IMG/VR virus record: IMGVR_UViG_3300030385_002649
Coordinates: 248,001-312,000 of that record
Strand: one strand, 5' to 3'
Length of the DNA: 64,000 nt
In this document: in pieces, positions 1-64,000 of the stretch
Position numbering within the stretch: position 1 is the stretch's first letter
Layout of the letters: each line of letters opens with the position of its first letter
Made by a program: the position numbers and the translations under genes
The notes under the pieces: model-generated
What the model was told of the DNA's origin: nothing
Database searches by the model: none
What the model saw: the letters and a program-made list of their open reading frames with translations, nothing else

Positions 1-723
1 AATACCACCATCGGCTATGACAGGAATCTTTTTCCACCTAGCATATTGGCTAACCCTATAAATCGCAGTAGCTTGAGACCTACCACAAGCCATAACTTCC
101 TGAGTGGTGCAAATAGATCCAGGGCCCATCCCGACACGCAACATGTCAGCCCCAGCTTCACACAAAACATTAGCTTGCTGTTGAGTGACCACATTACCAG
201 CTATCACCCCGATACCACCATGTACATCCTTGATATACTTAATCATATCAACTTGATACTTAGAACAGCCCTGCGCAGAATCAATTAAAATGATGTTGAC
301 ACCCGCCTTAATCAATTCAACGACACGAAGCTTATCCTCTTCGCGAGTAGAAACAGCACAAATAGCCTTAGCTCCAATCTTACGAACTTTATGAACATCA
401 GCACACTGGTCGCTGACGCTCATCGACCCATGGATAACACCGGCAGCCCCGGCTGCAGCCATAGCAGCGGCCATTCTACCATCAGTCACCGTATCCATAG
501 GGCTAGATATAATAGGAAGGCTCATTCCTGCGATGGGTCCGCTAAGATTAACATCGTCAACAGAAAAATGAGTATAGCCAGGCAAGAAGTTAAAGTCGTC
601 AAAAGACCTGCCAACCGCCAACCTATCTCCAAAGACCTCTTCTATCCTTAACCCGTCATAATTCACCTTGTTCCAAGACGAGTCGAACGGAAAATCAGGT
701 CTCGTGCGAACTGGATTATTCAT
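1..723 (-). CDS. guaB: IMP dehydrogenase (IMPDH/GMPR family), CBS-less, 3' end runs off the window
   Basis: Not in the ORF track; translated by hand from ATG 723 (ATGA overlap with the upstream stop): MNNPVR...FDDFNFLPG...IISSPMDTVT...IDSAQG...VIAGNVVT...LRVGMGPGSICTTQEVMACGR...IPVIADGGI. These are canonical IMPDH motifs including the catalytic Cys loop. Confidence 0.93.
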   Translation of the reverse strand, partial: MNNPVRTRPDFPFDSSWNKVNYDGLRIEEVFGDRLAVGRSFDDFNFLPGYTHFSVDDVNLSGPIAGMSLPIISSPMDTVTDGRMAAAMAAAGAAGVIHGSMSVSDQCADVHKVRKIGAKAICAVSTREEDKLRVVELIKAGVNIILIDSAQGCSKYQVDMIKYIKDVHGGIGVIAGNVVTQQQANVLCEAGADMLRVGMGPGSICTTQEVMACGRSQATAIYRVSQYARWKKIPVIADGGI

Positions 724-1133
724 GTCATTTCCTTAGTCAATACTGTGACGACGTGGCCGTCCTTAATCTGAACCCTGTGAGAAATCTCTCCATCAGGACC
801 ATTAACCGGATAAGAACCAGGATTGGTCCCCATCTTACGAATAAAATCCTGAGTCTCCTCAGGAAGAATGATCTTCCTCAAAGCAGGAACGTCAATTTCA
901 GAAATCCTCTCAAGGTACCGAGCGATAGCGTGATCTGTAACAGGAATGCCACGAGTCTTACCCTCAACAGCCAAAATTTGTCTTTCTAGTTCCTTATCCT
1001 CATCGATTAGATCATTAATCCTCTTCGACATGGCCTTCTGCTCGGTCTTCAACGCCGTCAACTCCCTCTTTAGAATTATCCTGTTCTTTATTAGCGCTCT
1101 CGTTTTTGAGCTTTTTCTTTTTTCCTTGCTCAC
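720..1133 (-). CDS. hypothetical protein: coiled coil plus C-terminal TDHAxxRYLER domain
   Basis: ORF 720..1298; likely start GTG 1133. The upstream part overlaps the HslV-like gene. Confidence 0.6.
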   Translation of the reverse strand: MSKEKRKSSKTRALIKNRIILKRELTALKTEQKAMSKRINDLIDEDKELERQILAVEGKTRGIPVTDHAIARYLERISEIDVPALRKIILPEETQDFIRKMGTNPGSYPVNGPDGEISHRVQIKDGHVVTVLTKEMT

Positions 1134-1689
1134 TTTTAGAGCCTTTCTTAAGATTAATCTTGTGAATTGTGAACGGAGCCGAAACCGTTTGGGAATAATA
1201 AGCGGCAGCTTCAAGAGCCTTCTTAACCCTACCGTAGGAATCTTTATCATCCTTAGTAGCGTGGAGAGAGCCGAGCGCAAATTCAACGCCGGACCCAATA
1301 GCGATCATTCCATCAGAGACTTCGGTCACGCTATAACTCTCATCAATTTCAAACAACCTCCCCAAAAAGCTGATTAGAAAACGGTTTTCTTGTTGCACGT
1401 CGCCTTCGGTTTTTAGGGGGCCAGCTAGGTTAAGACAGTTGCGCATTGAATTGGCGAAGTTAATGACCATGTACTCGTGAAGGTCTTTTTTGCGGAAACC
1501 TGGAGGAATCTTCAACCCATACTGGATCACCTGTCCCACCCTAAGTGAACCACAATAACCAATGGTAAATTGCCCTTTTTTAAAAACCTTGGGTTGTAAC
1601 ATTAGGTGAATTCTTTCGCCATCGTTTATGGCATGATCTCCACCGATGATAATCTCACTTTCGGTTTTGAGTCCAACTATACAGGTCAT
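1015..1689 (-). CDS. HslV/proteasome-beta-like Ntn peptidase
   Basis: N-terminal M-T-CIVG (Thr nucleophile), PKVF, GYCGS, AIGSG..FALG motifs; AAGGAG RBS. Confidence 0.8.
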   Translation of the reverse strand: MTCIVGLKTESEIIIGGDHAINDGERIHLMLQPKVFKKGQFTIGYCGSLRVGQVIQYGLKIPPGFRKKDLHEYMVINFANSMRNCLNLAGPLKTEGDVQQENRFLISFLGRLFEIDESYSVTEVSDGMIAIGSGVEFALGSLHATKDDKDSYGRVKKALEAAAYYSQTVSAPFTIHKINLKKGSKSEQGKKKKLKNESANKEQDNSKEGVDGVEDRAEGHVEED

Positions 1690-1697
1690 TGCTCCTT

Positions 1698-1743
1698 AAA
1701 TACGACGGTACTAATATTATCCAGTGCTACATTGGCTGTATTT
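1698..1743. promoter_or_regulatory. divergent pair of GTATTT promoter-like motifs
   Basis: GTATTTAA on - (core 1703-1698) before the HslV-like gene and on + (core 1738-1743) before the structured region. Confidence 0.5.
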
Positions 1744-1746
1744 AAC

Positions 1747-2057
1747 GGTGGCTGCCCCTCTATGTTGGCAGTCCGAGGGCCCGAAAAACCCTCGGCAGAT
1801 ATTGGATCTCGACCTTTCCAGTTATAGGAAGAGCATGATAAGAGGAATCGTGAAGTTGTCTGTAACAAACTATTCAACGAGAACCCAGGACAATAAACGC
1901 CTGGACTCCCCGTTAAAACTGGACGAAGGGGCGAAGCCCCCCGTAAAAAACCCAAGTAGGAGAGAGTGCCCCCAGAGGATTTATAGGTTTTGAATCTGGC
2001 CAGACTGCTGTTTAACAGCCGCCCCATCGCGTATAGCGACCCTGGATTTATCGATCC
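1747..2057 (+). ncRNA. candidate structured ncRNA 1 (family unknown)
   Basis: At least 6 local hairpins plus a terminal helix GGTGGCTG(1747-54)/CAGCCGCC(2016-23) followed by CCA. G-U pairs favour the + strand. No credible ORF. Confidence 0.5.
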
Positions 2058-2097
2058 TGCACGTAGAAGATCAAGCACAATAGCGAAAAAAGCAAAA

Positions 2098-2361
2098 ATG
2101 TCAACTTACAACCCAAATAGAATCAACAAAATAAAAGAACGCACTAACCGCATACAAAAAGAAATCACGCAATTATTAGGCTTAAAATCAGGACGTGCCG
2201 TCATAAGGCAAATAAAACAAGCAAGAGGCATAAAAGAAGATCAAGCAACATGGTACTCAGAACAAATCAGAGTCGAATCTAGACTCGCACTGCTAAAACA
2301 GCAACTAAGCATTGTCAACGAACAACTAACAATTGAAGATTTAAGAGCTAACAACTTCTAA
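2098..2361 (+). CDS. small basic helical protein (87 aa)
   Basis: ORF 1990..2361; likely start ATG 2098 (MSTYNPNRINKIKER...). Confidence 0.6.
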   Translation: MSTYNPNRINKIKERTNRIQKEITQLLGLKSGRAVIRQIKQARGIKEDQATWYSEQIRVESRLALLKQQLSIVNEQLTIEDLRANNF

Positions 2362-2384
2362 CGCGTGTAGAAATAAAGCAAAAA

Positions 2385-2780
2385 GGTGTCCCGAGAGGGA
2401 GGGGATTCCGATGGCGGTAACGTCTAGGAATCATACATGCAGGTGTATGAGCGACTATGGGCCTCTACTTGGTAGCGACCTCACAAATAGTGAGGTTCTT
2501 ATTAGTACCAGTGCGGAGATCGTAGGATATAGGAATTGTCTAAAGAAGTCAAAAACATGACGCTAGTTCGTGATAAGCCCCAAGGGGTGATGCATCCTGT
2601 CAGGGAAGTGTCTATCAACGCTACAACCAGGGTAGCTGCAGGTAGAACGCACCTGTTGTTTTTGAACGCCTATATTACTGATTTCAACCCACTAAAAACA
2701 TCATGCTGTGGTTCTTATGGACCGGTGATTTCGGTCACCACCTAAGAAATTTCAACTTCATTGTTTTTAGGGGCGCGACT
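2385..2780 (+). ncRNA. candidate structured ncRNA 2 (family unknown)
   Basis: About 10 helices including GAGA, GUAA and UUCG tetraloops and long-range pairs 2526-33/2669-76 and 2692-2700/2762-70. Every wobble seen is G-U on +. Confidence 0.6.
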
Positions 2781-2860
2781 GGGGCCAAACCTGTATATTG
2801 ATATTTTTAAGAATTATTATTTAACAATTAAACAGCAAACATAAGAAACAGGCAAAACTT

Positions 2861-3697
2861 ATGACCGCAAATCTCGAAAACCATATCCCCATAGGAGGCA
2901 CAGGATCAACAGGGTCAACCGGCGCAACAGGACCAACCGGCGCAACAGGGTCAACCGGCGCAGGCGTAGGAACAAAACAGCTAGATTTATTGCCTAGAGG
3001 TCTAACGCATGGTTACTGGCAGCCAGGCCAAGGAACAGGTTTAACAGCGTCAACAGCTACAGTCGGAACAGGATTCAACACTCCAACCAATACGGCTACT
3101 GGATCAGGCACAATTTATTCTGAAGGCATAAACTCTTATGGGCCTCACATTGAAATCGACGCCCCAGGCGCTGGTCTCGCAGCCTGGTCACATAGTTCTG
3201 ACGCACTAGTAGACCCTTCAGCACTTCCCAGATTCATTTATAGAGCAGGAATAGAGCTTAATGCTGAAGGGATCGGAGCTGCTAACCCAGTTGGTCAGGT
3301 TTTATTTGGACTAACTTCGTCTGCTCCGACAAACGCCGTGCTCGACTTTACTACAGCCACTGAAGCGATTTGGGTTGAAGTTATTGGTGACTTCAATACT
3401 CTCTCGACTTGGTCGATTAATAGGAGGATTGGAAGCGCTACAAAAACTGCTACTGATACGGGCATAACTCCTCCGAACGGTGAGGAGCCAACATATGTCA
3501 TCTTCGAATGGGCTTCGACAACTTCTGTGACTGTAACATTATTGAACTCATCATATACTTCATTGTATACGACCACCTTTTCTGGGGCACCTGAGGTTCC
3601 TTCTCCGACTACGGCGTATTGTTTGTTTATTAGATCTGGCGACACTAAGTCGAAATATCTTTATTTCTATGGCGCAATGCTCGACTTTGATGGCTAA
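2861..3697 (+). CDS. putative virion protein with collagen-like GxT repeats
   Basis: [24 protein letters not shown] followed by a Thr/Gly-rich beta domain. Confidence 0.6.
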   Translation: MTANLENHIPIGGTGSTGSTGATGPTGATGSTGAGVGTKQLDLLPRGLTHGYWQPGQGTGLTASTATVGTGFNTPTNTATGSGTIYSEGINSYGPHIEIDAPGAGLAAWSHSSDALVDPSALPRFIYRAGIELNAEGIGAANPVGQVLFGLTSSAPTNAVLDFTTATEAIWVEVIGDFNTLSTWSINRRIGSATKTATDTGITPPNGEEPTYVIFEWASTTSVTVTLLNSSYTSLYTTTFSGAPEVPSPTTAYCLFIRSGDTKSKYLYFYGAMLDFDG

Positions 3698-3735
3698 ATC
3701 ATCAAAGATAAGCAAAGCTTTGGAAATGCGTTTAG

Positions 3736-4116
3736 GTGACCTGTAAAGTAATACTCATCGAGACGAGAAATTTAGGAGACTGGAATTTCTCTAGTCCAAA
3801 ACCTTTAGCGAACATTGGCCGAGAAACAGTTTTAGCCAGGTTGCAACGTCAAATAGGTGAAATGGGATTAGACCCAATCGTGCTTACTGACGACTACGAT
3901 ATAATGGCGGCTTCAAAGAAAGTGCATGTGGGAGACGAACTCCCCGAACACTTCGCCATATTGCCCGGGAACGTGATTCACCCGACTTACATGTCCGTTT
4001 TGAACTGCATTCACGACAAGCCAGATGATATGTCGTATAGTATTGACACAATTGATGATTATTGGGGTTTCGTGCAGGAAGCGCTGAACTCTGGTGAGCT
4101 GGATTCTACCGAATGA
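3736..4116 (+). CDS. degenerate sugar-nucleotidyltransferase-like protein
   Basis: PKPLANIG.ETVLAR resembles the NTP_transferase N-terminus, but the Gly-rich loop is missing. Confidence 0.4.
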   Translation: MTCKVILIETRNLGDWNFSSPKPLANIGRETVLARLQRQIGEMGLDPIVLTDDYDIMAASKKVHVGDELPEHFAILPGNVIHPTYMSVLNCIHDKPDDMSYSIDTIDDYWGFVQEALNSGELDSTE

Positions 4117-4147
4117 TTTTTTGGTATTTCAACATGAGAGGTTTGCA

Positions 4148-4468
4148 ATGCAAGAGCAAAAAAACACGACTATGCGAATTGGTCGTTCACACGCTAAAGT
4201 ATTATTGGACTGGTTTTCATTTCAAGAGCAATGTGATATTAGGATCGAAAGCTCCTCTATCCACATGGACGAGGTCAAGTTTTCAAACAAGCTAAGGACC
4301 ATCATCGGCAAGCTAAAAAAGCACCGTAGCGGCTCATATGTCAATATCAACTCGATTGAAGCAGGCATGGCATACGAATGGTTCGAAAAGATCCCGAACC
4401 TCCTAATAGACGGTAAAGATCAAAAAATGTATGGAATTCTACAAAACTTCTTCAAAAAGAATCTATAA
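4148..4468 (+). CDS. hypothetical protein
   Basis: ORF 4094..4468; ATG 4148 with GAGG RBS. Confidence 0.6.
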   Translation: MQEQKNTTMRIGRSHAKVLLDWFSFQEQCDIRIESSSIHMDEVKFSNKLRTIIGKLKKHRSGSYVNINSIEAGMAYEWFEKIPNLLIDGKDQKMYGILQNFFKKNL

Positions 4469-5136
4469 TGTTAAGAATTGTGGCGGTTAGTGACACTCAC
4501 GGTCGACATGAAGACGTTAATATCTCCCACGGCGATGTTCTAATTCACTGTGGGGATTTTTCAAATCATGGGACAGAAAAAGATTTCTTCTTATTCCTAA
4601 ATTGGCTCCAATCCCAGCCTCACGAACACAAACTCTTTACTCCGGGGAACCATGACGAATGGGTAGAACAAAATCTTTCTCTAGCTAAATCGATTGTTGA
4701 AGACACGCCGGGTGTCACAATGTTGATAAACGAAGAACACTGTATTGATGGTGTAAAATTCTTCGGATCTCCATTTGTTCCCACTTTTGGCGACTGGTCA
4801 TTCATGTTAGATAGGGATATAATCGGCAGGAAATGGGAACAAATCCCAGAAGATGTGACTGTTCTTTTCACACATGGCCCTGCTTATGGGCACGGCGACT
4901 TGGCTCCACCTTGGGGTTGTTCCTCATTGAGAGGAAAAGTGGCGGGCGATATCGACCTATTGCTTAGGATTAAAGAGGTTAAGCCGCAGCTTCACTTGTT
5001 TGGGCATATTCATGGTGGCTATGGTCGGACTAAATCTGATGCTGTTCCTGAGACGTTGTTTATCAATTGTGCTGTTTGTACTGAAAAGTACAGCCCTGAC
5101 AACACCGCTCAAGTTGTCAATATGCACAACTTATAA
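4468..5136 (+). CDS. calcineurin-like metallophosphoesterase
   Basis: SDTHG, HCGD, GNHD, THGP and GHIH motifs. Confidence 0.92.
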   Translation: MLRIVAVSDTHGRHEDVNISHGDVLIHCGDFSNHGTEKDFFLFLNWLQSQPHEHKLFTPGNHDEWVEQNLSLAKSIVEDTPGVTMLINEEHCIDGVKFFGSPFVPTFGDWSFMLDRDIIGRKWEQIPEDVTVLFTHGPAYGHGDLAPPWGCSSLRGKVAGDIDLLLRIKEVKPQLHLFGHIHGGYGRTKSDAVPETLFINCAVCTEKYSPDNTAQVVNMHNL

Positions 5137-5609
5137 TGGATACAATCTACCTTTTAAAAAGGTTCGATGCGGCAAGGTTTATAGGGTCTAAAATAAATGT
5201 GGAAGAACGCAACGATTGGCATCCTTATTTTAGACCATGGAGATGGGATGTTTCCGGTTATTTTACTGTGGTGAAAACCCTATTGTCACCTCAAGCGATT
5301 GTATTAGATGACTCTTCTTATCTAAAAATTTTATGTTATCCATTCTTCGCCAATAAAACAGGTCGATTCATTTCTCTTGATGAGTTTTATAGTGATGAGC
5401 CTGTGCTTTGTGTTGACTCTGAAAGGGCTGATGGCGTGCCTGAGAGTTATTTGTATGACTGCTCAGATTTATACAGAATTGAATTATCTGATGGAAAACT
5501 ATGCGCAGAAAAGGTCGATCAGGGTAAATATGCTAGTCTAATTGACTGGATGACTAAGCATGTACCATGGCACGTGAATCCGGGTGTAAAACTCTCGTTG
5601 GGGCATTAA
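5136..5609 (+). CDS. hypothetical protein
   Basis: translationally coupled ORF (TAATG). Confidence 0.6.
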   Translation: MDTIYLLKRFDAARFIGSKINVEERNDWHPYFRPWRWDVSGYFTVVKTLLSPQAIVLDDSSYLKILCYPFFANKTGRFISLDEFYSDEPVLCVDSERADGVPESYLYDCSDLYRIELSDGKLCAEKVDQGKYASLIDWMTKHVPWHVNPGVKLSLGH

Positions 5610-5959
5610 TCTGCGAGCTGTGTGAGCACGCCACTAAAGAACTACCCCCAAGACTTGAAAAACTTTTAACTATAAGAACGGAAAACCGGGGCCAGGCCGT
5701 GTGGGGTAGGACTATATGGAATTATGCTAAAGAAGCTGCCTTTCATGATCTGTTTGTCGGTTTCGATATCGACGGTGTTAAACGCACAAAATTAGTAATA
5801 ACCATTTTGATTGGGTGCGAAGACGCTGGAGTGGTTGCGGTCAATCGAATTGGCTTTGGGACCATCTTTCAAGATGATATTATTGAGCGATTGAAGCTCG
5901 AAATTTCTAACGTTATAAGAGAAGCAGATGACTTACTTAAAGCCCAAACTTGCAGCTGA
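5567..5959 (+). CDS. hypothetical protein
   Basis: ORF within the operon. Confidence 0.5.
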   Translation: MARESGCKTLVGALICELCEHATKELPPRLEKLLTIRTENRGQAVWGRTIWNYAKEAAFHDLFVGFDIDGVKRTKLVITILIGCEDAGVVAVNRIGFGTIFQDDIIERLKLEISNVIREADDLLKAQTCS

Positions 5960-6197
5960 ACACCTACTTTCCACTTTAAAGAAAGACTTCCCAGATGGCG
6001 AAGGCGGAGTGGACGTTCGGGTGGCCGCCAAAACAATTTTCGGGATTGTGGACGATTCTCGAATTAGATCTATGCAGTCGGTAGTAGATTTCCCGACGTG
6101 CAATATACACTCTTATTTGGTGTGGGATTATGTTGGTCTCCGACTCACGTCGGTATTTGAGAAAAATGGCCGAATCAATTGTCGAAGTAGCAGTTAA
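5928..6197 (+). CDS. hypothetical protein
   Basis: ORF within the operon. Confidence 0.5.
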   Translation: MTYLKPKLAAEHLLSTLKKDFPDGEGGVDVRVAAKTIFGIVDDSRIRSMQSVVDFPTCNIHSYLVWDYVGLRLTSVFEKNGRINCRSSS

Positions 6198-7695
6198 CCT
6201 TACTCAAGCCGAGCGAAAAGCCGCCGACGTTTCCTATCCAGGACCACAGGAGTTTGTGCACTTGCACAATCATACCCTGTTTAGTACACTAGACGGAATC
6301 GCAACGCCAGACGAATACTTCGGAGCGTGCGCCGAATTAGGTCACCCCGCTTTTTCTATTACCGACCACGGTAGCATGGCTGCGATTCCAGACGCCTATT
6401 GGGCCGCCAAAAAGCATAAGACCAAGTTCATTGCCGGGTGTGAGATCTACTTCAACGATTTTCACCAAGAACTTGAAGAGAAGCAAGCGAACCCAGACTG
6501 GAAGTTAGGAGCACTCAAAGCCCCTAAAGCTGCCACCTCTGTCGATTATGACATGATGGTAGGAAACGAAGAATGGGGCAAGTATAGGCGCAATCGACAT
6601 CTTACGGTTATGGCTATGAATATGGGAGGATATAGAAATCTCATCCACATGACTAGTGAAGCCTGGGAAATTGGTTTTTATTACAAACCAAGAGTCTGGT
6701 TCGACCAAATCAAGAAATATAACAAGGGCCTCATCATCTTGTCCGGATGCTTGAATGGTCCTGTTTGTCACGCTCTACGAGAAGCCGCAAAATGGGCTAA
6801 GATCTCTCGTGGCAAGCTTAAAGCTGATAAATTCGGAAGGCCAATCCACATCAACTCATACGACGCTAAAAAACGACAGCAGCATTATATGGACGAAGCT
6901 CACATGTGGGTCAAGAAATTTAGGGATCTCTTAGGAGACCGCTTCTATCTAGAATTGCAAATGCCGGGTAAGGAAATCCCGTTTGGCAAAGAAGCCTTCG
7001 CTCTGATCTGTCAAATGGCAAAGAAATATGACATCGATGCGGTCGTTGCTAACGATTGTCACTTCACTCACCGTGCTGATTTTAAAGTGCAAAAATGCAT
7101 GATGGCGGTGGGCCAGGGCGTCCAAATCGACGATCCGAACCTGTTCCACGTAGACTCCGACGAGCAATTTTTTAAGAGTAGAGCACAGTTGAGAAAAACA
7201 TTTTTCGAAGGAGGATATGACAAGTATATCACGCCCGAAGAGTTCGAACAATGCCTTCAAAACACAGTCGAGCTATCAAAGCGGTGTGAAACATTCGACC
7301 CCGACTTGAACCCGAAGCTCCCATCCATCCCAGATGCTGAACCTAAATTGAAGAAGCTAGTCATCGAGGCGTTAAAGAGCACTGGTTTGATGCATTCTGA
7401 TAAGAGATATATGGTCGATGGTAAAATGGTGACCCACAAAGAACAAGCCGCTATCGAATTGAAGCGTTATTGTGAAAAGGGCTTCGCTTCATACTTCTTG
7501 ATCATCAAGGATTTGATCGACTACTCTAAAACCAACCAATGGGACGTCGGACCTGGCCGTGGTAGCGCTGGAGGATCCTTAGTTTGTTATCTTCTTGGTA
7601 TTCATTCACTCGATCCTTTAAAGTGGGGTCTTAGTTCAGTTCGCTTTATGGGCGACAGCCGTGGTGGAGATATGCTCCGCGTATCTATGGATTAG
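6166..7695 (+). CDS. dnaE: DNA polymerase III alpha, N-terminal part (PHP domain plus start of palm)
   Basis: FVHLHNHT.FS.LDG, ITDHG, GCEIY, FYYKPR, LSGCLNG, NDCH, GPGRGSAGGSLVCYLLGI..DP; ends before PDIDIDF. ORF track start is 6130. Confidence 0.93.
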   Translation: MAESIVEVAVNLTQAERKAADVSYPGPQEFVHLHNHTLFSTLDGIATPDEYFGACAELGHPAFSITDHGSMAAIPDAYWAAKKHKTKFIAGCEIYFNDFHQELEEKQANPDWKLGALKAPKAATSVDYDMMVGNEEWGKYRRNRHLTVMAMNMGGYRNLIHMTSEAWEIGFYYKPRVWFDQIKKYNKGLIILSGCLNGPVCHALREAAKWAKISRGKLKADKFGRPIHINSYDAKKRQQHYMDEAHMWVKKFRDLLGDRFYLELQMPGKEIPFGKEAFALICQMAKKYDIDAVVANDCHFTHRADFKVQKCMMAVGQGVQIDDPNLFHVDSDEQFFKSRAQLRKTFFEGGYDKYITPEEFEQCLQNTVELSKRCETFDPDLNPKLPSIPDAEPKLKKLVIEALKSTGLMHSDKRYMVDGKMVTHKEQAAIELKRYCEKGFASYFLIIKDLIDYSKTNQWDVGPGRGSAGGSLVCYLLGIHSLDPLKWGLSSVRFMGDSRGGDMLRVSMD

Positions 7696-8154
7696 ATGAG
7701 CTATTCACGATTGTTGATAAAATTCCAAGAGGCTTTAGATTCTTACGCCTTATTGTCCCAATTTTCCGATCAGGATATGGAGAACCTTGGGTTTTCTGAT
7801 CAGATTAAGCTGGTCCTCTATAAATGGCCTGATATCGCTTCTTCTGCCCTCAACCTTATAATGCGCATGGAAGGGGAAGCGCATGAAGACGTTGTTTCCA
7901 ACGCTTGGCTTAGGTTGGAAAGGGATTTAGACGATACTATAGTACAGCCGGTCGCGGCGTTCTATGAGGGTTTAGCGGAAAAAACAAAACAAAGCATGGG
8001 AGGAGTTCCCATCAATGCAGTGATAAAACCGGAGGTTATACTTTCTTTAGATGCTATTAGCGCTAAGAAAGTTTATGTTGAATGTATTAACCATTTATTT
8101 GATGTTTTAGAAGCGGTAACTAAAACCAAATACCCAAGGATACAAACATCATGA
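7696..8154 (+). CDS. hypothetical protein
   Basis: ORF abutting the dnaE-N stop codon. Confidence 0.6.
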   Translation: MSYSRLLIKFQEALDSYALLSQFSDQDMENLGFSDQIKLVLYKWPDIASSALNLIMRMEGEAHEDVVSNAWLRLERDLDDTIVQPVAAFYEGLAEKTKQSMGGVPINAVIKPEVILSLDAISAKKVYVECINHLFDVLEAVTKTKYPRIQTS

Positions 8155-8546
8155 TCGAAATCGTTATAAATGGATACGGTAAAGTTTCCAAAAAAGCCAA
8201 TTTTGGTGTTTTGTTGAAGGATGATAGGGGCCAAACCCACCAAAGGATCGTCCCTTTGGAAGTGAAATCATCCTATGCGGCTGAGCTTCTAGGTATTAAG
8301 TATGGCTTGTTGACACTTCATGGCCGTGACTATGATATTCTTGTTAAGACCTCTTCCCCACACGTTTCTAAGTCGTTGACTAAGAAGGATGGGGAGTGGC
8401 CTAAGAGCAGGTCTAAGAGCATGGAGTTGTTGGACGAGATTAGAACTCTCGCTGAAGAGTTTGGAACTTTTGAGTGCGTTTTTGATAAGAGTAGTCCAGA
8501 GATGGATTACGTTAAAGAACTCGCTAGGAAACCAATTCGTTCTTAG
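8151..8546 (+). CDS. RNase HI-fold protein, probably inactive
   Basis: IVING..FGV..SSYAAELLG..ILVKTSS..W pattern follows RNase HI, but two catalytic Asp positions are N and S. Confidence 0.55.
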   Translation: MIEIVINGYGKVSKKANFGVLLKDDRGQTHQRIVPLEVKSSYAAELLGIKYGLLTLHGRDYDILVKTSSPHVSKSLTKKDGEWPKSRSKSMELLDEIRTLAEEFGTFECVFDKSSPEMDYVKELARKPIRS

Positions 8547-8558
8547 TATCTGAACCGT

Positions 8559-11500
8559 ATGGTTCATGTTAAAGATTGGGGCACGCTTAAGAAGCTGACC
8601 GCTAAATTGCTAGCGGTCAAGAAGCTGCGCGAGCCCTATATAAGCAAATTGAAGTTCGAGCTTAAAGAGATCGACAAGCAGGGCGCGAACCGCTACTGGC
8701 TAGATCTATTTAATAGCCGAGAAAAATTCAATCACAACAAAAACGGTCTAGTCTTGCCGTACATCTTGGGCTTAACGAAGATTGATCCAATCGACAGGGG
8801 TATTCCACACAAGGTCGAATACCATCCTGACTTCCCTGATATTGATATCGACTTCTTACCAGAAGCTAGAGAGCACGTCAAGAAGTATGCTAAAAAACAA
8901 TATGGCGACGATTTCGTTTGTACTGTTGGCATGTGGATTAGGTATAAGACCAAGTTGGCGCTCCAAGACGCCGCTACCGCGCTTGGCGTCAACCGTGGAG
9001 AAGTCATTGCGGTTTGTAAGCACCTTCCTGAAGAATTTGACACAATGCCTTTCGATCAAGCTTATGAAGAATTCGAGAATTTCAAGATCTTCGCTGATGA
9101 AAACCCAGAGCTTGTAAGACTAGCTTATGGCATGACTGGAAAGATTAAAGCTCAGAGTAAGCACGCTGGCGGATTGATCATTTCTAGCGTCCCGATTAGA
9201 GATCACGTCCCTCTGACTTATTCTGGCAAGAAAGGTGATAAACAGTGGACCTCCGAGTGGACTGAAGGCATGGCCGACTCTCAGTTGTCGAAGTTCGGTC
9301 TTGTAAAGTTCGACATTCTCGGGCTCATTAATATCGCTTATATTTGGAACTGCAAGAAGTTGGTCGCTAAAAACCACGGAGTGAAAATCGACTTCGAGGA
9401 TATCGATCCCGAAGATGACAGGGCGGGCTGGGCAGAATACGCTGATGGCCGAGTAGAAAAAATCCTGCTCAACGATCCTGATACGCTAGAGGCCGCTGAC
9501 AACCTAAAATTAGCTTCTATCTTCCAGTTCGACACTGATTTCCAACAGAGTGTTGTAGAAAAAGGTGGCGTCAGATCTTTCATGGACTTGGTAATCTATA
9601 CTAGTCTTGGTAGACCTGGTCCGCTTCCTATGATTGATGTCTATATTGGAAACCGAGACGACCAATTAGAAGGGTGGAACGACGTTTTACATCCTATCAT
9701 GAAGGATATCCTAAAAGAAACTAAGGGCGTACTAACATTCCAAGAACAGCTTCTTAGAACGTGGACCGAACTCTGTGGCTTCACAATGCCTGAAGCTGAG
9801 TCTGCGCAGAAGGCAGTTAAAAAGAAGAGGATCGAAATCCTGGATAAGATTGGTCCTAAGGTTATCGAGGGTGCAGCTGGGCTGATCGGCCAGGATGAGG
9901 CTGAAGCTCTCTGGGATAAGATGGTCAGCTTTGGTCGTTACTGCTTCAACAAATGTCTTGCTTCTGACACCATAATTATAGACCCGCTTACCAATGAGTC
10001 TATGACGATTGAAGAATTATATCAATCTAAAAAATCGTTTAATTTGTTATCGTATGATGGTAATAAACCTTTCATAGATGAAGTGGTTGATGTTTATTAT
10101 AATGGAAAACAAGAAGTTTTCGAAATAGAATTTAGCCATGGCATTAAACAAACGGTGACCATTGGTCATAAATTTATGAATGAATTTGGAGAGATGGAAG
10201 AAGTTTCTTCATTATTAGAGTCTGGTCATGCTATCAAATATATAAGAGATGGAGTGATTAATGTACAAGAAAGTAAACGATCAAATAGAACTGAAAATTG
10301 TCGAGCTTTATCAAAACAGGTTGACTTACAATCAAATTTTGAAAGAGATAGAAATAAAATTGAGCCATGGGACGATAACTCGAGTGATAAAAAAACACGG
10401 CGTGAAGAGGAAATTCTTAACCAAAGCATGCAACACAGTGGATCACCATTATTTCGAGAATATAAATTCTTCGGAGAAAGCCTATTGGTTGGGCATGTTG
10501 ATAGCAGATGGTTATATTCACGAGGCAAGAGGATATGTGAGCTTGCAACTTCATCACAAAGACCAAAGCTTAGTAAAGAAATTTGGAGAAGATTTGAAGT
10601 CGCCAAGAAAAATATTGACTTGTCGAAAAGGAGATTTTACACAAATGCGGAGTACGGTAAGCAGCAAGAAGATGATTGCGGATTTGAAACGTCTTGGTGT
10701 CATACAAGGGAAGTCTACCAAGGAAACTATTCCGGACGTTCCATTCATGTCACACCTATTAAGGGGGTTGATGGATGGGGACGGATGTATTGTGGTCAAT
10801 TCGAAAGGGTACCCAATGATAAGACTTGGGTCGAGTTTTGCTTGTTTAGAGAAAGTGAGAACCATTTTAGTTTCCGAATGTGGGGTGAGGGCTTCAAAGA
10901 TTACGGAATATCAAAACAATTTTTGTGCTATTTGCTGGACTGGTTTGTCTCAGACCCAGGCGATACTGAAGTTTTTGTATCAAGATGCCACAAGATTTCT
11001 GCTAAGGAAAAAGCAAATGGCCGATGCAATATTGTCAGCATTAGAAATCTCGGAGTTAAAAAGACTTATTCCCCAGAGATGACGTCCGATCATCATAATT
11101 ATCTTACAAAACCGCAGAATGGAGAAGTGGTTCATGCTAATAGCCACGCAGTCGCGTATATCATGGTCGCTTATAGGTGTTTGTGGTTGAAGACTTATTA
11201 TCCTGCTGAATGGTGGGCTTCAGTCTTGAGCCATTGCCCTGCCCACAAGTTCGTACGTTATATGGGCGCTGCAAGAACTGACAAAATCGCCTTTGGCACG
11301 CTAGACGTGGACAACCTGACCAAAGACTTCACAGTCCAAAAAGGGAGCATTATTCCTGGTCTATCGTCTATCAAAGGAATCGGAGACGAAACCGCCCAAA
11401 ACTTGGAGGACGAAAGTGCTAAAGGTACGTTCGAGGGGATTGAAGAGTTCATCGAACGGTGTGGCAAGAGTAAGGCTAACCTAGAGAGGCTGGTCAAGCT

Positions 11501-12344
11501 AGGCGCTTTCGACAACATCAACCCTAATAGGAAAGCTCTCTGGATGTGGTACCTATACAAATACGCCACTGGGAAAGAAATCACCGAGCTTAGAAGACAG
11601 ATTGATTATTGCTATACTTGGTCGCCCCTCGCCGTTCAAGAAGAACGGGATAGACAGAAGATTGAGTATAAGAGACAATATCAAAACAGAAAAATTCCTA
11701 AGCGAATCACAACTTGGATTCCGGCTGCCCCTTCTGTTACGCCGCGCGTGTTCAATCCTGATGTGGAGCTTACGAAAGAAGATATTCGGCTTGGCAAAAA
11801 GTTTAAGCTTGATTATGAACAAGTTGTCGCGTTGTTCCCAACGGATTTTAAGTTGGCAGAGCGGCTGGAAGCCGAGCACGATTACTTGGGCTTTTATTGG
11901 AGTTCTCCACTCGACATGTTTCAACACTCTGACAACACTACTATTGAATTCGCAAAGACTTGCGGACTTATTGAATGTGTTATCGAGGAGAAATTTGTTA
12001 GGCAGGGAACAAACGGAGAATATTGCATTCTAAACGTGAACGATGGTCAAGCGACTGCTCGTGTTAACGTTTGGGGCAATGAGGTGCACCTTAACGATCC
12101 TGAAGTTCTTCAGCCTGGAACAGGTGTCCAAATGGAGGTCATTTGGAAGGATCAATATAGGAGCTTTAGTTTGAAGGCACGGTCGATCATTATACCGTTG
12201 CCCTTCAAAGAAGAGGACGAAGACGACACATACTTTAAAGAGTTGTCTAAGGCCACCACTTCAGGTTCTGATGAACTTGACGAATTAAAAGAAATGTTGG
12301 AGAATATCGATGATCTTGAAAGAGATTTCAATGAAGCAGAGTGA
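8559..12344 (+). CDS. dnaE: DNA polymerase III alpha, C-terminal part (palm/fingers/HhH/OB) containing an intein
   Basis: PDIDIDF, KHAGG, LVKFDILGL, IFQF, RPGP, FQEQ, YCFNK|SHAVAY, GLSSIKGIG, E..YLGFY.S. Confidence 0.95.
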   Translation: MVHVKDWGTLKKLTAKLLAVKKLREPYISKLKFELKEIDKQGANRYWLDLFNSREKFNHNKNGLVLPYILGLTKIDPIDRGIPHKVEYHPDFPDIDIDFLPEAREHVKKYAKKQYGDDFVCTVGMWIRYKTKLALQDAATALGVNRGEVIAVCKHLPEEFDTMPFDQAYEEFENFKIFADENPELVRLAYGMTGKIKAQSKHAGGLIISSVPIRDHVPLTYSGKKGDKQWTSEWTEGMADSQLSKFGLVKFDILGLINIAYIWNCKKLVAKNHGVKIDFEDIDPEDDRAGWAEYADGRVEKILLNDPDTLEAADNLKLASIFQFDTDFQQSVVEKGGVRSFMDLVIYTSLGRPGPLPMIDVYIGNRDDQLEGWNDVLHPIMKDILKETKGVLTFQEQLLRTWTELCGFTMPEAESAQKAVKKKRIEILDKIGPKVIEGAAGLIGQDEAEALWDKMVSFGRYCFNKCLASDTIIIDPLTNESMTIEELYQSKKSFNLLSYDGNKPFIDEVVDVYYNGKQEVFEIEFSHGIKQTVTIGHKFMNEFGEMEEVSSLLESGHAIKYIRDGVINVQESKRSNRTENCRALSKQVDLQSNFERDRNKIEPWDDNSSDKKTRREEEILNQSMQHSGSPLFREYKFFGESLLVGHVDSRWLYSRGKRICELATSSQRPKLSKEIWRRFEVAKKNIDLSKRRFYTNAEYGKQQEDDCGFETSWCHTREVYQGNYSGRSIHVTPIKGVDGWGRMYCGQFERVPNDKTWVEFCLFRESENHFSFRMWGEGFKDYGISKQFLCYLLDWFVSDPGDTEVFVSRCHKISAKEKANGRCNIVSIRNLGVKKTYSPEMTSDHHNYLTKPQNGEVVHANSHAVAYIMVAYRCLWLKTYYPAEWWASVLSHCPAHKFVRYMGAARTDKIAFGTLDVDNLTKDFTVQKGSIIPGLSSIKGIGDETAQNLEDESAKGTFEGIEEFIERCGKSKANLERLVKLGAFDNINPNRKALWMWYLYKYATGKEITELRRQIDYCYTWSPLAVQEERDRQKIEYKRQYQNRKIPKRITTWIPAAPSVTPRVFNPDVELTKEDIRLGKKFKLDYEQVVALFPTDFKLAERLEAEHDYLGFYWSSPLDMFQHSDNTTIEFAKTCGLIECVIEEKFVRQGTNGEYCILNVNDGQATARVNVWGNEVHLNDPEVLQPGTGVQMEVIWKDQYRSFSLKARSIIIPLPFKEEDEDDTYFKELSKATTSGSDELDELKEMLENIDDLERDFNEAE
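9954..11141 (+). mobile_element. intein (396 aa) in DnaE at FNK|SHA
   Basis: Starts CLASDT (Cys1), block B T..H (VTIGHKF), block F IVSIRNLGVKKTY, ends VHAN before Ser+1. Removing it restores FNKSHAVAY. AT-richer than the exteins. Confidence 0.93.
10261..11082 (+). CDS. LAGLIDADG homing endonuclease with N-terminal HTH, in the +1 frame inside the intein
   Basis: AYWLGMLIADG and LLRGLMDGDG motifs; GGAG at 10251-54, 6 nt before the ATG; in-frame TGA at 10255-57. Confidence 0.9.
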   Translation: MYKKVNDQIELKIVELYQNRLTYNQILKEIEIKLSHGTITRVIKKHGVKRKFLTKACNTVDHHYFENINSSEKAYWLGMLIADGYIHEARGYVSLQLHHKDQSLVKKFGEDLKSPRKILTCRKGDFTQMRSTVSSKKMIADLKRLGVIQGKSTKETIPDVPFMSHLLRGLMDGDGCIVVNSKGYPMIRLGSSFACLEKVRTILVSECGVRASKITEYQNNFCAICWTGLSQTQAILKFLYQDATRFLLRKKQMADAILSALEISELKRLIPQR

Positions 12345-12864
12345 ACTTGATTCGTGGAGAATGCCTGGCATGGCTCCTATCGTCTCAATCGAAAAGCTTT
12401 CAAAAGAAGTAAAGTCGAACTATATCGTCGCCACGTCTGGCGGATATGACCCAATCCATCCGGGGCATATTAGTTGCATGCTTGAAGCTAGCAAACTAAA
12501 CAAGGTCTTGGTTGTGATTGTAAACGGTGACTGGTTCTTGAAGAATAAAAAGGGTAAAGCCTTCCAAGACTTGAAGGCCAGGTGTCAAATTGTCGCATCT
12601 ATTGCGTGTGTGGATTATGTGGTTCCATTCCCTATTGAAGGAGATAAGTCCGTCAGCCAAGCTATTGAGCAAATGCGCCCATTCATTTTCGCTAAGGGAG
12701 GGGATCGCACTGACGCTCAGAACATTGCGGAATGGGAGACCTGCGAAGCAGTTGGCACGCGGATTGTGACTGGAGTCGGCCATCCAAAGCACTGGAGCAG
12801 TTCTGATTTCCTGAAGGATTGGGGCGAATTTGTCAAAAAGGGCTTCTTAGCAGGCAACCGATAA
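12331..12864 (+). CDS. cytidylyltransferase (RfaE domain II/TagD-like)
   Basis: SGGYDPIHPGH (HxGH), VIVNGD, VDYVV, KGGDR, SSS. Confidence 0.88.
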   Translation: MKQSELDSWRMPGMAPIVSIEKLSKEVKSNYIVATSGGYDPIHPGHISCMLEASKLNKVLVVIVNGDWFLKNKKGKAFQDLKARCQIVASIACVDYVVPFPIEGDKSVSQAIEQMRPFIFAKGGDRTDAQNIAEWETCEAVGTRIVTGVGHPKHWSSSDFLKDWGEFVKKGFLAGNR

Positions 12865-12906
12865 CTATTGAAGTCCATAGGAGTACCTAGAATTTAGGAG
12901 GCTCCT

Positions 12907-13206
12907 ATGGACTTCACTGTTGTTAAAACCGCGCTTGAAACCGCTGGTTTATCTGTGTATAAAATGGACTTTCCGATCACCCTGGTCGGAGATACCGAAG
13001 AAACTACAATACCATTAGCGGCTAAATGCTTCCGCGTCAATAGTATAGAAAAAATTGTAGAATTCTTTGAGCACCATAAAGAAAATGGCATAAAAACTGT
13101 ATACCTTTATAAAGTATTGGCTCCTGATGACAACGATAAACTTTATAGAGTCAGAGCGGCCTGGCATTTGGATGCTAACGGTCCTAATGATACATATGTG
13201 CTATAA
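12907..13206 (+). CDS. hypothetical protein
   Basis: AGGAGG RBS. Confidence 0.65.
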   Translation: MDFTVVKTALETAGLSVYKMDFPITLVGDTEETTIPLAAKCFRVNSIEKIVEFFEHHKENGIKTVYLYKVLAPDDNDKLYRVRAAWHLDANGPNDTYVL

Positions 13207-13640
13207 TGTTGTTAGGCGACAAAAAAGGGATTATCTGCGATTTCTGCGGACTCACATATAAAGAAAAGTTTTCTTACTACCCTGTCGAAACCGTAAAGAT
13301 TAAAGTCGTCAATAGCATGACGGTTGGAAAATCTACGGCCAAATTCGACAAAGATGTATGCGACCAGTGTTACGCTGACCTTTTAGCTGAAGTCGAGAAA
13401 AACCTTGGCACTTGCAAAAGAGGTTTTATCAAGTGTGATTTGTCTAAGACACAGCGTAACGGCACATTCAACTATTATATTATGAATTTCCACAAAGTGA
13501 CTGTGGACGTAGACGCTGAGCCTACTTCGGAAGTCGAACGTCAAGTTATGGACTTGAACGTCATTGACGGTTTTGATGCGCTTGCCAAGAAAGTAGAAGT
13601 AGCTAGAGAAAAGACAAATAAGCAAGGTGGTTGGTCATGA
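13206..13640 (+). CDS. hypothetical Zn-finger protein
   Basis: CDFC...CDQC. Confidence 0.6.
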   Translation: MLLGDKKGIICDFCGLTYKEKFSYYPVETVKIKVVNSMTVGKSTAKFDKDVCDQCYADLLAEVEKNLGTCKRGFIKCDLSKTQRNGTFNYYIMNFHKVTVDVDAEPTSEVERQVMDLNVIDGFDALAKKVEVAREKTNKQGGWS

Positions 13641-14050
13641 GCTATGCATACGATTTACTCTACGTTACGATTGGTAACGAAGAAGTTGGAGCTAGACCTA
13701 CAGCGTGGGATGCTCAAGATGAAACCGGCCAGGGCGTAGACATCGCAGGCAAGGAAATCAACGCCATCGCTTGGATGACAACTTGTCCTGGTTGCGGCGA
13801 GATGGTCGATGTTCTCAAGCCTGGGTTGTACATTGCCACAGATGGCACCGAGTTTTGTTTTTCGTGTATTTCGTGCGGCGCTGGGAAAGAAGTTAAGAAA
13901 CTGCAGTTTTCTACTGAAGTAGAGGTAGTGAAGAAAGAAACCCCTGATGTCGCTGTTTTCATTGATCCGATTAAGGAAGGTCTGTTCGACAATGAAGTCG
14001 ATCATGACGTGCTACTTAGTCTAGACGAGGGACTAATCGAACTTTTCTAA
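13637..14050 (+). CDS. hypothetical Zn-finger protein
   Basis: CPGC...CISC; ATGA overlap. Confidence 0.6.
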   Translation: MSYAYDLLYVTIGNEEVGARPTAWDAQDETGQGVDIAGKEINAIAWMTTCPGCGEMVDVLKPGLYIATDGTEFCFSCISCGAGKEVKKLQFSTEVEVVKKETPDVAVFIDPIKEGLFDNEVDHDVLLSLDEGLIELF

Positions 14051-14461
14051 ACGATAATAAGTCTTGCGCGCTTTTCTCTTCTTAGAGAAGGACCATTTGT
14101 CTGAGTTTTTTAGAGCGTTACGGAGTTGTAGAGAGAATTTGCTCAAGTTTTGAGGTGTGACGTCGATGCCAGCTATATCCATTAACTTGTTTCCTTCTAC
14201 CCAGAACTCATCGACGTCTCTTGCCTCGCTAAATGCCGTTTCTAGGTATTTCAAAGCCTTGCCGATTTTTTCGTCTCTATCAGCAGTATTCTTAGCCTTC
14301 TTGCTGCTCTTTTGTTTTTTTAATTTGGCCCTTTCAATGAATCCTTTAGTATGAACGACAATGTCAGACTTCAAAGATTCAACTTTTTTGTTGATCTCTT
14401 CCTCAATGTTGAGGTTGATGTCAATGTCAATGATTTCGACTTTTTTTCTACGACTGCGCAT
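14033..14461 (-). CDS. basic hypothetical protein, possibly DNA-binding
   Basis: Lys-rich ORF with GAGG upstream. Confidence 0.55.
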   Translation of the reverse strand: MRSRRKKVEIIDIDINLNIEEEINKKVESLKSDIVVHTKGFIERAKLKKQKSSKKAKNTADRDEKIGKALKYLETAFSEARDVDEFWVEGNKLMDIAGIDVTPQNLSKFSLQLRNALKNSDKWSFSKKRKARKTYYRLEKFD

Positions 14462-14472
14462 AAGGCCCTCAA

Positions 14473-15366
14473 ATGATTGATTTTAGCGAAACCTGTATTC
14501 TTACTGGCTCTACTGACAATTTAAATACCAGCATGGTCATCTCTTTCGATGAAGAGGAATACAAAGTTATTGTAAGCGATGAAGCAGAAGATAACGCGAC
14601 TCCTAAAGCCATAAAGGCCGCTCTAAAAATCAAGATCGCCGAAAAACTCAAAGAAAAAGAAGCCAAGAAAGAAAAACTCAAAGAACTGTTAGAAATCGCT
14701 AAAGAACTAGGGTTCGAATTGACGCCTACAAGGCCAAGCGCTCAAAACAGCCTTATTATACCAACACAAATCCAAGAAGGCCGCCAACCCGCCGTAGCGA
14801 TGCATCCGCCGCCTGATCTTTCTAATTCTCCTATCATAGAACAAAAAGGAGCGAAATTTGTCGTACAGCGCAACAGCAGAAATAATACCAAGGGAGACGG
14901 GCTTACAGCAGAGGAAGCAGCTGCCTCCCTCGAAAATGCTAAAAGAAGAAGCGTTGGAGGGGCTGGTCGTTCAGCGGGCTCACAAGCTGGCAGACACAGC
15001 TCACACCATCTTCCCCAGGAGGTCCAAACCCGTTCAGGAGAAACGTTTCAAAGACCTGAGCAGATTACCAAGAAGAATCAGGTGGTCAAGGGCCGTTTGG
15101 GCATTCCTACTACAATCCCTAAAACTCTTATGGGAACCGATGGAACAACTGAAATCGAAATTGTAAACACTGGTGGGAATGAAGCTCTAAAAAGAAGAAT
15201 GCAAGTTCTCAATGAAGCCAGAATGCAAGCAGAAGCGCGTGGCGTTTCAGCCGGTGATCAACCAATTGATTCTCTGAACGCATGTCCAAGTTGCGACGGA
15301 GTAGGTAAAGTTAAGGGGCGCTCTTGTGTTAGATGCTCCGGAATGGGATGGATGGGATATGTCTGA
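14473..15366 (+). CDS. hypothetical protein with C-terminal DnaJ-type CxxCxGxG Zn finger
   Basis: CPSCDGVG...CVRCSGMG. Confidence 0.65.
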   Translation: MIDFSETCILTGSTDNLNTSMVISFDEEEYKVIVSDEAEDNATPKAIKAALKIKIAEKLKEKEAKKEKLKELLEIAKELGFELTPTRPSAQNSLIIPTQIQEGRQPAVAMHPPPDLSNSPIIEQKGAKFVVQRNSRNNTKGDGLTAEEAAASLENAKRRSVGGAGRSAGSQAGRHSSHHLPQEVQTRSGETFQRPEQITKKNQVVKGRLGIPTTIPKTLMGTDGTTEIEIVNTGGNEALKRRMQVLNEARMQAEARGVSAGDQPIDSLNACPSCDGVGKVKGRSCVRCSGMGWMGYV

Positions 15367-15847
15367 GTCAGACAACGAAAAGATTGATTTTAGTGGGCAC
15401 AAGATCGAAGAAGACCAGGTTTGTGTCCTCAATGTGCCAGTTGGTAAGCTGGACACTGAACAAGCGTCGAATTACCTAAAAGCCGTGGCTCATTCCTTTA
15501 AAGAGGAAACAGAGCGCGCAGGCGTGTCTAAAGTGGCGTTTTTCGTATTTCCGAAGAACAGAGACGGGACCACGACGGACCTCTCCGTATTCACGCCTAA
15601 GGATGGTGAACACTATATCATTCAAGCGCCAGTGGATGGTCTGCCAGCTAAAGAACGGGTTATGTATCTCAAGATGCTGAAAGAGCAATTGAAGGAAGAG
15701 TGGCCAAACAAGAAATGTACAATCTCTGTACTTCCAGTTGGAGCGACCGTGAAGGTGCAGGGCGGGACACCTGGTTTTCTGCGGCCACTAGATTCCGTAA
15801 ACAAGGATGCTTCTACGCGCCTTTCGTCTCCTTGGTCACCATTTTAG
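15359..15847 (+). CDS. hypothetical protein with an internal tandem repeat
   Basis: VLNVPVGKLDTEQASNYLK / IIQAPVDGLPAKERVMYLK. Confidence 0.6.
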   Translation: MSESDNEKIDFSGHKIEEDQVCVLNVPVGKLDTEQASNYLKAVAHSFKEETERAGVSKVAFFVFPKNRDGTTTDLSVFTPKDGEHYIIQAPVDGLPAKERVMYLKMLKEQLKEEWPNKKCTISVLPVGATVKVQGGTPGFLRPLDSVNKDASTRLSSPWSPF

Positions 15848-15913
15848 ACCACTGGGATAAGTTTCCGAAGAAATTGGCAAAATTTGATCTAAAGTTTGTT
15901 GATTTTTCGGAAA

Positions 15914-16399
15914 CTAGCGATAACGCTTGCCAAAAGACCTAGGACCGCGCCTCATCGTAGGACTCACAGACTTCTGTCTGCCATGATCCTGCGCTGGACC
16001 GTTGCCTACCGAAAAGCCGTCTTTTCCACTACTACCACGACCAAGCGGGTCGTTTTGATCGACGTCAGATAACTCGGCGTCGTCCCCAACCTTCGTGTTA
16101 GAAATGCCTCTTTCATAAGGCTGGCCCATAACTTCGAAAGACTGTTGGCCAGCCTTATTTGGCTCTGGGTGAATGCCACCGCTTTGTTGTGGGCCACGGT
16201 TTTGAGTTACAGTTCCTTGAACATCATCTCTACCCATAAATTTTCTATGTCTAGGGTTAGCTGGTGGGGCTAAGCTTCCAGAGCGCTGAGGGAACTGCTT
16301 GGAGTGTTGGGCGGGGTCATAATTAAGCCCGTACTTTTTTGCTTGCTTTGGGTCTAATTTGGGCAGAAAATTAGCTTCGTGCAGAGCGTTAAGTTTCAT
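15914..16399 (-). CDS. putative internal head protein, low complexity
   Basis: N-terminal MKLNALHEA (L-x-E). Confidence 0.5.
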   Translation of the reverse strand: MKLNALHEANFLPKLDPKQAKKYGLNYDPAQHSKQFPQRSGSLAPPANPRHRKFMGRDDVQGTVTQNRGPQQSGGIHPEPNKAGQQSFEVMGQPYERGISNTKVGDDAELSDVDQNDPLGRGSSGKDGFSVGNGPAQDHGRQKSVSPTMRRGPRSFGKRYR

Positions 16400-16927
16400 T
16401 TAGAAACCTTCTAATTTGCCTTTGTCATGCTCGTCGCCCTCTGGGTAAGAACCGCCACCAGCGAATGGTTCGGTGTACTCATCCTTGCGACTATCGGCGT
16501 TGGTTGTGACGTCAACCATATCTTCCAAGTTAGTGTTCCAACCTGAATCTTGCTCGCCGGGATCAGAAGACAACTCGTCGACTAGGCTATCAATATGGCC
16601 TAATGCAGACTCTACAGCTTTATCTGGGACTGCTCGCTGTCGTAGTTCTCTTTCGAATGACAGTTTAAATGTATCGTTGTCGATATATTTATAGTTGTGA
16701 GTTTGGAAGAATGCTGATGTCATCGCGTCTTCGTGTGTCTCACCTGCCACTTTAAGCTTGAAAGCATCGTCGATACCCTCCCACCTAAACTGAGAATTAT
16801 GAGCTGTTTCGTCACCATCATGCTTGACCATATCAAGCATGTCTGACAAAGCAGTATCCTCGGCTAACACATTAGCGCGGAGGGTGCCCTTAAAAGCTTC
16901 TAAAAGTTGTTTCTCGAGATCTCTCAT
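16400..16927 (-). CDS. putative internal head/core protein
   Basis: acidic; LLE and LAE motifs near the N-terminus. Confidence 0.5.
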   Translation of the reverse strand: MRDLEKQLLEAFKGTLRANVLAEDTALSDMLDMVKHDGDETAHNSQFRWEGIDDAFKLKVAGETHEDAMTSAFFQTHNYKYIDNDTFKLSFERELRQRAVPDKAVESALGHIDSLVDELSSDPGEQDSGWNTNLEDMVDVTTNADSRKDEYTEPFAGGGSYPEGDEHDKGKLEGF

Positions 16928-17010
16928 ACTGCCCCTGTACTAGGTTTCTCCGTATGTAGTTTTGAGTAACCAAAACTATCCGTGTTTTTAATTACGAATA
17001 AAGGGACTAA

Positions 17011-17298
17011 ATGTTTAATCAATTCGATGTGGTACAATTATCCACCACTAAAGGAATAAGATTCTTGTCGGGGCCTCAAGGAGGGGCTACTGATCCTCAC
17101 GGAAATTGGTCTATTATAGGATTTGTAGAACTAGATGCAATAATCGCTAAGGATACAACTATTGTTCGCGTGCCTGTAGCCGATTTAAAAAAGGTCGCCT
17201 CATACAATCTTGATAGCTTTATGTCCAAAATCCAAAACGCTGGGTATTTAAAAGACAGAAAGAATAATGATCATGGCAAAAAAGAAAGTAGCGAGTAA
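17011..17298 (+). CDS. hypothetical protein
   Basis: ORF upstream of recA. Confidence 0.6.
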   Translation: MFNQFDVVQLSTTKGIRFLSGPQGGATDPHGNWSIIGFVELDAIIAKDTTIVRVPVADLKKVASYNLDSFMSKIQNAGYLKDRKNNDHGKKESSE

Positions 17299-18361
17299 AG
17301 ACCTAGAACTGTCAAAAGACAGAGGTGAAGCATTTATCCAGATCTTAGATATCGTAAACGGTGAATTCGGAGCAGGAACTCTCACCACAGGAAAAGACAA
17401 TCAGCGGATCGAATGTGACGTCATTCCAACTGGCGCTCTAGCAATTGACCTTGCTATTGAAGCCGGTGGAGTCCCCAGAGGAAAGATCACAGAGATTTAT
17501 GGTCCATACTCTTCTGGAAAGACTACTCTAGCGCTCTCTGTAGCCGCTCAAGCCCAAAAAGCCGGTGGAAAAGTGGCTTTCATCGATGCTGAGCACGCTC
17601 TAGATCCGAAATGGGCAGGAACGATTGGCGTCAACATGGACGACCTCGTCATTTCTCAGCCAGACTACGGCGAGCAAGCCCTCACTATTTTAGAAAAGTT
17701 GACAAGGTCTGGGGCATTCGATTTAATCATCATCGACTCCGTCCCAGCGCTCGTACCAAAGGCTGAAATCGAAGGCCAAGTCGGGGACCACCACGTCGGA
17801 GCACAAGCTAGGATGATGTCCCAAGCTTTGAGAATGCTAGTCGGCGCTGTTAGTAGAAGCAGGACTGCAATTATCTTCATTAACCAAATCCGGGAAAAGA
17901 TCGGCGTCATGTTCGGATCACCAGAGACTACACCAGGAGGCAGGGCCTTGAGGTTCTACTCAGCAGTCCGACTCGATGTGCGAAAGATTGGAGTTATTAA
18001 GGATGGGACCACACCAATCGCAAACCAATGTAAAGTTACTGTCAAGAAGAATAAGATCGGGAGACCCTTCAGGGTTGCCGAGTTTAAGATTGGTTACGAT
18101 TGCGGCGTCGATTCTTTAGCTTCTCTCGTAGATGTTGGAGTTAATTTAGGGGTCATCCGTAAGGCTGGCGGAAATCATTATTTCACTGGCGCTGGTGCGA
18201 AAGAAGAGACGAAGCTTGGATCATCAGAGGCCACAGCCCTCACTTTCCTCAACGAAAACTCTGCTATATTCGACGAAATCGAAATGACGGTTCACCAAAA
18301 AATAATGGGAACCGAAGATGCCGATACGGAAGAAGACGGTTTCGACCAAGAAGAAGATTAA
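17273..18361 (+). CDS. recA: RecA recombinase
   Basis: GPYSSGKTT, AFIDAEHALDP, SQPDYGEQAL, QARMMSQALR, FINQIREKIGVMFGSPETTPGGRALRFY. Confidence 0.97.
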   Translation: MAKKKVASKDLELSKDRGEAFIQILDIVNGEFGAGTLTTGKDNQRIECDVIPTGALAIDLAIEAGGVPRGKITEIYGPYSSGKTTLALSVAAQAQKAGGKVAFIDAEHALDPKWAGTIGVNMDDLVISQPDYGEQALTILEKLTRSGAFDLIIIDSVPALVPKAEIEGQVGDHHVGAQARMMSQALRMLVGAVSRSRTAIIFINQIREKIGVMFGSPETTPGGRALRFYSAVRLDVRKIGVIKDGTTPIANQCKVTVKKNKIGRPFRVAEFKIGYDCGVDSLASLVDVGVNLGVIRKAGGNHYFTGAGAKEETKLGSSEATALTFLNENSAIFDEIEMTVHQKIMGTEDADTEEDGFDQEED

Positions 18362-19000
18362 ATGGGTTCAAAACCACTATTTAAACGAGGCGAAGTAACC
18401 TACCTTGCTAGCTCAACTATCATTGGTAGGCTAGATTCTTTTAAAATAAGTCACTCTAAACAGATCGGACCAGGAACTTGGGTATACCCAATTAGGATCG
18501 GCAAAAAGCCTCCTCACCGTTCTACTATAGGTGACACTTGGGATAAAAGAATTGATGAAGGCACTTTAGTCTATAACGAACCAGAACTCATCACGTTCTG
18601 CGAAGCTGTAGGCAGATGCATCAACGCTCTGAACAACCAAATAGCAAGTGTGATCGCAAAGCAGACAGCTAGTTGTTCTGGCACGGATGAACCTGTTAGA
18701 GATCCTTTTGAACCACGGTTTGAAATAGGGGAGTATATCCACATTGATGCAAGCGCAAGGATTGGATTCCTACAATGCGCTAAAGTGACCGGGGTTACCG
18801 AAATTGGTGTCCAACCAGGATCTAGGAAAGCAAGATTTGTATATTTCCTAGATATTACGAGAAACCACAGACCTCAGATCTATTATAGAGAAGATGAGTT
18901 GATCACGGAGTGTGAAGCTTGTAATAAAGTTCTGACGGCATTAGATGGGCAACTGCAAGATCTTGTTGAACAACGTGACATGAGGTGTCCTGGTATTTGA
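18362..19000 (+). CDS. hypothetical protein made of two homologous halves
   Basis: P.F..GE...Y.E.ELIT.CEA...AL..Q occurs twice. Confidence 0.65.
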   Translation: MGSKPLFKRGEVTYLASSTIIGRLDSFKISHSKQIGPGTWVYPIRIGKKPPHRSTIGDTWDKRIDEGTLVYNEPELITFCEAVGRCINALNNQIASVIAKQTASCSGTDEPVRDPFEPRFEIGEYIHIDASARIGFLQCAKVTGVTEIGVQPGSRKARFVYFLDITRNHRPQIYYREDELITECEACNKVLTALDGQLQDLVEQRDMRCPGI

Positions 19001-19005
19001 GGGAC

Positions 19006-20346
19006 ATGGTTGATGTCAAGGATATTGAAGAGGTCGGAACAGCAACGCCGTTCGGACCAGACACAGAAAAGGCAATCGTCTCTCTGTGTTTCGACGAACC
19101 GGAGTTTTTCTCTACAGTTGGAAAGCAACTAACATACAAGTATTTCCGGCTGGCAGAGACCAAATTCGTCATGGCTGTCGTTGAAAAGCTGATTGAGAAA
19201 CACGGCTTCGTACCGCCAAGACACGTCGTTCGCGATTACGCCCTAAAGCACTTCTCCACAGACGACGATTGGGAGCCCTTCCTAGAAGTGATCGATAGGG
19301 CGTCTAGCCCCAGAGAAGTCCCCTTTATCAAGGAAGAACTCACGAATTGGGCTAGAGACGCTGCTTACGGTTTGCTCTATGATGATGAGGCTATCGCGGC
19401 TTATGAGTCTAGAGATTATGAGGCACTACAAAATATCTTCGAAGAAGCACAAAGAATCTCAGACGTGTCTGCGAAAGGACTTTGGTTCTTCGATGAGATG
19501 GATCGAGTCTTCGACAAGGATATGACACCCAGCTATACCTGTGGTTTCTCTAAGATCGACCAGTCTATCGAAGGAGGAGGCCCGTCCAAGGGAGAGGTCT
19601 TCTGTTGGATGGCGGCTACCGGTGTCGGAAAGTCAATTCTGCTGCCTCACGCCGGAATCGCTAACATGAAACGAGGTTGCAAAGTCCTCCATGTTACGTT
19701 GGAACTCAGTGCTGTAAAGACTCAGCTGAGATATTCTGGTGCGATGTCTGATGTCGAGATCCATCGACGTTTTGAAGCTCCATTGAAAGAGAAAATGAAG
19801 TCTAAGGTCGAGTACTTTAGGAAGGCTTATGGAGGAGATCTAGTAATCTATGACCTCCCGCCTGACGAAACGACAGTAGACCACATTTATGCTCTGATCC
19901 ATCAGCTTAGGAAACAGAAAAACTGGAACCCAGACGTCTTAATCATTGATTATCTTGAACAACTGACTCCTCGACGCAGTGCGGATAACGAATATGCCAG
20001 ACAAAAGACCGTTACTACTGAAATTCGTGGTCTAGCTCGCCGTGAGAACGTTCTAATTTTCACTGCTACCCAAACTAATCGCCCTGACGATAACAAGGGT
20101 AAAGGTGGCGCACCTCAAGTGTCCGGAGTTAACAAGGTGGCCGAATCTTATGGAAAAATGATGCCTCTCGATTATGTTGTCAGCGCTAACCAGAGCGAAG
20201 AGGAGCGCAATAACAAAATCAAGACGATCCGGCTCTATATCGCTAAGAACCGTAACGGAGCACGAGACGTCCTCTGTACTATCAAGGTGAATTACACCAC
20301 AATGAAGATGGAACAGTTCTCAGCCAACAAGATTACCAAGAAATGA
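19006..20346 (+). CDS. replicative helicase (DnaB/T4 gp41-like)
   Basis: AATGVGKS, VTLE, IIDY, ATQTNR, IAKNRNG. ORF track start is 18985. Confidence 0.92.
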   Translation: MVDVKDIEEVGTATPFGPDTEKAIVSLCFDEPEFFSTVGKQLTYKYFRLAETKFVMAVVEKLIEKHGFVPPRHVVRDYALKHFSTDDDWEPFLEVIDRASSPREVPFIKEELTNWARDAAYGLLYDDEAIAAYESRDYEALQNIFEEAQRISDVSAKGLWFFDEMDRVFDKDMTPSYTCGFSKIDQSIEGGGPSKGEVFCWMAATGVGKSILLPHAGIANMKRGCKVLHVTLELSAVKTQLRYSGAMSDVEIHRRFEAPLKEKMKSKVEYFRKAYGGDLVIYDLPPDETTVDHIYALIHQLRKQKNWNPDVLIIDYLEQLTPRRSADNEYARQKTVTTEIRGLARRENVLIFTATQTNRPDDNKGKGGAPQVSGVNKVAESYGKMMPLDYVVSANQSEEERNNKIKTIRLYIAKNRNGARDVLCTIKVNYTTMKMEQFSANKITKK

Positions 20347-20738
20347 ACGTTGCAAGGTTAATATTCGAGTTCTTGTCTGAAAAAGGCTACTATTGTACTC
20401 ATCATGATTATGGGGCGCTTAGTTTTGGGTATGGGAAGCATTACGACGTTGTCACTCTAAGCTCTATGGAAGATTTAACGCTTAGCTTCTCAGACAATCA
20501 GATAACAGTTAAAAAAGAAGTGTTTAGAACGTTAAAGTCTGATGATTATTTATATCGAAACCCAACTTTTAAAGCTCTTGGTGTCGTTGATATTTATAAC
20601 TCAGATTCTCTCGATCAACTTCTAAAGATCTGTGTTGAGAACTACGGCAAGCCAAAACTTCTTGATCGAGTCGCTAGGACCATCAGAGGGGTGGGTAAAT
20701 ACTACAAGAAGTTTCGGAAGTTTAGGGAAAACAAATGA
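20343..20738 (+). CDS. hypothetical protein
   Basis: ATGA-coupled ORF. Confidence 0.6.
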   Translation: MNVARLIFEFLSEKGYYCTHHDYGALSFGYGKHYDVVTLSSMEDLTLSFSDNQITVKKEVFRTLKSDDYLYRNPTFKALGVVDIYNSDSLDQLLKICVENYGKPKLLDRVARTIRGVGKYYKKFRKFRENK

Positions 20739-21190
20739 AATATTATTACACTTGTGCGTCTAAAGAAAAGCGCTGTAGGATCGAAGACCTGCCCGAGGCA
20801 TTCTTCGAAGGTAAGATGAAAATCGAGTTAGCTGTGAAAGCTAGCGCTGTTGAGCGATCAGAAGACGGACGGATCGACACATTGTCACCCCTTGTTTGGA
20901 TTGTAGAACACCCAATGGCTGAACAACCAGAGCTAAAATGTTTAGTATGCGAAGGCGCAGCTCGTAAGGTGATGCAAAGAACTGGCGCTACGTATATTAG
21001 AGGGAATGGCTACCTCGATACGAAGGGCTGCAGAAGAGACATGAACTTGTACAAACTGCAAAAAGACGACCCTTACGGCCATATGAGGCAACCCGGCGAA
21101 AAGGACGACTTGGTCAACAAGATCAAGAAAGCCGGTAAGAAAAACAGCGCAAGACCTCAACACTTCTACCGAGGAATGAAGGGCAGCTAG
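20735..21190 (+). CDS. FmdB-like Zn-ribbon protein
   Basis: Y.Y.C....C ... H.M.E....C..C....KV ... G.G. Confidence 0.5.
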   Translation: MKYYYTCASKEKRCRIEDLPEAFFEGKMKIELAVKASAVERSEDGRIDTLSPLVWIVEHPMAEQPELKCLVCEGAARKVMQRTGATYIRGNGYLDTKGCRRDMNLYKLQKDDPYGHMRQPGEKDDLVNKIKKAGKKNSARPQHFYRGMKGS

Positions 21191-21200
21191 TCCTAAACCA

Positions 21201-22346
21201 ATGTACTTTATCCACTGTGCCTTTGATCGTAAACGAGAATTACCTCTGTATGCAGTCGTTTTCGATTCAGAAGAAAAAGACATCGACTTCTACCCGCTAT
21301 ATCTCAAAAGTGGAAAGACTAAGCTATACGAGGTCGAACAAAACTTCAAAACGATTAAGGGCATACTGTGCGATTATAAAGTAGTTGTATCGGGATTTAA
21401 AGATTACGTCAAGTGCTTCAAGTTAAATCATTTAGAAAAGCATCAAGTCTACGACGCTCCCGGTCTTCCTATTAGGGGCGTAGCAGAAGTCGTTCCAATG
21501 AAGAAACTTCTGATCGAAGGGTTGAAGAAATTCTTAGGGTGTGAAGCTCTATTATGGAACAAAGTCTTAGCTGATTCGCAGTTCGTCTATTCTCATCTAG
21601 AAACTGCAGGATATTGGCAAGATAAAGCTCGCAATCCGACTTATGAATTCGCCTATACCGGACGATCTAAGAGTATAGGGGACAACATCCAGGGTGCAAG
21701 CACTGGCGCAGAGATTTATTCTAACAACGTTAGACACGACACTTTTGTATGCTTCGACTGGATAGCTGCTGACTTGCGGGCCGCCTCTATTCTAAGCCAA
21801 GACGTGCAGTTGAAAAACTCTTTCATAGAGTCGGATCCGTACACGCATCTCCAACAACAATTAGCATCAAGCGAAATCACTCGTGAGGATTGTAAGCTAG
21901 AACTGTTTAGAAGCTTTTACTCTATCAATTATGAAAATCCCATCCTAGAGATCTATCCCGATTTCGCTAAGTGGATGAAGGAGACTAGTGATAAAATTGA
22001 GGAACAAGGTTATAGTGAATCGATCCTCAATCGCAAGTTTACAATTGAAAAAGAGAGGACTAAAAAGAGTTGTTTCAACGCTCAGGTGCAGGGTTCAGTA
22101 GCTCACGCTATGCAAAACACAATTTATAGGGTTTTTAAGGCTTATCCACAGAACCTTATGGCTGAGATTCATGATTCTCTTGTTTTGTCATGTCCTGCTA
22201 AAGCTGTTGACGAGATTATTCAGACAGTTTCTAAAATCATGCTGAAGCCTTTTGAAGGTATCTTACAAAGTAGTCCAACATTTCCTATTAAAGTCTTAAA
22301 AGGCAAAAAATGGAAGATGTGGGAAGAAGTGGCAGAATTCAGATGA
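21201..22346 (+). CDS. short family A DNA polymerase (polymerase domain only)
   Basis: YTGRS, motif A FDWIAADLR, motif B REDCK...F..FY, FNAQVQGS.AH, motif C IHDS. Confidence 0.8.
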   Translation: MYFIHCAFDRKRELPLYAVVFDSEEKDIDFYPLYLKSGKTKLYEVEQNFKTIKGILCDYKVVVSGFKDYVKCFKLNHLEKHQVYDAPGLPIRGVAEVVPMKKLLIEGLKKFLGCEALLWNKVLADSQFVYSHLETAGYWQDKARNPTYEFAYTGRSKSIGDNIQGASTGAEIYSNNVRHDTFVCFDWIAADLRAASILSQDVQLKNSFIESDPYTHLQQQLASSEITREDCKLELFRSFYSINYENPILEIYPDFAKWMKETSDKIEEQGYSESILNRKFTIEKERTKKSCFNAQVQGSVAHAMQNTIYRVFKAYPQNLMAEIHDSLVLSCPAKAVDEIIQTVSKIMLKPFEGILQSSPTFPIKVLKGKKWKMWEEVAEFR

Positions 22347-22831
22347 CATCTAAGAGAGAGCACTTAAACGTGATGTTTGGAGAAGAGCTTGTAGATCAGC
22401 TTTTTCGAGTCACAGTCACTCCCAAAACTGGAAAAAAGATTACGAGAGAATTCGCAGCCGATCTCCATATCGACTACGAAAACATCCAGCAAGAACTGAT
22501 TGAAGCACCGGCGATCTACGCATTCTGGTCTACAGTCCTGGCAAACCAAAGGCTCGTAGTCGACACTCTAAAGCAACAAGTTATTGCTAAGAGTGCTAAG
22601 ATCCAACAGCAAGTTATCGATGCCGCCAAAACTGGCGGCGTTAAAGTAGTGAAGTACCAGCTAGATGGCTTGGTTGAGGCTGACGATAGTGTCGTTAAGC
22701 TTCAAATGAGACTCGCGGTAGAAGAAAAAAGACTTAGCGTACTGTACGGCGTCATTAAGGGATTAGAGATCAAGTCTAACAACCTTAGGAGTCTTGCCGG
22801 GTTCGCTAAAATGGAAATGGAAAATTCATAA
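22343..22831 (+). CDS. UvsY-like recombination mediator
   Basis: helical protein of UvsY size (DL.ID..N...E...P..Y..W) next to the ssb and near recA. Confidence 0.55.
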   Translation: MTSKREHLNVMFGEELVDQLFRVTVTPKTGKKITREFAADLHIDYENIQQELIEAPAIYAFWSTVLANQRLVVDTLKQQVIAKSAKIQQQVIDAAKTGGVKVVKYQLDGLVEADDSVVKLQMRLAVEEKRLSVLYGVIKGLEIKSNNLRSLAGFAKMEMENS

Positions 22832-22901
22832 CCCCCATTATTTTCAATGTATTTAACATTGGTCGATAGAGACGTTTGCAATTATCATAGGAGAAGCAAA
22901 A

Positions 22902-23921
22902 ATGACAACTGATAAACGAAAAGAAATGCTTAAAAGAGTCCGAGAAAGAATGCTCAAGAAGAAGGGCGGTCGAAGACGTGATCCCGGCGAGTGGCGCGCA
23001 CCGAACCTTCCTCCAGGCGATTCAGAACTGAAGCTGAAGACAGCAATTTTGCCACCACTTTCTAAGGGCGACGTTTGCGCTGCCGGATCCGCCGAAAACG
23101 ACATGGAAGGTTTGTTCTTCATCCGTGTTGGCGATCACTGGATCAACAAGAAGAGGTTCCCATGCCCTCGTGTTTACGATTATGAGGAATGCCCTTATTG
23201 TCAGCTAGGCTTCGACCTGATGCAAGAGACGGACGATAAAGACGCTAAGCGAGAGATTGCCAAGCAGTATCTTCCTACTACGAAGTACGCCGTAAACATC
23301 TATTTCCCGAATGTAAAATCGAACCCAGAAGACCTTAGAGGCACGACTAAATGGTACGCTGTTCCTTCTACGATCTTCGATAAGTTCGATGAATGCATCA
23401 ACAATGACGATGAAGGCGACGACCCAGACGATCCTCAATCATTCGGATTGTTCTATGACGAGAACAACGCTTACTCATTTCAAATCCACATTTGCAAGAA
23501 CGGACAGTTCAACGATTATAAGGGCAGTAAGTTCCTCGTAACGTCGCTTGGCCCAATTGCTGATTCGGAAGAGGAAATCGAGAAGATTTTGGCAGCCCGT
23601 CACGATCTTGCGACCAAGTTCCCGGAACGTACAGCTGAAAACCTAGAAGCCCTTACAACGATGGTTAAGGAAATTCTAGAAGCTGACGGAGACGACGATG
23701 GAGATGGCTTCGACGCCGACGAGCAGAAGGAGTCGACCGCAGAGGACAAGCCAAAGCCAAAGCCTAAGCCAGCCAAGGCCAAAGCAGAGGACAAGCCAAA
23801 GCCTAAGGCTGCAAAGCCAGCCAAGGCGGATAGGGCCGACGCAGAAGAGACAGTTCTTGACTTGTCAGACAGCGACGACGAAGAGCTAAACGCACTGGTA
23901 AGCGAAATCACCAACGCTTAA
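22902..23921 (+). CDS. single-stranded DNA-binding protein, gp32-like
   Basis: ILPP, H...CP....CPYC, NDYKGSKF, KP-rich linker, acidic tail. Confidence 0.82.
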   Translation: MTTDKRKEMLKRVRERMLKKKGGRRRDPGEWRAPNLPPGDSELKLKTAILPPLSKGDVCAAGSAENDMEGLFFIRVGDHWINKKRFPCPRVYDYEECPYCQLGFDLMQETDDKDAKREIAKQYLPTTKYAVNIYFPNVKSNPEDLRGTTKWYAVPSTIFDKFDECINNDDEGDDPDDPQSFGLFYDENNAYSFQIHICKNGQFNDYKGSKFLVTSLGPIADSEEEIEKILAARHDLATKFPERTAENLEALTTMVKEILEADGDDDGDGFDADEQKESTAEDKPKPKPKPAKAKAEDKPKPKAAKPAKADRADAEETVLDLSDSDDEELNALVSEITNA

Positions 23922-23930
23922 TCACGCACG

Positions 23931-23967
23931 CGAGAGCCCGGGTTTAGTCCCGGGCTCTCGTTGTGTT
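23931..23967 (+). terminator. intrinsic terminator/attenuator hairpin
   Basis: CGAGAGCCCGGG-TTTAGT-CCCGGGCTCTCG (12-bp stem) then TTGTGTT, directly after the ssb gene. Confidence 0.75.
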
Positions 23968-23977
23968 AGGAGGTAAA

Positions 23978-24925
23978 ATGTACGATCACATCTTAATTGA
24001 CGGTAAGAACATGCTCTACAGAGCAATCTTCGCTGGTTATTCAGATATGAAATTCAGAGATTCAAAACACCACACGATCAATATCATCTTGCATTTTCTG
24101 ACATATTATGTTGATAAATTCAAACCAAAAAGGTTTCATGTGTTCTGGGACGCTCCCAGAACTAAAACCTGGAGACGCTTGTTAGATCCAGAATATAAGA
24201 ATAACCGAAATAACGAAGAGCAGAATAAAGGGAAAGAATTAGACGTCGACGCCATGCTCGCTAACCTCACAGAAGTTTGTACAGTGTTGTTCAAGAATAT
24301 GGCGATCAGACAATACTACCGAGAGGCTATGGAGGCTGACGATCTCATCTATGCATTTTGCAAGATGAACCCAAAGGATAAAATTCTAATCGTGTCGTCT
24401 GATGGTGACTTGAAACAAATTCCTTTTCAGATGGCTAATGTTGATGTCCATCACCCGCACGTTAAAAGACAACTGTTAGAAGAAGTTCCAGAACACGATC
24501 CTGTCCTAGTTAAGTCGTTTATGGGAGATAAGTCAGACAACATCGACGGATATTTCAAAGTGGGCCCCGTTAAAGCTAAATTGTTGTCAGAAGACACGAC
24601 TGCTCGACATGAGTTCTTCCAATCTGAAAAATCAATCATCAAGGTAGACGAAGATCGCCCTGTAGTTGGAAATCAGAGATTTAAAGAAAATCTGAGGCTC
24701 ATCGATTTGTCTTTGTGTCCTCATTTGCTAGACAATATGATATACGTCTCTAGCAAACAATTTAGGCCAAACCGGTTTGATTTAAACAAGATTAGAGAAG
24801 TTATCAGCAAATATAAGCTGCGGGGTGTTAGTGCCGGGGTAACTAGGTATATAGCACCTTTCAAAAGGCTCGTAGAGGTAACCGATGGCAGTAGCGTCAC
24901 ACGTAGCAGTTCTAAAACTAGTTAA
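23978..24925 (+). CDS. 5'-3' exonuclease / T4 RNase H-like flap endonuclease
   Basis: IDGKN.LYR, WD, YK.NR, EADD, SSDGDL, GDKSDNIDG...VGP; AGGAGG RBS. Confidence 0.92.
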   Translation: MYDHILIDGKNMLYRAIFAGYSDMKFRDSKHHTINIILHFLTYYVDKFKPKRFHVFWDAPRTKTWRRLLDPEYKNNRNNEEQNKGKELDVDAMLANLTEVCTVLFKNMAIRQYYREAMEADDLIYAFCKMNPKDKILIVSSDGDLKQIPFQMANVDVHHPHVKRQLLEEVPEHDPVLVKSFMGDKSDNIDGYFKVGPVKAKLLSEDTTARHEFFQSEKSIIKVDEDRPVVGNQRFKENLRLIDLSLCPHLLDNMIYVSSKQFRPNRFDLNKIREVISKYKLRGVSAGVTRYIAPFKRLVEVTDGSSVTRSSSKTS

Positions 24926-25160
24926 CATCAATGGTATTGGTGCAGTCGTAGACAAATCAGATCCTGCAACAACATTGCAGGACATCGTAAAGGCCCCTGG
25001 CACCGAATTTAGAGTTGTTGAAAACGGCACTGGAGCCGCCGAATCGCTAAACGCTGTTGGTTTCAAAACCGTTGCGGCATACTTAGAAGCAGAAGCAAGC
25101 TCAGGATACGCCTTGGCCCATATGGACCAAACCTGGATCATTACACAGATGATTACGTAA
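24885..25160 (+). CDS. hypothetical protein
   Basis: GAGG RBS. Confidence 0.55.
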   Translation: MAVASHVAVLKLVNINGIGAVVDKSDPATTLQDIVKAPGTEFRVVENGTGAAESLNAVGFKTVAAYLEAEASSGYALAHMDQTWIITQMIT

Positions 25161-25330
25161 TGATTGAAAGAAAATGGGTTTCATACAAAGAGCCAGACAG
25201 CCTGCCGCTTCTTCCGGGCGAAATATCAATCGTAGACCCTAACACCTTTAAGATTGAACGAGTGCCCCGTGCATCTCTCGAACCAATTTACCGTGACGGC
25301 GGTAAAATTGTTGCTTATAGGAAGAAATAG
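25160..25330 (+). CDS. small hypothetical protein (56 aa)
   Basis: translated by hand (MIERKWVSYKEP...RKK); TAATG-coupled and fills the gap. Confidence 0.5.
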   Translation: MIERKWVSYKEPDSLPLLPGEISIVDPNTFKIERVPRASLEPIYRDGGKIVAYRKK

Positions 25331-25351
25331 ACTCTAATTGTATATAGGTTT

Positions 25352-25942
25352 ATGACCGATTTCTCAGCAATTGGACGAAGATCTAAAAGAAAAGGGAAAA
25401 CGTATGAAAGGAGGGTATCCAAATTGCTTACTGAGTATACTGAAGTTAGTTTTAGATCTACGCCTTCGAGCGGTGGGTTCAACAAATTTGGTGGAGTTGC
25501 GATCAGAGAAGAGTTATTTTGCGGCGACGTCATTTCGGATAGCAAAGATTTTAAGTTCTGCATCGAAGCTAAAAATCGTGAAGAGTTTACCTTCGAAAGC
25601 ATCCTAAAAAATCCGAACACCGCTCCCTTCACGATTTGGTGGCATCAATGTTGCGACGACGCCGAAAGAGTAAACTTACTCCCAATGTTGTTCTTTAAGC
25701 CGGATAGGCAAGCGGACTTTATCGCTGTTAGATTATCGGATTTTAAAGACGATTTGGAAAAAATTCCACATTTTAGAATAGCCGCATACGATGGTGTTCC
25801 TCTCTCTATAAAAATGAGGGACGGTAAACAGGTCACTATCCTAGATGTCGAGCTTGAAACTCCATGCATCATAAATTGGAAAGACTTTATTAAAGCTTAC
25901 CCAGCAGAGGAAATGTTCAATGGCATGTTGCGGCAAGAGTAA
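25352..25942 (+). CDS. Holliday junction resolvase, PD-(D/E)xK
   Basis: KGKTYER, RSTPSSGG, GD, IEAKN, WWHQ. Confidence 0.82.
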   Translation: MTDFSAIGRRSKRKGKTYERRVSKLLTEYTEVSFRSTPSSGGFNKFGGVAIREELFCGDVISDSKDFKFCIEAKNREEFTFESILKNPNTAPFTIWWHQCCDDAERVNLLPMLFFKPDRQADFIAVRLSDFKDDLEKIPHFRIAAYDGVPLSIKMRDGKQVTILDVELETPCIINWKDFIKAYPAEEMFNGMLRQE

Positions 25943-26141
25943 GAATAAAAAGCTTCAAAAACAAAGAGCGGGCTCCCAAGGAGTCAAGTGGAATGGAAAA
26001 GTCTGTCCGAAATGCGGATGGGTCATGAACAGAGTCCACAAATACGACCAAACTACCAAATCGATGACAAAACAATGGATTTGTCCAAATAAGGCCGTCT
26101 CTACAGGTAGGCCATGCAACTATAGAGAAAATGTTCTATGA
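25920..26141 (+). CDS. small Zn-ribbon protein
   Basis: CPKC...C...CNYRE. Confidence 0.55.
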   Translation: MACCGKSKNKKLQKQRAGSQGVKWNGKVCPKCGWVMNRVHKYDQTTKSMTKQWICPNKAVSTGRPCNYRENVL

Positions 26142-26509
26142 TGAGCGCAATCGGCCTTTGGATTCTAGCCATCTTATTCGTGGAAGCCGTGACGGAAATT
26201 TTGGTTGCTGGTGCTGTGTTCGACAACGTTAGAAAATTGCTTTTTGAATTTAGCGGTTTTACTGCGAAACTAATATCGTGTGGATATTGTCTATCTGTGT
26301 GGGTGGCTTTCGCAGTGTCTTGGGTGGTCCCGACTGGCATAGACAACATTGTTGGGAGTATGGTCTTGTCTACTTTCGCTCTACACAGACTTTCTAACAT
26401 TTTCCACGAGTTTGCTGTGCGATGGCTAAATAGGGTGCCATGGACCGTGCAGTTGAACCAAATTCAACATGTGATAGTGCCAGGAATGGAAGACGAAAAC
26501 GATGGATGA
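26138..26509 (+). CDS. membrane protein (DUF1360-like)
   Basis: hydrophobic segments; LISCGYCLSVW. Confidence 0.6.
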   Translation: MMSAIGLWILAILFVEAVTEILVAGAVFDNVRKLLFEFSGFTAKLISCGYCLSVWVAFAVSWVVPTGIDNIVGSMVLSTFALHRLSNIFHEFAVRWLNRVPWTVQLNQIQHVIVPGMEDENDG

Positions 26510-27032
26510 ATCATACCAAAAAATGTTACATGGTCGCTTAGATGCTAGGGGCCCTGACATTGCTGCTCCAGCGCCAATTAAAGTGAACACCCTAAAGGAC
26601 TTGTATACGGTCATCAGGGATATTCAACCTGTCTCTGTCAAGGATAGCACTAAAATCGTGCACATGGAAAATATCGAAGATCCTAAAGGGAATAAGTACA
26701 AGTCCTTCCCAGTCAAGATTACTGACGATGGTCAACCCATGGCTAGGAAACTGCTCGTTGATGGATTTGAACTTTTGAAAAGACAGCAAGAGTTCAATGA
26801 CGGCGCTGGAGTTTATGAAGAGGATATTGAAGAATATGGCGGCTTCTTGCCAGCTGCGACTCCTAACGATGAGGTGGGAGCTAGTTGGGTTACTTCCTTT
26901 GTATCTAAACATCTAGACGGCAAAATCGACGGGCTATCTGTAATCTGGGAAATCCCAGAAGGAAAATTCAGATTGAATCCGTGGACTGGAGCCCTAACAA
27001 AGGTCGTGAAGGGTGCTCCCGGTACTACTTAA
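26502..27032 (+). CDS. hypothetical protein
   Basis: ORF within the operon. Confidence 0.6.
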   Translation: MDESYQKMLHGRLDARGPDIAAPAPIKVNTLKDLYTVIRDIQPVSVKDSTKIVHMENIEDPKGNKYKSFPVKITDDGQPMARKLLVDGFELLKRQQEFNDGAGVYEEDIEEYGGFLPAATPNDEVGASWVTSFVSKHLDGKIDGLSVIWEIPEGKFRLNPWTGALTKVVKGAPGTT

Positions 27033-27188
27033 AACAGCAGTTGTTGGTCTAGCCTTAGCGTCTTTGTGGTTTTGGGTTTTCACCATCTCTTCAAAGACGT
27101 GCGACCGAAGAGTCCTTAAATTCTGGCTTAAAGTCATCGTTTTGCAAGGGTTCGTTATTGCTTACTCCCTCAACTTGCTTGGTATAAT

Positions 27189-27494
27189 ATGAATGTAGTC
27201 TCAGATTTAGCGCATTATCGCTATTTAAACGAATGGAAACCAGAAATTGGTGATACAGTAATCTACCACGGGTGGTTGTACAGCCACTGGTATGGCATTA
27301 TCAGCGGAATCAATCCTGCCGATCACACTCTCGCCGTCATCCATAAAGGTCTTCCAGTTTTAATGTTGACATTAGATCCAGGTGAATATGAAAAAAACAC
27401 AACCATCATTCCGATCTCAGATATCAGGAAAAGTACTGGAGGAAAGTATGCCGTCCAAAGAGCAACCGGAGGAAACATCGTCTGGTTTATCTAA
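27189..27494 (+). CDS. hypothetical protein
   Basis: ORF. Confidence 0.55.
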   Translation: MNVVSDLAHYRYLNEWKPEIGDTVIYHGWLYSHWYGIISGINPADHTLAVIHKGLPVLMLTLDPGEYEKNTTIIPISDIRKSTGGKYAVQRATGGNIVWFI

Positions 27495-28080
27495 GCTACC
27501 CTCCCTCATAGCCTACCCCAGAATCCCAACTCTAAAAGAAGTTGAAGAAGAGATGGCGGGACAATTTGTCTATGTCGTTAAGGGTTATGAAGAAGAAGGT
27601 CTTTGTATCCTCATAAAAAGAGACCCGCATAGCGACGAAGTTTTCCTAAAAATCGGAGACTTCGATGGTGAGCCGATTATCTTGACAGACGATAAGCACC
27701 CTTTACAAGAAACGGCTCTTCGATTTGCTGCTGAAGAATCATCAAACTTCGTCGAGATGATGAGGATGCTTGGCATCGAGCAAATGATTTTTTATATTTC
27801 TGTCACAGACGACGGGATGAAGCTGGTAGATTTAAGGGCTTCAATCGATAAATTCTATGGGCCTGGTATGATTAGGGATTTGTTCGCCAAGATTTTCCCT
27901 GTCCAAGAGGTCATCAAAACAACGAATGTGACAGTCGAGGTCCTCGAAGCCATCTATAACAATGAAGGATCTTTCCAAGGGGACATTATCCTAAAGTGCA
28001 GCAAATTTAAAACAGTAGTGAAAGGCAAGGAACTGTTGCCTCTCTACGCTAAAATAAAAAGGAAGAAAAAACGTGAGTAA
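27448..28080 (+). CDS. hypothetical protein
   Basis: ORF 27382..28080; ATG 27448 with GGAGG. Confidence 0.6.
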   Translation: MPSKEQPEETSSGLSKLPSLIAYPRIPTLKEVEEEMAGQFVYVVKGYEEEGLCILIKRDPHSDEVFLKIGDFDGEPIILTDDKHPLQETALRFAAEESSNFVEMMRMLGIEQMIFYISVTDDGMKLVDLRASIDKFYGPGMIRDLFAKIFPVQEVIKTTNVTVEVLEAIYNNEGSFQGDIILKCSKFKTVVKGKELLPLYAKIKRKKKRE

Positions 28081-28648
28081 CACGTGGACACTAGTATTGA
28101 ACAAACATTGGACCCCAATTACGGTAACATCCGTATTTCGCGCAATCACATTGATGTGCCGAGGATCCGCTGTTGCTATCGATCCAGTGTCCTACCAACA
28201 GTTCGACCTAGAATCATGGACAGACAAGTCTAACGAGAACGCGGGCGAACTCGAAAAAGACAAAATAATCAGACTGACTAACGGGATTATTGAAAAGCCA
28301 GAAATTATTATCTTGACGACTTACGGCGGAGTCCCTTATATAGAGGTTAACTTCAGCAGGAGAAACCTTTACAAGAGAGACAAATACAAATGTCAGTACT
28401 GCATGAAGTCTTTTAAAACAGATGAACTTTCTATCGACCACGTTATCCCAAGGGCTCGTAACGGCATTACTAGCTGGGAAAACTGCGTGGCTGCTTGTAA
28501 AGCTTGTAACTCCAAGAAAGCTGACCGCCCGTTGCGAGATACTAAGTTCAGATTAAGGAAGAAACCTGAAGCCCCAAGATGGAGCCCAATCGTCAGTTTT
28601 CTTCCTGTTGTTCGCCCAAATAGCTGGGCGAACTTCATCAAAACATAA
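28073..28648 (+). CDS. HNH endonuclease
   Basis: LVLN, RD...CQYC, SIDHVIPR, WENCVAAC..CN..K. Confidence 0.92.
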   Translation: MSNTWTLVLNKHWTPITVTSVFRAITLMCRGSAVAIDPVSYQQFDLESWTDKSNENAGELEKDKIIRLTNGIIEKPEIIILTTYGGVPYIEVNFSRRNLYKRDKYKCQYCMKSFKTDELSIDHVIPRARNGITSWENCVAACKACNSKKADRPLRDTKFRLRKKPEAPRWSPIVSFLPVVRPNSWANFIKT

Positions 28649-28651
28649 TAT

Positions 28652-29083
28652 ATGGGTAGACTTTCATCTGTTCAACGTAGAAACAATCAAGGTCTAATCG
28701 CAGAGGCCGGATTCGTCCCTTATATGGGTGGTACCGAATCCGGCCTTCCCCGTAAGCAGATGGTGACTCCTGAGGGTTCGCCAGCCGGACAAATCAACCA
28801 GATCGGCGAACTTGGACAGGCTGGCGAACTGGGGGAAGATCCTGGCATGCCCATTGGTGGAAACGAAGCCGAGATGGCTTTAGAAGAAATCAAAAAGATC
28901 CGCCAATGCCTTGGGACCTTAGAAGAATCGTCTGTCTCACTAGAACAAATGTTAAACGGCATGTTTAACAACGAGACAGTCAGATTGTCTAAAATTGCGT
29001 CTTACTTAACTGCTGTTGTCGAAAAACTAGAGGGAACTCTTGTCAAACACGTATCGACCGACAGCCTGAATGATCTTGGTTAG
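28652..29083 (+). CDS. hypothetical protein, possibly internal head protein
   Basis: IAE motif near the N-terminus; AAAACATAA upstream. Confidence 0.5.
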   Translation: MGRLSSVQRRNNQGLIAEAGFVPYMGGTESGLPRKQMVTPEGSPAGQINQIGELGQAGELGEDPGMPIGGNEAEMALEEIKKIRQCLGTLEESSVSLEQMLNGMFNNETVRLSKIASYLTAVVEKLEGTLVKHVSTDSLNDLG

Positions 29084-29107
29084 TATCTAAACCTCTGGAG
29101 ACAGAGA

Positions 29108-29665
29108 ATGATCATTTTTATGAGCGGATTTCCGCAAGCTGGTAAGAGCAAGTTTGTTAGTATCTTGTTGGAGCAATTCGCTAGCGAGGAAGAAAAAATC
29201 GTAGATCCGATTGTTCTGAATCCTAAGGGCTTATTGCCAGATGACTTCGATGAACTGCCAGACAAGGACCAGAGGTCATGGCAGATCTCATCCTGGGAGA
29301 TCTGTCTAGAACAAGCCATGCACGAAATCGACGATAGGGAAAATTCGGAACTCATTATCTTGGATACAGCAGCCGCTCAAGCCGACATCATGCGTCCTTT
29401 CTTCACTAGAGCAAGGAAACGGGACCATCATGTTGTCTACATTTTTGTCCATTCAAACTTCGAAGAAAGGCAATCTAGGACAGACGCAGATCTGTCTAAA
29501 TTCCAAGAATACTACTCAGATTCTTTCAAGGTTACTGTTCCCCATTTGAAGAAGTTGGCAGACTATTCAATCGTTATTAGGAATCCTAACGACTCTGAGT
29601 ACATAAAACTTAAAGACTCAGCAAAAACTGTTGTTAAAGTGTTCAAGGAAAATAGCGAGAAGTGA
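29108..29665 (+). CDS. P-loop kinase (AAA_33/zeta-like fold)
   Basis: N-terminal GFPQAGKS, IILD Walker B, lid Arg. Confidence 0.7.
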   Translation: MIIFMSGFPQAGKSKFVSILLEQFASEEEKIVDPIVLNPKGLLPDDFDELPDKDQRSWQISSWEICLEQAMHEIDDRENSELIILDTAAAQADIMRPFFTRARKRDHHVVYIFVHSNFEERQSRTDADLSKFQEYYSDSFKVTVPHLKKLADYSIVIRNPNDSEYIKLKDSAKTVVKVFKENSEK

Positions 29666-29672
29666 ACTAAAT

Positions 29673-31649
29673 ATGGCAAGGATGCTCGAATATCTCAATT
29701 CACAAAGCCATACTATTCAGCTTTCGTCTCCGGAACGCAAAATAATCAAGGTTCCAGCTAACACTAAAATCATTTTGTCTGATTGGTACCTAAGTTATTG
29801 TCCAAAATATCTGAGGGTCGTAAGAGAAGTCAGCGGCGATCTGGCGTCCAAGATAGCCCCGAAGCCTATCGAGAGCATTCTAAAATACCGAAAACAGGAG
29901 AACAAGCCTCAGGCCCGCAAAGCCAAGCCAGCTCAAAAGAGAAAAACGGACAGACGCAAGATCCGCCAAGGTAAAGCCGGGGCAAGGCCAAAACCCGCAA
30001 ACAGTAGGCCGATAAGACCTCCGGCCAAAGGAGCGAAAGCACAAACCCCGGCGCGCATCGCCGAGGCTCGAAGCCCAACAGTCGGACGACAAATGCGTCA
30101 GAGCGGGCGCAAATTGTTCAACGAAGCCATCCAAAAGAACGGATGGACTATCTCTAACAACATTGGCGTTGGAATCTTAAGCTTCAACAGACTAAAATCG
30201 CTACAAAGACTTATCGGATCGATTAGAAAATACTCAGACTTAAGGAGATTAACCGTTTTTGTAAGCGATGAGTCAACCGACGCTTCGGTAAAAGCATGGC
30301 TAAAAAAACAAACCGACCTCGTCGTATTGACAGACCAAAGCAGATTAGGGATTGCTGGAAATAGCAATAGATTGATTAGATGTCTTAGCAGGTTCGAACA
30401 TTGCTTCTTGTTAAACGATGATGTCGAGATCGCAAGAAGCGATTGGGCTGATTTTTATATCGGGGCTTCAAAAGCTACAGGAATAAAGCACTTTTGCTTT
30501 CACCAGCCTGGAGTATATGGGGCCAAAAGAAATGGCACCATCACAAACAAGGGCGGATATAAAATCGAAACCATCAAAGAAAAACCGCACGGCGCTTTGA
30601 TGTATTATACCAATGCGGTCTTCCAAAAAGTGGGATTCTTCGACGAACGATTCGGTATGTACGGAGCAGAGCATGTCGATTGGTCAGAAAGAGTAAGCTT
30701 TTCAGGAATCCAACAGCAGGGTTATCACGATCTCCTAAATTCAGAGAATTATTTCAAGATCCACCAAGAAAAAAGCGTGGTCCCAGAAAGGGCTAGAGAA
30801 CTCCAAAAAGGCAGAACTTTATGGAAAGAAATACGTAGTCGAGAGAGGGTATATGTAAACCCAACGCACAAATCGAATATACCATCGATCACTGTAATCG
30901 TTCCATTGCGCAATATAGGAAGGCAAGCAGCTACAGAAGTGATCATAAATTCGGTTAGATCACAATTGTTTCCTAATGTCGAAATCATTTTAGTTGAGCA
31001 GGACGAAACTAGGAAATTTAATACCCAAAAAGTGATGCCAATTCAGTATATGCACGCCAAGAACAAGCATAAAGGACAGCCGTTTACTAAAGCTTTAGCA
31101 TTCAATTTGGGTGTTAGTAAAGCCAAATACAACAAAGTTGTCCTCCAAGACGCTGATATTATGTGTTCGTCCGGTTATCTTAGGAAGGTTCACACGCTGT
31201 TAGACTCTTTCGAAGGGGTACACATTGGGTCGAAAGTTTTATATCTTAGTCAGAAGTCTTCAAACGACGTTGTCAAAACTGGCATCCTAACTGACAAGAA
31301 TGATTGCGAACGTGCTGTCGGGTATTTCGAAGGTGGGTCTTTAGCTTGTACTAAGCGAGCGTATTTCAAAGTTGGTGGATTTAACGAACAGTTTGAAGGT
31401 TATGGTGTCGAAGACTGCGATTTCTTTGATCGTCTCAAGAATTTCACTAAGAAATTTAACAACGTGCGAACCGAAGATTTCGTCCATTTGTGGCATGGTC
31501 GCACTGACGGCTGGGAACGCTACCATCACAAAAACAAGAAAATAGCAGAGAAAATAAAGAAGAAAAACACTCCGACCGCATATGTTGAATCTCTCGTAGC
31601 AAGATTGAGAGTCTCTTATCCAGTCGCGGTTAAAGAACTAAGCATTTAA
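29673..31649 (+). CDS. two-domain GT-A (GT2-like) glycosyltransferase with basic N-terminal extension
   Basis: ILSFNR, DES.D, LNDD, GFFDERF..YG.EH; second domain VEQD, QDAD, GGFNE.F.GYG.ED. Confidence 0.88.
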   Translation: MARMLEYLNSQSHTIQLSSPERKIIKVPANTKIILSDWYLSYCPKYLRVVREVSGDLASKIAPKPIESILKYRKQENKPQARKAKPAQKRKTDRRKIRQGKAGARPKPANSRPIRPPAKGAKAQTPARIAEARSPTVGRQMRQSGRKLFNEAIQKNGWTISNNIGVGILSFNRLKSLQRLIGSIRKYSDLRRLTVFVSDESTDASVKAWLKKQTDLVVLTDQSRLGIAGNSNRLIRCLSRFEHCFLLNDDVEIARSDWADFYIGASKATGIKHFCFHQPGVYGAKRNGTITNKGGYKIETIKEKPHGALMYYTNAVFQKVGFFDERFGMYGAEHVDWSERVSFSGIQQQGYHDLLNSENYFKIHQEKSVVPERARELQKGRTLWKEIRSRERVYVNPTHKSNIPSITVIVPLRNIGRQAATEVIINSVRSQLFPNVEIILVEQDETRKFNTQKVMPIQYMHAKNKHKGQPFTKALAFNLGVSKAKYNKVVLQDADIMCSSGYLRKVHTLLDSFEGVHIGSKVLYLSQKSSNDVVKTGILTDKNDCERAVGYFEGGSLACTKRAYFKVGGFNEQFEGYGVEDCDFFDRLKNFTKKFNNVRTEDFVHLWHGRTDGWERYHHKNKKIAEKIKKKNTPTAYVESLVARLRVSYPVAVKELSI

Positions 31650-31675
31650 AAACCAGTAATTAATCCAAAGGCTGG

Positions 31676-32713
31676 TTGGATGTGGCTGAAAAACTGCGGA
31701 TCTTATGTTGTAACCCCGACGGAGGGGCGTTCTTCTATATTACTAAAGGTTGGGAAAACGCTTTTAAAGCCTTGGGGCACGATTTTGTTAGGTGGAAAGG
31801 CGATTTAGCAACGCTAGAGAAATATAAGCCACATTTGTATCTTGGTTGCTCTGGCTGGAGGCAGAAATTTCCAGTCGGCAAATACGACACTAAAATTGGT
31901 ATCCATGTCAATCCGTGGGGATCAACCGTGTTGAAGCCAGAACCCAGAGAACCAGATATCAATGAGCCAGCTGAGGCTAGAAAATGGACTCTAGCACAAA
32001 AACCGGATTTCGTTTATTGCTATGGAGGCGCTCACGATATCCCGACCATGTGGAACCTTTGGCAAGAGAAAACCGGAATCCCAGTTGTTCCAATGCCAAC
32101 CGGTGGAGACGCGGTCGTTCATAAACCAGTCAACCCTGACTCGAAATACGTGTGTGATGTAGGGTTTGTTGGGGGTTATTGGCCATATAAAGCTATGAAC
32201 ATCGACAAATTTCTTACTCCCGTCATTAAGAAGTACAACTCTAGAGTGTATGGATGGGGAGGCTGGAAACATATTGGCAATAAATCTAAAGGCCCCATCG
32301 AAGACCATGAAGTCAATAAGCTCTTTTCTTCGGCCAAGATTTGTCCTGCGATATCAGAACCTCACACTATAAGGTACGGTATTGATATTCCTGAAAGGAT
32401 TTGGAAAGTTCCACTCGGCGGCGGCTTCACTATTTCGGACCCTGTAAAAAATCTTGATAAGTATATTAGCTATAACGACTTCATCACAGCAAGAAACCCG
32501 CAGGAATACGCTAACTTAATCGCACATTATCTGCCACGAGAAGAAGCTAGAAAGAAGTTAGCAAAACGGCAAAGACTTGCCGTCCTTAAAGATCATACTT
32601 ATTTTAGTAGAATTCAAGGTTTTTTAAGGCAATGTGGGTTCGATGCGGAAGCTGATGAGGCTCAGAGAATGGTTGACAAATTAGTGAAAGAAGCTGAAAA
32701 TGAAGTGGTATAG
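31676..32713 (+). CDS. GT-B glycosyltransferase (CgeB-like)
   Basis: DVGFVGG, YGWGGW, SAKI, ER.W....GGF.ISD, HTY..R. Confidence 0.82.
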   Translation: MDVAEKLRILCCNPDGGAFFYITKGWENAFKALGHDFVRWKGDLATLEKYKPHLYLGCSGWRQKFPVGKYDTKIGIHVNPWGSTVLKPEPREPDINEPAEARKWTLAQKPDFVYCYGGAHDIPTMWNLWQEKTGIPVVPMPTGGDAVVHKPVNPDSKYVCDVGFVGGYWPYKAMNIDKFLTPVIKKYNSRVYGWGGWKHIGNKSKGPIEDHEVNKLFSSAKICPAISEPHTIRYGIDIPERIWKVPLGGGFTISDPVKNLDKYISYNDFITARNPQEYANLIAHYLPREEARKKLAKRQRLAVLKDHTYFSRIQGFLRQCGFDAEADEAQRMVDKLVKEAENEVV

Positions 32714-32954
32714 CGGGACTATAGAACATAAGGGACATGACGTTCTTATTGAGGGAACGTTCACTGATTCTGTTGTTAGAATTACAGCTAATGGTTACCA
32801 ATTATATGAGAAAGCGATAAATTTTTGGGCATACCAAGAAGTCAATGCCTCTGATATATTCGATAAGTATCAGGGAATGGTAAGAAAATGCGAGAAGAAA
32901 GTTGCTCTACTTGTAGATTCTGGAATTATAGCTTCAGAAGAACGAGACGTATAA
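32700..32954 (+). CDS. hypothetical protein
   Basis: ORF within the operon. Confidence 0.5.
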   Translation: MKWYSGTIEHKGHDVLIEGTFTDSVVRITANGYQLYEKAINFWAYQEVNASDIFDKYQGMVRKCEKKVALLVDSGIIASEERDV

Positions 32955-32999
32955 AAGAGTATTTAAAATATTAGTAGCTAAAGGCTAAGGATAAAATAA

Positions 33000-33710
33000 A
33001 TGACTACAGCAACTCAAACAGCACAAAATACAGAGACTCAAACTAAGAAAACGCTAATTGTACTGTCAGGTAAGACACAAAAATGGTGCCAAAGAATTGC
33101 AGGCATCGCAATGCGAAGAGCCTTTAAAGTCAAGGCTTATCAAAGCGTTCTTGACGAAATGACTAAAAAGGGTGGTCAAGACCAGTTCACTTTCTCTGTC
33201 CTTCCAAAGATTTATCATCGCAAGCGCATCAGCCACACCGACGGACAAGGAAGGATCTTCCTGCACCCCGAGTTCTTCAATGATAACGGGGGTCTCCGCA
33301 AGAAAATTGGCAAAGAATCGAGAGACGAATTGAAAGCCGCTATTTTCAAGGAAGTTGTCCAGCACCACCTCAAGAGAACTAATATTGAGTTTTTCAAGGT
33401 GATGGTACGATGCCCATGGGTTGGGAAAAGAGTGACTGGCGCGGAAGGCTCAGATCAGTCTGCTCGTTCGATCCTTGAAGGTCGCAAGCAAGATAAGAAA
33501 ACCACCAAACGCAAGATGCACGAAGTCTCAACTGGCCTAAAAGAAGAAGTTAGATTCTGGGATCTTACGGCACGCAAACACGTAACAGTTATGGCCGACA
33601 TTTTCCTTGCTGATGGTAAAATTAAGATTGCTCGCGCTGAGCGCGATGGTCGCAAACTTCGGACGATGTTGAAAGGTGCTGAGACCGTTAAAACAAAACT
33701 CAGTCTTTGA
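33000..33710 (+). CDS. basic hypothetical protein
   Basis: AAGGA RBS; GTATTT motif upstream. Confidence 0.65.
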   Translation: MTTATQTAQNTETQTKKTLIVLSGKTQKWCQRIAGIAMRRAFKVKAYQSVLDEMTKKGGQDQFTFSVLPKIYHRKRISHTDGQGRIFLHPEFFNDNGGLRKKIGKESRDELKAAIFKEVVQHHLKRTNIEFFKVMVRCPWVGKRVTGAEGSDQSARSILEGRKQDKKTTKRKMHEVSTGLKEEVRFWDLTARKHVTVMADIFLADGKIKIARAERDGRKLRTMLKGAETVKTKLSL

Positions 33711-34343
33711 TCAGGAAGGCCAATGCCTAACGATCAAAGCGTCGAACGCTAAGTTATTGCTTGTGTCAGCGGCAGTTAGGGCTAGAGCCGTAGTGAGATC
33801 TTCACTTCCTACTGTGCGAGTAAAAATGGCCCCTTGAGTACCGCCAGCAGGGCCTAATGCTATGCTTACACCGGCCAGCTGCGAAGCGGATCCAGTTCGT
33901 ATAATTGTCCCTCTGACTATAAATTCTTGAAAACTGCTAAGAATTGTATTAGTGAATATTGTTGTCGCTCCTAAAGAAATTGTTAGTATGTCAGTGCTTC
34001 CTCCGCTAGTGTTCCGTCCCCAAACCTCAAAAGAGATATTTTCGCCGGTAGCGTTTAGGGTATTAGCGGGTAGAGTCCGAGTAGCATCGGACCCAGTGCC
34101 TGGTGATGTAGAGGTGCTTTCTGTTTCTGGAACTCCAGTAATACCCGCATGATCTAGAGACGCGTGAGCTGCGATAGTCAAATCGCCAACTCCAGTGATA
34201 CCAGTGTGATCTAGAGTCGCATGAGCTGCGATGGTCAAATCGCCAACTCCAGTAATACCAGTGTGGTCTAGAACCGCGTGAGCCGAGACCGCTGCGTCTG
34301 CTGCTTCTAACGGTGACTTTCCGTCGTCTATAAAAAGTGGCAT
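33711..34343 (-). CDS. putative virion fibre protein with 19-aa repeats
   Basis: AHAxLDHTGITGVGDLTIA about 3 times. Confidence 0.6.
   Translation of the reverse strand: MPLFIDDGKSPLEAADAAVSAHAVLDHTGITGVGDLTIAAHATLDHTGITGVGDLTIAAHASLDHAGITGVPETESTSTSPGTGSDATRTLPANTLNATGENISFEVWGRNTSGGSTDILTISLGATTIFTNTILSSFQEFIVRGTIIRTGSASQLAGVSIALGPAGGTQGAIFTRTVGSEDLTTALALTAADTSNNLAFDALIVRHWPS
34131..34283 (-). repeat. 57-nt coding tandem repeat (about 2.7 copies)
   Basis: aactccagt recurs at 34131, 34188 and 34245. Confidence 0.85.
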
Positions 34344-34345
34344 GG

Positions 34346-35947
34346 CTATTCTTTCCTAACAAATGGTGTTCCGACATAAAGTTCTTCGCCAGAATCGATG
34401 TGAGCTTCAACAACGACAAAAAATCTGCGTTCGCCAGTTGGTTGAGAGCTAAGGTTAGTATCGGTCAATGTTATGACAATCCTACTGCCGGTAGCTTCGG
34501 GCGTAAGAATGCCAGTATAGACCGGTGTTGCTCCAGAGCCTTCGGCGTAGATCTTTATAAGATATTCTGGAGTGGGCCCAGTTGGTCCGCTTCCCTTTAT
34601 AGGGATTTTGATAGACGTGATCTTGGATTGTGTGCTTCTAAGTTGACCTTGCCATTCTATGTTAGCACGCCCCGAAGCGACTGTCGAGGCGACTTTAGAC
34701 CAGGTTTCAAAATCACCGGAAAAGTCAGCGGACACCTGTTCAGCATTAACGCCAGAAACAGAAATGATTCTATAATCCCGGTTAACCAAATAACTTTCAT
34801 CAAACTCGGTAGAAACTCCAATAGCTGGAGCAATGCCGAGAGTCATGGTAATAGAAATTACTTGTAAGTCGCCGACATGCTCGCCAGTTCCCGCATCACG
34901 CCTAGCAAGTTTCAAAATAACAGAATCGCCACGAGCTAAAGCCGAACCTGATATCGACCTGATTACGACAGTTCTTCTGATAGAGGTATCGCTAGGAGGG
35001 CTTAATAGGAACGTCTGAGAACTTATCGCATCAATGGTGCCATCGACAGTATTGGCGATTTGGCCATCGGTATCCAGAAGAACACTGGCTGAAGCATCAG
35101 GCGAAGACATCGCATATGTTATTCTGAACTGAGCATCGGACGTTTCATTCCAGTGATCCGGGATTTGAAATGTCACCTTTTGTTCAGTGTCGCCTCCGCC
35201 AGTACCAAGACTAGAAGGGTAATCAACAGTTTCAAAATCTTGGATGTTACCAGCTGTTGAAGACGGCTCATCTGTGTTCAAAAAGAAATCTGATGTTATC
35301 GAGATGACACGTGTTTGGATTTGGCCTGTATAGCGATAAGAATAGGCGATTCTATGTAGGTCACCTAAGTGGTCTAGACTTGGGTTGCTGCCTGGCCTAA
35401 CTATAGTGACAACAACTGCGTCTCCAGCTGCAAAGTCTCCTTCTACTATCGAAAACAATGTTTCTCTTGTTGTAGCGGTTGAACTAGGAGGAATAATGGC
35501 TATTGGAACTCTGCCAGGAGGGTTGTCAATAACTCCTGTTACGATGTCAGCGATTGTCAAGTCAACTTCGAGCAAAACATCAGCAGCCGGATCGGCAGTA
35601 GACATTTTGTAGGTCATTAGAATTTCGATATCGCCAGAATCGTAGTCCTCTGGAACAGAAAACTCAAACCTTTCACCTCTAGCGTCTCCGGCTACGAAAT
35701 TGCCTCCAGCAAAATCAGAAACTGCAATTAGGGCTGGTTGCGCAATTACCTCTGTTCCATTTAAGAGCGGCAAAGCGATTGGGATACCTACGGAGATTGG
35801 ACCGGTGGGAGCTAACCCTCCGCCGCCTCCGGTTCCTGTGGACTCTTCGAAAGACGGTACCAGCGCTCCAGCTGTTAAAACGTAACCAGATGTTGTTCCG
35901 GTTGGCTGTGCGATCTGGTCTGGTCTTGGTCCATTACGTGCTGGCAT
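34346..35947 (-). CDS. putative virion structural protein
   Basis: acidic and T/S/G-rich; internal domain duplication; C-terminal domain paralogous to the 35952 gene. Confidence 0.65.
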   Translation of the reverse strand: MPARNGPRPDQIAQPTGTTSGYVLTAGALVPSFEESTGTGGGGGLAPTGPISVGIPIALPLLNGTEVIAQPALIAVSDFAGGNFVAGDARGERFEFSVPEDYDSGDIEILMTYKMSTADPAADVLLEVDLTIADIVTGVIDNPPGRVPIAIIPPSSTATTRETLFSIVEGDFAAGDAVVVTIVRPGSNPSLDHLGDLHRIAYSYRYTGQIQTRVISITSDFFLNTDEPSSTAGNIQDFETVDYPSSLGTGGGDTEQKVTFQIPDHWNETSDAQFRITYAMSSPDASASVLLDTDGQIANTVDGTIDAISSQTFLLSPPSDTSIRRTVVIRSISGSALARGDSVILKLARRDAGTGEHVGDLQVISITMTLGIAPAIGVSTEFDESYLVNRDYRIISVSGVNAEQVSADFSGDFETWSKVASTVASGRANIEWQGQLRSTQSKITSIKIPIKGSGPTGPTPEYLIKIYAEGSGATPVYTGILTPEATGSRIVITLTDTNLSSQPTGERRFFVVVEAHIDSGEELYVGTPFVRKE

Positions 35948-35951
35948 ATGA

Positions 35952-36542
35952 TTACTCTTGTGTCACAAACGGTCTACTGCAGTCTAGTATTTGCCCATCG
36001 TCTAAAGAGCACTCTACGACTACATGATAACGCTTTTGGTTAATAGGTTGGGCCGTCAATGATACTTCATCAATTGAAAATTCGGTAGAAACAGAAGGAG
36101 CATCCAAAACTGCAGACTCGAAAATCGGATTAGCCGTTGTCGCCCCTTCTGCGTAAACTTTTATAACAAAAGTAGGGGGGGTTGTTGGACTCCCATTAGA
36201 GTCTCCAACAACGTTCATCCTTATTTTGAAGATTCTCTCTTGTTTGTCGCTTAGCCTTCCGCTCCAAGCAATATCAATGCTTTGGCTGTCCGAAAAAGCC
36301 TCAACTCTATCGTAAGCTTCGAAATCGCCAACTAAATCTGGGAAAACCGAGTCGCCAGAAATTTGAGCAGTTGGGTTCCCAAAAACACCAGGCCCTAATA
36401 GAACTTCAGCGCCCGGCGAGTCCCAGTCAGGCGACGCTACGTCTGGGTTGGTGCTTCCGGCTAATTGGGACGATATTGCTTGGCCTGGTCTGGTTGCAGA
36501 AGCCTGGCTAAATTGGTTTGGCTGCGGGCCGTATTTAGGCAT
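35952..36542 (-). CDS. putative virion structural protein (paralog of the downstream gene)
   Basis: shares IK.YAEG, QP...R..VVVE and PFV..E with 34346..35947. Confidence 0.65.
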   Translation of the reverse strand: MPKYGPQPNQFSQASATRPGQAISSQLAGSTNPDVASPDWDSPGAEVLLGPGVFGNPTAQISGDSVFPDLVGDFEAYDRVEAFSDSQSIDIAWSGRLSDKQERIFKIRMNVVGDSNGSPTTPPTFVIKVYAEGATTANPIFESAVLDAPSVSTEFSIDEVSLTAQPINQKRYHVVVECSLDDGQILDCSRPFVTQE

Positions 36543-36596
36543 CTTCGTCACTCGTTAGGTTGGTGCACAATCTTGAGATCATAGTTTATTTTTGGA

Positions 36597-36610
36597 CTAG
36601 TTTAAACTAG
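36597..36610. promoter_or_regulatory. 14-bp perfect palindrome in a divergent intergenic region
   Basis: CTAGTTTAAACTAG. Confidence 0.4.
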
Positions 36611-36650
36611 ATTCTGACTGAGATTGTACGTATGAACGAGAAGGTGAACC

Positions 36651-37283
36651 GTGATACGAGTGGAGCAATCTTTTGTACTATATGCTAATTGCCGAGTAGA
36701 TTATAACGGAAGAGCCAAATCGTTTTTAGAAGACGGCAATTTTCTTATAATGCACAAGAGCGATGGCACGCTTCTCATCCACGGAGGAACTTTATGCACC
36801 CCCAGGAATTATCAGCCTCCCGGGGCAATCCTTAAAATTGACGGAGGCAAGTTAGTCTCTGATCGTAAGGATGAAAAAATTGTGATCACCATAAACGAAC
36901 GATTAGACTATAGAGAATTAAAAGAATGGGCCACACATAAGATCGATATTTGCAAAACGGAAGACGACCTTAGGTGTTATATCGCAGACAACGCTGCCAG
37001 TCTATTAGGCGTTACCCCAAAAGAAATCCATAAAGAGTTTAGAACTCCAGTAGGACCAGTTGATCTCTTAGTGATAGACGACCGAGATACTTATCACGTC
37101 ATAGAAGTTAAAAGAGGTAGTGCCAGTTTGCAATCCGTAAGTCAACTTACAAGATACTCAGATTATTTTATTGATGTTGAGAAAAACGTTTGCGACTATG
37201 TTGCGTCCCCTAAAATCAGCAAAAATGCTTTAAGACTTATGGGGGAACAAAATCAGGTTTGGTTGCAAGTAGACCACCAATAG
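36651..37283 (+). CDS. nucS: NucS/EndoMS mismatch endonuclease
   Basis: C.V.Y.GR..S.L, K.DG.LLIH, P.NYQP, EF.T.VGPVDLL..D, IEVKR, V.QL.RY. Confidence 0.88.
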   Translation: MIRVEQSFVLYANCRVDYNGRAKSFLEDGNFLIMHKSDGTLLIHGGTLCTPRNYQPPGAILKIDGGKLVSDRKDEKIVITINERLDYRELKEWATHKIDICKTEDDLRCYIADNAASLLGVTPKEIHKEFRTPVGPVDLLVIDDRDTYHVIEVKRGSASLQSVSQLTRYSDYFIDVEKNVCDYVASPKISKNALRLMGEQNQVWLQVDHQ

Positions 37284-37295
37284 TATCTTAAAAAG

Positions 37296-37646
37296 ATGGA
37301 CGAGCACATCAAAATATTATTGTTTAAGTATCAAAGGGAACTTGAAACCTTAAACATCGCGCCCGAACGTCAAGAAGATTACTTGGGCATGCCAGGAGCC
37401 CAAGGTTTATCTGACACCACTGATGCTATGAAACACATCGCGTGGATGATCGACGAATTGATTAAAGAAGAAGCGCGTGACTGGGATGAAAACGAAGCTG
37501 ATAGATGGTTAGGTTTCATACAAGGAATTTTGTGGTTCACTAAGATGCGTGGAATTGTAGATTTACAAGATGAAACTGCTTCCTTAAGAGAACAAATCAA
37601 AACTGATTGTCCAACATTAGAAGAAAGTGCGGAGGAGGCCACGTGA
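37296..37646 (+). CDS. hypothetical phage protein
   Basis: H..WM...RWLGFIQG. Confidence 0.65.
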   Translation: MDEHIKILLFKYQRELETLNIAPERQEDYLGMPGAQGLSDTTDAMKHIAWMIDELIKEEARDWDENEADRWLGFIQGILWFTKMRGIVDLQDETASLREQIKTDCPTLEESAEEAT

Positions 37647-38107
37647 GCGACAGGAAAATGAGGAAATGCAACCAGTGCGGCGCAGCCATGGCTGTGAAAA
37701 AGGGTGGCAAGGGAAGGTTCTGGGCGTGCACGAGATATAGGGACGGCTGCGCTAACACAGCTGAGTTCCACGGGTATTCGCCAAAAGCTGGTCTAGATCT
37801 CGACATCAGATCAATCGAAAATGGTTATATCGTATTGAGCAGCTACAAATATGCCGAAGATGTTGATGATGAAGAATCAGTAGAAGTTTATTGTAAAGAC
37901 GAAGACGATTTGCGCTCAGAACTTACAAAAATGTTCGCCGAAAAAATCGACGACTTAATGAGTCGATTGTCTCTATCTGGCGATTACTTTGTAGAAGAGC
38001 CCGACGATACACCGATTAAAGTTCAAAAACAGAAAGCGTCTACTGATATTAGAGACTTGATGAAAAAAGTCAACAAAGGTCGGCGGCAAGTTAAAGACGA
38101 AGACTAG
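37643..38107 (+). CDS. protein with a topoisomerase I-type C4 Zn ribbon
   Basis: [20 protein letters not shown]; GGAGG RBS before GTG. Confidence 0.7.
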
Positions 38108-39693
38108 TCGATGCTTAGGTATGTCACGAAAATTGCGTCGAACTCATCAAGTTCAGGGGCCGTACCACTCGATACTAGAATTGTAATGGCTTTATCATCG
38201 GTTCCGCTTAGGACGTAATCTAGACCGGCACCTTGAGTGTGATACAACCTGTTGATATAAAGGACGACTGACGACGTGTCTGGTATAAACGAAAGGCCAT
38301 TAGCTAACGTTTGGTCGCCTCCGGTTGTGGTGATTGGAAGTTCAGTGGCGTCGAGGGGAATGATCTCCTGTCTGGGCGTCAAACCGACTGTGTTTCCGTC
38401 GATACCTGCTGGTCCAGTTCCGCCAGTAACTCCGTCGGCACCTGTAGGGCCTGTGGTCCCATCGCCGCCTGTTGGTCCAGTCGCGCCAGTCGATCCGTTT
38501 GTAGCTCCAGTTGGGCCAGTAATACCGGTTGGACCGGTGACTCCAATGGAGCCAGTAGCCCCGATAGTAGCAACAGCCTCTTCTGCATAAGCAACAACCA
38601 ATTCGTCCTCAATGAACATCGGGACGGCTGTTCCGGTCACTCTCTGCCAAATTATTTGTTGGTAAGAAGCTCCAGTTAGTTGATAATCACGGCCAGGACC
38701 TTGAACTTGAAATTGCTTATTCAACCAAAGTTTGACTGTTTCTGGATTCGCTACTGGGAAGCTTAGACCGTCCGCAAGGATAACATCGCCAGCCGACATA
38801 TCAATATCTTCGGGGATTAGCTCTTCCTGGTGAGGGATGGGCGTGGTGACGCCGCTGTCTTGGCTATAGACAGCAACTAATCTACTTTCGGTTGGGTCGA
38901 TTGGAACGGCCAGGCCAGACGTTGACAGCCATCTAATCGATTGATTGTCAGTACCGGTCAACTCATAATCTTCGTTTTGTACCAAGAAGAGTTTATTAAG
39001 GTAGAGCTTAACAGCTGCAACGTTAGCAACTGGGAATGACAATTGGTTTGTCAATATTGTATCTGGATCGCCTTCGACGATTGTTTCGACGATTGGTATA
39101 ATTTCTTGTCTAGGGAGCGCTAACACTGCACCGTCCGCCCCGGCCACCCCAGTTGGGCCCTGCAGACCACCACCTTTGGTGCCAAAATAACGATAGACAG
39201 TTAACTTCAGAGGTGTCGAAAGACCAAGATCGTCAGGCGTAAAGCTTTCGTCGAATCTTACGACCCCATTTTTATAATCGAGTTGATATCTGCCAGCGGT
39301 TTGTGGGACTGGCGTGTTGTCATTTTCAAAAAGCTGGAAAGAATATCCGGCACCGAACTGCTGTGGGCTTAACCAATCGAATACTCTAGTGTTAGGATCT
39401 GGCGTGCCTGGGACCTCATAATATGAATAGCCTTGGCCATTGGACAACGGGACTTCGTCTAGCGATACTACGTCTAATTTTTCTACAACAGCGTCTGTGC
39501 CGACTGTGTTTGCGTCAGCCGCAGCTTGAGTGGCCGCCATCGGCACAGTCTCAGCCCAGATGTCCGACGCTACGACAGTTGGGAGCCAAGGAAATGCTTC
39601 TTCGAAGTAATTTCTATCAGTATTGCTAGACAAGACACCAAGTGTCACCTTATTAGCGATGTCAAGTTGTGCTTCGTCGCTTAATTTAGCCAT
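38104..39693 (-). CDS. putative virion protein with collagen GxT repeats and three repeated beta domains
   Basis: P(R/H)QE.IP...L.F....V.L..N..DY.L.G three times; [12 protein letters not shown] run. Confidence 0.65.
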
Positions 39694-39997
39694 TTAGGAC
39701 GCCCATCAGCGAGTTTTTTAACTCAGTTAGTTTACGTTTATTTAAGATATAGGACTTAGCGAAACCATCCGTTACTCTGAATGTTACAGCATATATCCCT
39801 TTAGAGCTTTCTGGCTTTTCTACTCCATAGGAAGTTCCAACCCAAAAACTATTACCTTTTTCGGCCAATACCCATGAAATATGAGTGGCAAATCCTCTAG
39901 CGTCTCCATCGTTTAAGAAATAGTGCTCTTGAATAGAGTCATCGTACGCAACTATTGCGTACGTTTCATCAGATTTTATAGCTCTTAATTTGAACAT
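39686..39997 (-). CDS. hypothetical protein
   Basis: ORF 39686..40120; likely ATG 39997. Confidence 0.55.
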
Positions 39998-40001
39998 ATC
40001 A

Positions 40002-42143
40002 TTACCAGTTGATTGATAAACCGGAACCGGTTCCAATAAGCTCAGCCACGGAAGAATTAGCGTACGTAATCTCGACAATAACTTGGAAATCTGAAGAAAC
40101 ATCTGTACCAATCGTTCCAAGACTGAATTCTAAAGAACCATTCAAGTCCGGACTATTTACACCAGGATTGATTCGGCACCCTTCATCATCCACGCCACCA
40201 ACGAGCGGAGCGCCAGATGGAAAAGTAGCTCCATTGAAAGAGACGGTGACATCGAGCCAAACAGTTCGACCAGGAACTTTAACGCGGATACCAACATCAG
40301 AAACAATGTTAGCGTCAGTTAGCCCAGGAAGTGTCAAAACCCCATTGCTTTGTGAAATAATGGATCTAAACACTCTTCTATAAACTCTATCTGTTCCCCC
40401 CAGGCTCGAATAGTCTGGATTAGGTTGAGGCTGAAAATTTGTTCCATTGGAGTGGTCAAAACTTGGCCATCTTAGTCTATTTTGTCCGGACGCTTCCTCA
40501 AAGTCATAGACTTGCAATTCGCCAGTTCTAGATCCGTCTAGCAACGATGTCGCTGAGTTCCACAAAAGAGGGGCGCCAGGCATGCCAGCGATTAGAACAT
40601 CGAAATTTGTCGAAGAAGGTAGTCTGTATCTCTCGTCGGTGAAATCGTCAAAGACATCGGTGCTGTTGGGGCCATCGCTCATGATCGCAAAATTCTTACT
40701 AGTTGATACCGCAGGAGTATAAGAACCATAAGGGTCGCGTGGAGTGATAATAGCTTGAGCATCATTGTCCTGCACGCCAGCAGCGGTGGTTAAACCAAAG
40801 GAAGTTACAGCCATTATTTCGCCGATATCCGGAGGAGTTGAGACTCCTCCGACCGAACCATCTGTATAAGGAATTGTCGTAGAACCAGCCCAACCAGAAG
40901 ACAACTCTAACGGAGCGTCGGACTGGTGGTAAGCATTGTCGAATCCCCGAACAAGAGTAACGTCTAGGTCGAATGTCGAGCCAGTGTCATAATAAGAGAT
41001 ACCGCTTAACTCTTTCAGAACGGGAGTATCTTCCGTAAGATCGGTTGCAGTAACTGCAGGATCTGTAGCGCCCGCAGGATCTATGTCGTAGAACCAGTTT
41101 AATGTACTTGTTGTATTGGTCCCAGACCCAGTTTCGTGACGCAGAACTGCAGAGTTGTGCCCTTGTCTTAGGTCGGCAGCTACTAGTCCGATCTGCGTCG
41201 TTCCCTGTTGGAAAGCGTCTGTCGTAATACTAGTTGGAGCTACAGTTAGAAGCGTTAGAGTGCTGCCGACACCGAATGAAACCACTCCTCCCGCTACTAC
41301 ACTGCCTGTTCCTTGTACGTTGTAAGTGCCAGGAATGTTCTGCCCAGCATCTCTACTACCTTCTAGGAAGTTAGCACCAAGATCAATGTTAGCTACGTCA
41401 ACTCCGTTTACGGCCAAAATGAGATTGCCAAGGCTGGCGAATCCAAATTGGCCGACAGCATGAGCTAAAGTCACAGCACCCGTTTGTGTTATCGAAGCGT
41501 AAGTGTCTCCAGCGCTAGTTGCCGGAGGATAATTGATATTAGATTGTGACATTTTTCCTGTCACAAGCCCAACTAGACCTGTTAACGCACCACTCAACAC
41601 AACAGGAGGAGTTCCGCCACCGATATAGGCCACACCATCTGCGACTTCCGTGACATAGTGGTCAGCACCTTGAGCTGTCTGTGTAATGAAACGGATTTCA
41701 GTGATTGGGGTCGCCGAATTTACTTCTTCGGGTGATCCGGGAAGTCCGGAAGCGATTGTCAATCCTCGATCTTCGTTTTGCCAGGTTCCGGAGGCTCCTT
41801 TATAAACAAGGGTTTGGCCGTCGGCTGGGAGGTTGATCACAACGTCTTCTAAGCCGTTCAGATCTACCGGAAGGGCTATTGTTTCCCAGCCTGGATCTGT
41901 ATAAATTAAGACGTCTCCAACAGTAGGAGAAGACGCGTCTACATCTGAGATATCGTCAAGTTCAAAATTTGTTTCGATAGTCCCAAGACGTTCAGTGATG
42001 GAACCCTCTGCAAAATCATAATTTCCAAGTGCATCAGTCACACATTCTAACTGAATTTCTTGTTTGTTATGATCGGCATTTGGGATTACTTCCCCATTAG
42101 CCCTAATGATCTTAACGTATGGATATTGATAATTAGAAGCCAT
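40002..42143 (-). CDS. putative tail fibre/virion protein
   Basis: L.D..DV....P..G..L.Y....W fibre repeats; T/G-rich. Confidence 0.65.
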   Translation of the reverse strand: MASNYQYPYVKIIRANGEVIPNADHNKQEIQLECVTDALGNYDFAEGSITERLGTIETNFELDDISDVDASSPTVGDVLIYTDPGWETIALPVDLNGLEDVVINLPADGQTLVYKGASGTWQNEDRGLTIASGLPGSPEEVNSATPITEIRFITQTAQGADHYVTEVADGVAYIGGGTPPVVLSGALTGLVGLVTGKMSQSNINYPPATSAGDTYASITQTGAVTLAHAVGQFGFASLGNLILAVNGVDVANIDLGANFLEGSRDAGQNIPGTYNVQGTGSVVAGGVVSFGVGSTLTLLTVAPTSITTDAFQQGTTQIGLVAADLRQGHNSAVLRHETGSGTNTTSTLNWFYDIDPAGATDPAVTATDLTEDTPVLKELSGISYYDTGSTFDLDVTLVRGFDNAYHQSDAPLELSSGWAGSTTIPYTDGSVGGVSTPPDIGEIMAVTSFGLTTAAGVQDNDAQAIITPRDPYGSYTPAVSTSKNFAIMSDGPNSTDVFDDFTDERYRLPSSTNFDVLIAGMPGAPLLWNSATSLLDGSRTGELQVYDFEEASGQNRLRWPSFDHSNGTNFQPQPNPDYSSLGGTDRVYRRVFRSIISQSNGVLTLPGLTDANIVSDVGIRVKVPGRTVWLDVTVSFNGATFPSGAPLVGGVDDEGCRINPGVNSPDLNGSLEFSLGTIGTDVSSDFQVIVEITYANSSVAELIGTGSGLSINW

Positions 42144-42163
42144 ACTGTACCGCCACAGTATTT

Positions 42164-42296
42164 TTAATTTTCGTTCTCGTCAGCCTCAATTAGGTCTTCT
42201 ATGAGTTCTTCTCGGATTGACGAGTTTTCTTTAAATGCTAAAGGCACAGTATTCTGAGCTGGTTCTGCAGCGGTTTTAAAGTCACCAATACCTACT

Positions 42297-42316
<20 letters not shown>
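42164..42316 (-). CDS. small acidic protein (50 aa)
   Basis: translated by hand (MDPLRPEVG...ELIEDLIEADENEN); GGAGG RBS. Confidence 0.5.
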
Positions 42317-43060
<744 letters not shown>

Positions 43061-43064
<4 letters not shown>

Positions 43065-43495
43065 CCCAAAGACCTATACCTATTAGTTAGATAACCGACC
43101 ATCGCGTCGACAAGTGGAGCAACTTCATCGCTAAGGCTCAATAGATGAGCGTTCTTCTTAGAAAATCGTCTACCGTGTTGATTAGGTTCAAAAACCCAAG
43201 ATTGCGATTTGACATCTGGCCTACAGGAAAGATTGGCAGACTTATATCTAGTAGAGCACTTGCCATTAGCGAAATCGACGCCAACCTTAGGCAACCTCTT
43301 TCGAAGAGCGGCTCCTAGGGCGAAGTTATAATCTTCTAGAGCCCTATACAATTCTCCATCGAGTTGTTCGATCTTCTCTCTAGCATCTTGAATGTCGCGC
43401 TGGATGTTTAGAACTACGTCCAACTTACTTCTAACTTCTGATCCATCTGGAAGAGACTCAAGTTCTTCGTTCAATACCTTTTCAAACTTTTTCAT
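43061..43495 (-). CDS. hypothetical protein, possibly head-associated
   Basis: MKKFEKVLNEE N-terminus. Confidence 0.6.
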
Positions 43496-44834
43496 TACGT
43501 CCCAGGCTTTTCTTATTTTTGTGCCACTTCTTCAACGCGCAAGAATGGCATAAATATTTACCATGTTTAGCCACCGCCTTGGCGAAATTTTTAGGTTTTA
43601 AACACCTAATGTTTCCACATTGACAAACAGCATCTACAAGATCAACTTTTGCGACATCAACATTGTTTGATCTTTTAATCCAAAAAATGAATTTGTTTTT
43701 TGGAACAGTGTTAACTCGCCGAAAATTATTAAGCTTAGTATATTCCTTTTCGGTAAGTTTCATTTTTGAAGCATGATCCCACATTGTCTTTTTATGATAA
43801 ATGTTTCCTCTGTCATCTTCATAATAATACGAGGGCCTAGTAGACCCATCTTCAATCCAATTTGACGCTTTATAAACCGTACCAGTATGCCCGAAATGTG
43901 GATCTGAAAAAGAAATTAGTAGACATATGTCTGGATCTTTTTTGATGAGCTTTATAGATCTAGATAGCGAAAAGCTAATCAAATTATGTTTCTGATATCT
44001 AGGATCCACAATCAATCGCACTAATTCAAGGACTTGTTTGTTTTGCAGATTGTGCCTCTTGCACACTGTATTATAGCTAGGGTTTGCAAAAATTGTGACA
44101 CCTATCAAAATATCCTTAAGAAAAATGCCATAAGTTTTTCTTGTATTCTTTCTAAACCGTGGGAGGTAATGATATTTAGACATGAACGAAATAGCTTCAT
44201 GCTGTTCAATAGCAGTAACTCTTACGTCCGTAAAATTGAAGTCTATCAATTTTACGTCTTTTTGTGTGATGTCTTTTAAAATCTCTTTAAGCTTATTGAT
44301 GCTTAATGTGTCCCGTTCATTGATATAGACAATTTTCAAATCGGCATGTTTTTTAAGATAATCTGACTTTGCGAGATCATTTCTGATATTGTTAGGAAGA
44401 GAATGCCAATACTCCCCTTGGACTTCTAACAATATATTAAAATTTATAAGATGAAAATCGAATGAGTAAAATCCGATCTCGCATTGTTTTTGATAACTTA
44501 TGTCTAACAATTTTAAGACGTTTTCTACTGCGAGTTCTGGCTTAGTATCGCAAGTTTTCCCTGCGCATGGCGGTCTGGATCCCGCTTTTCTTTCAGCTGC
44601 CAATTTTAAAGCTTGCGCTCTCGCCTTGCTTTTATGAAGATCAGAAGAAAAATACTCGTCTCTTTTTTCTTTTGCTTCTTTAGAACGCAACCCAGTAGTC
44701 ATTTTGTTTATTGATTTGCGGTAAGACGAACTTTTAGAATCCCATGCTTTTTTCATTGCAGACGAATGCCTACACCATCTACAATTTAAATCTGATCCTT
44801 TTAGATGGCCATTAGCGCAAGTTTTGTTAGACAT
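43482..44834 (-). CDS. fusion of a Vsr/DUF559-like endonuclease and a Mom-like GNAT DNA-modification domain
   Basis: E....L...Y..Q...FYSFDF...LEVQGEYWH...D..K; then YHYL, ELVRL, LISFSDP..GHTGTVYKASNW; AT-rich. Confidence 0.8.
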   Translation of the reverse strand: MSNKTCANGHLKGSDLNCRWCRHSSAMKKAWDSKSSSYRKSINKMTTGLRSKEAKEKRDEYFSSDLHKSKARAQALKLAAERKAGSRPPCAGKTCDTKPELAVENVLKLLDISYQKQCEIGFYSFDFHLINFNILLEVQGEYWHSLPNNIRNDLAKSDYLKKHADLKIVYINERDTLSINKLKEILKDITQKDVKLIDFNFTDVRVTAIEQHEAISFMSKYHYLPRFRKNTRKTYGIFLKDILIGVTIFANPSYNTVCKRHNLQNKQVLELVRLIVDPRYQKHNLISFSLSRSIKLIKKDPDICLLISFSDPHFGHTGTVYKASNWIEDGSTRPSYYYEDDRGNIYHKKTMWDHASKMKLTEKEYTKLNNFRRVNTVPKNKFIFWIKRSNNVDVAKVDLVDAVCQCGNIRCLKPKNFAKAVAKHGKYLCHSCALKKWHKNKKSLGRNEKV

Positions 44835-44851
44835 CAGTATTAAATACTGAT
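44833..44851. promoter_or_regulatory. inverted repeat over the promoter motif and start codon
   Basis: ATCAGTATT-A-AATACTGAT. Confidence 0.5.
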
Positions 44852-47721
44852 CACGATTCTGTCGAGTCGCTGGTTAGTTCCAACTGTCCGTGCGTGAATT
44901 CATTGAATGAAGTGAGTTGATCGCGGATTTCGACTTCTCGAATAATAGCACCAGGCCACAATCTGAAACCAACTTTTCCAACTTCTTGGAGAGCGGCGAC
45001 TGGGAAGTAAGGAGTGCTCACAACGACTGGGACTTCAAGAGAGGCGGAGGCAGAAGGATCAGGGTTCACAAGAAGACCATTCCACCATACCCACATCTGC
45101 CCGTCGCGGTACATGATTTCGAGTTCGTTCCATTTCTCCTCGTCACCATCAACTGGCGCTGGGAGTGATCCACCTTCGTAGACCTTAAAACCGCTTGGCT
45201 CTGATGGCAATTCTTCTGTTCCGAAAACTATAAACCCGTCTTGAGTAAGAACTCGGCTTGTTGAAAACTGTCCAGGGCGGAAGTCGCGGACGAAATCATC
45301 AGAAAAATCGTCTTCAACGTTCAAACGATAAGCTTCATTCATGTCGAGAACACCAGCTCTAACTTGCAGCTGGACCGACTCAGCGTCAGTGTTGTCATTG
45401 ATCGAGAACTCTAATCTTAGAGCTGTAGCGCTGCAGTCTTGTCTTAAAAGCTCGACAACTGTCGTTCTATCTGGGACTGGAGTGCCCAAAGCTTCCTCAA
45501 TTTCAGTAATGTTAACCGCATCTTCGCCAGCAAGATCTGTCGCTCCGGTTCCTTCAATGTCAGGAATGGCATCGATGTCGAATGGGAACTTATCCAAGAA
45601 TCCGACAAGCATTACGCCATCGTCGTCCGAAGCTGGGAAGGCTGTTTTAAATTGCCAACTCCATGTGGTGTTTCTCCAGATACCCGTCAGAGATCTGACA
45701 GTTCCACTAGGAGGAAGGTCATGCCAGTTCACACCCTTAACAACAATATATTCGTTGCCTTGGAAAGGACCTGTTGCGACAGTGCCTCGTCTAACAACCT
45801 TCATATAACGGTCATCATAGCTGTCGATTGGACCTCTAAGAATGACGTCGATTGGTGGGAAACGGCTGTTATCTGGTCGACCAACTAAAGCCTTAACATA
45901 GACGTTTTTGTGATCACCTCTATGCCAGAGCCACACTGGACGTTCTTGATCCGATTGAGGAGGTGTTTCTGAGACTCTTAGCCCTGGGATGTTAGGATCG
46001 ATATCTGCAACGTATTGATTGTTGATCGCTACGCCGGACGGGTCGCCCGTCGAAGAGTTCACGAAAATATCGAAAGTATCTCCAGCCTGTACGAGGCTGG
46101 CTTGGTCGTCAGGATCAAAGAGAGTGATCCGGGAGGCCGTGTTCTCTACTATAGTAAATTCAACGTTCTGCAGATTTCCAGACGTGAAAGTAACCATTCT
46201 GTCAGCTAACTCATTGGTTGCGAACTGACCCGACGCGTTAAGTGCGCCTTGGGCTATAATGACAAAATTCGGAGTTGGGTCGTCTACGACATCGTCAGGC
46301 TCTACAGAATCAACTGTGTCTTGCCTGATAACTTGGCCCTCTTCAGTAGAAGCTGTAACTTCACCGTCGTCAGACAGAAGGAATGGGTCTTCAAAAACCG
46401 TCATCCCCCATTGTGATTTTTCAAAGAGTCTAACGTCAGAGAGGTTCCTGTCGATAGAAGTGATTTCAGTAGGAGCTACACCAGGAAGTTCACCTCTGCA
46501 TTCGATCGTCTCTCCGAAACGAACGCAAGCTGATTTACTCCACAGAGTTCCTGGATTCAGCTTTGGAGGTCTGCTAAAGAATCTCTGTACGAGACGTTGA
46601 CCGTTAACCACGCCGATTTGAAATTCCCAAATTTGAACTAGCGTTCCGACTGGCAAGATGTCACAAGTGGCGTCTCGTACTAGTTCTCTAGGAGCGAACA
46701 AGTCAGTTGGAGAGTTCTCAGGGTTGTTATATTGCCAAACATTGGTGGCCGTGAAACCATCGCCCTTAGGCTGAGCGGTATTGATGGACCAAAAGCGACA
46801 GGTATATTGGTTCGTCGATAAGATCGTTGAGGAGAACCCAGTAACGACAGCCATCTGTCTAGTTAAAGTGTGTCCCTTATAAAGAATTGACCCCAAAAGG
46901 TCTGGATCGCTTTGGACATCTAGGTCGAATCTGATTTGGTTGCCGTCATCGTCGAGACCCATAAACCAGACTGATTGTGGGACGCCCGTCGATCCCGGTG
47001 TGAACGCCCAGCCTACGTTAGTTGTAGAATTGGAGTTTCTGGCCAAGATCAATTCGAACTTAGCCCTGTTTGGGTTGGGGGTGTTGAATCTTTGGAATAG
47101 AAGGGCTGGAAAATTACCCTTCATATTGAGAGTTGGGCCAGGGTTCGATGGGTTTAGGATCGTACTTTCTGGGAATTGGTAGATCTTAAGTTCGCCGTAT
47201 ACGTTTACGTCTGGCATCTTACCAGCGCAGGATGGCGGCCTAACAGCCGCTACATCCGATTCGTCTTGGATCCAGAAGATCTGAGCGCATTCTTCACACC
47301 CACAGTTTAGTGGTAATGGAGAATCTACAGTGAACCGGATTACGTTTCCGATTCTTTCTAGGCTGATGAATTCGGTTCCAGCAGCGAGCATCACGTCGCC
47401 TTGGAGCATTCCTCCATCATCTGGGAAACCTGATCCGCTGAACCCTAGAACTCCGAGGCGAGTTTGAGTGACCGCATCCAGTTTTGCCTTATCCGATGAG
47501 GACATCAACCCTGGAGTATCTGTGGTCGCGTTTGGAATCGGATCTTCAGCGATGTGCGTCTGTCCGTGGAATGACGGGATGATAATCTCCGATTCCTTGC
47601 CGTAAAGTGTACAGGTTTCTGCATCGAATTGGTAGCCTGTTGTCAGGCCATCCGGTCCGGAGATGCGCAAAAATTGCTGGTCCACTAGCTGCGGCTTGTT
47701 TGGGACTTTATATTGTACCAC
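44851..47721 (-). CDS. large putative virion (tail/baseplate) protein
   Basis: 956 aa, acidic, with a GLMS..DK.KLD fibre motif; GGAG RBS and CAAAAATAA upstream. Confidence 0.65.
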   Translation of the reverse strand: MVQYKVPNKPQLVDQQFLRISGPDGLTTGYQFDAETCTLYGKESEIIIPSFHGQTHIAEDPIPNATTDTPGLMSSSDKAKLDAVTQTRLGVLGFSGSGFPDDGGMLQGDVMLAAGTEFISLERIGNVIRFTVDSPLPLNCGCEECAQIFWIQDESDVAAVRPPSCAGKMPDVNVYGELKIYQFPESTILNPSNPGPTLNMKGNFPALLFQRFNTPNPNRAKFELILARNSNSTTNVGWAFTPGSTGVPQSVWFMGLDDDGNQIRFDLDVQSDPDLLGSILYKGHTLTRQMAVVTGFSSTILSTNQYTCRFWSINTAQPKGDGFTATNVWQYNNPENSPTDLFAPRELVRDATCDILPVGTLVQIWEFQIGVVNGQRLVQRFFSRPPKLNPGTLWSKSACVRFGETIECRGELPGVAPTEITSIDRNLSDVRLFEKSQWGMTVFEDPFLLSDDGEVTASTEEGQVIRQDTVDSVEPDDVVDDPTPNFVIIAQGALNASGQFATNELADRMVTFTSGNLQNVEFTIVENTASRITLFDPDDQASLVQAGDTFDIFVNSSTGDPSGVAINNQYVADIDPNIPGLRVSETPPQSDQERPVWLWHRGDHKNVYVKALVGRPDNSRFPPIDVILRGPIDSYDDRYMKVVRRGTVATGPFQGNEYIVVKGVNWHDLPPSGTVRSLTGIWRNTTWSWQFKTAFPASDDDGVMLVGFLDKFPFDIDAIPDIEGTGATDLAGEDAVNITEIEEALGTPVPDRTTVVELLRQDCSATALRLEFSINDNTDAESVQLQVRAGVLDMNEAYRLNVEDDFSDDFVRDFRPGQFSTSRVLTQDGFIVFGTEELPSEPSGFKVYEGGSLPAPVDGDEEKWNELEIMYRDGQMWVWWNGLLVNPDPSASASLEVPVVVSTPYFPVAALQEVGKVGFRLWPGAIIREVEIRDQLTSFNEFTHGQLELTSDSTES

Positions 47722-47869
47722 GCCTAACTCCTAGGGTCATTATGATTCTATTTATTTTTGCGATAATCTTCGTAAAACCCACGAAATCACATGACTGATA
47801 TTTGGGCCGTTAAAAACTCATTTTCTCAAACGTCAATTTAACATTTCGTATTTTAGATCTGGAGAAGAT

Positions 47870-48883
47870 ATGACAAGCCTAGAACAAGAAATCAAGTTGA
47901 TCTATAAAACTGAGCTTCATCAGCACGTTGATGGGTCTATCCCGGTTCAAGTAACCTGGGACCTCATGACTAAATATGGCCTAAACCCGGTCGATACTAT
48001 TGAGGAAATGAGAACACATCTTGTAGTTCAGCCTGAAGACGAAGGCGCTGGCTTGTTGGCTTACCTCCGAAAGTTTCATTACCCTTTGTGGGTTACCCAG
48101 TTCTATGATAATCTCCAAGTAGTGGCTTACGAGATCGCTAAAGAGGCTTATCATAAAGGCGTGCGCGTCTTTGAACTTCGCTATTCTCCTACCATTCATA
48201 CGCACGCCGGGTTGACTCCGAGACAAGCTATCACCTCTATCCTTCACGGGCTAAAAGATGCCGAGGACGAATTCCCAGGTCTCGTGAGTGGGTTGGTAGT
48301 AATTGCAATGAGGCATATGGGCCCTCATATCGCCAAGATTTTAGCCAGGCAATCAATTGGAGAAGGCGAAAAGTACCACAGAGGCGCTGGAGTTGTTGGG
48401 TTCGACATCGCAGGAGCCGAAAGAGGAAATCCACCAGGCTTGTTTAGAGAAGCATACGACATCGCAAAAACTGCAGGTCTCGGATGCACAGTCCACGCAG
48501 GAGAAGAGCTTGGGCCACAAGCTACATGGGACGCTATCGATGTTTTAGGGGCGACCAGAATCGGACACGCTTGCTCAGCTGCGCTAGACGAAACACTTCT
48601 TAGAAGGATGGCGGCGGATAAAATCTGCGTCGAAGTGTGCCACACTTCGAACTACCAAACTGGCGCGGTGAAAAAAGAGGAAGCGCATCCGATTAAGAGA
48701 TTCTTAGAATTCGGCGTCCCAATTGCTATCTGTACGGACAACACTACGGTCAGTAATACCGACCAAATCAAGGAAAACCTAATCATCTGCCAGGAACTTG
48801 ACCTAACTATCGACGACCTCAAGAAAATCCATGAAGACGCCAAACAATTCAGCTTTATCGGGAGAGTCCGTGATTCTCTCTAA
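47870..48883 (+). CDS. add: adenosine/adenine deaminase family protein
   Basis: ELHQHVDGS, ELRYSP, VVGFDIAG.E, TVHAGE, RIGH, EVC.TSN, TDN. Confidence 0.92.
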   Translation: MTSLEQEIKLIYKTELHQHVDGSIPVQVTWDLMTKYGLNPVDTIEEMRTHLVVQPEDEGAGLLAYLRKFHYPLWVTQFYDNLQVVAYEIAKEAYHKGVRVFELRYSPTIHTHAGLTPRQAITSILHGLKDAEDEFPGLVSGLVVIAMRHMGPHIAKILARQSIGEGEKYHRGAGVVGFDIAGAERGNPPGLFREAYDIAKTAGLGCTVHAGEELGPQATWDAIDVLGATRIGHACSAALDETLLRRMAADKICVEVCHTSNYQTGAVKKEEAHPIKRFLEFGVPIAICTDNTTVSNTDQIKENLIICQELDLTIDDLKKIHEDAKQFSFIGRVRDSL

Positions 48884-49052
48884 AGTAACAATGGGATACG
48901 AAGACGGCACTATCAAGGAACTGAGCGGAGAAGCGGCCCAGGAATGGTTAAAAACAATAAACAACGTTCTGATCCTCCACCAAGTTAGAGGAGGGATGCA
49001 ACTTGATATGCCAGAGTGGGTAGATGTCGTAAAACCGCAGGAAGCTGAATGA
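48870..49052 (+). CDS. hypothetical protein
   Basis: ORF 48831..49052; GTG 48870 with GGAG. Confidence 0.5.
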   Translation: MILSKVTMGYEDGTIKELSGEAAQEWLKTINNVLILHQVRGGMQLDMPEWVDVVKPQEAE

Positions 49053-49079
49053 GCGAAGAAAAAGAAAAGGGCCCGGAAG

Positions 49080-49343
49080 TTGTGTCCTTATTTCAGAGTT
49101 GTCCATGATCGCTGTCGGGCTTTTAGCGTGTCTTCCGTGAAGCCATTGGATCCTAAAAAATTCGCAAAGTTCTCGTTTCCTCTCGTCCGTAAGCCATATA
49201 AAAAATTGATGGCGGAAGATCTCGTCGGCACTCCAGATGATCGCGCTGATTTATTCGATGGCGTTGCTAGACATTTAACCGAGGTCGTGGAGGCCCTAAA
49301 GAATTGCAAATGTCCGAAATGCGTGTCAACCGATGTTATCTAG
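49080..49343 (+). CDS. hypothetical protein, start uncertain
   Basis: TTG start; C-terminal CKCPKC. Confidence 0.4.
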   Translation: MCPYFRVVHDRCRAFSVSSVKPLDPKKFAKFSFPLVRKPYKKLMAEDLVGTPDDRADLFDGVARHLTEVVEALKNCKCPKCVSTDVI

Positions 49344-49620
49344 GCTCATTATTTGTCATCTTATTGATCATGGCGGATTAATTCCTAGCAAGTTCGGATA
49401 TACCGGCGGTACTATCACCATGTCTTTAGGGCCACAGACCTATAACACGACAAAGTTTAAAGAATTCTCAATTTTTTCGTATGGCAAGGCCAGGCTTTGT
49501 ATTGACGCAAGAGACAAGCAAGTGACGCTTTTGAGATCTGGAAAAGTCATAACAACGATCAGCATTTTCAATGAAGATTCTATAGAAGAAATTGTTAAAA
49601 GATTCAAAGAGTTAATATGA
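49333..49620 (+). CDS. hypothetical protein
   Basis: ORF within the operon. Confidence 0.5.
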   Translation: MLSRLIICHLIDHGGLIPSKFGYTGGTITMSLGPQTYNTTKFKEFSIFSYGKARLCIDARDKQVTLLRSGKVITTISIFNEDSIEEIVKRFKELI

Positions 49621-49817
49621 GTGCTAAATTCACATGCCAGTACTGTGATGCTGAAAACATTTCGACATTTCCAATTTGTAAGAAATGCAAAAAACAACAG
49701 AGAGGATTGCCGATTCGAATTCCAAAGGGGTCCACGAAAGAAGAAATAGACCTATACATGAAAGAATACATGAAATTGTCTAATAATGTATCTAAAAAAG
49801 GTCAAAATGACAAATAA
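49617..49817 (+). CDS. small Zn-finger protein
   Basis: CQYC...CKKC. Confidence 0.5.
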   Translation: MSAKFTCQYCDAENISTFPICKKCKKQQRGLPIRIPKGSTKEEIDLYMKEYMKLSNNVSKKGQNDK

Positions 49818-50259
49818 CCACTTCATAAAAGAATTCCGAAAGGCAATAATAGTGAAAACACAAGCAGATAAGGCTCTAGTCCCACAAATCGCTAAAGAAG
49901 ATGGAAGTCTTCGAATGACCGCAAGGGCGTCGAATGTCGCCACATGGTTCATTTACCACTTTCCAGAGCACGCTGGGGAACTAATCAACGTTAAGCTAAT
50001 CCGTAAAGAGATTGTAGAAAATTTGAAGACTCTGGTATTAGACCAAGCTGGCGATTTAAAAGCTCACGGACATGCTTGGGGCAAGGGAAAACAAGGTCTT
50101 GGCCTAGATAGCGAAACGGTCAGCGGCGAGCGTTATGTCGTCATGTCACTGATCAATATGACCCGGTGTTCCAGATATCTTCTAGGTAAAGGTCGTAAAG
50201 TTGGTGCGCTGACGAAGATTCAAAGCTCCGAAGTGATTGACATCATCGTTGCTGATTAA
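49807..50259 (+). CDS. hypothetical protein
   Basis: AAGG RBS; GTATCT upstream. Confidence 0.6.
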   Translation: MTNNHFIKEFRKAIIVKTQADKALVPQIAKEDGSLRMTARASNVATWFIYHFPEHAGELINVKLIRKEIVENLKTLVLDQAGDLKAHGHAWGKGKQGLGLDSETVSGERYVVMSLINMTRCSRYLLGKGRKVGALTKIQSSEVIDIIVAD

Positions 50260-51656
50260 CGGACGATTTTCCAAACTGGCCTAGGGCTAGTATTAATTTT
50301 CTTAAACAGCCGGTTCATCCGGCTGTTGTAGTAGAAATCGCCTCTAAACGTTCTTGGGTCAGGCTCGGTAGTTCTAAATTCAACGAACTGTGCCCCGCCT
50401 AGCTCAAGGTATTGGTGTGGCAAACCACCACCTGATGGGAAACCGTCATGGCGACTAACGATACCAGAAGGTTGGTTTGCGCCTTCTGACAACACAGTCA
50501 CATATTCGATAGATTTCTCAGCACCGTCCTCTTGATGAGTTATCTTTAGGGTGTATTCTTGCGTGGCTGTTGTAGCCAGTATCGGAACGCGAACCTGTAT
50601 CCACACTCCAATGGCATCTGACGGAGCTAGTCTAGTAACAGTCTTTGGTAGACTATCGAATTCGCCAATCGGGATGGCCGCAGGCCGAACCAACCTGTTC
50701 GCAGAAACCGTATCATCATTTAATGTTGGAGCCAATGCGAAACTTGCCACATTTTGTTGATCAACGAACTCTTCAACCGTAAAATCTGTAAGCTCGTCAC
50801 CACAATTTATAACGAAGAACTTGTCGTAGAAGACTTTCTCTTTGAACGGGTTTGGTGTAGATCTAGGTAGCAAGGCTTTCAAGCTGGTGATTTCCTGATT
50901 GCAATTTGTGACTCCCTCGGAGTCGAAGCCAGATAAATCGGGTTTCATGACGCCGATTGTTTCAGAGTCGCTGTTGATCACCACAGCGCCAATTAGAGGT
51001 GAACCGCCAATTTTTTGGATTTTGAAAATATCTGAATACAACAATAGAGTGTCGATGAGATCCATTCCTGCTAAGCGTACTGTTTCGGAGATAAGTTGTC
51101 CTTCTTTGTTTATCCCTTCTATGAAGTATGTCTGAGTTATGTCGTTATTTCCTCTGCTAGCAAATGAGAGCTTGCTCTCAGACGTGAGTCTTCTAGTGAT
51201 GACAGCCGAATTTGGGTCGATTGCCCCTCCTTGAAAATTGGAAATGTCATCATTTTGCACACTAAGAGCGTTTAATAATACAAGTCCTGTGGTAGGCGGT
51301 AGGATTGGTTCGCTAAAAGAACCGCTCAAAATGCTTAAGACGTTTCCGGCAGTCACCGGGATAGCCTTGAAGCTTTCTGACGTGTTGGTAAAACTGAAGG
51401 AATTGCTGTCCGCTAGAGTCCTAGTGAGGTTAGATTGCGCGCTGGAGTCGAGGTCGAATGCGGTTTGTAAGAGAAACGGGATCGATGTTGAAAATGTTGC
51501 ACTAGGAGAATGTTGCCTAATTCTTACTGCGAAATTGGAGTATATCGCACTTTGGGAGTACATTCTAGCGATTGATACAGCATCGCTGAAAATCCCACTA
51601 GGCGACGATTCCCTAGCGAGCATTGGCGCAGCGTTAAATATCGCACTTCCCGACAT
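50256..51656 (-). CDS. putative virion structural protein
   Basis: 466 aa in the - strand structural block. Confidence 0.55.
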   Translation of the reverse strand: MSGSAIFNAAPMLARESSPSGIFSDAVSIARMYSQSAIYSNFAVRIRQHSPSATFSTSIPFLLQTAFDLDSSAQSNLTRTLADSNSFSFTNTSESFKAIPVTAGNVLSILSGSFSEPILPPTTGLVLLNALSVQNDDISNFQGGAIDPNSAVITRRLTSESKLSFASRGNNDITQTYFIEGINKEGQLISETVRLAGMDLIDTLLLYSDIFKIQKIGGSPLIGAVVINSDSETIGVMKPDLSGFDSEGVTNCNQEITSLKALLPRSTPNPFKEKVFYDKFFVINCGDELTDFTVEEFVDQQNVASFALAPTLNDDTVSANRLVRPAAIPIGEFDSLPKTVTRLAPSDAIGVWIQVRVPILATTATQEYTLKITHQEDGAEKSIEYVTVLSEGANQPSGIVSRHDGFPSGGGLPHQYLELGGAQFVEFRTTEPDPRTFRGDFYYNSRMNRLFKKINTSPRPVWKIVR

Positions 51657-51657
51657 T

Positions 51658-53142
51658 TTACCTAATATCTAATATGATGTGGACAGCGTCTCCACTTACG
51701 ACTAGGTCAGTTTCAATATCCCAAACTAAAGTGAATAATGTTGACCCATCATCTCCAGTGACCCCAGTGATTGAATTTCCTCCGCTTATCGCACCGCCCC
51801 CAGTTTGAGACGCAATCGTCATTTGGGTGGTTGGAGTCTCTTGGTCAAGGGAATAATAACCACGGACGGTCTGCGAAGTTACTGTGCCATATATACGGTA
51901 GCTCACTTCATAACCGCCCTCCACAGCTTGCCCAAATTCTATTGCACATTGGTTGCCAGAAGCTTTGTTTATGCGAAGCCCGCCGCCAAACTTGGTTTGC
52001 GGGATAGAGTAAGCAGTAGAAGGTCCTGCAACAGGAGAAACAAGCTCTGTAGTATCGTCAACATAAGTATAAACCGAGTAACCCGTACCTGGGGCGGGCC
52101 CGATAGCAAGGAAAATATAAGCCTCTGGCGTTCCTGGTGTAGTGTCGTTGACAACTACGCAATACCATCTGTCTGAAGCGTCGTTCACTGTCGTACGCGT
52201 GCCAGGTCTATAGGCGGTTGGGATCAGAGGATCGGTGATGTTGGTTACCGTAAACGAGCTGCCACTTGGGGCTAACCGAAACGCTGATGAGCCATAATCA
52301 GTCGATACCGCTCCTAATTCGCCGATTCCGTTGACGAGTGCGATCAAGTTGTTATTGCCTGGGTCTTGGAACAAGCAAACCATCCCGTGTGCGACTTGAG
52401 TGGTGTTGTTCCAAGCCAGACCAGTAGTGATTTGTGTATTAAGGACGAACCCAGATCCTGTGAACTCGTAAAGCGCCCAATCTACGGCCCCAACAAAATC
52501 ATCGTCAGTACAGAGCATCATCAGCCGGTCGTCATGTGCTACTAAATCCATGGGACCACCGTCCGACGTGGTCGCGATGCTAGCCACGTTCAAACTGACG
52601 ATAGAAAGCGCTGTGGGGTCAACTTCAAAACAGAGGTGCCCGTTCGTCATATAACCTTGATAAAGTTTGTTGTTAAACATTACGCCTGGATTTTGGCCAA
52701 AAGATGACGCGCCAACGTTGATTTGGTCCACTGTTTCGGACCAGACGGTCCCGTCATCTGTGTAAATGATACGCGAACTACCGACAACTCGCGCTGCCAA
52801 GAACATTCGCTGTACGGTGCCAGTATTTACAACGTACAACCCGGTGATGCTATTGGCACCGGTCCCGTAGGAATGTATGATAGACCACAGCCCAGTGCCT
52901 CGATTATACTTATGAATCTCTAAACCCGTAGTTACGAGACTGACCGCCATATAAAGCTCGCCGCGATATTCGCAGACTCGGTTACAGATACCCCCCTCGG
53001 TAGTAGCGGGCGTCCCCTCATTAGCGTTATTGCCGACAGCAGCGCCAATCGCGTTGAGCGTGGTACCACCCACCAATTCGTAGACTTGTGCTTGCGCACC
53101 GGTCTTAAAAACGTCTGCAACCAATAGTTCTGGAATCGCCAT
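51658..53142 (-). CDS. putative virion protein, beta-propeller-like
   Basis: T/G-rich, YTDDGTVW Asp-box-like motif; GGAGG RBS. Confidence 0.6.
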   Translation of the reverse strand: MAIPELLVADVFKTGAQAQVYELVGGTTLNAIGAAVGNNANEGTPATTEGGICNRVCEYRGELYMAVSLVTTGLEIHKYNRGTGLWSIIHSYGTGANSITGLYVVNTGTVQRMFLAARVVGSSRIIYTDDGTVWSETVDQINVGASSFGQNPGVMFNNKLYQGYMTNGHLCFEVDPTALSIVSLNVASIATTSDGGPMDLVAHDDRLMMLCTDDDFVGAVDWALYEFTGSGFVLNTQITTGLAWNNTTQVAHGMVCLFQDPGNNNLIALVNGIGELGAVSTDYGSSAFRLAPSGSSFTVTNITDPLIPTAYRPGTRTTVNDASDRWYCVVVNDTTPGTPEAYIFLAIGPAPGTGYSVYTYVDDTTELVSPVAGPSTAYSIPQTKFGGGLRINKASGNQCAIEFGQAVEGGYEVSYRIYGTVTSQTVRGYYSLDQETPTTQMTIASQTGGGAISGGNSITGVTGDDGSTLFTLVWDIETDLVVSGDAVHIILDIR

Positions 53143-53148
53143 GTGTTA

Positions 53149-54144
53149 TTAAACCTCCATCATCAACAATCTAGAAACTTGAATTTTTCTACGCCAGGCT
53201 TCTAATAAGTCGCCCATAGTTTGTTCTAAAGTATGTTTAGGTTCCCACCCAGTTGCCGCAAGGAACTTTGAAGAGTCGCCATATAGAAGAGTTACGTCAG
53301 ATGGGCGCAACCTAGCTTGGTCAACTTTCTTCTCAATGGTTCCCTCGTAAGTTGACATGCCAATAAACAAGTCTAGAAGGTCACCAATACTGATTCTCAT
53401 ACTAGAACAGATATTGTATGGCTCGCCAGGATTGCATTTCTCCATCGCGACCCAATAGGCTTCCGCCACATCTCTAGCGTCGGTATAGTCTCTGACGCTA
53501 TCTAGATTGCCATGATAGATGACGGGGTCTCTCAACCCGGCTTCAATTTCGGCGACTTGTTTACTAAAACTAGACTCTACGAAAGCATCTCCTCGTCTGG
53601 GCCCAGTATGATTGAAAGTCCTCGTGATGACGGAATGGATCCCGTAAGATTCAAAATATTGGTAAGCGAGATTTTCTTGAGCACACTTACTTACCGCATA
53701 AGGAGAAATCGGCCTTAGGTCGTTATCTTCGGTGATTGGAACTTCATGTTCCAAAACCTTTCCAAATTGTTCGCTAGAACAGGCAACTTGAACCTTAGCA
53801 TGCGGCGCAAACTCTTTTAGCGCCTCTAGAATATTGATTTGGGAAGTAACGTTGTTAGTAATCATATCAGAAGGTTGATCCCAACTTGAACGCACAAAAC
53901 TTGTAGCCGCTAGGTGAAAAACCCTGTCTGGTTTTACTTCTCTAACAACTTTGAAAACGTTGATAGCGTCTCTAAGCTCACAATCGTGCAGCTTGATCTT
54001 TTGGCTGATATGGTTGATGTTCGACAGATCCGATCTGTATCTCACCGTACCGTGAACCTCCCAATCTTGGTGGTGTTTCAATATATAATCCGCTAGATGG
54101 GATCCGGTCTGTCCTGTAATTCCTGTAATCAATACTCTCTTCAT
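53149..54144 (-). CDS. gmd: GDP-mannose 4,6-dehydratase / Rmd-like extended SDR
   Basis: ITGITGQTGSHLA, HLAA.SFV..SW, SSE.FG, SPYAVSK, R.FNH.GPRRG, GNLDS.RD. Confidence 0.85.
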   Translation of the reverse strand: MKRVLITGITGQTGSHLADYILKHHQDWEVHGTVRYRSDLSNINHISQKIKLHDCELRDAINVFKVVREVKPDRVFHLAATSFVRSSWDQPSDMITNNVTSQINILEALKEFAPHAKVQVACSSEQFGKVLEHEVPITEDNDLRPISPYAVSKCAQENLAYQYFESYGIHSVITRTFNHTGPRRGDAFVESSFSKQVAEIEAGLRDPVIYHGNLDSVRDYTDARDVAEAYWVAMEKCNPGEPYNICSSMRISIGDLLDLFIGMSTYEGTIEKKVDQARLRPSDVTLLYGDSSKFLAATGWEPKHTLEQTMGDLLEAWRRKIQVSRLLMMEV

Positions 54145-54146
54145 GC

Positions 54147-54458
54147 TTATACCATTCTAGCCGCCGCTCTAAGCAACGCAAACCAATCTTGTGGCGGCCC
54201 ATCAAGTCGATCATGCGCTGGTAAGCGTACGAATAACCTATTTAATCTTCTAGCAAATCCATTAAGCGATAAACTTGTAGGATCAAGGATCTGGATGGAT
54301 CCCATGTTAGAAGAAGGAGATGTTCTGAAAAGTGTAGAACCAGGAATTAGATCAAGCACGTCTAACGGAGTTAGTTTCGTAGGAAGAAGCCTCTGGCCAT
54401 CAGGAACATTGACGAACCCATTGATGACTGACAATTCTCTTTCAATGTTGATACTCAT
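54147..54458 (-). CDS. hypothetical protein
   Basis: GAGGTG RBS. Confidence 0.6.
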   Translation of the reverse strand: MSINIERELSVINGFVNVPDGQRLLPTKLTPLDVLDLIPGSTLFRTSPSSNMGSIQILDPTSLSLNGFARRLNRLFVRLPAHDRLDGPPQDWFALLRAAARMV

Positions 54459-54473
54459 ATATCACCTCAGGTT

Positions 54474-55577
54474 TTATGTTTGATCCATCATGAGAAGGTA
54501 ATTATCAAGGTTAGGATTAGAGGGCAATCTACTATGAATTCTAACGATTCTCCTCGGGTTTAGTTTCTTAGCTCTTTCTAAATCGGCCTTTTTAAGATGA
54601 ATAACAATTGTTTTACCCAACAATTTATAATAATTATATAGAGGCAATGCATTATCCAGACTGATTGGATTGATCCCATTCAAAAGGATGACGTCATAAA
54701 AGGGTTTATTATTAGGAGACAGATTGGGCAAGTTGTACGATGTCAAGTAGTCCCCCAAACTGTTATAGTCGAAGTTCTTCTCAGCATAATGATACTCTCC
54801 ACGATCCACAGAAACCGCTATGGCTCTTCCTGGGTGGGGAGCTAAGTCTAATACGGACAATCCCTTTAGTGGATTCCATTGGTTGAATATTGCTCTATAA
54901 AAGTTCGGGCTTATTATCCTGTTTGTCAGACTTCTTCTCACAATTTTTTCTCTTGTTATTGGTGCTCTGCTTAGAAACATCGGAGATAAAAGTTGCCACA
55001 ATTTCTTAGGGTCGGACCAAACCGCGAGCGTTTCATCATCAGGTTCTGAAAAATTCAAGACGACTCGTCTGCCAGCTGGGTTGGGTTTAGGGTTGTAATG
55101 GAACCTGATAATGGAAGACATAAAAATCGAATAGTCTTCCATTATTATTCGTCTTAAATCTTCCCCAAGTTCTTTTGTTGGGTACTTAATTGAGTTCCAG
55201 CCAGAGTCTAACAACCTCTGGATCATTCGATGTAATGCAATTCGCTTGTCGCAGAATCCAGCTTCCTTCAACGACTTCTTAGTGATGATAAAATGGCTGT
55301 GATAGAGAAGTTCGTCTCTTCCAAACGGATCTGGTTCGAAATGATATTGTGTTTCTATTGGTTTTTTGAAAAAAGGGCCGTTTTTTGGAAGTTCTACAGA
55401 CCTCCATTTGTTGCGAGCCCTATTGTTAAGTACCCAGTGCTCAGTAACGCCGCTAGTTCTAAACGTGACATGAAGATAAGTCGTTTTTCTTTCGACTTTT
55501 GAAATGTCAGGGTGCGCTCGAAGTTTCTCTTCGAGCCTGAGGATACTAATCTTTCTGTTTATCCATCCTGGTACCAT
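54474..55577 (-). CDS. hypothetical protein, possibly a degenerate SAM-methyltransferase fold
   Basis: FYRAIF...SVLDLAPHPGR...FYDVILL. Confidence 0.4.
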   Translation of the reverse strand: MVPGWINRKISILRLEEKLRAHPDISKVERKTTYLHVTFRTSGVTEHWVLNNRARNKWRSVELPKNGPFFKKPIETQYHFEPDPFGRDELLYHSHFIITKKSLKEAGFCDKRIALHRMIQRLLDSGWNSIKYPTKELGEDLRRIIMEDYSIFMSSIIRFHYNPKPNPAGRRVVLNFSEPDDETLAVWSDPKKLWQLLSPMFLSRAPITREKIVRRSLTNRIISPNFYRAIFNQWNPLKGLSVLDLAPHPGRAIAVSVDRGEYHYAEKNFDYNSLGDYLTSYNLPNLSPNNKPFYDVILLNGINPISLDNALPLYNYYKLLGKTIVIHLKKADLERAKKLNPRRIVRIHSRLPSNPNLDNYLLMMDQT

Positions 55578-56244
55578 TATAAAACTTCACCGACTTTATA
55601 GTTAATGGGACTTCGCCGCTTCTATATAACTTGAAGAAACGATCCCTATTCTTGCGCTCATTTTCTTTACTGTTGAGAGATGTAGATTCATGTTTGTCTC
55701 TGATCCTCATTCTAAATTTAGACAACCAATTTAAAATAGTATAAGGAACAACACCAGCCTGTTCCGCGCATCCTTCAAGCGTCAAGCCCATCCCGCCATG
55801 TTCATCCGGTTTCTGATTCGTAGATTCACACCATTCAAGATATTCTTCTCTTGTGGAATAATGATAATAGAGCCAATCCTTAGATCTGCACGGGTCTAAA
55901 ACAAGTTTTCTAGTTTCGATGCCATGCCTTTTTAGATGATCACACACAGAAGCGAAACCGCGATAACCCATTATTTTAGCCAGAGTTCTAATCCCAATGC
56001 CTTTGTCGATATAGTGTTCTCTCAGCCAATCAGCATTATCCCATACTTCTCTTGGGACTTTGGTATATGGTTTCTTCTTCTTGATGAACGGATCGGCCTT
56101 CATGGCTATACCGCATCTCTTTTTCCAAGTTCGGATTAGCCCAGTACTAGCATTAGCAACAATAGCTAATTCTGGGGTTGTTAGGCCCCTGAACTCTTGG
56201 AAGAAGTTGGCCAATGATTTCGGGTCTTCTGGATCGACGATCAT
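55546..56244 (-). CDS. multi-HTH DNA-binding protein
   Basis: three HTH-like segments; WL..HY...G repeated. Confidence 0.6.
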   Translation of the reverse strand: MIVDPEDPKSLANFFQEFRGLTTPELAIVANASTGLIRTWKKRCGIAMKADPFIKKKKPYTKVPREVWDNADWLREHYIDKGIGIRTLAKIMGYRGFASVCDHLKRHGIETRKLVLDPCRSKDWLYYHYSTREEYLEWCESTNQKPDEHGGMGLTLEGCAEQAGVVPYTILNWLSKFRMRIRDKHESTSLNSKENERKNRDRFFKLYRSGEVPLTIKSVKFYNGTRMDKQKD

Positions 56245-56921
56245 TAGTAATATGTAGCCGGAGAATCTTCTGGAGGTAACGATTGGTCTTCTTCCTCAGG
56301 CGGATCAACCGGTGATGTCTCCGGCTGCACGGGAAGCCTCGGAGAAGTACGCGGTGTATCCTTGCGGCGCTCGGCAGCTGCGGCGATTTGCTGCTCTTCC
56401 TCCTCTTGTCCGCGCTCACGGACGGCTCTACTAATCCAATCACTTTTTTGCTCATCAGAAAAAGAAGAGAATTCCTTCCCAGTTTCTGTTTGGGCATATT
56501 CTGCAGCTTTATCCTCATCAACATCTCTAACATCAAGAGAATAAAGTTGCCCTTTAATTCGAGAACCAATGTTTTCGATTCGGTAAGTCCTATACCATTG
56601 CTTGAAAATGTCCGGCAATAAGTTCTTGCCTTTGTGATATCGCGCTTTGATGGTCTTCTCTCTCAGGATTTCTTGAAGATTTTGTTTTAAGGAAGAGATC
56701 TGTTCGGTGTCTAAATTGTTCAACTCGACAGCACACCAATATTTCCTTTTTTCTCCGCTTTTTAATGTGCGATCCCAAGTGCCGAGGTACAAAATCTTAG
56801 GATGCGTCTTGACTCTCCTCCCTTTGCGAAGTTTCTCATAGCTGATGTATTCTTTGTGTCCCCAGCGTGGCATATCGCTTTCGACCAGAATCCTATCCTG
56901 TAATAGAGTGTCCATTTTCAT
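56244..56921 (-). CDS. hypothetical protein, weakly T4 gp2 (DNA end protector)-like
   Basis: P.ILYLG...AV.LN.L...YRTY...NI pattern; LVE motif. Confidence 0.35.
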   Translation of the reverse strand: MKMDTLLQDRILVESDMPRWGHKEYISYEKLRKGRRVKTHPKILYLGTWDRTLKSGEKRKYWCAVELNNLDTEQISSLKQNLQEILREKTIKARYHKGKNLLPDIFKQWYRTYRIENIGSRIKGQLYSLDVRDVDEDKAAEYAQTETGKEFSSFSDEQKSDWISRAVRERGQEEEEQQIAAAAERRKDTPRTSPRLPVQPETSPVDPPEEEDQSLPPEDSPATYY

Positions 56922-56923
56922 TG

Positions 56924-59900
56924 TTAAAAATCATCCAGGTCTATAGCGTATTCTTCGTCGTCGTAGGAGTGATCATCGTCATCCTCCTCGTCAACATCTA
57001 GATCTTCCAAATCTTCCGCGTCGGGCTCTTCCTCGTCATCTTCAAAGTCGAAATCTTCCAAATCTATAGGATCAACCTCAACTACGTCATCCCCGTCGAA
57101 CTCATCAGCTTGGCTTTTCTCGTCTTCATAATCAATAGACGGCTCGACTGTTTGTTCTCCAGTATAAGGATCTACTTCCGACGAGTCGACTTCTTCCGCG
57201 TCCAAATCATCAAAGTCATCATCCAGAGACAACTCGTCGAGAGCCTTTTTAAGATCTAAAATGTCTTCCGGATCTCTGAACGTCGTTTTTCCGATGTCAT
57301 AATTTAAAGAAGCAACTTCTCTAACCTTAGACATGTCGGCGCTAGGCTTCAAGCCAAGTTGTTTCTTGACAACAGAGTGTGGAACTACCATCATATAAAG
57401 GTCGGTGTCGATATAGCGCCTCTTAGTAAGCCATTCATCGTACTGGGCGGCGGCAACGCTATCGTCTGGAGAAAGCACAACAGAGGCGTTATTAATTGGG
57501 ATAGCTACCTTATCCTTCCAAGAAAGATCACCGATGTCGGCCTTGCCATCTTCGATATCAATGTCTCCAAGAAGGGCGAGATCGTAGTTTCTGAAATAAG
57601 TGAGCAGATCCTTCTTCACTTCTTGGATAGCGTCGATGTTTCCTCCAACTTGTCTTACAATATAACCACGCCCACTGTTGATAATCTCTTTAGCACGTTT
57701 TGTGGACATGATGATTTCATAACCGTCACGGTCCAAATGGCTCTTATCGTCGTTTATATCGCTGAAGATTTTTACTATTACCTCGTCGTCCTCATTATAT
57801 TGATCGCTAGAACGTTCAGGCTCTAATTTGTCATTCAAAACCCGGAACAGGCCAGGATAAGTCTTGATCATGTATCGAGCATCATCCAATGACATATCAA
57901 AGTACTGGACTAAGTTATCCTCGCTTGATTTCTCACCGGACAAAACCTTCACCTTGACTGGCTCTTTAACTGTGCCAGCTTTTTTTAGTTTGCTAAGATC
58001 TCCATCTAGGCTAGGGTATTCTTGGCCCATGATCGCAATGTCTGGGCTTAGTAACATAAGATCGTGGCCTAACTTGGCTCCGCTCTTCGAAATATTCTTC
58101 TTGATTTCCTGTCCCTTCAATTTTATACTGAGAGCTTGGAGCAGTTCTCCCGGAGAAATTACTTTTCCCTCTTCGAACGGGTGGGCTACTAAGTCTCCAC
58201 GGTCGACGATTCTCTGAATATTGAGAGCGATCCAAGCTTGAGAAAAGATTTGATAAGTGTTAAGGTCCTGACTTAACTTACTGTTTTTCTTGATATGTGC
58301 AATAAATTCATCATCCATGGGGGTAGCGGATTCTAGGCCCATTACGTTATTACTGTGGAACTCTTCTTCGTGTCTCTTACTATGAAGGAGAGCGATTTCT
58401 TTAAGCTCGGCAAGCTTGAATTTATATTGGCGTGTTCCTTTTTTGTCTTTTAGAAGTTCAAGGTCCTCTGAGGCTGATTTGTGATTAGCTAGGCATTTTG
58501 GACAAGATCCGGCGTTAACCATAATCTTGTAAGTCCCAGGCTGTCCGGGTTTTGGGGTAGCAATAACCTTTCCTGGAATCCTATACATGAGTTTTTCATA
58601 TTTGTCATAGCCAGCGCTAGTGATCTCATCGTACCCGGCGATATTGACCAACAATAAATCGTCGTCCGGAATGAAATAAATGTTGCCGTCATGATCAATC
58701 GGATATGGCTTTACCGGATCCCAAGGAGCAAGAGTGAGATCGAATTTATCCTTGAAATAGAAGTCCAAATCGTCATAGAGTATCTTCCCCATCTGCCCAA
58801 GATGGCCATATACTTCTGATTTGTGGAGACCGTGGAGATGCTTGCCTATCATCCCTACTGGCAATTCTTTATCGCCGTGGTAGCCTGGTCTTCTGTCAAC
58901 CTCGCTTTGTTTCGTTGGCATAAAAGGGTCGATTAAGAAATTGAGACCTTTAATCCCAGTAGGGATCTTGATTACGCTATAGATGTGTCCTGCTGAGCTT
59001 TTGTAGGTCAGGCCGGTTTCAGATGGGTCCTTGTCTAATAAGCCTCCTCTTACAGCTTGACTGACGACGTTTGTCACTTGTTTGAAGATTGCGCTGGCTG
59101 GCGGGAAAAGCGGCTTGTCTTCAGAAGACCACGGATGCTTCTCTTGATCGTCTTTGCCGAACTTTACTGGCTTCTCTAACCCTATCTTGTCGCCCCGTTC
59201 GTCGAACTCGCCTGGAATGTAATCCATAGCGGTGTCCATGTTGAGGACAGCTTCGACATAATAAACGTAAAATTTGCCAAAGTTCACTTTTCCTGGAAGC
59301 TCAAGGTCTCTGTGTTGACGGTGAGGAGGAGCACCAGTGAACACCTTTGTATAAGCGTTTCTTGGGATTTTGAAAGTAAGGTTGTCATAGACTGATTCGG
59401 CGCTCTTAGGTCCGAGGATCAGTTCTTTAATCGAATAGCCGCCGAGTGCGGTATTTGGAGTGTCGTCTAAGCCAAGTCTTTCAATGACCGCTTCAGCGAT
59501 ATCCGCCTTATATTGGTTTAGGACGATATAGACCACTTCATTATACTGGTACTGCAGCCATTCTGGGGTGCCTTCAGCGCCCTGCCCTTGCCTACCGAAG
59601 CTCATTCTATTTCGTTTAGCAGACTTTCCGACAGGTCGGTCGATAAACGGGGGACGCACTGGGTCTCCGCACACCCAACCAATTTCACCCGAGTTTACTC
59701 TGCTTCTTACGGTTTTCTTAGCTGCAAAGCCTCCTGGAGAGTTTGGATCTCCAGTTCCGCCGATTTTCTTATGGCGAGCTAAACACCAAGGGCACTCGTC
59801 GATCTCGTCTGAGTTAGGGCCATGGCGTTGCCAGACTTTTCCCTTATGAGGAGGCCAAAAGCCAGCTTCAGAGCTATATCCGGATTTCCGCCATTCGTTG

Positions 59901-60331
59901 CCTAAAATTTCGAATTCTTGCTTAGTGATGTCATCATAAATCCCGACGCCAGACGCGGTTGAGACTAGAGAATTGAGCCTAAGCTGATCTCTTAGTTCCC
60001 GCCCAGTGTCCTCTCCGCCTTCTTCTGCATTTGGGAAGATACCTGGTTTGCAGGTGATGTTGCCTTCTTCGTCTTCGATTTTTTCGCCATACATTAGACC
60101 TTCGAACGTATCGTATTGTACGGAACTTGAACTACTGATGACCCCTGCTTCGATTAGAGTTTCTTTAATAGAATCGAACTCGTTATTGGGAATAACAACT
60201 TCGCACTCAATTCTGTAGCCTTTACGACTATCTAGACCTCTAGTACCAACCACTACAGCGTAACCGTTTTTGGCGGCTACTTGTTTTGGATCATCTTCAA
60301 AAAGCAATTGACGAATCTCAGAGTCGAGCAT
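56924..60331 (-). CDS. large hypothetical protein with a very acidic tail, putative internal virion protein
   Basis: 1135 aa; LFE near the N-terminus; two CPxCLA motifs. Confidence 0.6.
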   Translation of the reverse strand: MLDSEIRQLLFEDDPKQVAAKNGYAVVVGTRGLDSRKGYRIECEVVIPNNEFDSIKETLIEAGVISSSSSVQYDTFEGLMYGEKIEDEEGNITCKPGIFPNAEEGGEDTGRELRDQLRLNSLVSTASGVGIYDDITKQEFEILGNEWRKSGYSSEAGFWPPHKGKVWQRHGPNSDEIDECPWCLARHKKIGGTGDPNSPGGFAAKKTVRSRVNSGEIGWVCGDPVRPPFIDRPVGKSAKRNRMSFGRQGQGAEGTPEWLQYQYNEVVYIVLNQYKADIAEAVIERLGLDDTPNTALGGYSIKELILGPKSAESVYDNLTFKIPRNAYTKVFTGAPPHRQHRDLELPGKVNFGKFYVYYVEAVLNMDTAMDYIPGEFDERGDKIGLEKPVKFGKDDQEKHPWSSEDKPLFPPASAIFKQVTNVVSQAVRGGLLDKDPSETGLTYKSSAGHIYSVIKIPTGIKGLNFLIDPFMPTKQSEVDRRPGYHGDKELPVGMIGKHLHGLHKSEVYGHLGQMGKILYDDLDFYFKDKFDLTLAPWDPVKPYPIDHDGNIYFIPDDDLLLVNIAGYDEITSAGYDKYEKLMYRIPGKVIATPKPGQPGTYKIMVNAGSCPKCLANHKSASEDLELLKDKKGTRQYKFKLAELKEIALLHSKRHEEEFHSNNVMGLESATPMDDEFIAHIKKNSKLSQDLNTYQIFSQAWIALNIQRIVDRGDLVAHPFEEGKVISPGELLQALSIKLKGQEIKKNISKSGAKLGHDLMLLSPDIAIMGQEYPSLDGDLSKLKKAGTVKEPVKVKVLSGEKSSEDNLVQYFDMSLDDARYMIKTYPGLFRVLNDKLEPERSSDQYNEDDEVIVKIFSDINDDKSHLDRDGYEIIMSTKRAKEIINSGRGYIVRQVGGNIDAIQEVKKDLLTYFRNYDLALLGDIDIEDGKADIGDLSWKDKVAIPINNASVVLSPDDSVAAAQYDEWLTKRRYIDTDLYMMVVPHSVVKKQLGLKPSADMSKVREVASLNYDIGKTTFRDPEDILDLKKALDELSLDDDFDDLDAEEVDSSEVDPYTGEQTVEPSIDYEDEKSQADEFDGDDVVEVDPIDLEDFDFEDDEEEPDAEDLEDLDVDEEDDDDHSYDDEEYAIDLDDF

Positions 60332-60343
60332 ACCTTATATTTA

Positions 60344-63300
60344 TCATCGGTAGAGGTATTCGTTAGTATTGTCTCCAATAATATCGATGATACGTTGTTC
60401 GGTTTGCTCCCGAGACTTGATTTCCTCCAAGAACTCAAGATATTCTTCTTTATCAGAGCGCTTTTTGGTGTCCCAAATGGTTTCCAGTTCTCCAGGATAA
60501 ACCTTGATGATTGCTTCCTTAACTAAGTTGTTTGGGTCAAGCTCAACGAGACACATTCCGTCGTCGCATTTTTCGATCATATAACCAAGCAAGCCGTTAA
60601 ACGATGCTTCCTCGTTGATGAACCCCTTGATAGCAACACGACAGAAATCGCCTTCGATACGCCTCATTGGCCTATTATAGCCATCGTTGAGCGTTTCAGG
60701 TCTCGCACCAGTCCACCGTGTTCTCCACTTTGGATCAGCCTTACGCATCGCCGCGCTAAGTTCACGGGCATCTCTGACGTCTTTTCTAGTGAGGGACGTC
60801 ATGGTCACAATGCTATAATCTTGGTCTAGCCTTCCAGTTGGGTCTTGGTCCAATTTAGACATTCTAGTTCCGTGTGCCCACATAATCAAGTTGCTGATGG
60901 ACCTCATCACCTTGGCGATTCCAATACTAAAGAAGTGTTTTCCTGTCTTAGGGTCAATCGCATCAGTCGAGATTAGAGGAGACTTGATCAGCGCCATCAA
61001 GTCCTCTGAAATGCCAGAATAAAACTGTCTAATTGGCTTAGAGAGTAATTTTTTGTACTTCGGACTAAGCGAAGTTTCGGTATTGATGTAATCGTATACT
61101 TTAGCGATTGGACCGTCGGCTTTCCAGTACTTTCTGAAGTACGGGACGATGAATTTGTGAATCAGAGCGTTCTTGATTCTGTTCTTCTCGGCAGCTGGTT
61201 TTCCAATAGATTCTTTCAAATGACGCTCTGAAAGATTATAGATTTCTTCCAAATCATCAAAGATTCCGGCTACGATACCCTCAGGTAGAGGTCTGAAGTG
61301 GAAGGCCCAGCAACGGTCACAAACAGGGTTCTGAGCGTTTACGACTCTTGGTCCGGTTTTGCTACCACCCGCCGTTTCGGCATCATTTACTAGTTGGTCA
61401 CGTTCTTCTGGGTTGACTTCCCCGCTTCGATCCATAGCAGCAATTTTGTCTCGTGCGTCGCCCTCTTGAGGCGAGACCATTTTCCAATCAGTCTTGCCCT
61501 CATCTGTAGAGATTTCTGCAACTCTTCTCGGCAGCTTAGCGTTGTTAGCTGGCAACTTGCTCTGACAATTTTGAGTCATGCCGCCAATCTTAACAGAATA
61601 CGAACACTTGAGGTTCCTCTTAGAAGAGTCGGCCGCTTTAGCTCCAGACACCACTTCAACCATACTGTTAGGGTCGATTACCCATTGGACATCTGGCCCC
61701 TTTTTGGTGTGCATGACCGTGTCGTGATAATAACCATCCCACATTTGGCGGGCCATGTATAAGGCTTTTGTAAATGGAACGTTCTTTAGGCGGTCGATAG
61801 TCCAGCCTTGTTTAGCGATCGCTCTATAAATGCGCAAGGCTTTTTTGACGGCTTTTTTCTTCTGTTCTTCGCTAGCACCGTCCTTGTTGACCGCCATGAA
61901 AGCTTTAGCTATACCCTTTAATGTGAAACCACCTTTTTCTTTTTCGTCTTGCATATAAGGCATGAGGTACTCGGCGACTCTTGCACCACCTGGGCCTTTA
62001 AGACCAATGTCGGCAGCGACTTCTTCAGGGTTTCTCTCCCAGTCGAAATCTTGGATAGCCCATGGGAATTCTTCTATAACGAGGTTCGGCCCGTCCCACT
62101 TTAGGTCTAGTAGAGCTAGCCCCATTTGGCGACGAGAAGATCCAAACACTTCTTGGAATGACTCGGAGGCAGGAGGAAGTTTAAGCTTTAATGCTTCGGC
62201 TGGCATTCGAGACTTGCTCTTGTCGTCAAGTTCTTCTTTATAAACGATCCAAGGTTGGAAATCGTTATCCCCAAAGACGCGGGAGTCAGCTGAGATATCG
62301 TTTCTTAGGCTAGTAACGATTTCCAGAGCACTGGCAATACCTTGTTTGCTGTACTCTTCTGGGTTTCCTCTGAAGTTTTTGAACGCTTTCTTTTCAACGT
62401 TAGCACCGTTGCTATCGATTGGCAAGTAATCACCATTAGCGATTTCTTCTGCTGAATAGATCTCAGCCGAGCCCTCATCAGTCTTCTTGAGAGGCAGTTT
62501 CAGGTTCTTGACTTGTAACTCTTTAGAGTTAAGACTTCGCTTCATCTGGCCTTTGGCTATGACATCAAGCAATTTTAGATGTCTAGTGGCCCTCTTGGCG
62601 TATTCTCTATAAGGCATTCCAACAACGTGACCCACTGCTGGATGGTTGTGACTGTCTAGCTTAGCTTCTTCTGAGGTTGAGTAAACACCATAGACGAGCG
62701 GTTCGTCATACTTGACTTTTTCGCCGGTTTCCTCGTCTACTTGTCCGACTGGGAAGACATCTACCAGGTCAATCTCTGGGTTAGACAACCAACCTTTTTG
62801 AGACAATTCTGATCTTGTGATTGCGTCAACAGTTGTTGTTTCGTCACCCGCAAGGATGTTAACGTTTACAAGTTCATTAGGGTTGTAACCCATAGATACT
62901 AGATAAGAATCATGATCGAAGTCCGGGCTAGCAAAGTCATAATTGTTGATATCGAATTCTTTGTCTCGCGTTTCAACTTTAGTATCTCTAGGAGATGGGC
63001 GGTTTAGAGTTCCAAACTTTTTGCTTACCATCTTCTGAGCCGTGAAAAACCTCTTTTTACCCTTCGCTGTTGTGATGGTAGCGCTTAACGTCTTGAGGTC
63101 AGCGGGGCCTCCCGTGAACTTCTTCTCAAGCGGGAGGACTACTCCGATTGGGTCGCCCTTATCGTCGAACGTCGGACGCCCATCATCTAGGACATAAACC
63201 ATAGTTGGCATTTGAGAAGCCGAAACGACGAGGTCCTTTGGATCCTCGGATTCCCTAACCTTTTTGTATTCCTCGAACGTTAATTGTTCTTTTCGAAGTT

Positions 63301-63829
63301 CAGCTGACGAAGCTCCGTCTGAACTACCTGGCAGCCCCCAGCCTTCTACTTCGTCAGTGATTACTGGCTCATAATTAGCATAACCATTATCCATCTGAGG
63401 CATGAAATAGTAGACAGTATAGAGTTGGTCGTGAGACTTGGCGACGTCATCTGATCGACCCTGAAGCTTGGCTCCTACATTTTCGTATTCGTCGTATGAT
63501 TCTGGCCAAAACTTGCTAAAAATGGCATAAAGAGGGCCGTTAACTCCGAAATTTCTATTCTGATGGTCGTTAGCTGTTCCGATCCACTTAGAAATAAGAT
63601 TATTTTCAATCGCTTTAGTAATGTTGCCGTAGACGCCTATAATTCTTTGTGAGATATCTACGAGTATTCTTTCCATGCTGTCAACCTGAGCAGAGGTCTG
63701 AGCGATTTGTTGTGGAGTAGCTAGTGGTTGCGCGCTTTGATAATCTGCGCCGCCAAGTTGACTTTCTTTCTTTTTTTGGGTAGTTCTTGCTGATACTTCC
63801 ATCTCGTTAAGATCATTGAGAAGTGACAC
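60344..63829 (-). CDS. large hypothetical protein, putative internal virion protein; 5' end uncertain
   Basis: 1161 aa; GTG start without a clear RBS. Confidence 0.6.
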   Translation of the reverse strand: MSLLNDLNEMEVSARTTQKKKESQLGGADYQSAQPLATPQQIAQTSAQVDSMERILVDISQRIIGVYGNITKAIENNLISKWIGTANDHQNRNFGVNGPLYAIFSKFWPESYDEYENVGAKLQGRSDDVAKSHDQLYTVYYFMPQMDNGYANYEPVITDEVEGWGLPGSSDGASSAELRKEQLTFEEYKKVRESEDPKDLVVSASQMPTMVYVLDDGRPTFDDKGDPIGVVLPLEKKFTGGPADLKTLSATITTAKGKKRFFTAQKMVSKKFGTLNRPSPRDTKVETRDKEFDINNYDFASPDFDHDSYLVSMGYNPNELVNVNILAGDETTTVDAITRSELSQKGWLSNPEIDLVDVFPVGQVDEETGEKVKYDEPLVYGVYSTSEEAKLDSHNHPAVGHVVGMPYREYAKRATRHLKLLDVIAKGQMKRSLNSKELQVKNLKLPLKKTDEGSAEIYSAEEIANGDYLPIDSNGANVEKKAFKNFRGNPEEYSKQGIASALEIVTSLRNDISADSRVFGDNDFQPWIVYKEELDDKSKSRMPAEALKLKLPPASESFQEVFGSSRRQMGLALLDLKWDGPNLVIEEFPWAIQDFDWERNPEEVAADIGLKGPGGARVAEYLMPYMQDEKEKGGFTLKGIAKAFMAVNKDGASEEQKKKAVKKALRIYRAIAKQGWTIDRLKNVPFTKALYMARQMWDGYYHDTVMHTKKGPDVQWVIDPNSMVEVVSGAKAADSSKRNLKCSYSVKIGGMTQNCQSKLPANNAKLPRRVAEISTDEGKTDWKMVSPQEGDARDKIAAMDRSGEVNPEERDQLVNDAETAGGSKTGPRVVNAQNPVCDRCWAFHFRPLPEGIVAGIFDDLEEIYNLSERHLKESIGKPAAEKNRIKNALIHKFIVPYFRKYWKADGPIAKVYDYINTETSLSPKYKKLLSKPIRQFYSGISEDLMALIKSPLISTDAIDPKTGKHFFSIGIAKVMRSISNLIMWAHGTRMSKLDQDPTGRLDQDYSIVTMTSLTRKDVRDARELSAAMRKADPKWRTRWTGARPETLNDGYNRPMRRIEGDFCRVAIKGFINEEASFNGLLGYMIEKCDDGMCLVELDPNNLVKEAIIKVYPGELETIWDTKKRSDKEEYLEFLEEIKSREQTEQRIIDIIGDNTNEYLYR

Positions 63830-64000
63830 GTACTTTTCAATTTGTTTGTCAAACTGAGGAGAATAAGGGATTCTGAAAGGCTGAGCCGGACTATAATTGA
63901 TGCTGACGCCGACGCTGCGAGAGTAATTCTCTAAGTCCTTTATCTGCTTCCATACTCCGGTTTCTTCTAGAATTTGTTTTATTTTTCTAACTTCGTCCGC
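63719..64000 (-). CDS. partial ORF entering from the right edge
   Basis: translated by hand (ADEVRKIKQILEETGVWKQIKDLENY...). Confidence 0.4.

What the first reader, a model, noticed from the sequence alone, without database searches (positions are those of the whole stretch)
6166..12344. DnaE split into two genes by partial duplication, with complementary motifs
Seen: the N-gene has PHP plus EL.....GF.SYFL...GPGRGSAGGSLVCYLLGI..DP and stops just before the catalytic PDIDIDF. The C-gene begins with a decayed second copy of that segment (KLKFELKEIDKQGANRYWL...HNKNGLVLPYILGLTKIDP), lacks RGS, and carries PDIDIDF. There are no split-intein halves at the termini, each gene has its own GTATYT motif, and two genes lie between them. 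Known: the palm RGS motif and the DID aspartates both contribute to the C-family active site. Inference: a non-covalent heterodimeric replicase, or a separate PHP proofreading subunit.
Basis: partly seen in the sequence, partly recalled or inferred. Interest (0 to 1): 0.7.

Follow-up and report, generated by a model that had tools for sequence, protein, structure and literature searches.

The report
Two-gene DnaE replicase in jumbo phage
A 370-kb marine phage, and over a hundred uncultured relatives, encode their bacterial-type replicative DNA polymerase as two separate proteins cut through the catalytic core, so the active site probably forms only when the two proteins bind each other.

Summary
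The N gene (6166-7695) encodes an intact PHP domain plus the first part of the palm, with an invariant RGS loop. It stops at the position matching E. coli alpha residue ~395.

The C gene (8559-12344) matches alpha from residue ~396 onward: PDIDIDF, the third Asp, thumb, fingers, HhH and OB. Its first 87 residues are a degenerate second copy of the N tail. An 11-residue deletion has removed strand 1 and the GS loop in all 102 relatives examined.

The order N, X, Y, C is kept on every one of eight related contigs with enough flank, down to 39% C identity. X is an unknown helical protein and Y an RNase-H-fold protein lacking two catalytic Asp. N and C co-diverge.

No intron, split intein or assembly joint was found. 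A complex model places the N RGS loop and tail on the C catalytic strands (ipSAE 0.84, best control 0.00).

Best reading: a non-covalent two-subunit replicase with a composite active site. The closest precedent is the split minimal Pol III of group 2.2 jumbo phages, so this is a new variant of a known kind.

The parts
6166..7695 (+). N subunit gene (509 aa): PHP domain plus the N-terminal (NTP-binding) part of the palm.
   Evidence: Pfam PHP E 2.5e-37 and PF07733 profile 14-98. AF2 model pLDDT 88 aligns to E. coli alpha residues 1-394, Z 32-34. All nine PHP metal ligands are present and conserved. Homologues begin at the equivalent of ATG 6166.
7378..7692 (+). N tail (residues 405-509): canonical helix, strand 1, RGS loop (R465-G466-S467 at nt 7558-7566) and helical insert, ending in the family-specific SRGGxML...M(D/E) tail.
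   Evidence: hhalign against canonical DnaE gives E 9e-45 and 46% identity. P463, R465, G466, S467, G470, S471, R493, F494, R499, G500 and G501 are invariant in 19 of 19 sequences. The last 12 residues have pLDDT below 50 in the N-only model but all lie in the predicted interface.
7696..8154 (+). Gene X (152 aa): conserved small protein of unknown function. Its ATG directly follows the N stop codon.
   Evidence: No Pfam or PHROG match. Syntenic homologues with a KWPD motif occur in seven related loci. The Atlas gives only weak helical-bundle look-alikes.
8151..8546 (+). Gene Y (131 aa): RNase HI fold without the full catalytic set. Its start overlaps the X stop (ATGA).
   Evidence: RVT_3 E 8e-4 and PHROG RNase H E 0.004. 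Atlas structure TM 0.85 to RNase H families. In the alignment of eight homologues only G8, E45 and R98 are invariant, and the first and third catalytic Asp positions are not Asp.
8559..12344 (+). C subunit gene (1261 aa precursor, 865 aa after intein removal): catalytic carboxylates, thumb, fingers, HhH and OB.
   Evidence: PF07733 profile 16-260, PF17657 and PF14579. The AF2 model of the intein-less homologue P0001 has pLDDT 91. Its residues 86-822 align to E. coli or Taq alpha from residue 396-400 onward, Z 20-23, and residues 728-822 align to OB folds.
8559..8819 (+). C head (residues 1-87): degenerate second copy of the N tail, lacking strand 1 and the GS loop.
   Evidence: hhalign against the N tail gives E 1.7e-8 and against canonical DnaE E 6e-16, with an 11-residue deletion. 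None of 102 family members has RGS there and loop length is fixed. Own invariant residues are E34, I38, Q41, N60 and P77.
8835..8855 (+). PDIDIDF (P93-F99): strand 2 with the two catalytic aspartates D96 and D98.
   Evidence: P93, D94, D96 and D98 are invariant in 65 and 102 sequences. Residues 84-100 contact N in the complex model.
9312..9314 (+). D252, the third catalytic aspartate (KFD motif).
   Evidence: K250 and D252 are invariant. They align with the K553/D555 region of E. coli alpha; that residue mapping is from established knowledge. Residues 245-253 lie in the predicted interface.
9954..11141 (+). Intein (C residues 466-861) inserted at CFNK|S.
   Evidence: The intein-less homologues L007 and L003 read straight through CFNKSHA. 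It has an N-terminal Cys, a TxxH block and a terminal Asn followed by Ser. A homologous intein sits at the same site in L004.
10261..11082 (+). LAGLIDADG homing endonuclease ORF (273 aa) in the +1 frame relative to the intein.
   Evidence: PF14528 E 1.3e-7 and phrog_4645 endonuclease E 8e-51. The host frame has 0 stops in 274 codons, against 16.9 +/- 2.8 (minimum 7) in 2000 synonymous shuffles; L004 shows the same. The HE is 53% identical between the window and L004, with nucleotide differences of 107/68/160 at codon positions 1/2/3, while the host-frame peptide is only 29% identical.

Best explanation
The phage's C-family (DnaE-type) replicative polymerase is made as two polypeptides that assemble non-covalently.

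The N subunit provides an intact PHP exonuclease domain and the NTP-binding half of the nucleotidyltransferase palm: the helix, strand 1, the RGS loop and the C-family helical insert.

The C subunit provides strand 2 with the DxD aspartates, the third aspartate, thumb, fingers, HhH and OB domains.

The cut falls immediately before strand 2. The palm beta-sheet and the dNTP-binding/catalytic site are therefore inferred to be intermolecular.

The first 87 residues of C are an old, degenerate duplicate of the N tail that has lost exactly strand 1 and the GS loop. This points to origin by duplication followed by complementary loss. The duplicate is now conserved in its own right, most likely as a packing or docking element against N.

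The four abutting genes N-X-Y-C form one conserved module inside a replication gene cluster.

Shown: gene structure, homology, conservation, co-divergence, and the absence of recognisable splicing elements. Inferred: binding, the composite active site, and the role of the C head.
For: Complementary halves:
- N aligns to E. coli alpha 1-394 and C (from residue 86-93) to alpha 396-400 onward.
- RGS is invariant in N-type proteins (19 of 19) and absent from all 102 C-type heads.
- DxD and the third Asp are invariant in C.

Duplication: N tail and C head are homologous (E 1.7e-8). The C head matches canonical DnaE with an 11-residue deletion over the GS loop.

Conservation:
- The N-X-Y-C order is conserved on every one of eight related contigs with enough flank, down to 39% C identity.
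- More than 100 PHP-less C-type proteins and about 25 N-type clusters at 50% identity exist.
- N and C pairwise identities correlate, r 0.87, Mantel 5 of 5000.

Complex model: ipSAE 0.84 against a best control of 0.00. That mark was reached by 58 of 80 solved complexes and 2 of 110 mismatched pairs. Runs agree on at least 95% of contacts and partner pLDDT is 80. N 459-468 and 492-509 touch C 84-100 and 245-253. The N tail is disordered when modelled alone.

Context:
- No family B polymerase in the genome, and only a truncated PolA-like ORF.
- The neighbours are RecA, a DnaB-like helicase, a gp32-like SSB and a FEN.

Fold background: in the NT fold the GS/GG motif between strands 1 and 2 is universal, and C-family enzymes carry a ~40-residue insert between GS and strand 2 (PMC11646218). 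That insert is a plausible permissive cut site.
Against: - There is no biochemical or transcript evidence; no RNA run was listed.
- The complex score may reflect the model's memory of solved single-chain DnaE structures, so it shows likeness rather than binding.
- The C-only model folds its head confidently (pLDDT 85-94). One PDB alignment superposes head residue 36 onward on alpha 327 onward. The head might therefore occupy the canonical position itself, leaving the N tail elsewhere.
- Both copies cannot occupy the same place, and no coordinates were available to see how the model resolves this.
- The roles of X and Y are unknown.
Confidence: 0.68

Rival explanations
1. C is an autonomous polymerase whose own degenerate head fills the canonical palm position, with a GS-less triphosphate site. 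N is a separate PHP proofreading exonuclease or pyrophosphatase subunit that merely docks, and its RGS segment is kept for folding or docking only.
For: The C-only model is confident through the head, and one structural alignment places the head at the canonical position. The head has its own invariant residues, N60 and the NG pair. N has a complete PHP metal site.
Against: The GS/GG loop is universal in NT-fold enzymes (PMC11646218), and the C head has lost it together with strand 1 in all 102 members. N keeps RGS, RF and R499 at 100% invariance, which is more constraint than a docking role would suggest. The complex model puts the N RGS loop and tail on the catalytic strands.
Confidence: 0.2
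2. The two halves are rejoined by splicing, either a group I/II intron covering 7696-8558 or protein trans-splicing, to give one canonical DnaE.
For: dnaE is a known target of mobile elements at this very spot. Bacillus phage vB_BceM_WH1 has a group I intron right after PDVDTD, and cyanobacteria use split inteins. This C gene also carries an intein.
Against: - No Rfam match in 7400-9000 even at E<=1.
- The intervening DNA encodes two conserved, tightly abutting genes.
- Joining would duplicate about 85 residues.
- N has a conserved stop position and a family-specific tail, and C a conserved start and head.
- There are no Hint/intein domains at the termini.
Confidence: 0.03
3. The split is an assembly error or a decaying pseudogene.
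For: One relative (L008) does have a broken C gene, with an in-frame TGA inside PDIDIDF and a ~300-nt insertion.
Against: Two assemblies reproduce the stretch exactly at 53x and 257x, though they come from one sample that may be the record's own source. The independent evidence is that the same split is present in diverged relatives with strong purifying selection on both halves.
Confidence: 0.01

Closest known systems
Split minimal DNA polymerase III alpha of group 2.2 jumbo phages (Iyer, Anantharaman, Krishnan, Burroughs & Aravind 2021, Viruses 13:63; PMC7824862)
   Same: [quoted passage not shown] The authors proposed that the two reconstitute one enzyme. The cut falls at the same conceptual boundary.
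   Different: That version is minimal, with no PHP or other Pol III domains. It is encoded by distant genes and accompanies a family B replicase. Here the enzyme is full-size (PHP through OB), the genes lie in one four-gene module, the genome has no PolB, and the C subunit keeps a degenerate duplicate of the N subdomain. Sequence relatedness to that family was not tested.
Cyanobacterial split DnaE joined by a split intein
   Same: dnaE is encoded as two genes. The window's own cis-intein sits four residues from the cyanobacterial split-intein site (CFNK).
   Different: There the halves are ligated covalently by IntN/IntC and the cut lies in the fingers region. Here there are no intein halves at the termini, the cut is in the palm, and the two genes overlap by duplication.
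Group I intron-interrupted dnaE of Bacillus phages (for example vB_BceM_WH1)
   Same: The interruption is at the catalytic DxD strand.
   Different: That interruption is removed at the RNA level. In the window no intron is detectable, and the spacer encodes conserved proteins.
Genes-in-pieces enzymes of T4-like phages (Aeh1 NrdA split by mobE; split gp43 PolB) and the split PolB of Methanothermobacter (from general knowledge, not checked here)
   Same: An essential replication enzyme works as non-covalently assembled fragments.
   Different: Those are different enzyme families. The phage cases are usually caused by a free-standing homing endonuclease gene lying between the halves. X and Y are not endonucleases, and the split here is old and widespread.
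Inteins with out-of-frame or antisense homing endonucleases (Gosselin, Arsenault & Gogarten, bioRxiv 10.1101/2025.01.02.630785)
   Same: This applies to the side finding. The endonuclease is encoded in another frame of the intein's central region while the intein frame stays open.
   Different: The reported cases are antisense LAGLIDADG or VSR-like and sense-strand frame-3 EndoVII-like endonucleases in actinophages. Here it is a sense-strand +1 LAGLIDADG in a dnaE intein of marine jumbo phages.

Membership tests
C-family DNA polymerase, DnaE type | N-terminal PHP domain with the nine metal ligands | tested here: met
   Pfam PHP E 2.5e-37. H32, H34, D43, H68, E93, H145, C195, D297 and H299 are present and conserved in N-type proteins.
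C-family DNA polymerase, DnaE type | Pol-beta-like NT palm with a GS motif plus three carboxylates | tested here: met
   All elements are present, but they are divided between proteins: RGS on N only, and D96, D98 and D252 on C only.
C-family DNA polymerase, DnaE type | Fingers, HhH and C-terminal OB domains | tested here: met
   PF17657 and PF14579. Model residues 728-822 align to OB folds with Z of about 10.
C-family DNA polymerase, DnaE type | Catalytic core on a single polypeptide | tested here: not met
   There are two genes with two others between them, conserved in all relatives examined.
Split-intein DnaE | IntN at the C-terminus of the first fragment and IntC at the N-terminus of the second | tested here: not met
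   There is no intein or Hint match at either terminus. N ends in the conserved ...SRGGxMLxxxM(D/E) tail and C begins with a palm-like head.
Intron-interrupted dnaE | Group I or II intron RNA between the exons | tested here: not met
   Rfam at the gathering threshold on the window and at E<=1 on 7400-9000 gives no match. The positive control in L012 gives two group I hits. Unknown intron classes cannot be excluded by Rfam.
Split minimal Pol III alpha (Iyer et al. 2021) | Split between the NTP-binding and Mg2+-binding subdomains | tested here: met
   The cut lies between the GS loop and strand 2.
Split minimal Pol III alpha (Iyer et al. 2021) | Minimal module without PHP or other domains, distant genes, co-occurring PolB | tested here: not met
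   PHP, fingers, HhH and OB are all present. The two genes are 863 nt apart. The genome has no PF00136 match.
Homing-endonuclease 'genes in pieces' | A free-standing homing endonuclease gene between the halves | tested here: not met
   X has no family match. Y has an RNase H fold without a full catalytic set.
Intein with out-of-frame homing endonuclease (side finding) | Splicing blocks in the host frame, endonuclease in another frame, host frame kept open | tested here: met
   Cys1, TxxH and terminal Asn followed by Ser are in frame 0. LAGLIDADG is in frame +1. There are 0 stops against 16.9 expected, replicated in L004.

The most novel reading that the evidence does not exclude
N-X-Y-C encodes a four-subunit replicase core. 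The palm beta-sheet is intermolecular, with strand 1 and the GS loop from N and strands 2 onward from C. The duplicated, GS-less head of C serves as the pseudo-symmetric docking handle for the N tail. The inactivated RNase-H-fold protein Y and the helical protein X are obligate accessory subunits. This would make polymerase activity conditional on assembly, a regulatory or anti-host design not known for any cellular C-family enzyme.
Probability: 0.3. Interest if true: 0.75.

Novelty: new variant of a known kind. Interest (0 to 1): 0.6.

Why it matters
Replicative polymerases almost always keep their catalytic core on one chain. This is a natural, widespread and evolutionarily stable case in which a full-size C-family replicase is cut through the nucleotidyltransferase fold itself.

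If the composite site is confirmed, three things follow:
- It gives a natural two-piece system for asking what the GS loop and the PHP domain each contribute to synthesis and proofreading.
- It is a worked example of gene fission by duplication and complementary loss in an essential enzyme.
- It provides a sequence marker for a large, so far uncultured clade of jumbo phages: a C-type protein without PHP, and an N-type protein ending SRGGxML.

It also warns annotators that PHP-less 'DNA polymerase III alpha' calls of about 820 residues are one half of an enzyme rather than fragments.

Tried and rejected
- Near-identical DNA search in GenBank phages found nothing. tblastn with the C head alone also found nothing, so no cultured relative was found.
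- The best phage-database protein hits were about 30% identical canonical DnaEs. Gordonia phage IDyn and a gut 'Bacteriophage sp.' scaffold turned out to be full-length single genes.
- PHROG families of about 460 and 780-820 positions matched the halves. Their membership could not be inspected, and the one cultured case checked, Bacillus phage WH1, is intron-split rather than gene-split.
- For RNA evidence, no run was listed.
- The intein of P0003 sits at another site and is unrelated, so it could not show how the +1 frame arose.
- Gene X yielded no function from Pfam, PHROGs or the Atlas.
- Coordinates of the complex model were not available, so the relative placement of the N tail and C head could not be read out.
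- The A3 alignment used for the complex included the first 8 intein residues by mistake (473 instead of 465 residues). This is unlikely to matter.
- One literature search call failed on a syntax slip.
Full report
**What is there.** The window is bases 248001-312000 of a 370,804-bp virus record with direct terminal repeats, that is, a jumbo phage. The source sample is a marine metagenome.

Four genes abut on the + strand:
- N, 6166-7695
- X, 7696-8154
- Y, 8151-8546
- C, 8559-12344

The N stop codon is followed directly by the X start. The X stop overlaps the Y start (ATGA). Twelve bases separate Y from C.

Pfam finds PHP plus PF07733 profile positions 14-98 in N. In C it finds PF07733 positions 16-260, the finger domain and HHH_6.

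**Is it real?** Logan contigs from two runs of one marine sample reproduce 6100-12000 without a single difference or joint, at word depths 53 and 257. That sample may be the record's own source, so this is not independent support.

The stronger evidence is that the same architecture recurs in diverged relatives. L007 and L003 have N, X, Y and an intein-less C of 822-827 aa. L004 has the same with one extra ORF and an intein-bearing C. Four more contigs of 48-395 kb have C proteins only 39-47% identical to the L007 C protein used as query.

A word-index search with the intein-less C protein listed 120 best hits. All lack PHP, and the 102 intein-free ones taken for alignment are 787-895 residues long. 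An exhaustive search with N found about 25 clusters at 50% identity whose match runs to the protein's own C-terminus, before ordinary 1100-1200-residue DnaEs appear at 33-38% identity. These N-type proteins end in a shared ...RF(L/M)SxSRGGxMLxxxM(D/E) tail.

Pairwise identities of N and C from the same seven contigs correlate (r 0.87, Mantel 5 of 5000). The halves are therefore co-inherited and similarly constrained.

**Anatomy of the cut.** The AF2 model of N (pLDDT 88) superposes on E. coli alpha residues 1-394. The model of an intein-less C (pLDDT 91) superposes from its residue 86-93 on alpha residues 396-400 and onward through the OB domain. N plus C(88-end) is therefore one complete DnaE, cut just before the strand that carries D401/D403.

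The N tail is a well-kept canonical segment (hhalign E 9e-45, 46% identity to full-length DnaEs). R465-G466-S467 and several other residues are invariant.

The first 87 residues of C are extra. They are homologous to the same segment (E 1.7e-8 against the N tail, E 6e-16 against canonical DnaE). They carry an 11-residue deletion that removes the strand-1/GS loop. None of 102 C-type proteins has RGS there, and loop length is fixed.

Yet the head has invariant residues of its own (E34, I38, Q41, N60, P77), so it is functional, not decaying. C carries the invariant P93-D94-x-D96-x-D98 and K250/D252. N carries all nine PHP metal ligands.

**How it most likely works.** In NT-fold enzymes the GS/GG motif between strands 1 and 2 is universal. 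C-family polymerases have a ~40-residue helical insert between GS and strand 2 (PMC11646218). The cut lies at the end of that insert.

A complex model of N with C residues 1-473 scored ipSAE 0.84 against a best control of 0.00. That mark was reached by 58 of 80 solved complexes and 2 of 110 mismatched pairs. The runs agree on at least 95% of contacts and partner pLDDT is 80. In the model, N 459-468 (the GPGRGS loop) and N 492-509 touch C 84-100 and 245-253, the two catalytic strands. N 492-509 is the tail, whose last 12 residues are disordered in the N-only model.

I therefore read the system as a non-covalent two-subunit replicase whose palm sheet and dNTP site are assembled from both chains, with the PHP proofreader on the N chain. 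The caveat is that solved DnaE structures may drive this score. It shows that the pieces fit like a DnaE, not that they bind.

Where the C head sits in the complex could not be read, because no coordinates were available. The main rival, which I put at 0.2, is that the head fills the canonical place and C works alone.

**Context.** The genome has no family B polymerase, and only a 381-residue PolA-like ORF covering a third of the PolA profile. The module lies next to RecA, a DnaB-like helicase, a gp32-like SSB and a FEN. This fits a replicative role.

Y has an RNase HI fold (TM 0.85) but lacks two of the catalytic Asp in all eight homologues. X is an unassigned helical protein. Their strict synteny suggests accessory subunits, but nothing tests that.

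**Splicing excluded as far as tools allow.** Rfam finds nothing in the window at gathering thresholds, and nothing in 7400-9000 at E<=1. The same scan detects two group I introns in the dnaE of Bacillus phage vB_BceM_WH1, one of them right after PDVDTD. Neither terminus has an intein half.

**Comparison with what is known.** Iyer et al. 2021 (PMC7824862) reported a split minimal Pol III alpha module in group 2.2 jumbo phages. It is divided into NTP-binding and Mg2+/template-binding proteins, encoded by distant genes, alongside a PolB.

The present case shares that boundary but differs in four ways. It is full-size with PHP. It sits in a single module. It appears to be the only replicase in the genome. 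It retains a degenerate duplicate.

Full-text searches found no description of this architecture. I rate it a new variant of a known kind.

**Side finding.** The C gene holds a 396-residue intein at CFNK|S (nt 9954-11141). Its LAGLIDADG endonuclease (10261-11082) is read in the +1 frame.

The intein frame has no stop in 274 overlapping codons. That compares with 16.9 +/- 2.8 (minimum 7) in 2000 synonymous shuffles, and L004 shows the same pattern. Substitutions follow the endonuclease frame, at 107/68/160 for codon positions 1/2/3. The endonuclease is 53% identical between the window and L004, against 29% for the host-frame peptide.

Out-of-frame and antisense intein endonucleases were recently described in actinophages. 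A sense-strand +1 LAGLIDADG is not among the listed types.

**GTATYT.** The motif occurs at chance frequency overall. However, 7 of its 64 copies sit 13-15 nt upstream of an ATG that opens a long ORF, including N, X, C and the DnaB-like gene. It may be a start-associated element. This was not pursued.

Noticed in passing
window 9954-11141 (intein) and 10261-11082 (HE ORF); L004 12208-13032: The dnaE intein encodes its LAGLIDADG homing endonuclease in the +1 frame. The intein frame is kept stop-free over 274 codons (0 stops against 16.9 expected), and this is replicated in a relative whose endonuclease is 53% identical. It is a dual-coding region of a recently described kind, but this particular type is not among those listed.
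   Followed up: yes
L008 4716-5420 and 901-2859: In one relative the C gene is broken. About 300 nt with stops in all frames follow the head, and a 6-nt TGAATT insertion puts a stop inside PDIDIDF; removing those 6 nt would restore the motif. Its N gene also carries an intein inside the PHP D-x-H motif. It could be a pseudogene, an unrecognised intervening element or a short translational hop. This was not resolved.
   Followed up: partly
window 8151-8546: Gene Y has an RNase HI fold but lacks the first and third catalytic aspartates in all eight homologues. It is strictly syntenic between the two polymerase halves.
   Followed up: partly
window 21201-22346: A 381-residue ORF matches only positions 246-360 of the 381-position family A polymerase profile. 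It is a truncated PolA-like protein in the same replication cluster.
   Followed up: no
window 6153, 7681, 8546, 18993, 37283 (+ strand); 44847, 1703 (- strand): GTATYT lies 13-15 nt upstream of the ATG of seven long ORFs, although its total count in the window is at chance level. It may be a start-associated signal in a genome without obvious Shine-Dalgarno sequences before these genes.
   Followed up: partly
L012 6205-6818 and 7903-8227 (Bacillus phage vB_BceM_WH1): The dnaE of this cultured phage is annotated as three 'DNA polymerase III alpha' genes. Two group I intron matches (below the gathering score, E 1e-4 and 8e-6) fill the gaps, the first directly after the catalytic PDVDTD.
   Followed up: partly
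proteins P0121, P0126, P0128, P0130, P0131, P0133: Many N-type proteins are 811-1245 residues long with the match split into stretches. Inteins therefore appear to be frequent in the N subunit as well.
   Followed up: no
proteins P0037 and P0080: Some C-type proteins are filed in NCBI under archaeal MAGs (Nitrosocaldus, Kariarchaeaceae). Their contigs carry the phage-like N-X-Y-C, UDG and RecA synteny. This suggests mis-binned viral contigs or viruses of archaea.
   Followed up: no

What the first reader, a model, noticed from the sequence alone, without database searches (positions are those of the whole stretch)
9954..11141. Intein whose homing endonuclease is hidden in the +1 frame (about 820 nt of dual coding)
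Seen: the DnaE frame is open through a 396-aa intein with intact splicing blocks, but its central ~260 aa are motif-less and rich in R/S/W/C. The same DNA in the +1 frame (10261..11082) encodes a complete HTH plus two-motif LAGLIDADG nuclease with its own GGAG RBS and ATG, and an in-frame TGA two codons upstream. Known: canonical inteins carry the nuclease in frame as part of the spliced protein. A rough estimate is that an AT-rich 273-codon gene would put some 15-25 stops in its alternate frame; none occur, which implies selection on both frames. Inference: a free-standing endonuclease gene invaded a mini-intein out of frame. The intein removes the junk translation by protein splicing, while the nuclease is translated independently and can mobilise the composite element. 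In-frame annotation would miss this architecture.
Basis: partly seen in the sequence, partly recalled or inferred. Interest (0 to 1): 0.92.

Follow-up and report, generated by a model that had tools for sequence, protein, structure and literature searches.

The report
Phage DnaE intein with out-of-frame nuclease
A giant-phage DNA polymerase gene carries a self-splicing protein insert (intein) whose homing nuclease gene is read in a shifted frame of the same DNA; the pattern is real and conserved, but it is a further example of a rare layout already described elsewhere.

Summary
ORF 8559-12344 (DnaE-like Pol III alpha) stays open through a 396-aa intein (9954-11141). The +1 frame (10261-11082) encodes a 273-aa HTH plus double-motif LAGLIDADG nuclease with GGAG and ATG.

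Synonymous shuffling predicts 17 +/- 2.8 host-frame stops; none occur (P about 5e-17).

The layout is not an assembly artefact. A TARA scaffold is identical, and seven further distinct relatives from other samples share it.

In those relatives the nuclease frame is under purifying selection (dN/dS 0.07-0.12, model pLDDT 94, fold of I-AniI/I-OnuI). The host frame over the same DNA is kept open but not conserved (dN/dS above 1, pLDDT 23-48).

The same DnaE site also occurs in other states:
- empty;
- with 142-156-aa mini-inteins that keep the nuclease's 3' tail;
- as split inteins with a separate, homologous nuclease gene.

The overprinted nucleases form one clade, sister to a split-intein nuclease.

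The architecture is not new. Gorbalenya (1998) and two Gogarten-lab preprints (2025, 2026) describe inteins with out-of-frame nucleases, including a LAGLIDADG in cyanobacterial dnaX.

Verdict: a real, well-supported new member of a known rare kind. Splicing, separate translation and homing are inferred, not shown.

The parts
8559..12344 (+). Host gene: C-terminal part of a DnaE-type DNA polymerase III alpha (1261-aa precursor; about 865 aa after splicing)
   Evidence: Pfam DNA_pol3_alpha, DNA_pol3_finger and HHH_6; NCBIfam Pol III alpha models.
9954..11141 (+). Intein, 396 aa, Cys1 ... His-Ala-Asn, followed by Ser+1
   Evidence: Residues invariant across 8 relatives: C1, T69, H72 (block B TxxH), H381-N382-Y383 (block F), N396. 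Relatives with an empty site join the two flanks directly, FNK|SHA.
9954..10257 (+). N-terminal splicing domain (blocks A and B), host frame only
   Evidence: TIGR01445 hit on aa 1-75; model pLDDT 56-87 for aa 1-88; aligns with the mini-inteins and with the N-halves of the split inteins.
10234..10246 (+). Invariant 13-nt block TCAAATATATAAG, 15-27 nt upstream of the nuclease ATG; candidate cis-element for nuclease expression (inference)
   Evidence: It is the only invariant run of 8 nt or more in the six-sequence, roughly 1800-nt codon alignment, where 29% of columns are invariant. It has diverged in the nuclease-less mini-inteins.
10251..10254 (+). Shine-Dalgarno-like GGAG, 6 nt before the nuclease ATG, embedded in host codons Asp-Gly-Val
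   Evidence: A purine-rich GGAG/GGAGG/GAGAG/GAGG motif precedes the ATG in the six close members, and GGGG precedes it in L060.
10261..11082 (+). Homing endonuclease gene in the +1 frame: 273 aa, N-terminal three-helix HTH-like domain plus a monomeric double-motif LAGLIDADG core
   Evidence: PF14528 hit. pLDDT 94.4, pTM 0.81. Foldseek best matches I-AniI, E-DreI, I-Tsp061I and I-OnuI at E about 1e-8. Both motif Asp-Gly pairs (D83-G84, D174-G175) are invariant in 40 homologs. dN/dS 0.07-0.12.
10260..11021 (+). Host-frame read-through of the nuclease gene: stop-free but unconserved linker of about 254 aa between the two splicing halves
   Evidence: 0 stops against 17 expected. Host-frame identity 25-55% against 51-80% for the nuclease frame on the same DNA. 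dN/dS 1.1-1.9. pLDDT 23-48. No Pfam domain.
11022..11141 (+). C-terminal splicing domain (blocks F and G); its first ~60 nt are also read in +1 as the last 20 codons and stop of the nuclease
   Evidence: Aligns with the mini-inteins and with the C-halves of the split inteins. pLDDT 54-74. The nuclease stop TGA lies inside the conserved Ser-Pro-Glu-Met codons in all six close members. The start coordinate is approximate.
9933..9953 (+). Upstream extein flank (GRYCFNK): left half of the presumed homing site
   Evidence: Empty-site alleles L064, L065 and L069 have nearly the same DNA joined directly to the downstream flank.
11142..11162 (+). Downstream extein flank (SHAVAYI): right half of the presumed homing site

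Best explanation
This is a non-canonical, overprinted intein in the DnaE-type polymerase gene of an uncultured marine giant phage (370-kb contig).

How it most likely works:
1. The polymerase is translated as a 1261-aa precursor.
2. The two halves of a class-1-type Hint domain (about 100 aa N-terminal, about 40 aa C-terminal) are joined by a linker of about 254 aa. That linker is the -1 reading of a nuclease gene. It has no structure or conserved sequence of its own and is only kept free of stop codons.
3. Protein splicing removes the whole 396-aa segment and joins ...CFNK to SHAV....
4. The nuclease, an HTH plus double-LAGLIDADG enzyme of a large family of free-standing phage homing endonucleases, is made separately. 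Translation starts internally at its own SD and ATG in the +1 frame and ends at a TGA inside the C-terminal splicing domain.
5. It presumably cuts intein-less DnaE alleles of co-infecting relatives at the FNK|SHA junction, so that repair copies in the intein and nuclease together.

Shown computationally: the anatomy, selection on both frames, the fold of the nuclease, and the existence of empty, mini and split alleles at the same site.

Inferred: splicing, separate translation, cleavage specificity and homing.
For: - Anatomy and domain hits.
- Stop avoidance in the window: 0 against 17 +/- 2.8 expected, P about 5e-17. It recurs in all seven other distinct members, with 9.3-17 stops expected and 0 observed.
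- Independent records: a TARA scaffold is identical over 8819 nt; the member P0007 is seen on 20 contigs from several sources.
- All eight members keep an intact 261-282-aa ORF in the +1 frame with an ATG and a stop inside the Int-C coding region. An SD-like motif precedes the ATG in the seven whose upstream DNA is held. All indels are multiples of three.
- Substitutions follow the nuclease frame (position 3 > 1 > 2). Nuclease identity is 51-80% against 25-55% for the host frame. NG86 dN/dS is 0.07-0.12 for the nuclease frame and 1.1-1.9 for the host frame.
- Nuclease model pLDDT 94.4, with LAGLIDADG meganuclease fold matches. The host-frame insert has pLDDT 23-48 between modelled splicing halves.
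- Catalytic Asp-Gly pairs and the splicing residues are invariant.
- Close DnaE relatives with an empty site (63-65% identical) have near-identical flanking DNA.
- Split inteins at the same site in relatives show that the two halves can work without a structured connection.
- No RNA family or group I intron was detected.
- The same class of architecture is published.
Against: - There is no expression, proteomic or biochemical evidence for either product.
- Read-level support was not available; only agreement of assemblies.
- The penultimate intein residue is Ala, not His. This is common in DnaE-type inteins from my own knowledge, but was not tested here.
- The SD-like motif is weak in L003, and the upstream DNA of L059 is not held because the contig starts in adapter sequence.
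- No convincing promoter or conserved RNA structure for nuclease expression was found.
- The structure comparison is uneven: 40 sequences in the nuclease alignment against 8 for the intein.
Confidence: 0.85

Rival explanations
1. Assembly or sequencing artefact: a canonical in-frame intein-nuclease made to look out of frame by two compensating indels.
For: The window comes from a metagenome assembly, and no reads could be inspected.
Against: - Eight distinct sequences from different samples, sources and G+C contents (0.34-0.48 in the nuclease ORF) show the same frame relation, the same start position and the same stop position.
- A TARA scaffold is identical over 8819 nt.
- The +1 frame is closed by stops 1-4 codons before the ATG, and again inside the C-terminal splicing domain.
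- An artefact would not remove about 17 expected host-frame stops.
Confidence: 0.01
2. The nuclease is not made separately but is joined to the intein by programmed ribosomal frameshifting. That would give an Int-N-nuclease fusion, or a canonical-like intein after two shifts.
For: The two frames overlap on one mRNA. Internal initiation inside a translated ORF can be inefficient, which is general knowledge and was not tested here.
Against: - The +1 frame opens only 1-4 codons before the ATG, which leaves almost no room for a shift site, and no conserved slippery sequence is visible there.
- Every member keeps an ATG, and all but the truncated L059 show an SD-like motif.
- Homologs in split inteins and elsewhere are free-standing proteins that begin at the equivalent residue.
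- A return shift would be needed exactly at the nuclease stop to restore the C-terminal splicing domain.
Confidence: 0.04
3. The nuclease gene is a decaying relic. Only the host frame matters, and the +1 ORF persists by inertia.
For: Homing endonuclease genes often decay after fixation (homing-cycle model, discussed in the papers). Mini-inteins that have lost the nuclease exist at this site.
Against: - dN/dS is 0.07-0.12 across pairs whose synonymous sites are near or beyond saturation.
- The ORF is intact in 8 of 8 members down to 39% identity.
- Both catalytic Asp-Gly pairs are invariant.
- The model has pLDDT 94.
Confidence: 0.05
4. The host-frame insert is itself a functional domain or regulatory linker, for example one that tunes or conditions splicing, and not just junk that is tolerated.
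For: - It is present in every member.
- Its composition is hydrophilic (Kyte-Doolittle -0.64 to -1.12).
- It has slightly fewer large hydrophobic residues than synonymous shuffles produce: 0.19-0.24 against 0.20-0.25, z -4 to -6.
Against: - The composition effect is about 1-2 percentage points and may be a by-product of stop avoidance.
- Host-frame identity is 25-55%, with dN/dS above 1.
- There is no confident structure and no domain hit.
- Split and mini alleles do without it.
Confidence: 0.05

Closest known systems
Cyanobacterial dnaX intein with an out-of-frame LAGLIDADG endonuclease (Gorbalenya 1998 'Non-canonical inteins', as cited; Phillips, DeSimone and Gogarten, bioRxiv 10.64898/2026.09.14.751524)
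   Same: - A same-strand alternative-frame LAGLIDADG gene lies between the splicing halves of an intein in a replication gene.
- The host frame is open but predicted to be disordered.
- An SD motif precedes the alternative ORF.
- dN/dS is low in the nuclease frame and above 1 in the host frame.
- Mini-intein and empty alleles coexist.
   Different: - The host is a giant-phage DnaE, not bacterial dnaX.
- The frame is +1 rather than +2.
- Here the nuclease's nearest relatives and their contexts could be identified: free-standing genes inside split DnaE inteins at the same site.
- Homology between the two nucleases could not be tested with the tools.
Non-canonical actinobacteriophage inteins (bioRxiv 10.1101/2025.01.02.630785)
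   Same: - Phage inteins whose nuclease is encoded outside the intein frame.
- The in-frame segment is structureless.
- The authors propose an origin by invasion of a free-standing nuclease gene, and note that annotation pipelines miss such cases.
   Different: Their cases are antisense LAGLIDADG, antisense VSR-like and frame-3 endonuclease VII-like. No same-strand out-of-frame LAGLIDADG is reported there. A DNA polymerase is among their four host types, but its family was not checked.
Fractured genes: split inteins with a free-standing endonuclease gene between the halves (Dassa et al. 2009, PMC2677866)
   Same: - Marine or phage replication genes, including DnaE.
- The nuclease gene sits exactly between Int-N and Int-C.
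- The nuclease's 3' end overlaps the Int-C coding region (6-69 bp in that paper).
- Relatives of the window at the same site have this arrangement, with homologous nucleases.
   Different: In the window the host frame is continuous, so the intein is contiguous and cis-splicing. Dassa's nucleases were GIY-YIG or Vsr-like, not LAGLIDADG.
ShiLan-type out-of-frame HNH insertions in phage methylase genes (PMC11855218)
   Same: A hidden out-of-frame homing nuclease lies inside an insertion that stays open in the host frame.
   Different: There is no splicing domain there, so the insert stays in the protein. Here an intact Hint domain should remove it.
Canonical LAGLIDADG inteins (for example PI-SceI type; from general knowledge)
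   Same: The nuclease class is the same, and so is the insertion point of the nuclease module between blocks B and F.
   Different: In canonical inteins the nuclease is an in-frame domain of the spliced-out protein. Here it is a separate polypeptide from a different frame.

Membership tests
Intein (Hint-domain protein-splicing element) | Nucleophile (Cys/Ser) at position 1 and Ser/Thr/Cys at +1 | tested here: met
   Cys1 (TGT 9954-9956) and Ser+1 (AGC 11142-11144). Cys1 is invariant in the 8 aligned relatives, and Ser+1 is present in all 8 occupied alleles.
Intein (Hint-domain protein-splicing element) | Block B TxxH, block F and terminal Asn (block G) | tested here: met
   T69, H72, H381-N382-Y383 and N396 are invariant. 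TIGR01445 scores above its cut-off. Pfam Intein_splicing scores only below its cut-off. The penultimate residue is Ala rather than His.
Intein (Hint-domain protein-splicing element) | Removing it restores a continuous, conserved host protein; intein-less alleles exist | tested here: met
   L064, L065, L069 and many others read FNK directly followed by S/A-H-A.
Intein (Hint-domain protein-splicing element) | Protein-splicing activity | not testable with these tools
   Needs an expression and splicing assay.
LAGLIDADG homing endonuclease (monomeric, two motifs) | Two LAGLIDADG helices, each ending in a conserved acidic residue | tested here: met
   Motif 1 ends at D83-G84 and motif 2 at D174-G175. 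Both pairs are invariant in 40 homologs. PF14528 scores above its cut-off.
LAGLIDADG homing endonuclease (monomeric, two motifs) | Pseudo-symmetric alpha-beta-beta-alpha-beta-beta-alpha fold | tested here: met
   Model pLDDT 94.4. Foldseek matches to I-AniI, E-DreI, I-Tsp061I and I-OnuI at probability 1.0 and E about 1e-8.
LAGLIDADG homing endonuclease (monomeric, two motifs) | Site-specific cleavage of the insert-less allele, and homing | not testable with these tools
   Empty alleles exist. Cleavage was not assayed.
Non-canonical intein with out-of-frame endonuclease (Gorbalenya 1998; Gogarten-lab preprints 2025, 2026) | Host frame open across the nuclease region but without a recognisable in-frame domain | tested here: met
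Non-canonical intein with out-of-frame endonuclease (Gorbalenya 1998; Gogarten-lab preprints 2025, 2026) | Complete nuclease ORF in another frame, with its own start signals and under purifying selection | tested here: met
Non-canonical intein with out-of-frame endonuclease (Gorbalenya 1998; Gogarten-lab preprints 2025, 2026) | Both products actually made | not testable with these tools
   No expression data were available.
Fractured gene / natural split intein with a free-standing nuclease gene (Dassa 2009) | Host gene broken into two ORFs at the intein, each carrying one intein half | tested here: not met
   The window ORF is continuous from 8559 to 12344. The feature is met in relatives L070, L080, L083, L088, L146 and L147. 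In L113 only the truncated N-part was seen.
Group I intron-encoded LAGLIDADG gene | Catalytic intron RNA around the nuclease ORF | tested here: not met
   No Rfam match at E up to 1 in 9700-11400. The selected open host frame argues against RNA splicing.

The most novel reading that the evidence does not exclude
The overprinted contiguous intein and the natural split inteins at this DnaE site may be two states of one intein-plus-nuclease lineage. The eight overprinted nucleases form one clade, whose sister sits in a split intein with a closely similar C-half.

If so, the overprinted form would be the viable intermediate that Dassa's model lacks. A nuclease gene enters an intein without killing the host gene, and a single later nonsense or frameshift mutation then turns the contiguous intein into a trans-splicing split intein. 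The opposite direction, a re-fused split intein, would also be possible.

This would make the origin of natural split inteins directly testable on one allelic series: empty, mini, overprinted, split.
Probability: 0.3. Interest if true: 0.7.

Novelty: new member of a known kind. Interest (0 to 1): 0.5.

Why it matters
- It adds an unusually clean case to a class of mobile element that annotation pipelines miss. Here they call only the long polymerase ORF.
- It gives a quantitative signature that could be used to screen for more: zero of about 80 susceptible codon junctions preceded by a T-ending codon, repeated in eight lineages.
- It places empty, mini, overprinted-contiguous and split alleles, with homologous nucleases, at one insertion site. 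That is the material needed to test how free-standing nucleases and inteins combine and how natural split inteins arise.
- In practice, this family offers related contiguous and split DnaE inteins, plus a set of monomeric LAGLIDADG enzymes with a defined presumed target.

Tried and rejected
- A nucleotide search of the intein against the phage collection found nothing. Only protein-level relatives exist there.
- The viral-contig scan with the nuclease returned only the source contig.
- The genome-contig scan was meant to test a link to the cyanobacterial dnaX nuclease. It failed with the broad alignment. With the narrow one it found only five distant free-standing relatives, none overprinted. 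The link stays untested.
- The search for a conserved RNA hairpin around the nuclease start gave a weak structure (-7.3 kcal/mol) with essentially no covariation. It was not pursued.
- The sigma-70 promoter and terminator scan gave nothing interpretable near the nuclease start.
- The test for selection on host-frame peptide composition beyond stop avoidance showed only a 1-2 point deficit of large hydrophobic residues. I judged this inconclusive.
- The lower third-position divergence of the intein compared with the extein for the window-L002 pair (0.36-0.38 against 0.58-0.64) hints at lateral transfer. It is confounded by the dual-frame constraint, so no claim is made.
- Considered and rejected: assembly artefact, group I intron, frameshift fusion and decaying pseudogene (see rivals).
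Full report
**1. What is there**

ORF 8559-12344 (+) encodes a 1261-aa DnaE-type polymerase fragment with the Pfam domains DNA_pol3_alpha, finger and HHH_6. After ...GRYCFNK it is interrupted by a 396-aa segment that starts with Cys (9954) and ends His-Ala-Asn (11141). Ser-His-Ala follows it.

The N-terminal 75 residues of this segment match TIGR01445 (intein N-terminal splicing region) above its cut-off.

In the +1 frame, 10261-11082 encodes 273 aa that match PF14528 (LAGLIDADG_3) above its cut-off. GGAG lies 6 nt before the ATG, and a TGA closes that frame two codons upstream.

**2. Is the open host frame more than chance?**

Yes. A host-frame stop arises whenever a nuclease codon ending in T is followed by one starting AA, AG or GA.

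- There are 83 such susceptible codons, and none follows a T-ending codon. For other codons the figure is 69 of 190.
- 20,000 synonymous shuffles give 17.0 +/- 2.8 stops and never fewer than 7. The analytic probability of zero is about 5e-17.
- The third frame carries 36 stops.

**3. Is it an artefact?**

No.

- The window comes from a 370,804-bp IMG/VR contig, and a 136,833-bp TARA scaffold is identical over 8819 nt.
- A protein search with the intein region found five further DnaE genes whose host frame is open through a large insert at the same site. It also found two with small inteins of 156 and 142 aa.
- A profile search of the nuclease found two more overprinted members, L059 and L060.
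- All eight distinct members have an intact ORF of 261-282 aa in the +1 frame, starting with an ATG just after the conserved ...IKYI... strand (...IAYI... in L060).
  - An SD-like purine run precedes the ATG in the seven whose upstream DNA is held. The L059 contig begins in adapter sequence.
  - The stop lies inside the C-terminal splicing region, within the conserved Ser-Pro-Glu-Met codons in the six close members.
  - None has a host-frame stop, against 9-17 expected.
- All length differences are multiples of three.

**4. Which frame is selected for what?**

| Measure (same DNA) | Nuclease frame (+1) | Host frame |
|---|---|---|
| Pairwise amino-acid identity | 51-80% | 25-55% |
| Nei-Gojobori dN/dS | 0.07-0.12 | 1.1-1.9 |
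| AlphaFold confidence | pLDDT 94.4, pTM 0.81 | pLDDT 23-48 for residues 89-348 |

- Nucleotide differences follow the nuclease codon positions (position 3 > 1 > 2).
- The host-frame dN/dS above 1 is the artefact expected when "synonymous" host sites are constrained nuclease sites.
- The nuclease model matches monomeric LAGLIDADG meganucleases: I-AniI, E-DreI, I-Tsp061I and I-OnuI.
- Both motif Asp-Gly pairs are invariant in 40 homologs.
- In the host-frame model the two splicing halves fold with moderate confidence around the low-confidence middle. The alignment depths differ (40 against 8 sequences).
- The splicing residues are invariant.

The nuclease is therefore conserved as a protein, while the host frame across it is conserved only as an open frame.

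Both frames encode conserved protein only at the edges. At the 5' edge, the RBS and ATG lie inside the last N-domain codons. At the 3' edge, about 60-110 nt encode the nuclease tail in +1 and the first strand of the C-terminal splicing domain in the host frame.

**5. Relatives of the nuclease**

- In the phage collection it matches free-standing or intron-type "DOD/LAGLIDADG" endonucleases at 26-31% identity.
- In the representative library the family is large, with 14,460 hits at E up to 1e-10. Most are 220-430-aa stand-alone proteins that cover the whole profile, including the N-terminal HTH-like domain.
- Metagenome and genome scans gave only stand-alone-sized relatives outside the DnaE clade.

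**6. The allelic series at this DnaE site**

A scan for DnaE relatives showed four states.

1. **Empty sites.** These include close relatives at 63-65% identity whose flanking DNA nearly matches the window's flanks.
2. **Mini-inteins.** Their +1 frame still reads the nuclease's C-terminal tail. In L010 it also reads about ten codons (...TRYL.KK...) that the smaller mini-intein lacks. These codons correspond to a motif that is conserved in free-standing homologs. The mini-inteins therefore look like deletion derivatives that lost the nuclease.
3. **The overprinted contiguous form.**
4. **Split inteins.** Int-N ends in a stop after about 100 aa, a separate nuclease gene follows, and its end overlaps a separate Int-C-plus-C-extein gene.
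   - In L080, L088, L146 and L147 that nuclease is homologous over its full length to the window's. The pairwise comparisons for L088 and L080 gave 26-28% identity, E 3e-29 and 1e-19; in the alignment L146 is 38% and L147 32% identical.
   - In L083 and L070 it is a different nuclease.

In a maximum-likelihood tree the eight overprinted nucleases form one clade (support 100/97). That clade is sister to the split-intein nuclease of L146 (97/96).

The overprinted layout thus arose once and has persisted across phages whose polymerases have diverged to about 40% identity.

The direction of change is unresolved.

- Contiguous to split needs only one disabling mutation plus a start codon for Int-C.
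- Split to contiguous would need all host-frame stops removed at once.
- The split state, however, is the more widely scattered one in the nuclease tree.

**7. Mechanism**

The precursor is translated through the nuclease gene in the host frame. The Hint halves associate, as they must also do in trans in the split relatives, and they excise the whole 396-aa segment.

The nuclease is translated separately from its own SD and ATG. It would cut empty alleles during co-infection, and repair would then copy in the element.

No group I intron or other RNA family is present. A frameshift fusion is unlikely, because the +1 frame opens only 1-4 codons before the ATG.

How the nuclease is expressed is unknown. 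The only invariant nucleotide run of 8 or more in the alignment is a 13-mer (10234-10246), 15-27 nt upstream of the ATG. It has diverged in the nuclease-less mini-inteins. It may be a promoter or another cis-element, but this is an inference.

**8. Comparison with what is known**

The architecture is not new.

- The papers read here credit Gorbalenya (1998) with proposing nucleases in alternative ORFs of inteins.
- The Gogarten laboratory reported actinophage inteins with antisense LAGLIDADG, antisense VSR-like and frame-3 endonuclease VII-like genes (bioRxiv 10.1101/2025.01.02.630785).
- In September 2026 the same laboratory reported a +2-frame LAGLIDADG in the cyanobacterial dnaX intein. Its evidence includes SD motifs, a disordered in-frame segment, per-frame dN/dS, and coexisting empty, mini and full alleles (bioRxiv 10.64898/2026.09.14.751524).
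- Dassa et al. (PMC2677866) described the split-intein version with a free-standing nuclease.
- PMC11855218 describes hidden out-of-frame HNH genes without an intein.
- Literature searches found no description of a phage DnaE intein with an out-of-frame LAGLIDADG.

**9. Verdict**

The central interpretation is supported by comparative evidence, while the origin scenario and the implied novelty are not.

This is a new member of a known, rare kind. What it adds is the complete allelic series at one site and the sister relation between overprinted and split forms.

Noticed in passing
window 6130-7695, 7696-8154, 8151-8546, 8559-12344: The phage DnaE is itself encoded in two genes. The first (521 aa) carries the PHP domain and the start of the Pol III alpha domain; the second (1261 aa) carries the rest. 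Two small ORFs of 152 and 131 aa lie between them; the second has a weak RNase H-like hit. The same layout recurs in the relatives L002, L003, L007 and L010.
   Followed up: partly
L002 1-2158: In the relative L002 the upstream DnaE N-terminal gene (1284 aa) carries precomputed hits for Hint, Intein_splicing and LAGLIDADG_3. This suggests a second, apparently canonical in-frame intein in the same polymerase.
   Followed up: no
window 10234-10246: The 13-nt block TCAAATATATAAG is invariant in six overprinted members, including its synonymous positions. It is the only invariant run of 8 nt or more in the roughly 1800-nt alignment, and it has diverged in the mini-inteins. It may be a promoter or another expression element for the nuclease.
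   Followed up: partly
L065 (empty-site allele), also L073: Some empty alleles have Ala instead of Ser at the +1 position (FNK|AHAV). An intein inserted there could not splice, so such alleles might be immune to productive invasion.
   Followed up: no
L018-L021, L027, L028, L052: Several distant relatives of the nuclease have an antisense frame open across the whole match (270-325 aa). This could be chance, or further antisense-overprinted cases like those in the 2025 preprint.
   Followed up: no
L083 2915-4264; L070 3167-3862: Split DnaE inteins at the same site carry other inserts: a 450-aa protein with REase_MTES_1575 and Mom domains (L083), and a 232-aa protein with no Pfam hit (L070). The site has therefore been used by unrelated nuclease genes.
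   Followed up: partly
L059 1-30: The contig begins with what looks like Nextera adapter sequence, recognised from memory. Its 5' end is therefore an assembly artefact, and the N-terminal part of that intein is missing.
   Followed up: no

What the first reader, a model, noticed from the sequence alone, without database searches (positions are those of the whole stretch)
43482..44834. Nuclease-Mom fusion: candidate self-protecting cut-and-modify mobile element
Seen: one 450-aa ORF with Cys/His Zn motifs, a basic linker, a Vsr/DUF559-type nuclease (FDF...EVQGEYWH...D..K) and a Mom-like domain (YHYL, EL.RL, SFSD...GH.G..YKASNW), ending in a Zn finger. It is visibly AT-richer than the flanking virion genes and has its own promoter-like motif. 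Known: Mu Mom is a GNAT-fold enzyme that hypermodifies adenine and blocks restriction; Vsr-like EDxHD nucleases act as homing endonucleases. Inference: a free-standing homing element or single-chain restriction-modification-like system that uses adenine acylation rather than methylation for self-protection and may give the phage anti-restriction cover.
Basis: partly seen in the sequence, partly recalled or inferred. Interest (0 to 1): 0.75.

Follow-up and report, generated by a model that had tools for sequence, protein, structure and literature searches.

The report
Mobile nuclease gene with Mom domain
This gene in a 371-kb marine jumbo phage looks like a selfish "homing" nuclease gene fused to an apparently intact Mom-type DNA-modifying domain; the fusion type is common and already described, and whether the modifying domain shields the carrier genome from its own nuclease is untested.

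Summary
Window 43482-44834 (-) encodes a 450-aa protein with five parts: an N-terminal Cys/His finger, a basic helical linker, an EDxHD (Vsr-like) nuclease, a Mom-family GNAT domain and a C-terminal zinc ribbon. Its GC is 0.35 against about 0.46 in the flanks.

Both catalytic sets look intact. The nuclease has E100/D126/H144/D153. The Mom domain has H222/Y223/R273/S287/D311/Y321, but Mu's essential R151 is His here.

Comparative genomics supports a free-standing homing endonuclease gene. Five related phages carry an ortholog at the same junction between two conserved genes (g956|g144), and a sixth copy lies just 3' of a diverged g956 homolog. Four close relatives have those genes abutting with nothing between. 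Occupied and empty sites are interleaved on the host-gene tree. The genome holds three divergent AT-rich paralogs, and the two that could be placed group with copies at the same site in other phages. The protein is homologous over both domains to an annotated T4-type "Hef-like" homing endonuclease whose Mom motifs have decayed.

The architecture is not new. At least 300 clusters at 50% identity exist, and Iyer et al. 2021 described jumbo-phage Mom-REase fusions with the same self-protection prediction. Self-protection by momylation remains plausible and untested. The promoter motif is no better than chance.

The parts
43482..44834 (-). Whole gene: 450-aa nuclease-Mom fusion (paralog A of three in the genome), GC 0.35
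   Evidence: Genome coordinates 291482-292834.
44763..44834 (-). N-terminal CHCC zinc-finger-like module (residues 1-24: C6, H10, C18, C21)
   Evidence: Motif read from the sequence. Conserved in P0003, P0008 and P0016 and in the family consensus. Metal binding is inferred.
44565..44762 (-). Basic, all-helical linker (residues 25-90)
   Evidence: AF2 helices 19-33, 35-50, 52-63 and 65-83. No family match. A DNA-binding role is inferred.
44265..44564 (-). EDxHD (Vsr-like, PD-(D/E)xK-derived) endonuclease domain (residues 91-190); catalytic E100, D126, (Q139), H144, D153
   Evidence: 3r3p at E 1e-3 for the single sequence and 5.8e-16 for the family profile. PADLOC HEase model 1.7e-7. Residue conservation.
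43665..44249 (-). Mom-family GNAT domain (residues 196-390); H222, Y223, R273, S287, D311, Y321 equal Mu H58, Y59, R111, S124, D149, Y159; H313 stands at Mu R151
   Evidence: Pfam PF25680 111.4 bits. phrog_1384 5e-37. 8bv8 matches. Residue mapping. Invariant columns.
43530..43637 (-). C-terminal zinc ribbon (residues 400-435: C404, C406, C429, C432). The same module sits at the N-terminus of paralog B and is repeated 2-3 times in homologs
   Evidence: (paralog B match to residues 405-442).
44835..44850 (-). 16-nt AT-rich spacer between the g956 stop and the HEG start. It contains an 8-bp inverted repeat that pairs the first two bases of the AUG
   Evidence: The hairpin is in the MFE fold but z = -1.5, not significant, and it is not conserved in L023 or L028.
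43482..43495 (-). 14-nt overlap of the HEG 3' end with the start of downstream gene g144; right-hand insertion junction
44851..47721 (-). g956: conserved upstream host gene whose 3' end is the insertion site (likely region of the homing target). It carries an intein in one relative
43061..43495 (-). g144: conserved downstream host gene. It abuts g956 directly in genomes with an empty site

Best explanation
This is a free-standing homing endonuclease gene (HEG) of the EDxHD/Vsr-like, Hef-type lineage. It is inserted at the very 3' end of a conserved gene (g956), just upstream of g144, in a 370.8-kb marine jumbo phage. It is one of three divergent copies in that genome.

Shown here: the domain architecture, intact catalytic motifs in both enzymatic domains, AT-rich composition, occupied/empty polymorphism at the same junction in related phages, and site-specific lineages.

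Inferred mechanism: in a mixed infection the zinc modules, the basic linker and possibly the Mom domain's DNA-binding surface place the EDxHD nuclease on a sequence near the g956/g144 boundary of a HEG-less relative. The nuclease cuts there. Recombinational repair from the HEG-bearing genome then copies the gene in.

The Mom domain keeps the catalytic core of Mu Mom. It most likely still modifies adenine N6 in DNA, in Mu by glycyl transfer from Gly-tRNA(Gly). The most economical role is to modify the nuclease's own recognition sites on the resident genome, limiting self-cleavage, with possible side benefit against host restriction. This last step is inference only. In T4-type Hef-like relatives the Mom catalytic residues have decayed while the nuclease residues persist, so catalysis by the Mom domain appears to be an accessory to the nuclease, not the reverse.
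For: Nuclease:
- The family profile hits I-Bth0305I (3r3p) at E 5.8e-16.
- E100, D126, H144 and D153 align to its E170, D196, H213 and D222.
- D126 is in 55/55 family members, H144 in 54/55 and D153 in 54/55.
- The PADLOC 'HEase' model hits at 1.7e-7.

Hef link:
- BLASTP to the Yersinia phage JC221 'Hef-like homing endonuclease' gives E 1e-12 over residues 93-374.
- hhalign gives 99.3% probability, E 3.6e-20, across both domains.
- phrog_3339 'homing endonuclease' spans residues 36-374.
- Taylor et al. 2011 placed Hef-type enzymes in the EDxHD family (PMC3239194).

Mobility:
- In L013-L016 (g956 64-66% identical) g956 and g144 overlap or lie within about 25 bp, with no HEG.
- Orthologs P0003, P0005, P0004 and P0006 (51-55% identical) occupy the same junction in L023, L028, L038 and L039. 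P0008 lies directly 3' of a g956 homolog in L026.
- On the g956 tree occupied and empty sites interleave. L028 (occupied) is sister to L015 (empty) at 100/100, and at least 2 changes are forced.
- A complete 395-kb relative has no Mom gene at all.
- Three paralogs share 24-33% identity and all have GC 0.35-0.37 against 0.43-0.48 in flanks.
- Paralog B's site is empty in L031 and occupied in L033 and L036.
- Paralogs A and B cluster by genomic site, not by genome.
- HEG GC is 3-12 points below either flank in five other loci.

Mom domain:
- PF25680 scores 111 bits, and the top structural match is 8bv8.
- Mu H58, Y59, R111, S124, D149 and Y159 are conserved in 56-58 of 58 aligned sequences. Their functional importance comes from PMC13219725 and PMC7261163.
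Against: - No cleavage, homing or modification has been measured for this protein or any intact-Mom member.
- The target site is not identified. Junction sequences are too diverged to define it.
- R151, essential in Mu Mom, is His here (T or H in the family). W48 (Mu dimer interface) and W181 are not conserved. The domain could have different chemistry or be inactive.
- Patchy distribution and low GC also fit ordinary accessory or anti-defence genes.
- From my memory of Sandegren et al. 2005 (paper not held), phage U5 Hef cuts HEG-containing DNA too. Self-protection is therefore not a general property of the lineage.
- Laying public runs showed only the HEG-containing form, but only assembler contigs were available.
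Confidence: 0.72

Rival explanations
1. Single-chain restriction-modification-like weapon (the Iyer et al. 2021 reading). The Mom domain momylates the whole phage genome for protection. The nuclease degrades unmodified host DNA or superinfecting phage DNA with little site specificity. The gene is an accessory conflict gene, not a homing element.
For: This is the published prediction for jumbo-phage Mom-REase fusions, including multiple copies per genome, e.g. five in PA5oct (PMC7824862). Both catalytic sets are intact. Phage accessory conflict genes are also patchy and AT-rich.
Against: - The gene is inserted at one exact gene boundary, overlapping the downstream start codon. Its orthologs are tied to that same boundary in at least 5 other phages, while close relatives have a clean empty site.
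- Paralogs track genomic sites rather than genomes.
- A complete related genome has no Mom at all.
- The nearest characterised nucleases are homing enzymes: I-Bth0305I and Hef-type.
- One Mom gene would suffice for genome-wide protection, yet there are three, each with its own nuclease and different DNA-binding modules.
Confidence: 0.2
2. Homing endonuclease in which the Mom-like domain is only a DNA-binding or base-flipping recognition module and no longer catalyses modification, as seems to be the case in T4-type Hef-like proteins.
For: - The JC221 Hef-like protein and Vibrio phage 2.275.O protein keep the fold but have lost Y59, D149 or the S124 region, while the nuclease motif is intact.
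- In the window's protein R151 (essential in Mu), W48 and W181 are not conserved.
- Mom's HTH-like insertion is predicted to bind the DNA major groove.
Against: - H, Y, R, S, D and Y of the active site are invariant or nearly so across more than 50 fusion proteins at 26-55% identity. They are among the few invariant columns of the family, which is hard to explain without selection for catalysis.
- R151 is also absent (Gly) from stand-alone Mom-like proteins of Listeria and Staphylococcus phages.
Confidence: 0.25
3. A decaying or domesticated remnant: a formerly mobile gene now inactive, or retained for an unrelated host-phage function.
For: Many free-standing HEGs in phages are defunct. No HEG-less variant was seen in the source population (weak).
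Against: The ORF is intact, all catalytic residues of both domains are present, and there are no frameshifts or stops. Orthologs at 51-55% identity keep full length.
Confidence: 0.07

Closest known systems
Hef-type free-standing homing endonucleases of T4-like phages (prototype: phage U5 Hef; 'Hef-like' genes in LIMEstone1, Acj9, JC221)
   Same: - Homologous over nuclease plus Mom-like region (E 1e-12 and hhalign 99.3%).
- Free-standing genes wedged between conserved structural genes. JC221's lies between the capsid vertex and major capsid genes.
- Multi-copy per genome: four in LIMEstone1 (PMC3296691).
   Different: - The T4-type protein has degenerate Mom motifs (Y59->L, D149->N, S124 region missing) and falls below the Pfam Mom threshold. 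The window's protein keeps the catalytic core.
- The N-terminal modules differ.
- The prototype U5 Hef sequence itself was not compared here.
I-Bth0305I and the EDxHD homing endonuclease family (PDB 3r3p; Taylor et al. 2011, PMC3239194)
   Same: It is the closest solved nuclease (profile E 5.8e-16). The E/D/H/D catalytic residues are the same.
   Different: I-Bth0305I is intron-encoded. Its nuclease is C-terminal, its DNA-binding modules are NUMOD/HTH, and it has no GNAT domain. Here the nuclease is central, followed by Mom, and flanked by Zn modules.
Phage Mu Mom (PDB 8bv8; Gly-tRNA(Gly)-dependent adenine N6 hypermodification, PMC13219725)
   Same: Same Pfam family and the best structural match. 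H58, Y59, R111, S124, D149 and Y159 are conserved.
   Different: - Mu Mom is a stand-alone 241-aa dimer under Com/C control.
- Here the domain is fused to a nuclease, there is no com-like gene, R151 is His, and W48 and W181 are not conserved.
- Activity and donor are unknown.
Jumbo-phage 'Mom-REase' fusions described by Iyer, Anantharaman, Krishnan, Burroughs and Aravind 2021 (PMC7824862, section 3.4.7)
   Same: Same architecture class, same kind of genome (jumbo phage) and several copies per genome. They made the same prediction that momylation protects the phage's own DNA from the fused nuclease.
   Different: They read the fusions as restriction-modification-like conflict systems against the host or superinfecting phages. 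The site-specific occupied/empty polymorphism and the Hef homology found here point to homing elements.
[quoted passage not shown]
   Same: A distant fold and active-site relationship (Pfam Vsr E 9e-4, TIGR00632 E 2e-4).
   Different: It scores far below both curated cutoffs (19.5 vs 27 bits; 21.7 vs 97.85 bits). It is not a repair Vsr.

Membership tests
EDxHD (Vsr-like) homing endonucleases | Sequence or fold homology to the I-Bth0305I catalytic domain | tested here: met
   3r3p at E 1e-3 for the single sequence and 5.8e-16 for the family profile.
EDxHD (Vsr-like) homing endonucleases | Composite catalytic motif E...D...x...H...D | tested here: met
   E100, D126, Q139 (x), H144 and D153 align to E170, D196, N208, H213 and D222. 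D, H and D are 54-55 of 55 in the family; E is E or Q.
EDxHD (Vsr-like) homing endonucleases | Genomic behaviour of a mobile element (intron, intein or free-standing insertion with occupied and empty sites) | tested here: met
   Occupied in the window, L023, L028, L038 and L039 (plus L026). Empty in L013-L016. Interleaved on the host-gene tree.
EDxHD (Vsr-like) homing endonucleases | Site-specific double-strand cleavage of the HEG-less allele, and homing | not testable with these tools
   Needs biochemistry or phage crosses.
Hef-type homing endonucleases | Homology to Hef proteins over their full conserved region | tested here: met
   The JC221 annotated 'Hef-like' protein gives BLASTP 1e-12 and hhalign 99.3% over nuclease plus Mom-like region. 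phrog_3339 hits at 4.5e-10. The prototype U5 Hef was not available, so this rests on an annotation.
Mom family (Pfam PF25680) | Score above Pfam's gathering threshold | tested here: met
   111.4 bits against 27.1. Paralogs B and C score 98.8 and 31.1 bits.
Mom family (Pfam PF25680) | GNAT fold closest to Mu Mom | tested here: met
   AF2 model pLDDT 87.7. Foldseek's top hits are 8bv8_B and 8bv8_A at E 8.6e-13 and 3.6e-12, ahead of all other GNATs at 1e-5 or weaker.
Mom family (Pfam PF25680) | Residues essential or important in Mu Mom: R111, S124, D149, H58, Y59, Y159 | tested here: met
   R273, S287, D311, H222, Y223 and Y321 are conserved in 56-58 of 58 sequences.
Mom family (Pfam PF25680) | R151 (essential in Mu), W48 (dimer interface) and W181 | tested here: not met
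   H313, H212 and I345 stand at these positions. The family has T or H at 151, and stand-alone Listeria and Staphylococcus Mom-like proteins have G.
Mom family (Pfam PF25680) | HTH-like insertion required for activity (Mu residues ~175-209) | tested here: inconclusive
   A helical segment (H348-357, H362-368) follows the conserved SYYY/HKK strands, with invariant Y336, Y338, K348 and E362. Equivalence to Mu's insertion was not established by superposition.
Mom family (Pfam PF25680) | tRNA-dependent modification of adenine N6 in dsDNA | not testable with these tools
   Needs LC-MS or SMRT analysis after expression. The genome does encode two tRNA-Gly genes, which is not evidence of use.
Single-chain restriction-modification system | Modification by the same protein blocks its own nuclease at the same sites | not testable with these tools
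   No data are available. This is predicted in PMC7824862.
Vsr mismatch-repair endonuclease (TIGR00632 / PF03852) | Score above the curated cutoffs | tested here: not met
   21.7 against 97.85 bits, and 19.5 against 27 bits.

The most novel reading that the evidence does not exclude
A homing endonuclease that carries its own immunity as a covalently fused DNA hypermodification enzyme. The Mom domain would momylate adenines in the nuclease's recognition site on the resident genome, using Gly-tRNA(Gly) or another aminoacyl donor. The element would then cut only naive genomes. That makes it a selfish hybrid of a homing element and a restriction-modification system, with T4-type Hef as its degenerate descendant that has lost the immunity function. 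No homing endonuclease with modification-based self-protection has been demonstrated experimentally, to my knowledge.
Probability: 0.3. Interest if true: 0.75.

Novelty: new member of a known kind. Interest (0 to 1): 0.45.

Why it matters
Two threads in the literature turn out to describe one protein family. One is the Hef/EDxHD homing endonucleases, with experimental homing in T-even phages. The other is the 'Mom-REase' fusions of jumbo phages, read computationally as restriction-modification-like systems.

The family is large, with hundreds of clusters at 50% identity. Most members keep an intact Mom active site, and the T4-type members have lost it.

If the Mom domain is active, these would be homing elements with modification-based self-immunity. 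They would also be a ready source of sequence-targeted adenine-hypermodifying enzymes. That is timely, because Mom's tRNA-dependent chemistry was solved only recently (PMC13219725).

For phage genomics there is a practical point. Counting these genes as 'DNA modification systems' may overstate anti-restriction capacity and understate the load of selfish elements in jumbo phages. For this particular window the finding is a clear, well-behaved example and not a new kind of system.

Tried and rejected
- Near-identical DNA search in the phage collection found nothing.
- Sandegren et al. 2005 (PMC1275590) and Iyer et al. 2009 (PMC2995806) are not held. Statements about U5 Hef behaviour therefore rest on reviews and my memory.
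- PHROG and Pfam annotation of the flanking genes g956, g144, g255 and g713 gave nothing useful. The Atlas search for g956 gave only sub-threshold tail-fibre-like and concanavalin-like leads.
- The search for related loci with g144 found no relatives by pattern. Its homologs were found later by tblastn within loci fetched through g956.
- The 'own promoter' claim does not hold: one 9/12 match, and the regional count is not above shuffles.
- I suspected a conserved hairpin over the start codon. Only the window's 8-bp stem is in the MFE fold (z = -1.5), and the L023 and L028 inverted repeats do not hold up. Rejected as a conserved feature.
- I first thought an ancestral GGAAC-TAA-ATG junction was retained at the HEG's 3' end. 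This is convincing only for the sister pair L015 (empty) and L028 (occupied). It is too weak in the window and L023 to generalise.
- In the pairwise HMMER alignment Mu S124 appeared to align to His. The multiple alignment places it on S287, conserved in 56 of 58 sequences, so the pairwise reading was rejected.
- Laying public runs to look for HEG-less alleles was uninformative. Only assembler contigs were available, and all carry the HEG.
- Foldseek on the whole model returned only GNAT hits, so the nuclease fold was not independently confirmed by structure search. Profile-sequence evidence was used instead.
- No complex prediction was run, because no binding claim is made.
Full report
**1. 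The observation**

Window 43482-44834 (minus strand) is an intact 450-aa ORF. It is a sharp AT-rich island. GC is 0.33-0.37 across the gene and 0.35 overall. The 3-kb flanks are 0.454 and 0.479, and the 370,804-bp genome is 0.454.

- C6/H10/C18/C21 at the N-terminus.
- A Lys/Arg-rich helical linker.
- FDF, EVQGEYWH and D..K in the nuclease.
- YHYL, ELVRL and SFSD...GHTGTVYKASNW in the Mom domain.
- A C-terminal CxC...CxxC ribbon.

The N-terminal finger is conserved in homologs. The true start is therefore M1, and the database gene call (P0002, 424 aa) is truncated.

The one item that does not stand is the "own promoter". There is a single 9/12 sigma-70-like match, in a region whose match count is not above shuffles. 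The gene lies 16 nt after the upstream gene's stop, on the same strand, and overlaps the downstream gene's start by 14 nt. Co-transcription is therefore the simpler reading.

**2. The domains**

*Mom domain.*
- Pfam PF25680 scores 111.4 bits against a 27.1-bit cutoff (E 5.9e-32, residues 204-390).
- phrog_1384 "Mom-like DNA modification protein" hits at 5e-37.
- The solved Mu Mom structure 8bv8 is hit at E 3.4e-8 by sequence and 5.9e-19 by family profile.
- 8bv8 is the top Foldseek match (E 8.6e-13) of an AlphaFold2 model with mean pLDDT 87.7.

*Nuclease domain.*
- As a single sequence it is sub-threshold for Pfam Vsr (19.5 bits against 27).
- It hits 3r3p, the catalytic domain of I-Bth0305I and prototype of the EDxHD homing endonuclease family, at E 1e-3 alone and 5.8e-16 with the family profile.
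- PADLOC's "HEase homing endonuclease" model hits residues 81-187 at 1.7e-7.
- It is not a repair Vsr: TIGR00632 scores 21.7 bits against a 97.85-bit cutoff.

**3. Are the active sites intact?**

*Nuclease.* Using the 3r3p alignment and Taylor et al. 2011 (PMC3239194), E100, D126, Q139, H144 and D153 correspond to E170, D196, N208, H213 and D222. Across 55 fusion proteins D126 is in 55/55, H144 in 54/55 and D153 in 54/55.

*Mom.* Silva et al. 2026 (PMC13219725) and Karambelkar et al. 2020 (PMC7261163) give the key residues. R111, S124 and R151 are essential. D149, H58, Y59, Y159, W48 and W181 are important.

In a 58-sequence alignment that includes Mu Mom:

| Mu Mom residue | Window protein | State across the alignment |
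|---|---|---|
| H58 | H222 | conserved |
| Y59 | Y223 | conserved |
| R111 | R273 | conserved |
| S124 | S287 | conserved |
| D149 | D311 | conserved |
| Y159 | Y321 | conserved |
| R151 | H313 | T or H in the family; G in stand-alone Listeria/Staphylococcus Mom-like proteins |
| W48 | H212 | not conserved |
| W181 | I345 | not conserved |

The six conserved positions hold in 56-58 of 58 sequences. An earlier pairwise alignment that put S124 on a His was an alignment artefact.

The catalytic core is therefore under strong purifying selection. H222, Y223, R273, D311 and Y321 are among only 12 invariant columns of the family. Three residues important in Mu differ, so activity is plausible but the details may differ.

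**4. What phage, and how many copies?**

The window is bases 248001-312000 of a complete virus record of 370,804 bp with direct terminal repeats. The source is a marine metagenome.

The genome has three nuclease-Mom genes:

| Paralog | Genome coordinates | Length | Identity to A | Gene GC |
|---|---|---|---|---|
| A (this finding) | 291482-292834 (-) | 450 aa | - | 0.35 |
| B | 203126-204580 (+) | 484 aa | 33% | 0.367 |
| C | 32218-33885 (-) | 555 aa | 24% | 0.359 |

Their flanks are 0.43-0.48 GC. Each paralog has different accessory DNA-binding modules. B carries the zinc ribbon at its N-terminus followed by W-x4-Y-R-type repeats. C has four or five CxC/SCGxC ribbons. There is no stand-alone Mom gene.

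**5. Mobility, the decisive evidence**

Using the upstream gene (g956) as a handle, nine related jumbo-phage loci were fetched.

*Empty sites.* The four closest relatives (L013-L016, g956 64-66% identical) keep the synteny adenosine-deaminase-like, g956, g144, g255, g713, g529. In them g956 and g144 overlap (TAATG) or lie within about 25 bp, with no nuclease-Mom gene.

*Occupied sites.* The closest homologs of the window's protein sit at exactly this junction in other phages:
- P0003 in L023, P0005 in L028, P0004 in L038 and P0006 in L039, all 51-55% identical.
- P0008 (45% identical) lies directly 3' of a more diverged g956 homolog in L026.

*Distribution.*
- On a g956 tree, occupied and empty genomes are interleaved. 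L028 (occupied) and L015 (empty) are sisters at 100/100 support, and well-supported branches force at least two gains or losses.
- In that sister pair the empty allele's last g956 codons and stop (…GTA GGA ACA TAA TG) reappear as the last codons of the inserted gene in L028 (…GCA GGA ACT TAA ac ATG). Meanwhile L028's g956 has acquired a new, shorter C-terminus. This places that insertion within the last few codons of g956.
- A complete 395-kb relative has no Mom gene at all. Another relative has one at a different locus.

*Paralog B.* It behaves the same way. Its site is empty in L031, with about 92 bp between the flanking genes. In L033 it is occupied by a 37%-identical homolog in the opposite orientation. 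In L036 two nuclease-Mom genes surround a flanking gene that is itself split by a 2.1-kb insert.

*Tree of the nuclease-Mom proteins.* The three paralogs of this genome do not group together. Site-B copies from three phages form a clade at 100/99 support, and site-A copies form another. Paralog C sits on a long branch and its placement is unreliable. In five other loci the gene is 3-12 GC points below either flank. In L028 the g956 homolog also carries an intein, so this gene is a repeated target of selfish elements.

Precise junctional insertion, an occupied/empty polymorphism that does not follow host phylogeny, site-bound lineages, multiple divergent copies and AT-richness together are the standard signature of free-standing homing endonuclease genes in large phages.

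**6. Link to known homing enzymes**

- A tblastn search of the phage collection found the T4-like Yersinia phage JC221 "putative Hef-like homing endonuclease". That gene is wedged between the capsid-vertex and major-capsid genes.
- It aligns to residues 93-374 of the window protein, covering both nuclease and Mom regions (E 1e-12). Profile-profile comparison gives 99.3% probability, E 3.6e-20.
- In that protein the nuclease motif is intact but the Mom motifs are degenerate (Y59 to L, D149 to N, S124 region deleted). It falls below Pfam's Mom threshold.
- Taylor et al. 2011 had already placed Hef-type enzymes in the EDxHD family. Hef-like genes are multi-copy free-standing HEGs in LIMEstone1. 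Hef of phage U5 is cited as a homing endonuclease that cuts nrdB.
- I found no paper in the held library that notes the Mom-like C-terminal half of Hef proteins.

**7. Prior art on the fusion**

Iyer et al. [quoted passage not shown] In their reading momylation protects the phage's own DNA, and phages such as PA5oct carry five such enzymes.

An exhaustive search shows the family is large. There are 3201 representatives at E <= 1e-3 and 300 at E <= 1e-30. Nearly all of the listed matches span nuclease plus Mom.

**8. Interpretation**

The best-supported reading is a free-standing EDxHD/Hef-type homing endonuclease gene that targets the g956/g144 boundary region.

The Mom domain's conserved active site argues that it is still an enzyme. 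The nuclease is the constant partner, while Mom catalysis has decayed in some lineages. This suggests Mom activity serves the element, most economically as immunity of the carrier genome to its own nuclease, possibly with incidental anti-restriction benefit. That step is inference.

Three rivals were weighed:
- A genome-wide R-M-like weapon (Iyer et al.).
- A catalytically silent recognition module.
- A decayed remnant.

They are scored in the rival-explanations section. The first is disfavoured by the site-bound behaviour. The second is disfavoured by the invariance of the catalytic residues. The third is disfavoured by the intact ORF and motifs.

**9. Novelty and score**

This is a new, clean member of a known and abundant kind. 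What this analysis adds is the link between the "Mom-REase" fusions and Hef-type homing endonucleases, plus comparative evidence that intact-Mom members behave as site-specific mobile elements.

It is moderately interesting as a testable model for modification-based self-immunity in a homing element. It is not a new category.

Noticed in passing
window ~42604-42642 (-), inside ORF 42297-43064 (g255): A perfect (AAG)x12 trinucleotide repeat encodes a run of 12 lysines. Public-run contigs break exactly here (42598-42649), so repeat length may vary in the population or confound assembly.
   Followed up: partly
L028:728-4867: The g956 homolog of a related phage is 1379 aa. It carries an intein (PF14890, with Hint and faint LAGLIDADG hits) inserted after about residue 135. 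The gene beside the HEG is therefore itself a target of another selfish element.
   Followed up: partly
L036:331-3212 and L036:6-308, 4259-5695: In one relative the gene flanking paralog B (B_left272 homolog) is split at about codon 119 by a 2.1-kb insert of unknown nature (intron or HEG?). It is bracketed by two nuclease-Mom genes, so this looks like a hotspot of mobile elements.
   Followed up: no
genome G000:C1:203126-204580 (+) and 32218-33885 (-), outside the window: Two further nuclease-Mom paralogs (484 and 555 aa) carry different zinc-ribbon and repeat modules. Both are AT-rich islands. Paralog C has only a weak Mom score (31 bits).
   Followed up: partly
genome G000:C1:216974-240544, 5579-5834 and 348611-350293, outside the window: ARAGORN finds 34 tRNA genes. 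They include two tRNA-Gly (tcc, gcc), a tRNA with anticodon tca (called SeC, possibly an opal-suppressor-like tRNA) and one with a 4-base anticodon loop call (taag). ORFs in the window read normally under table 11 with TGA stops, so no recoding was assumed.
   Followed up: no
window 47870-48883 (+): An adenosine/AMP-deaminase-like gene (PF00962 in the L023 and L028 orthologs) is conserved divergently next to g956 in all close relatives. This is an unusual neighbour for what looks like a virion or tail-fibre module.
   Followed up: no
window 44833-44853 (-): An 8-bp perfect inverted repeat (AUCAGUAU/AUACUGAU) spans the g956 stop-proximal spacer and the first two bases of the HEG start codon. 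It could damp translation, as seen for some T4 homing endonuclease genes, but it is not significant (z = -1.5) and not conserved in orthologous loci.
   Followed up: yes
P0002 (own genome), L028:4890-5000, L038:2323-2400: Automatic gene calls for this family often start at an internal Met and drop the conserved N-terminal Cys/His finger (P0002 424 aa against 450 aa). P0005 and P0004 extend upstream of their called starts.
   Followed up: partly
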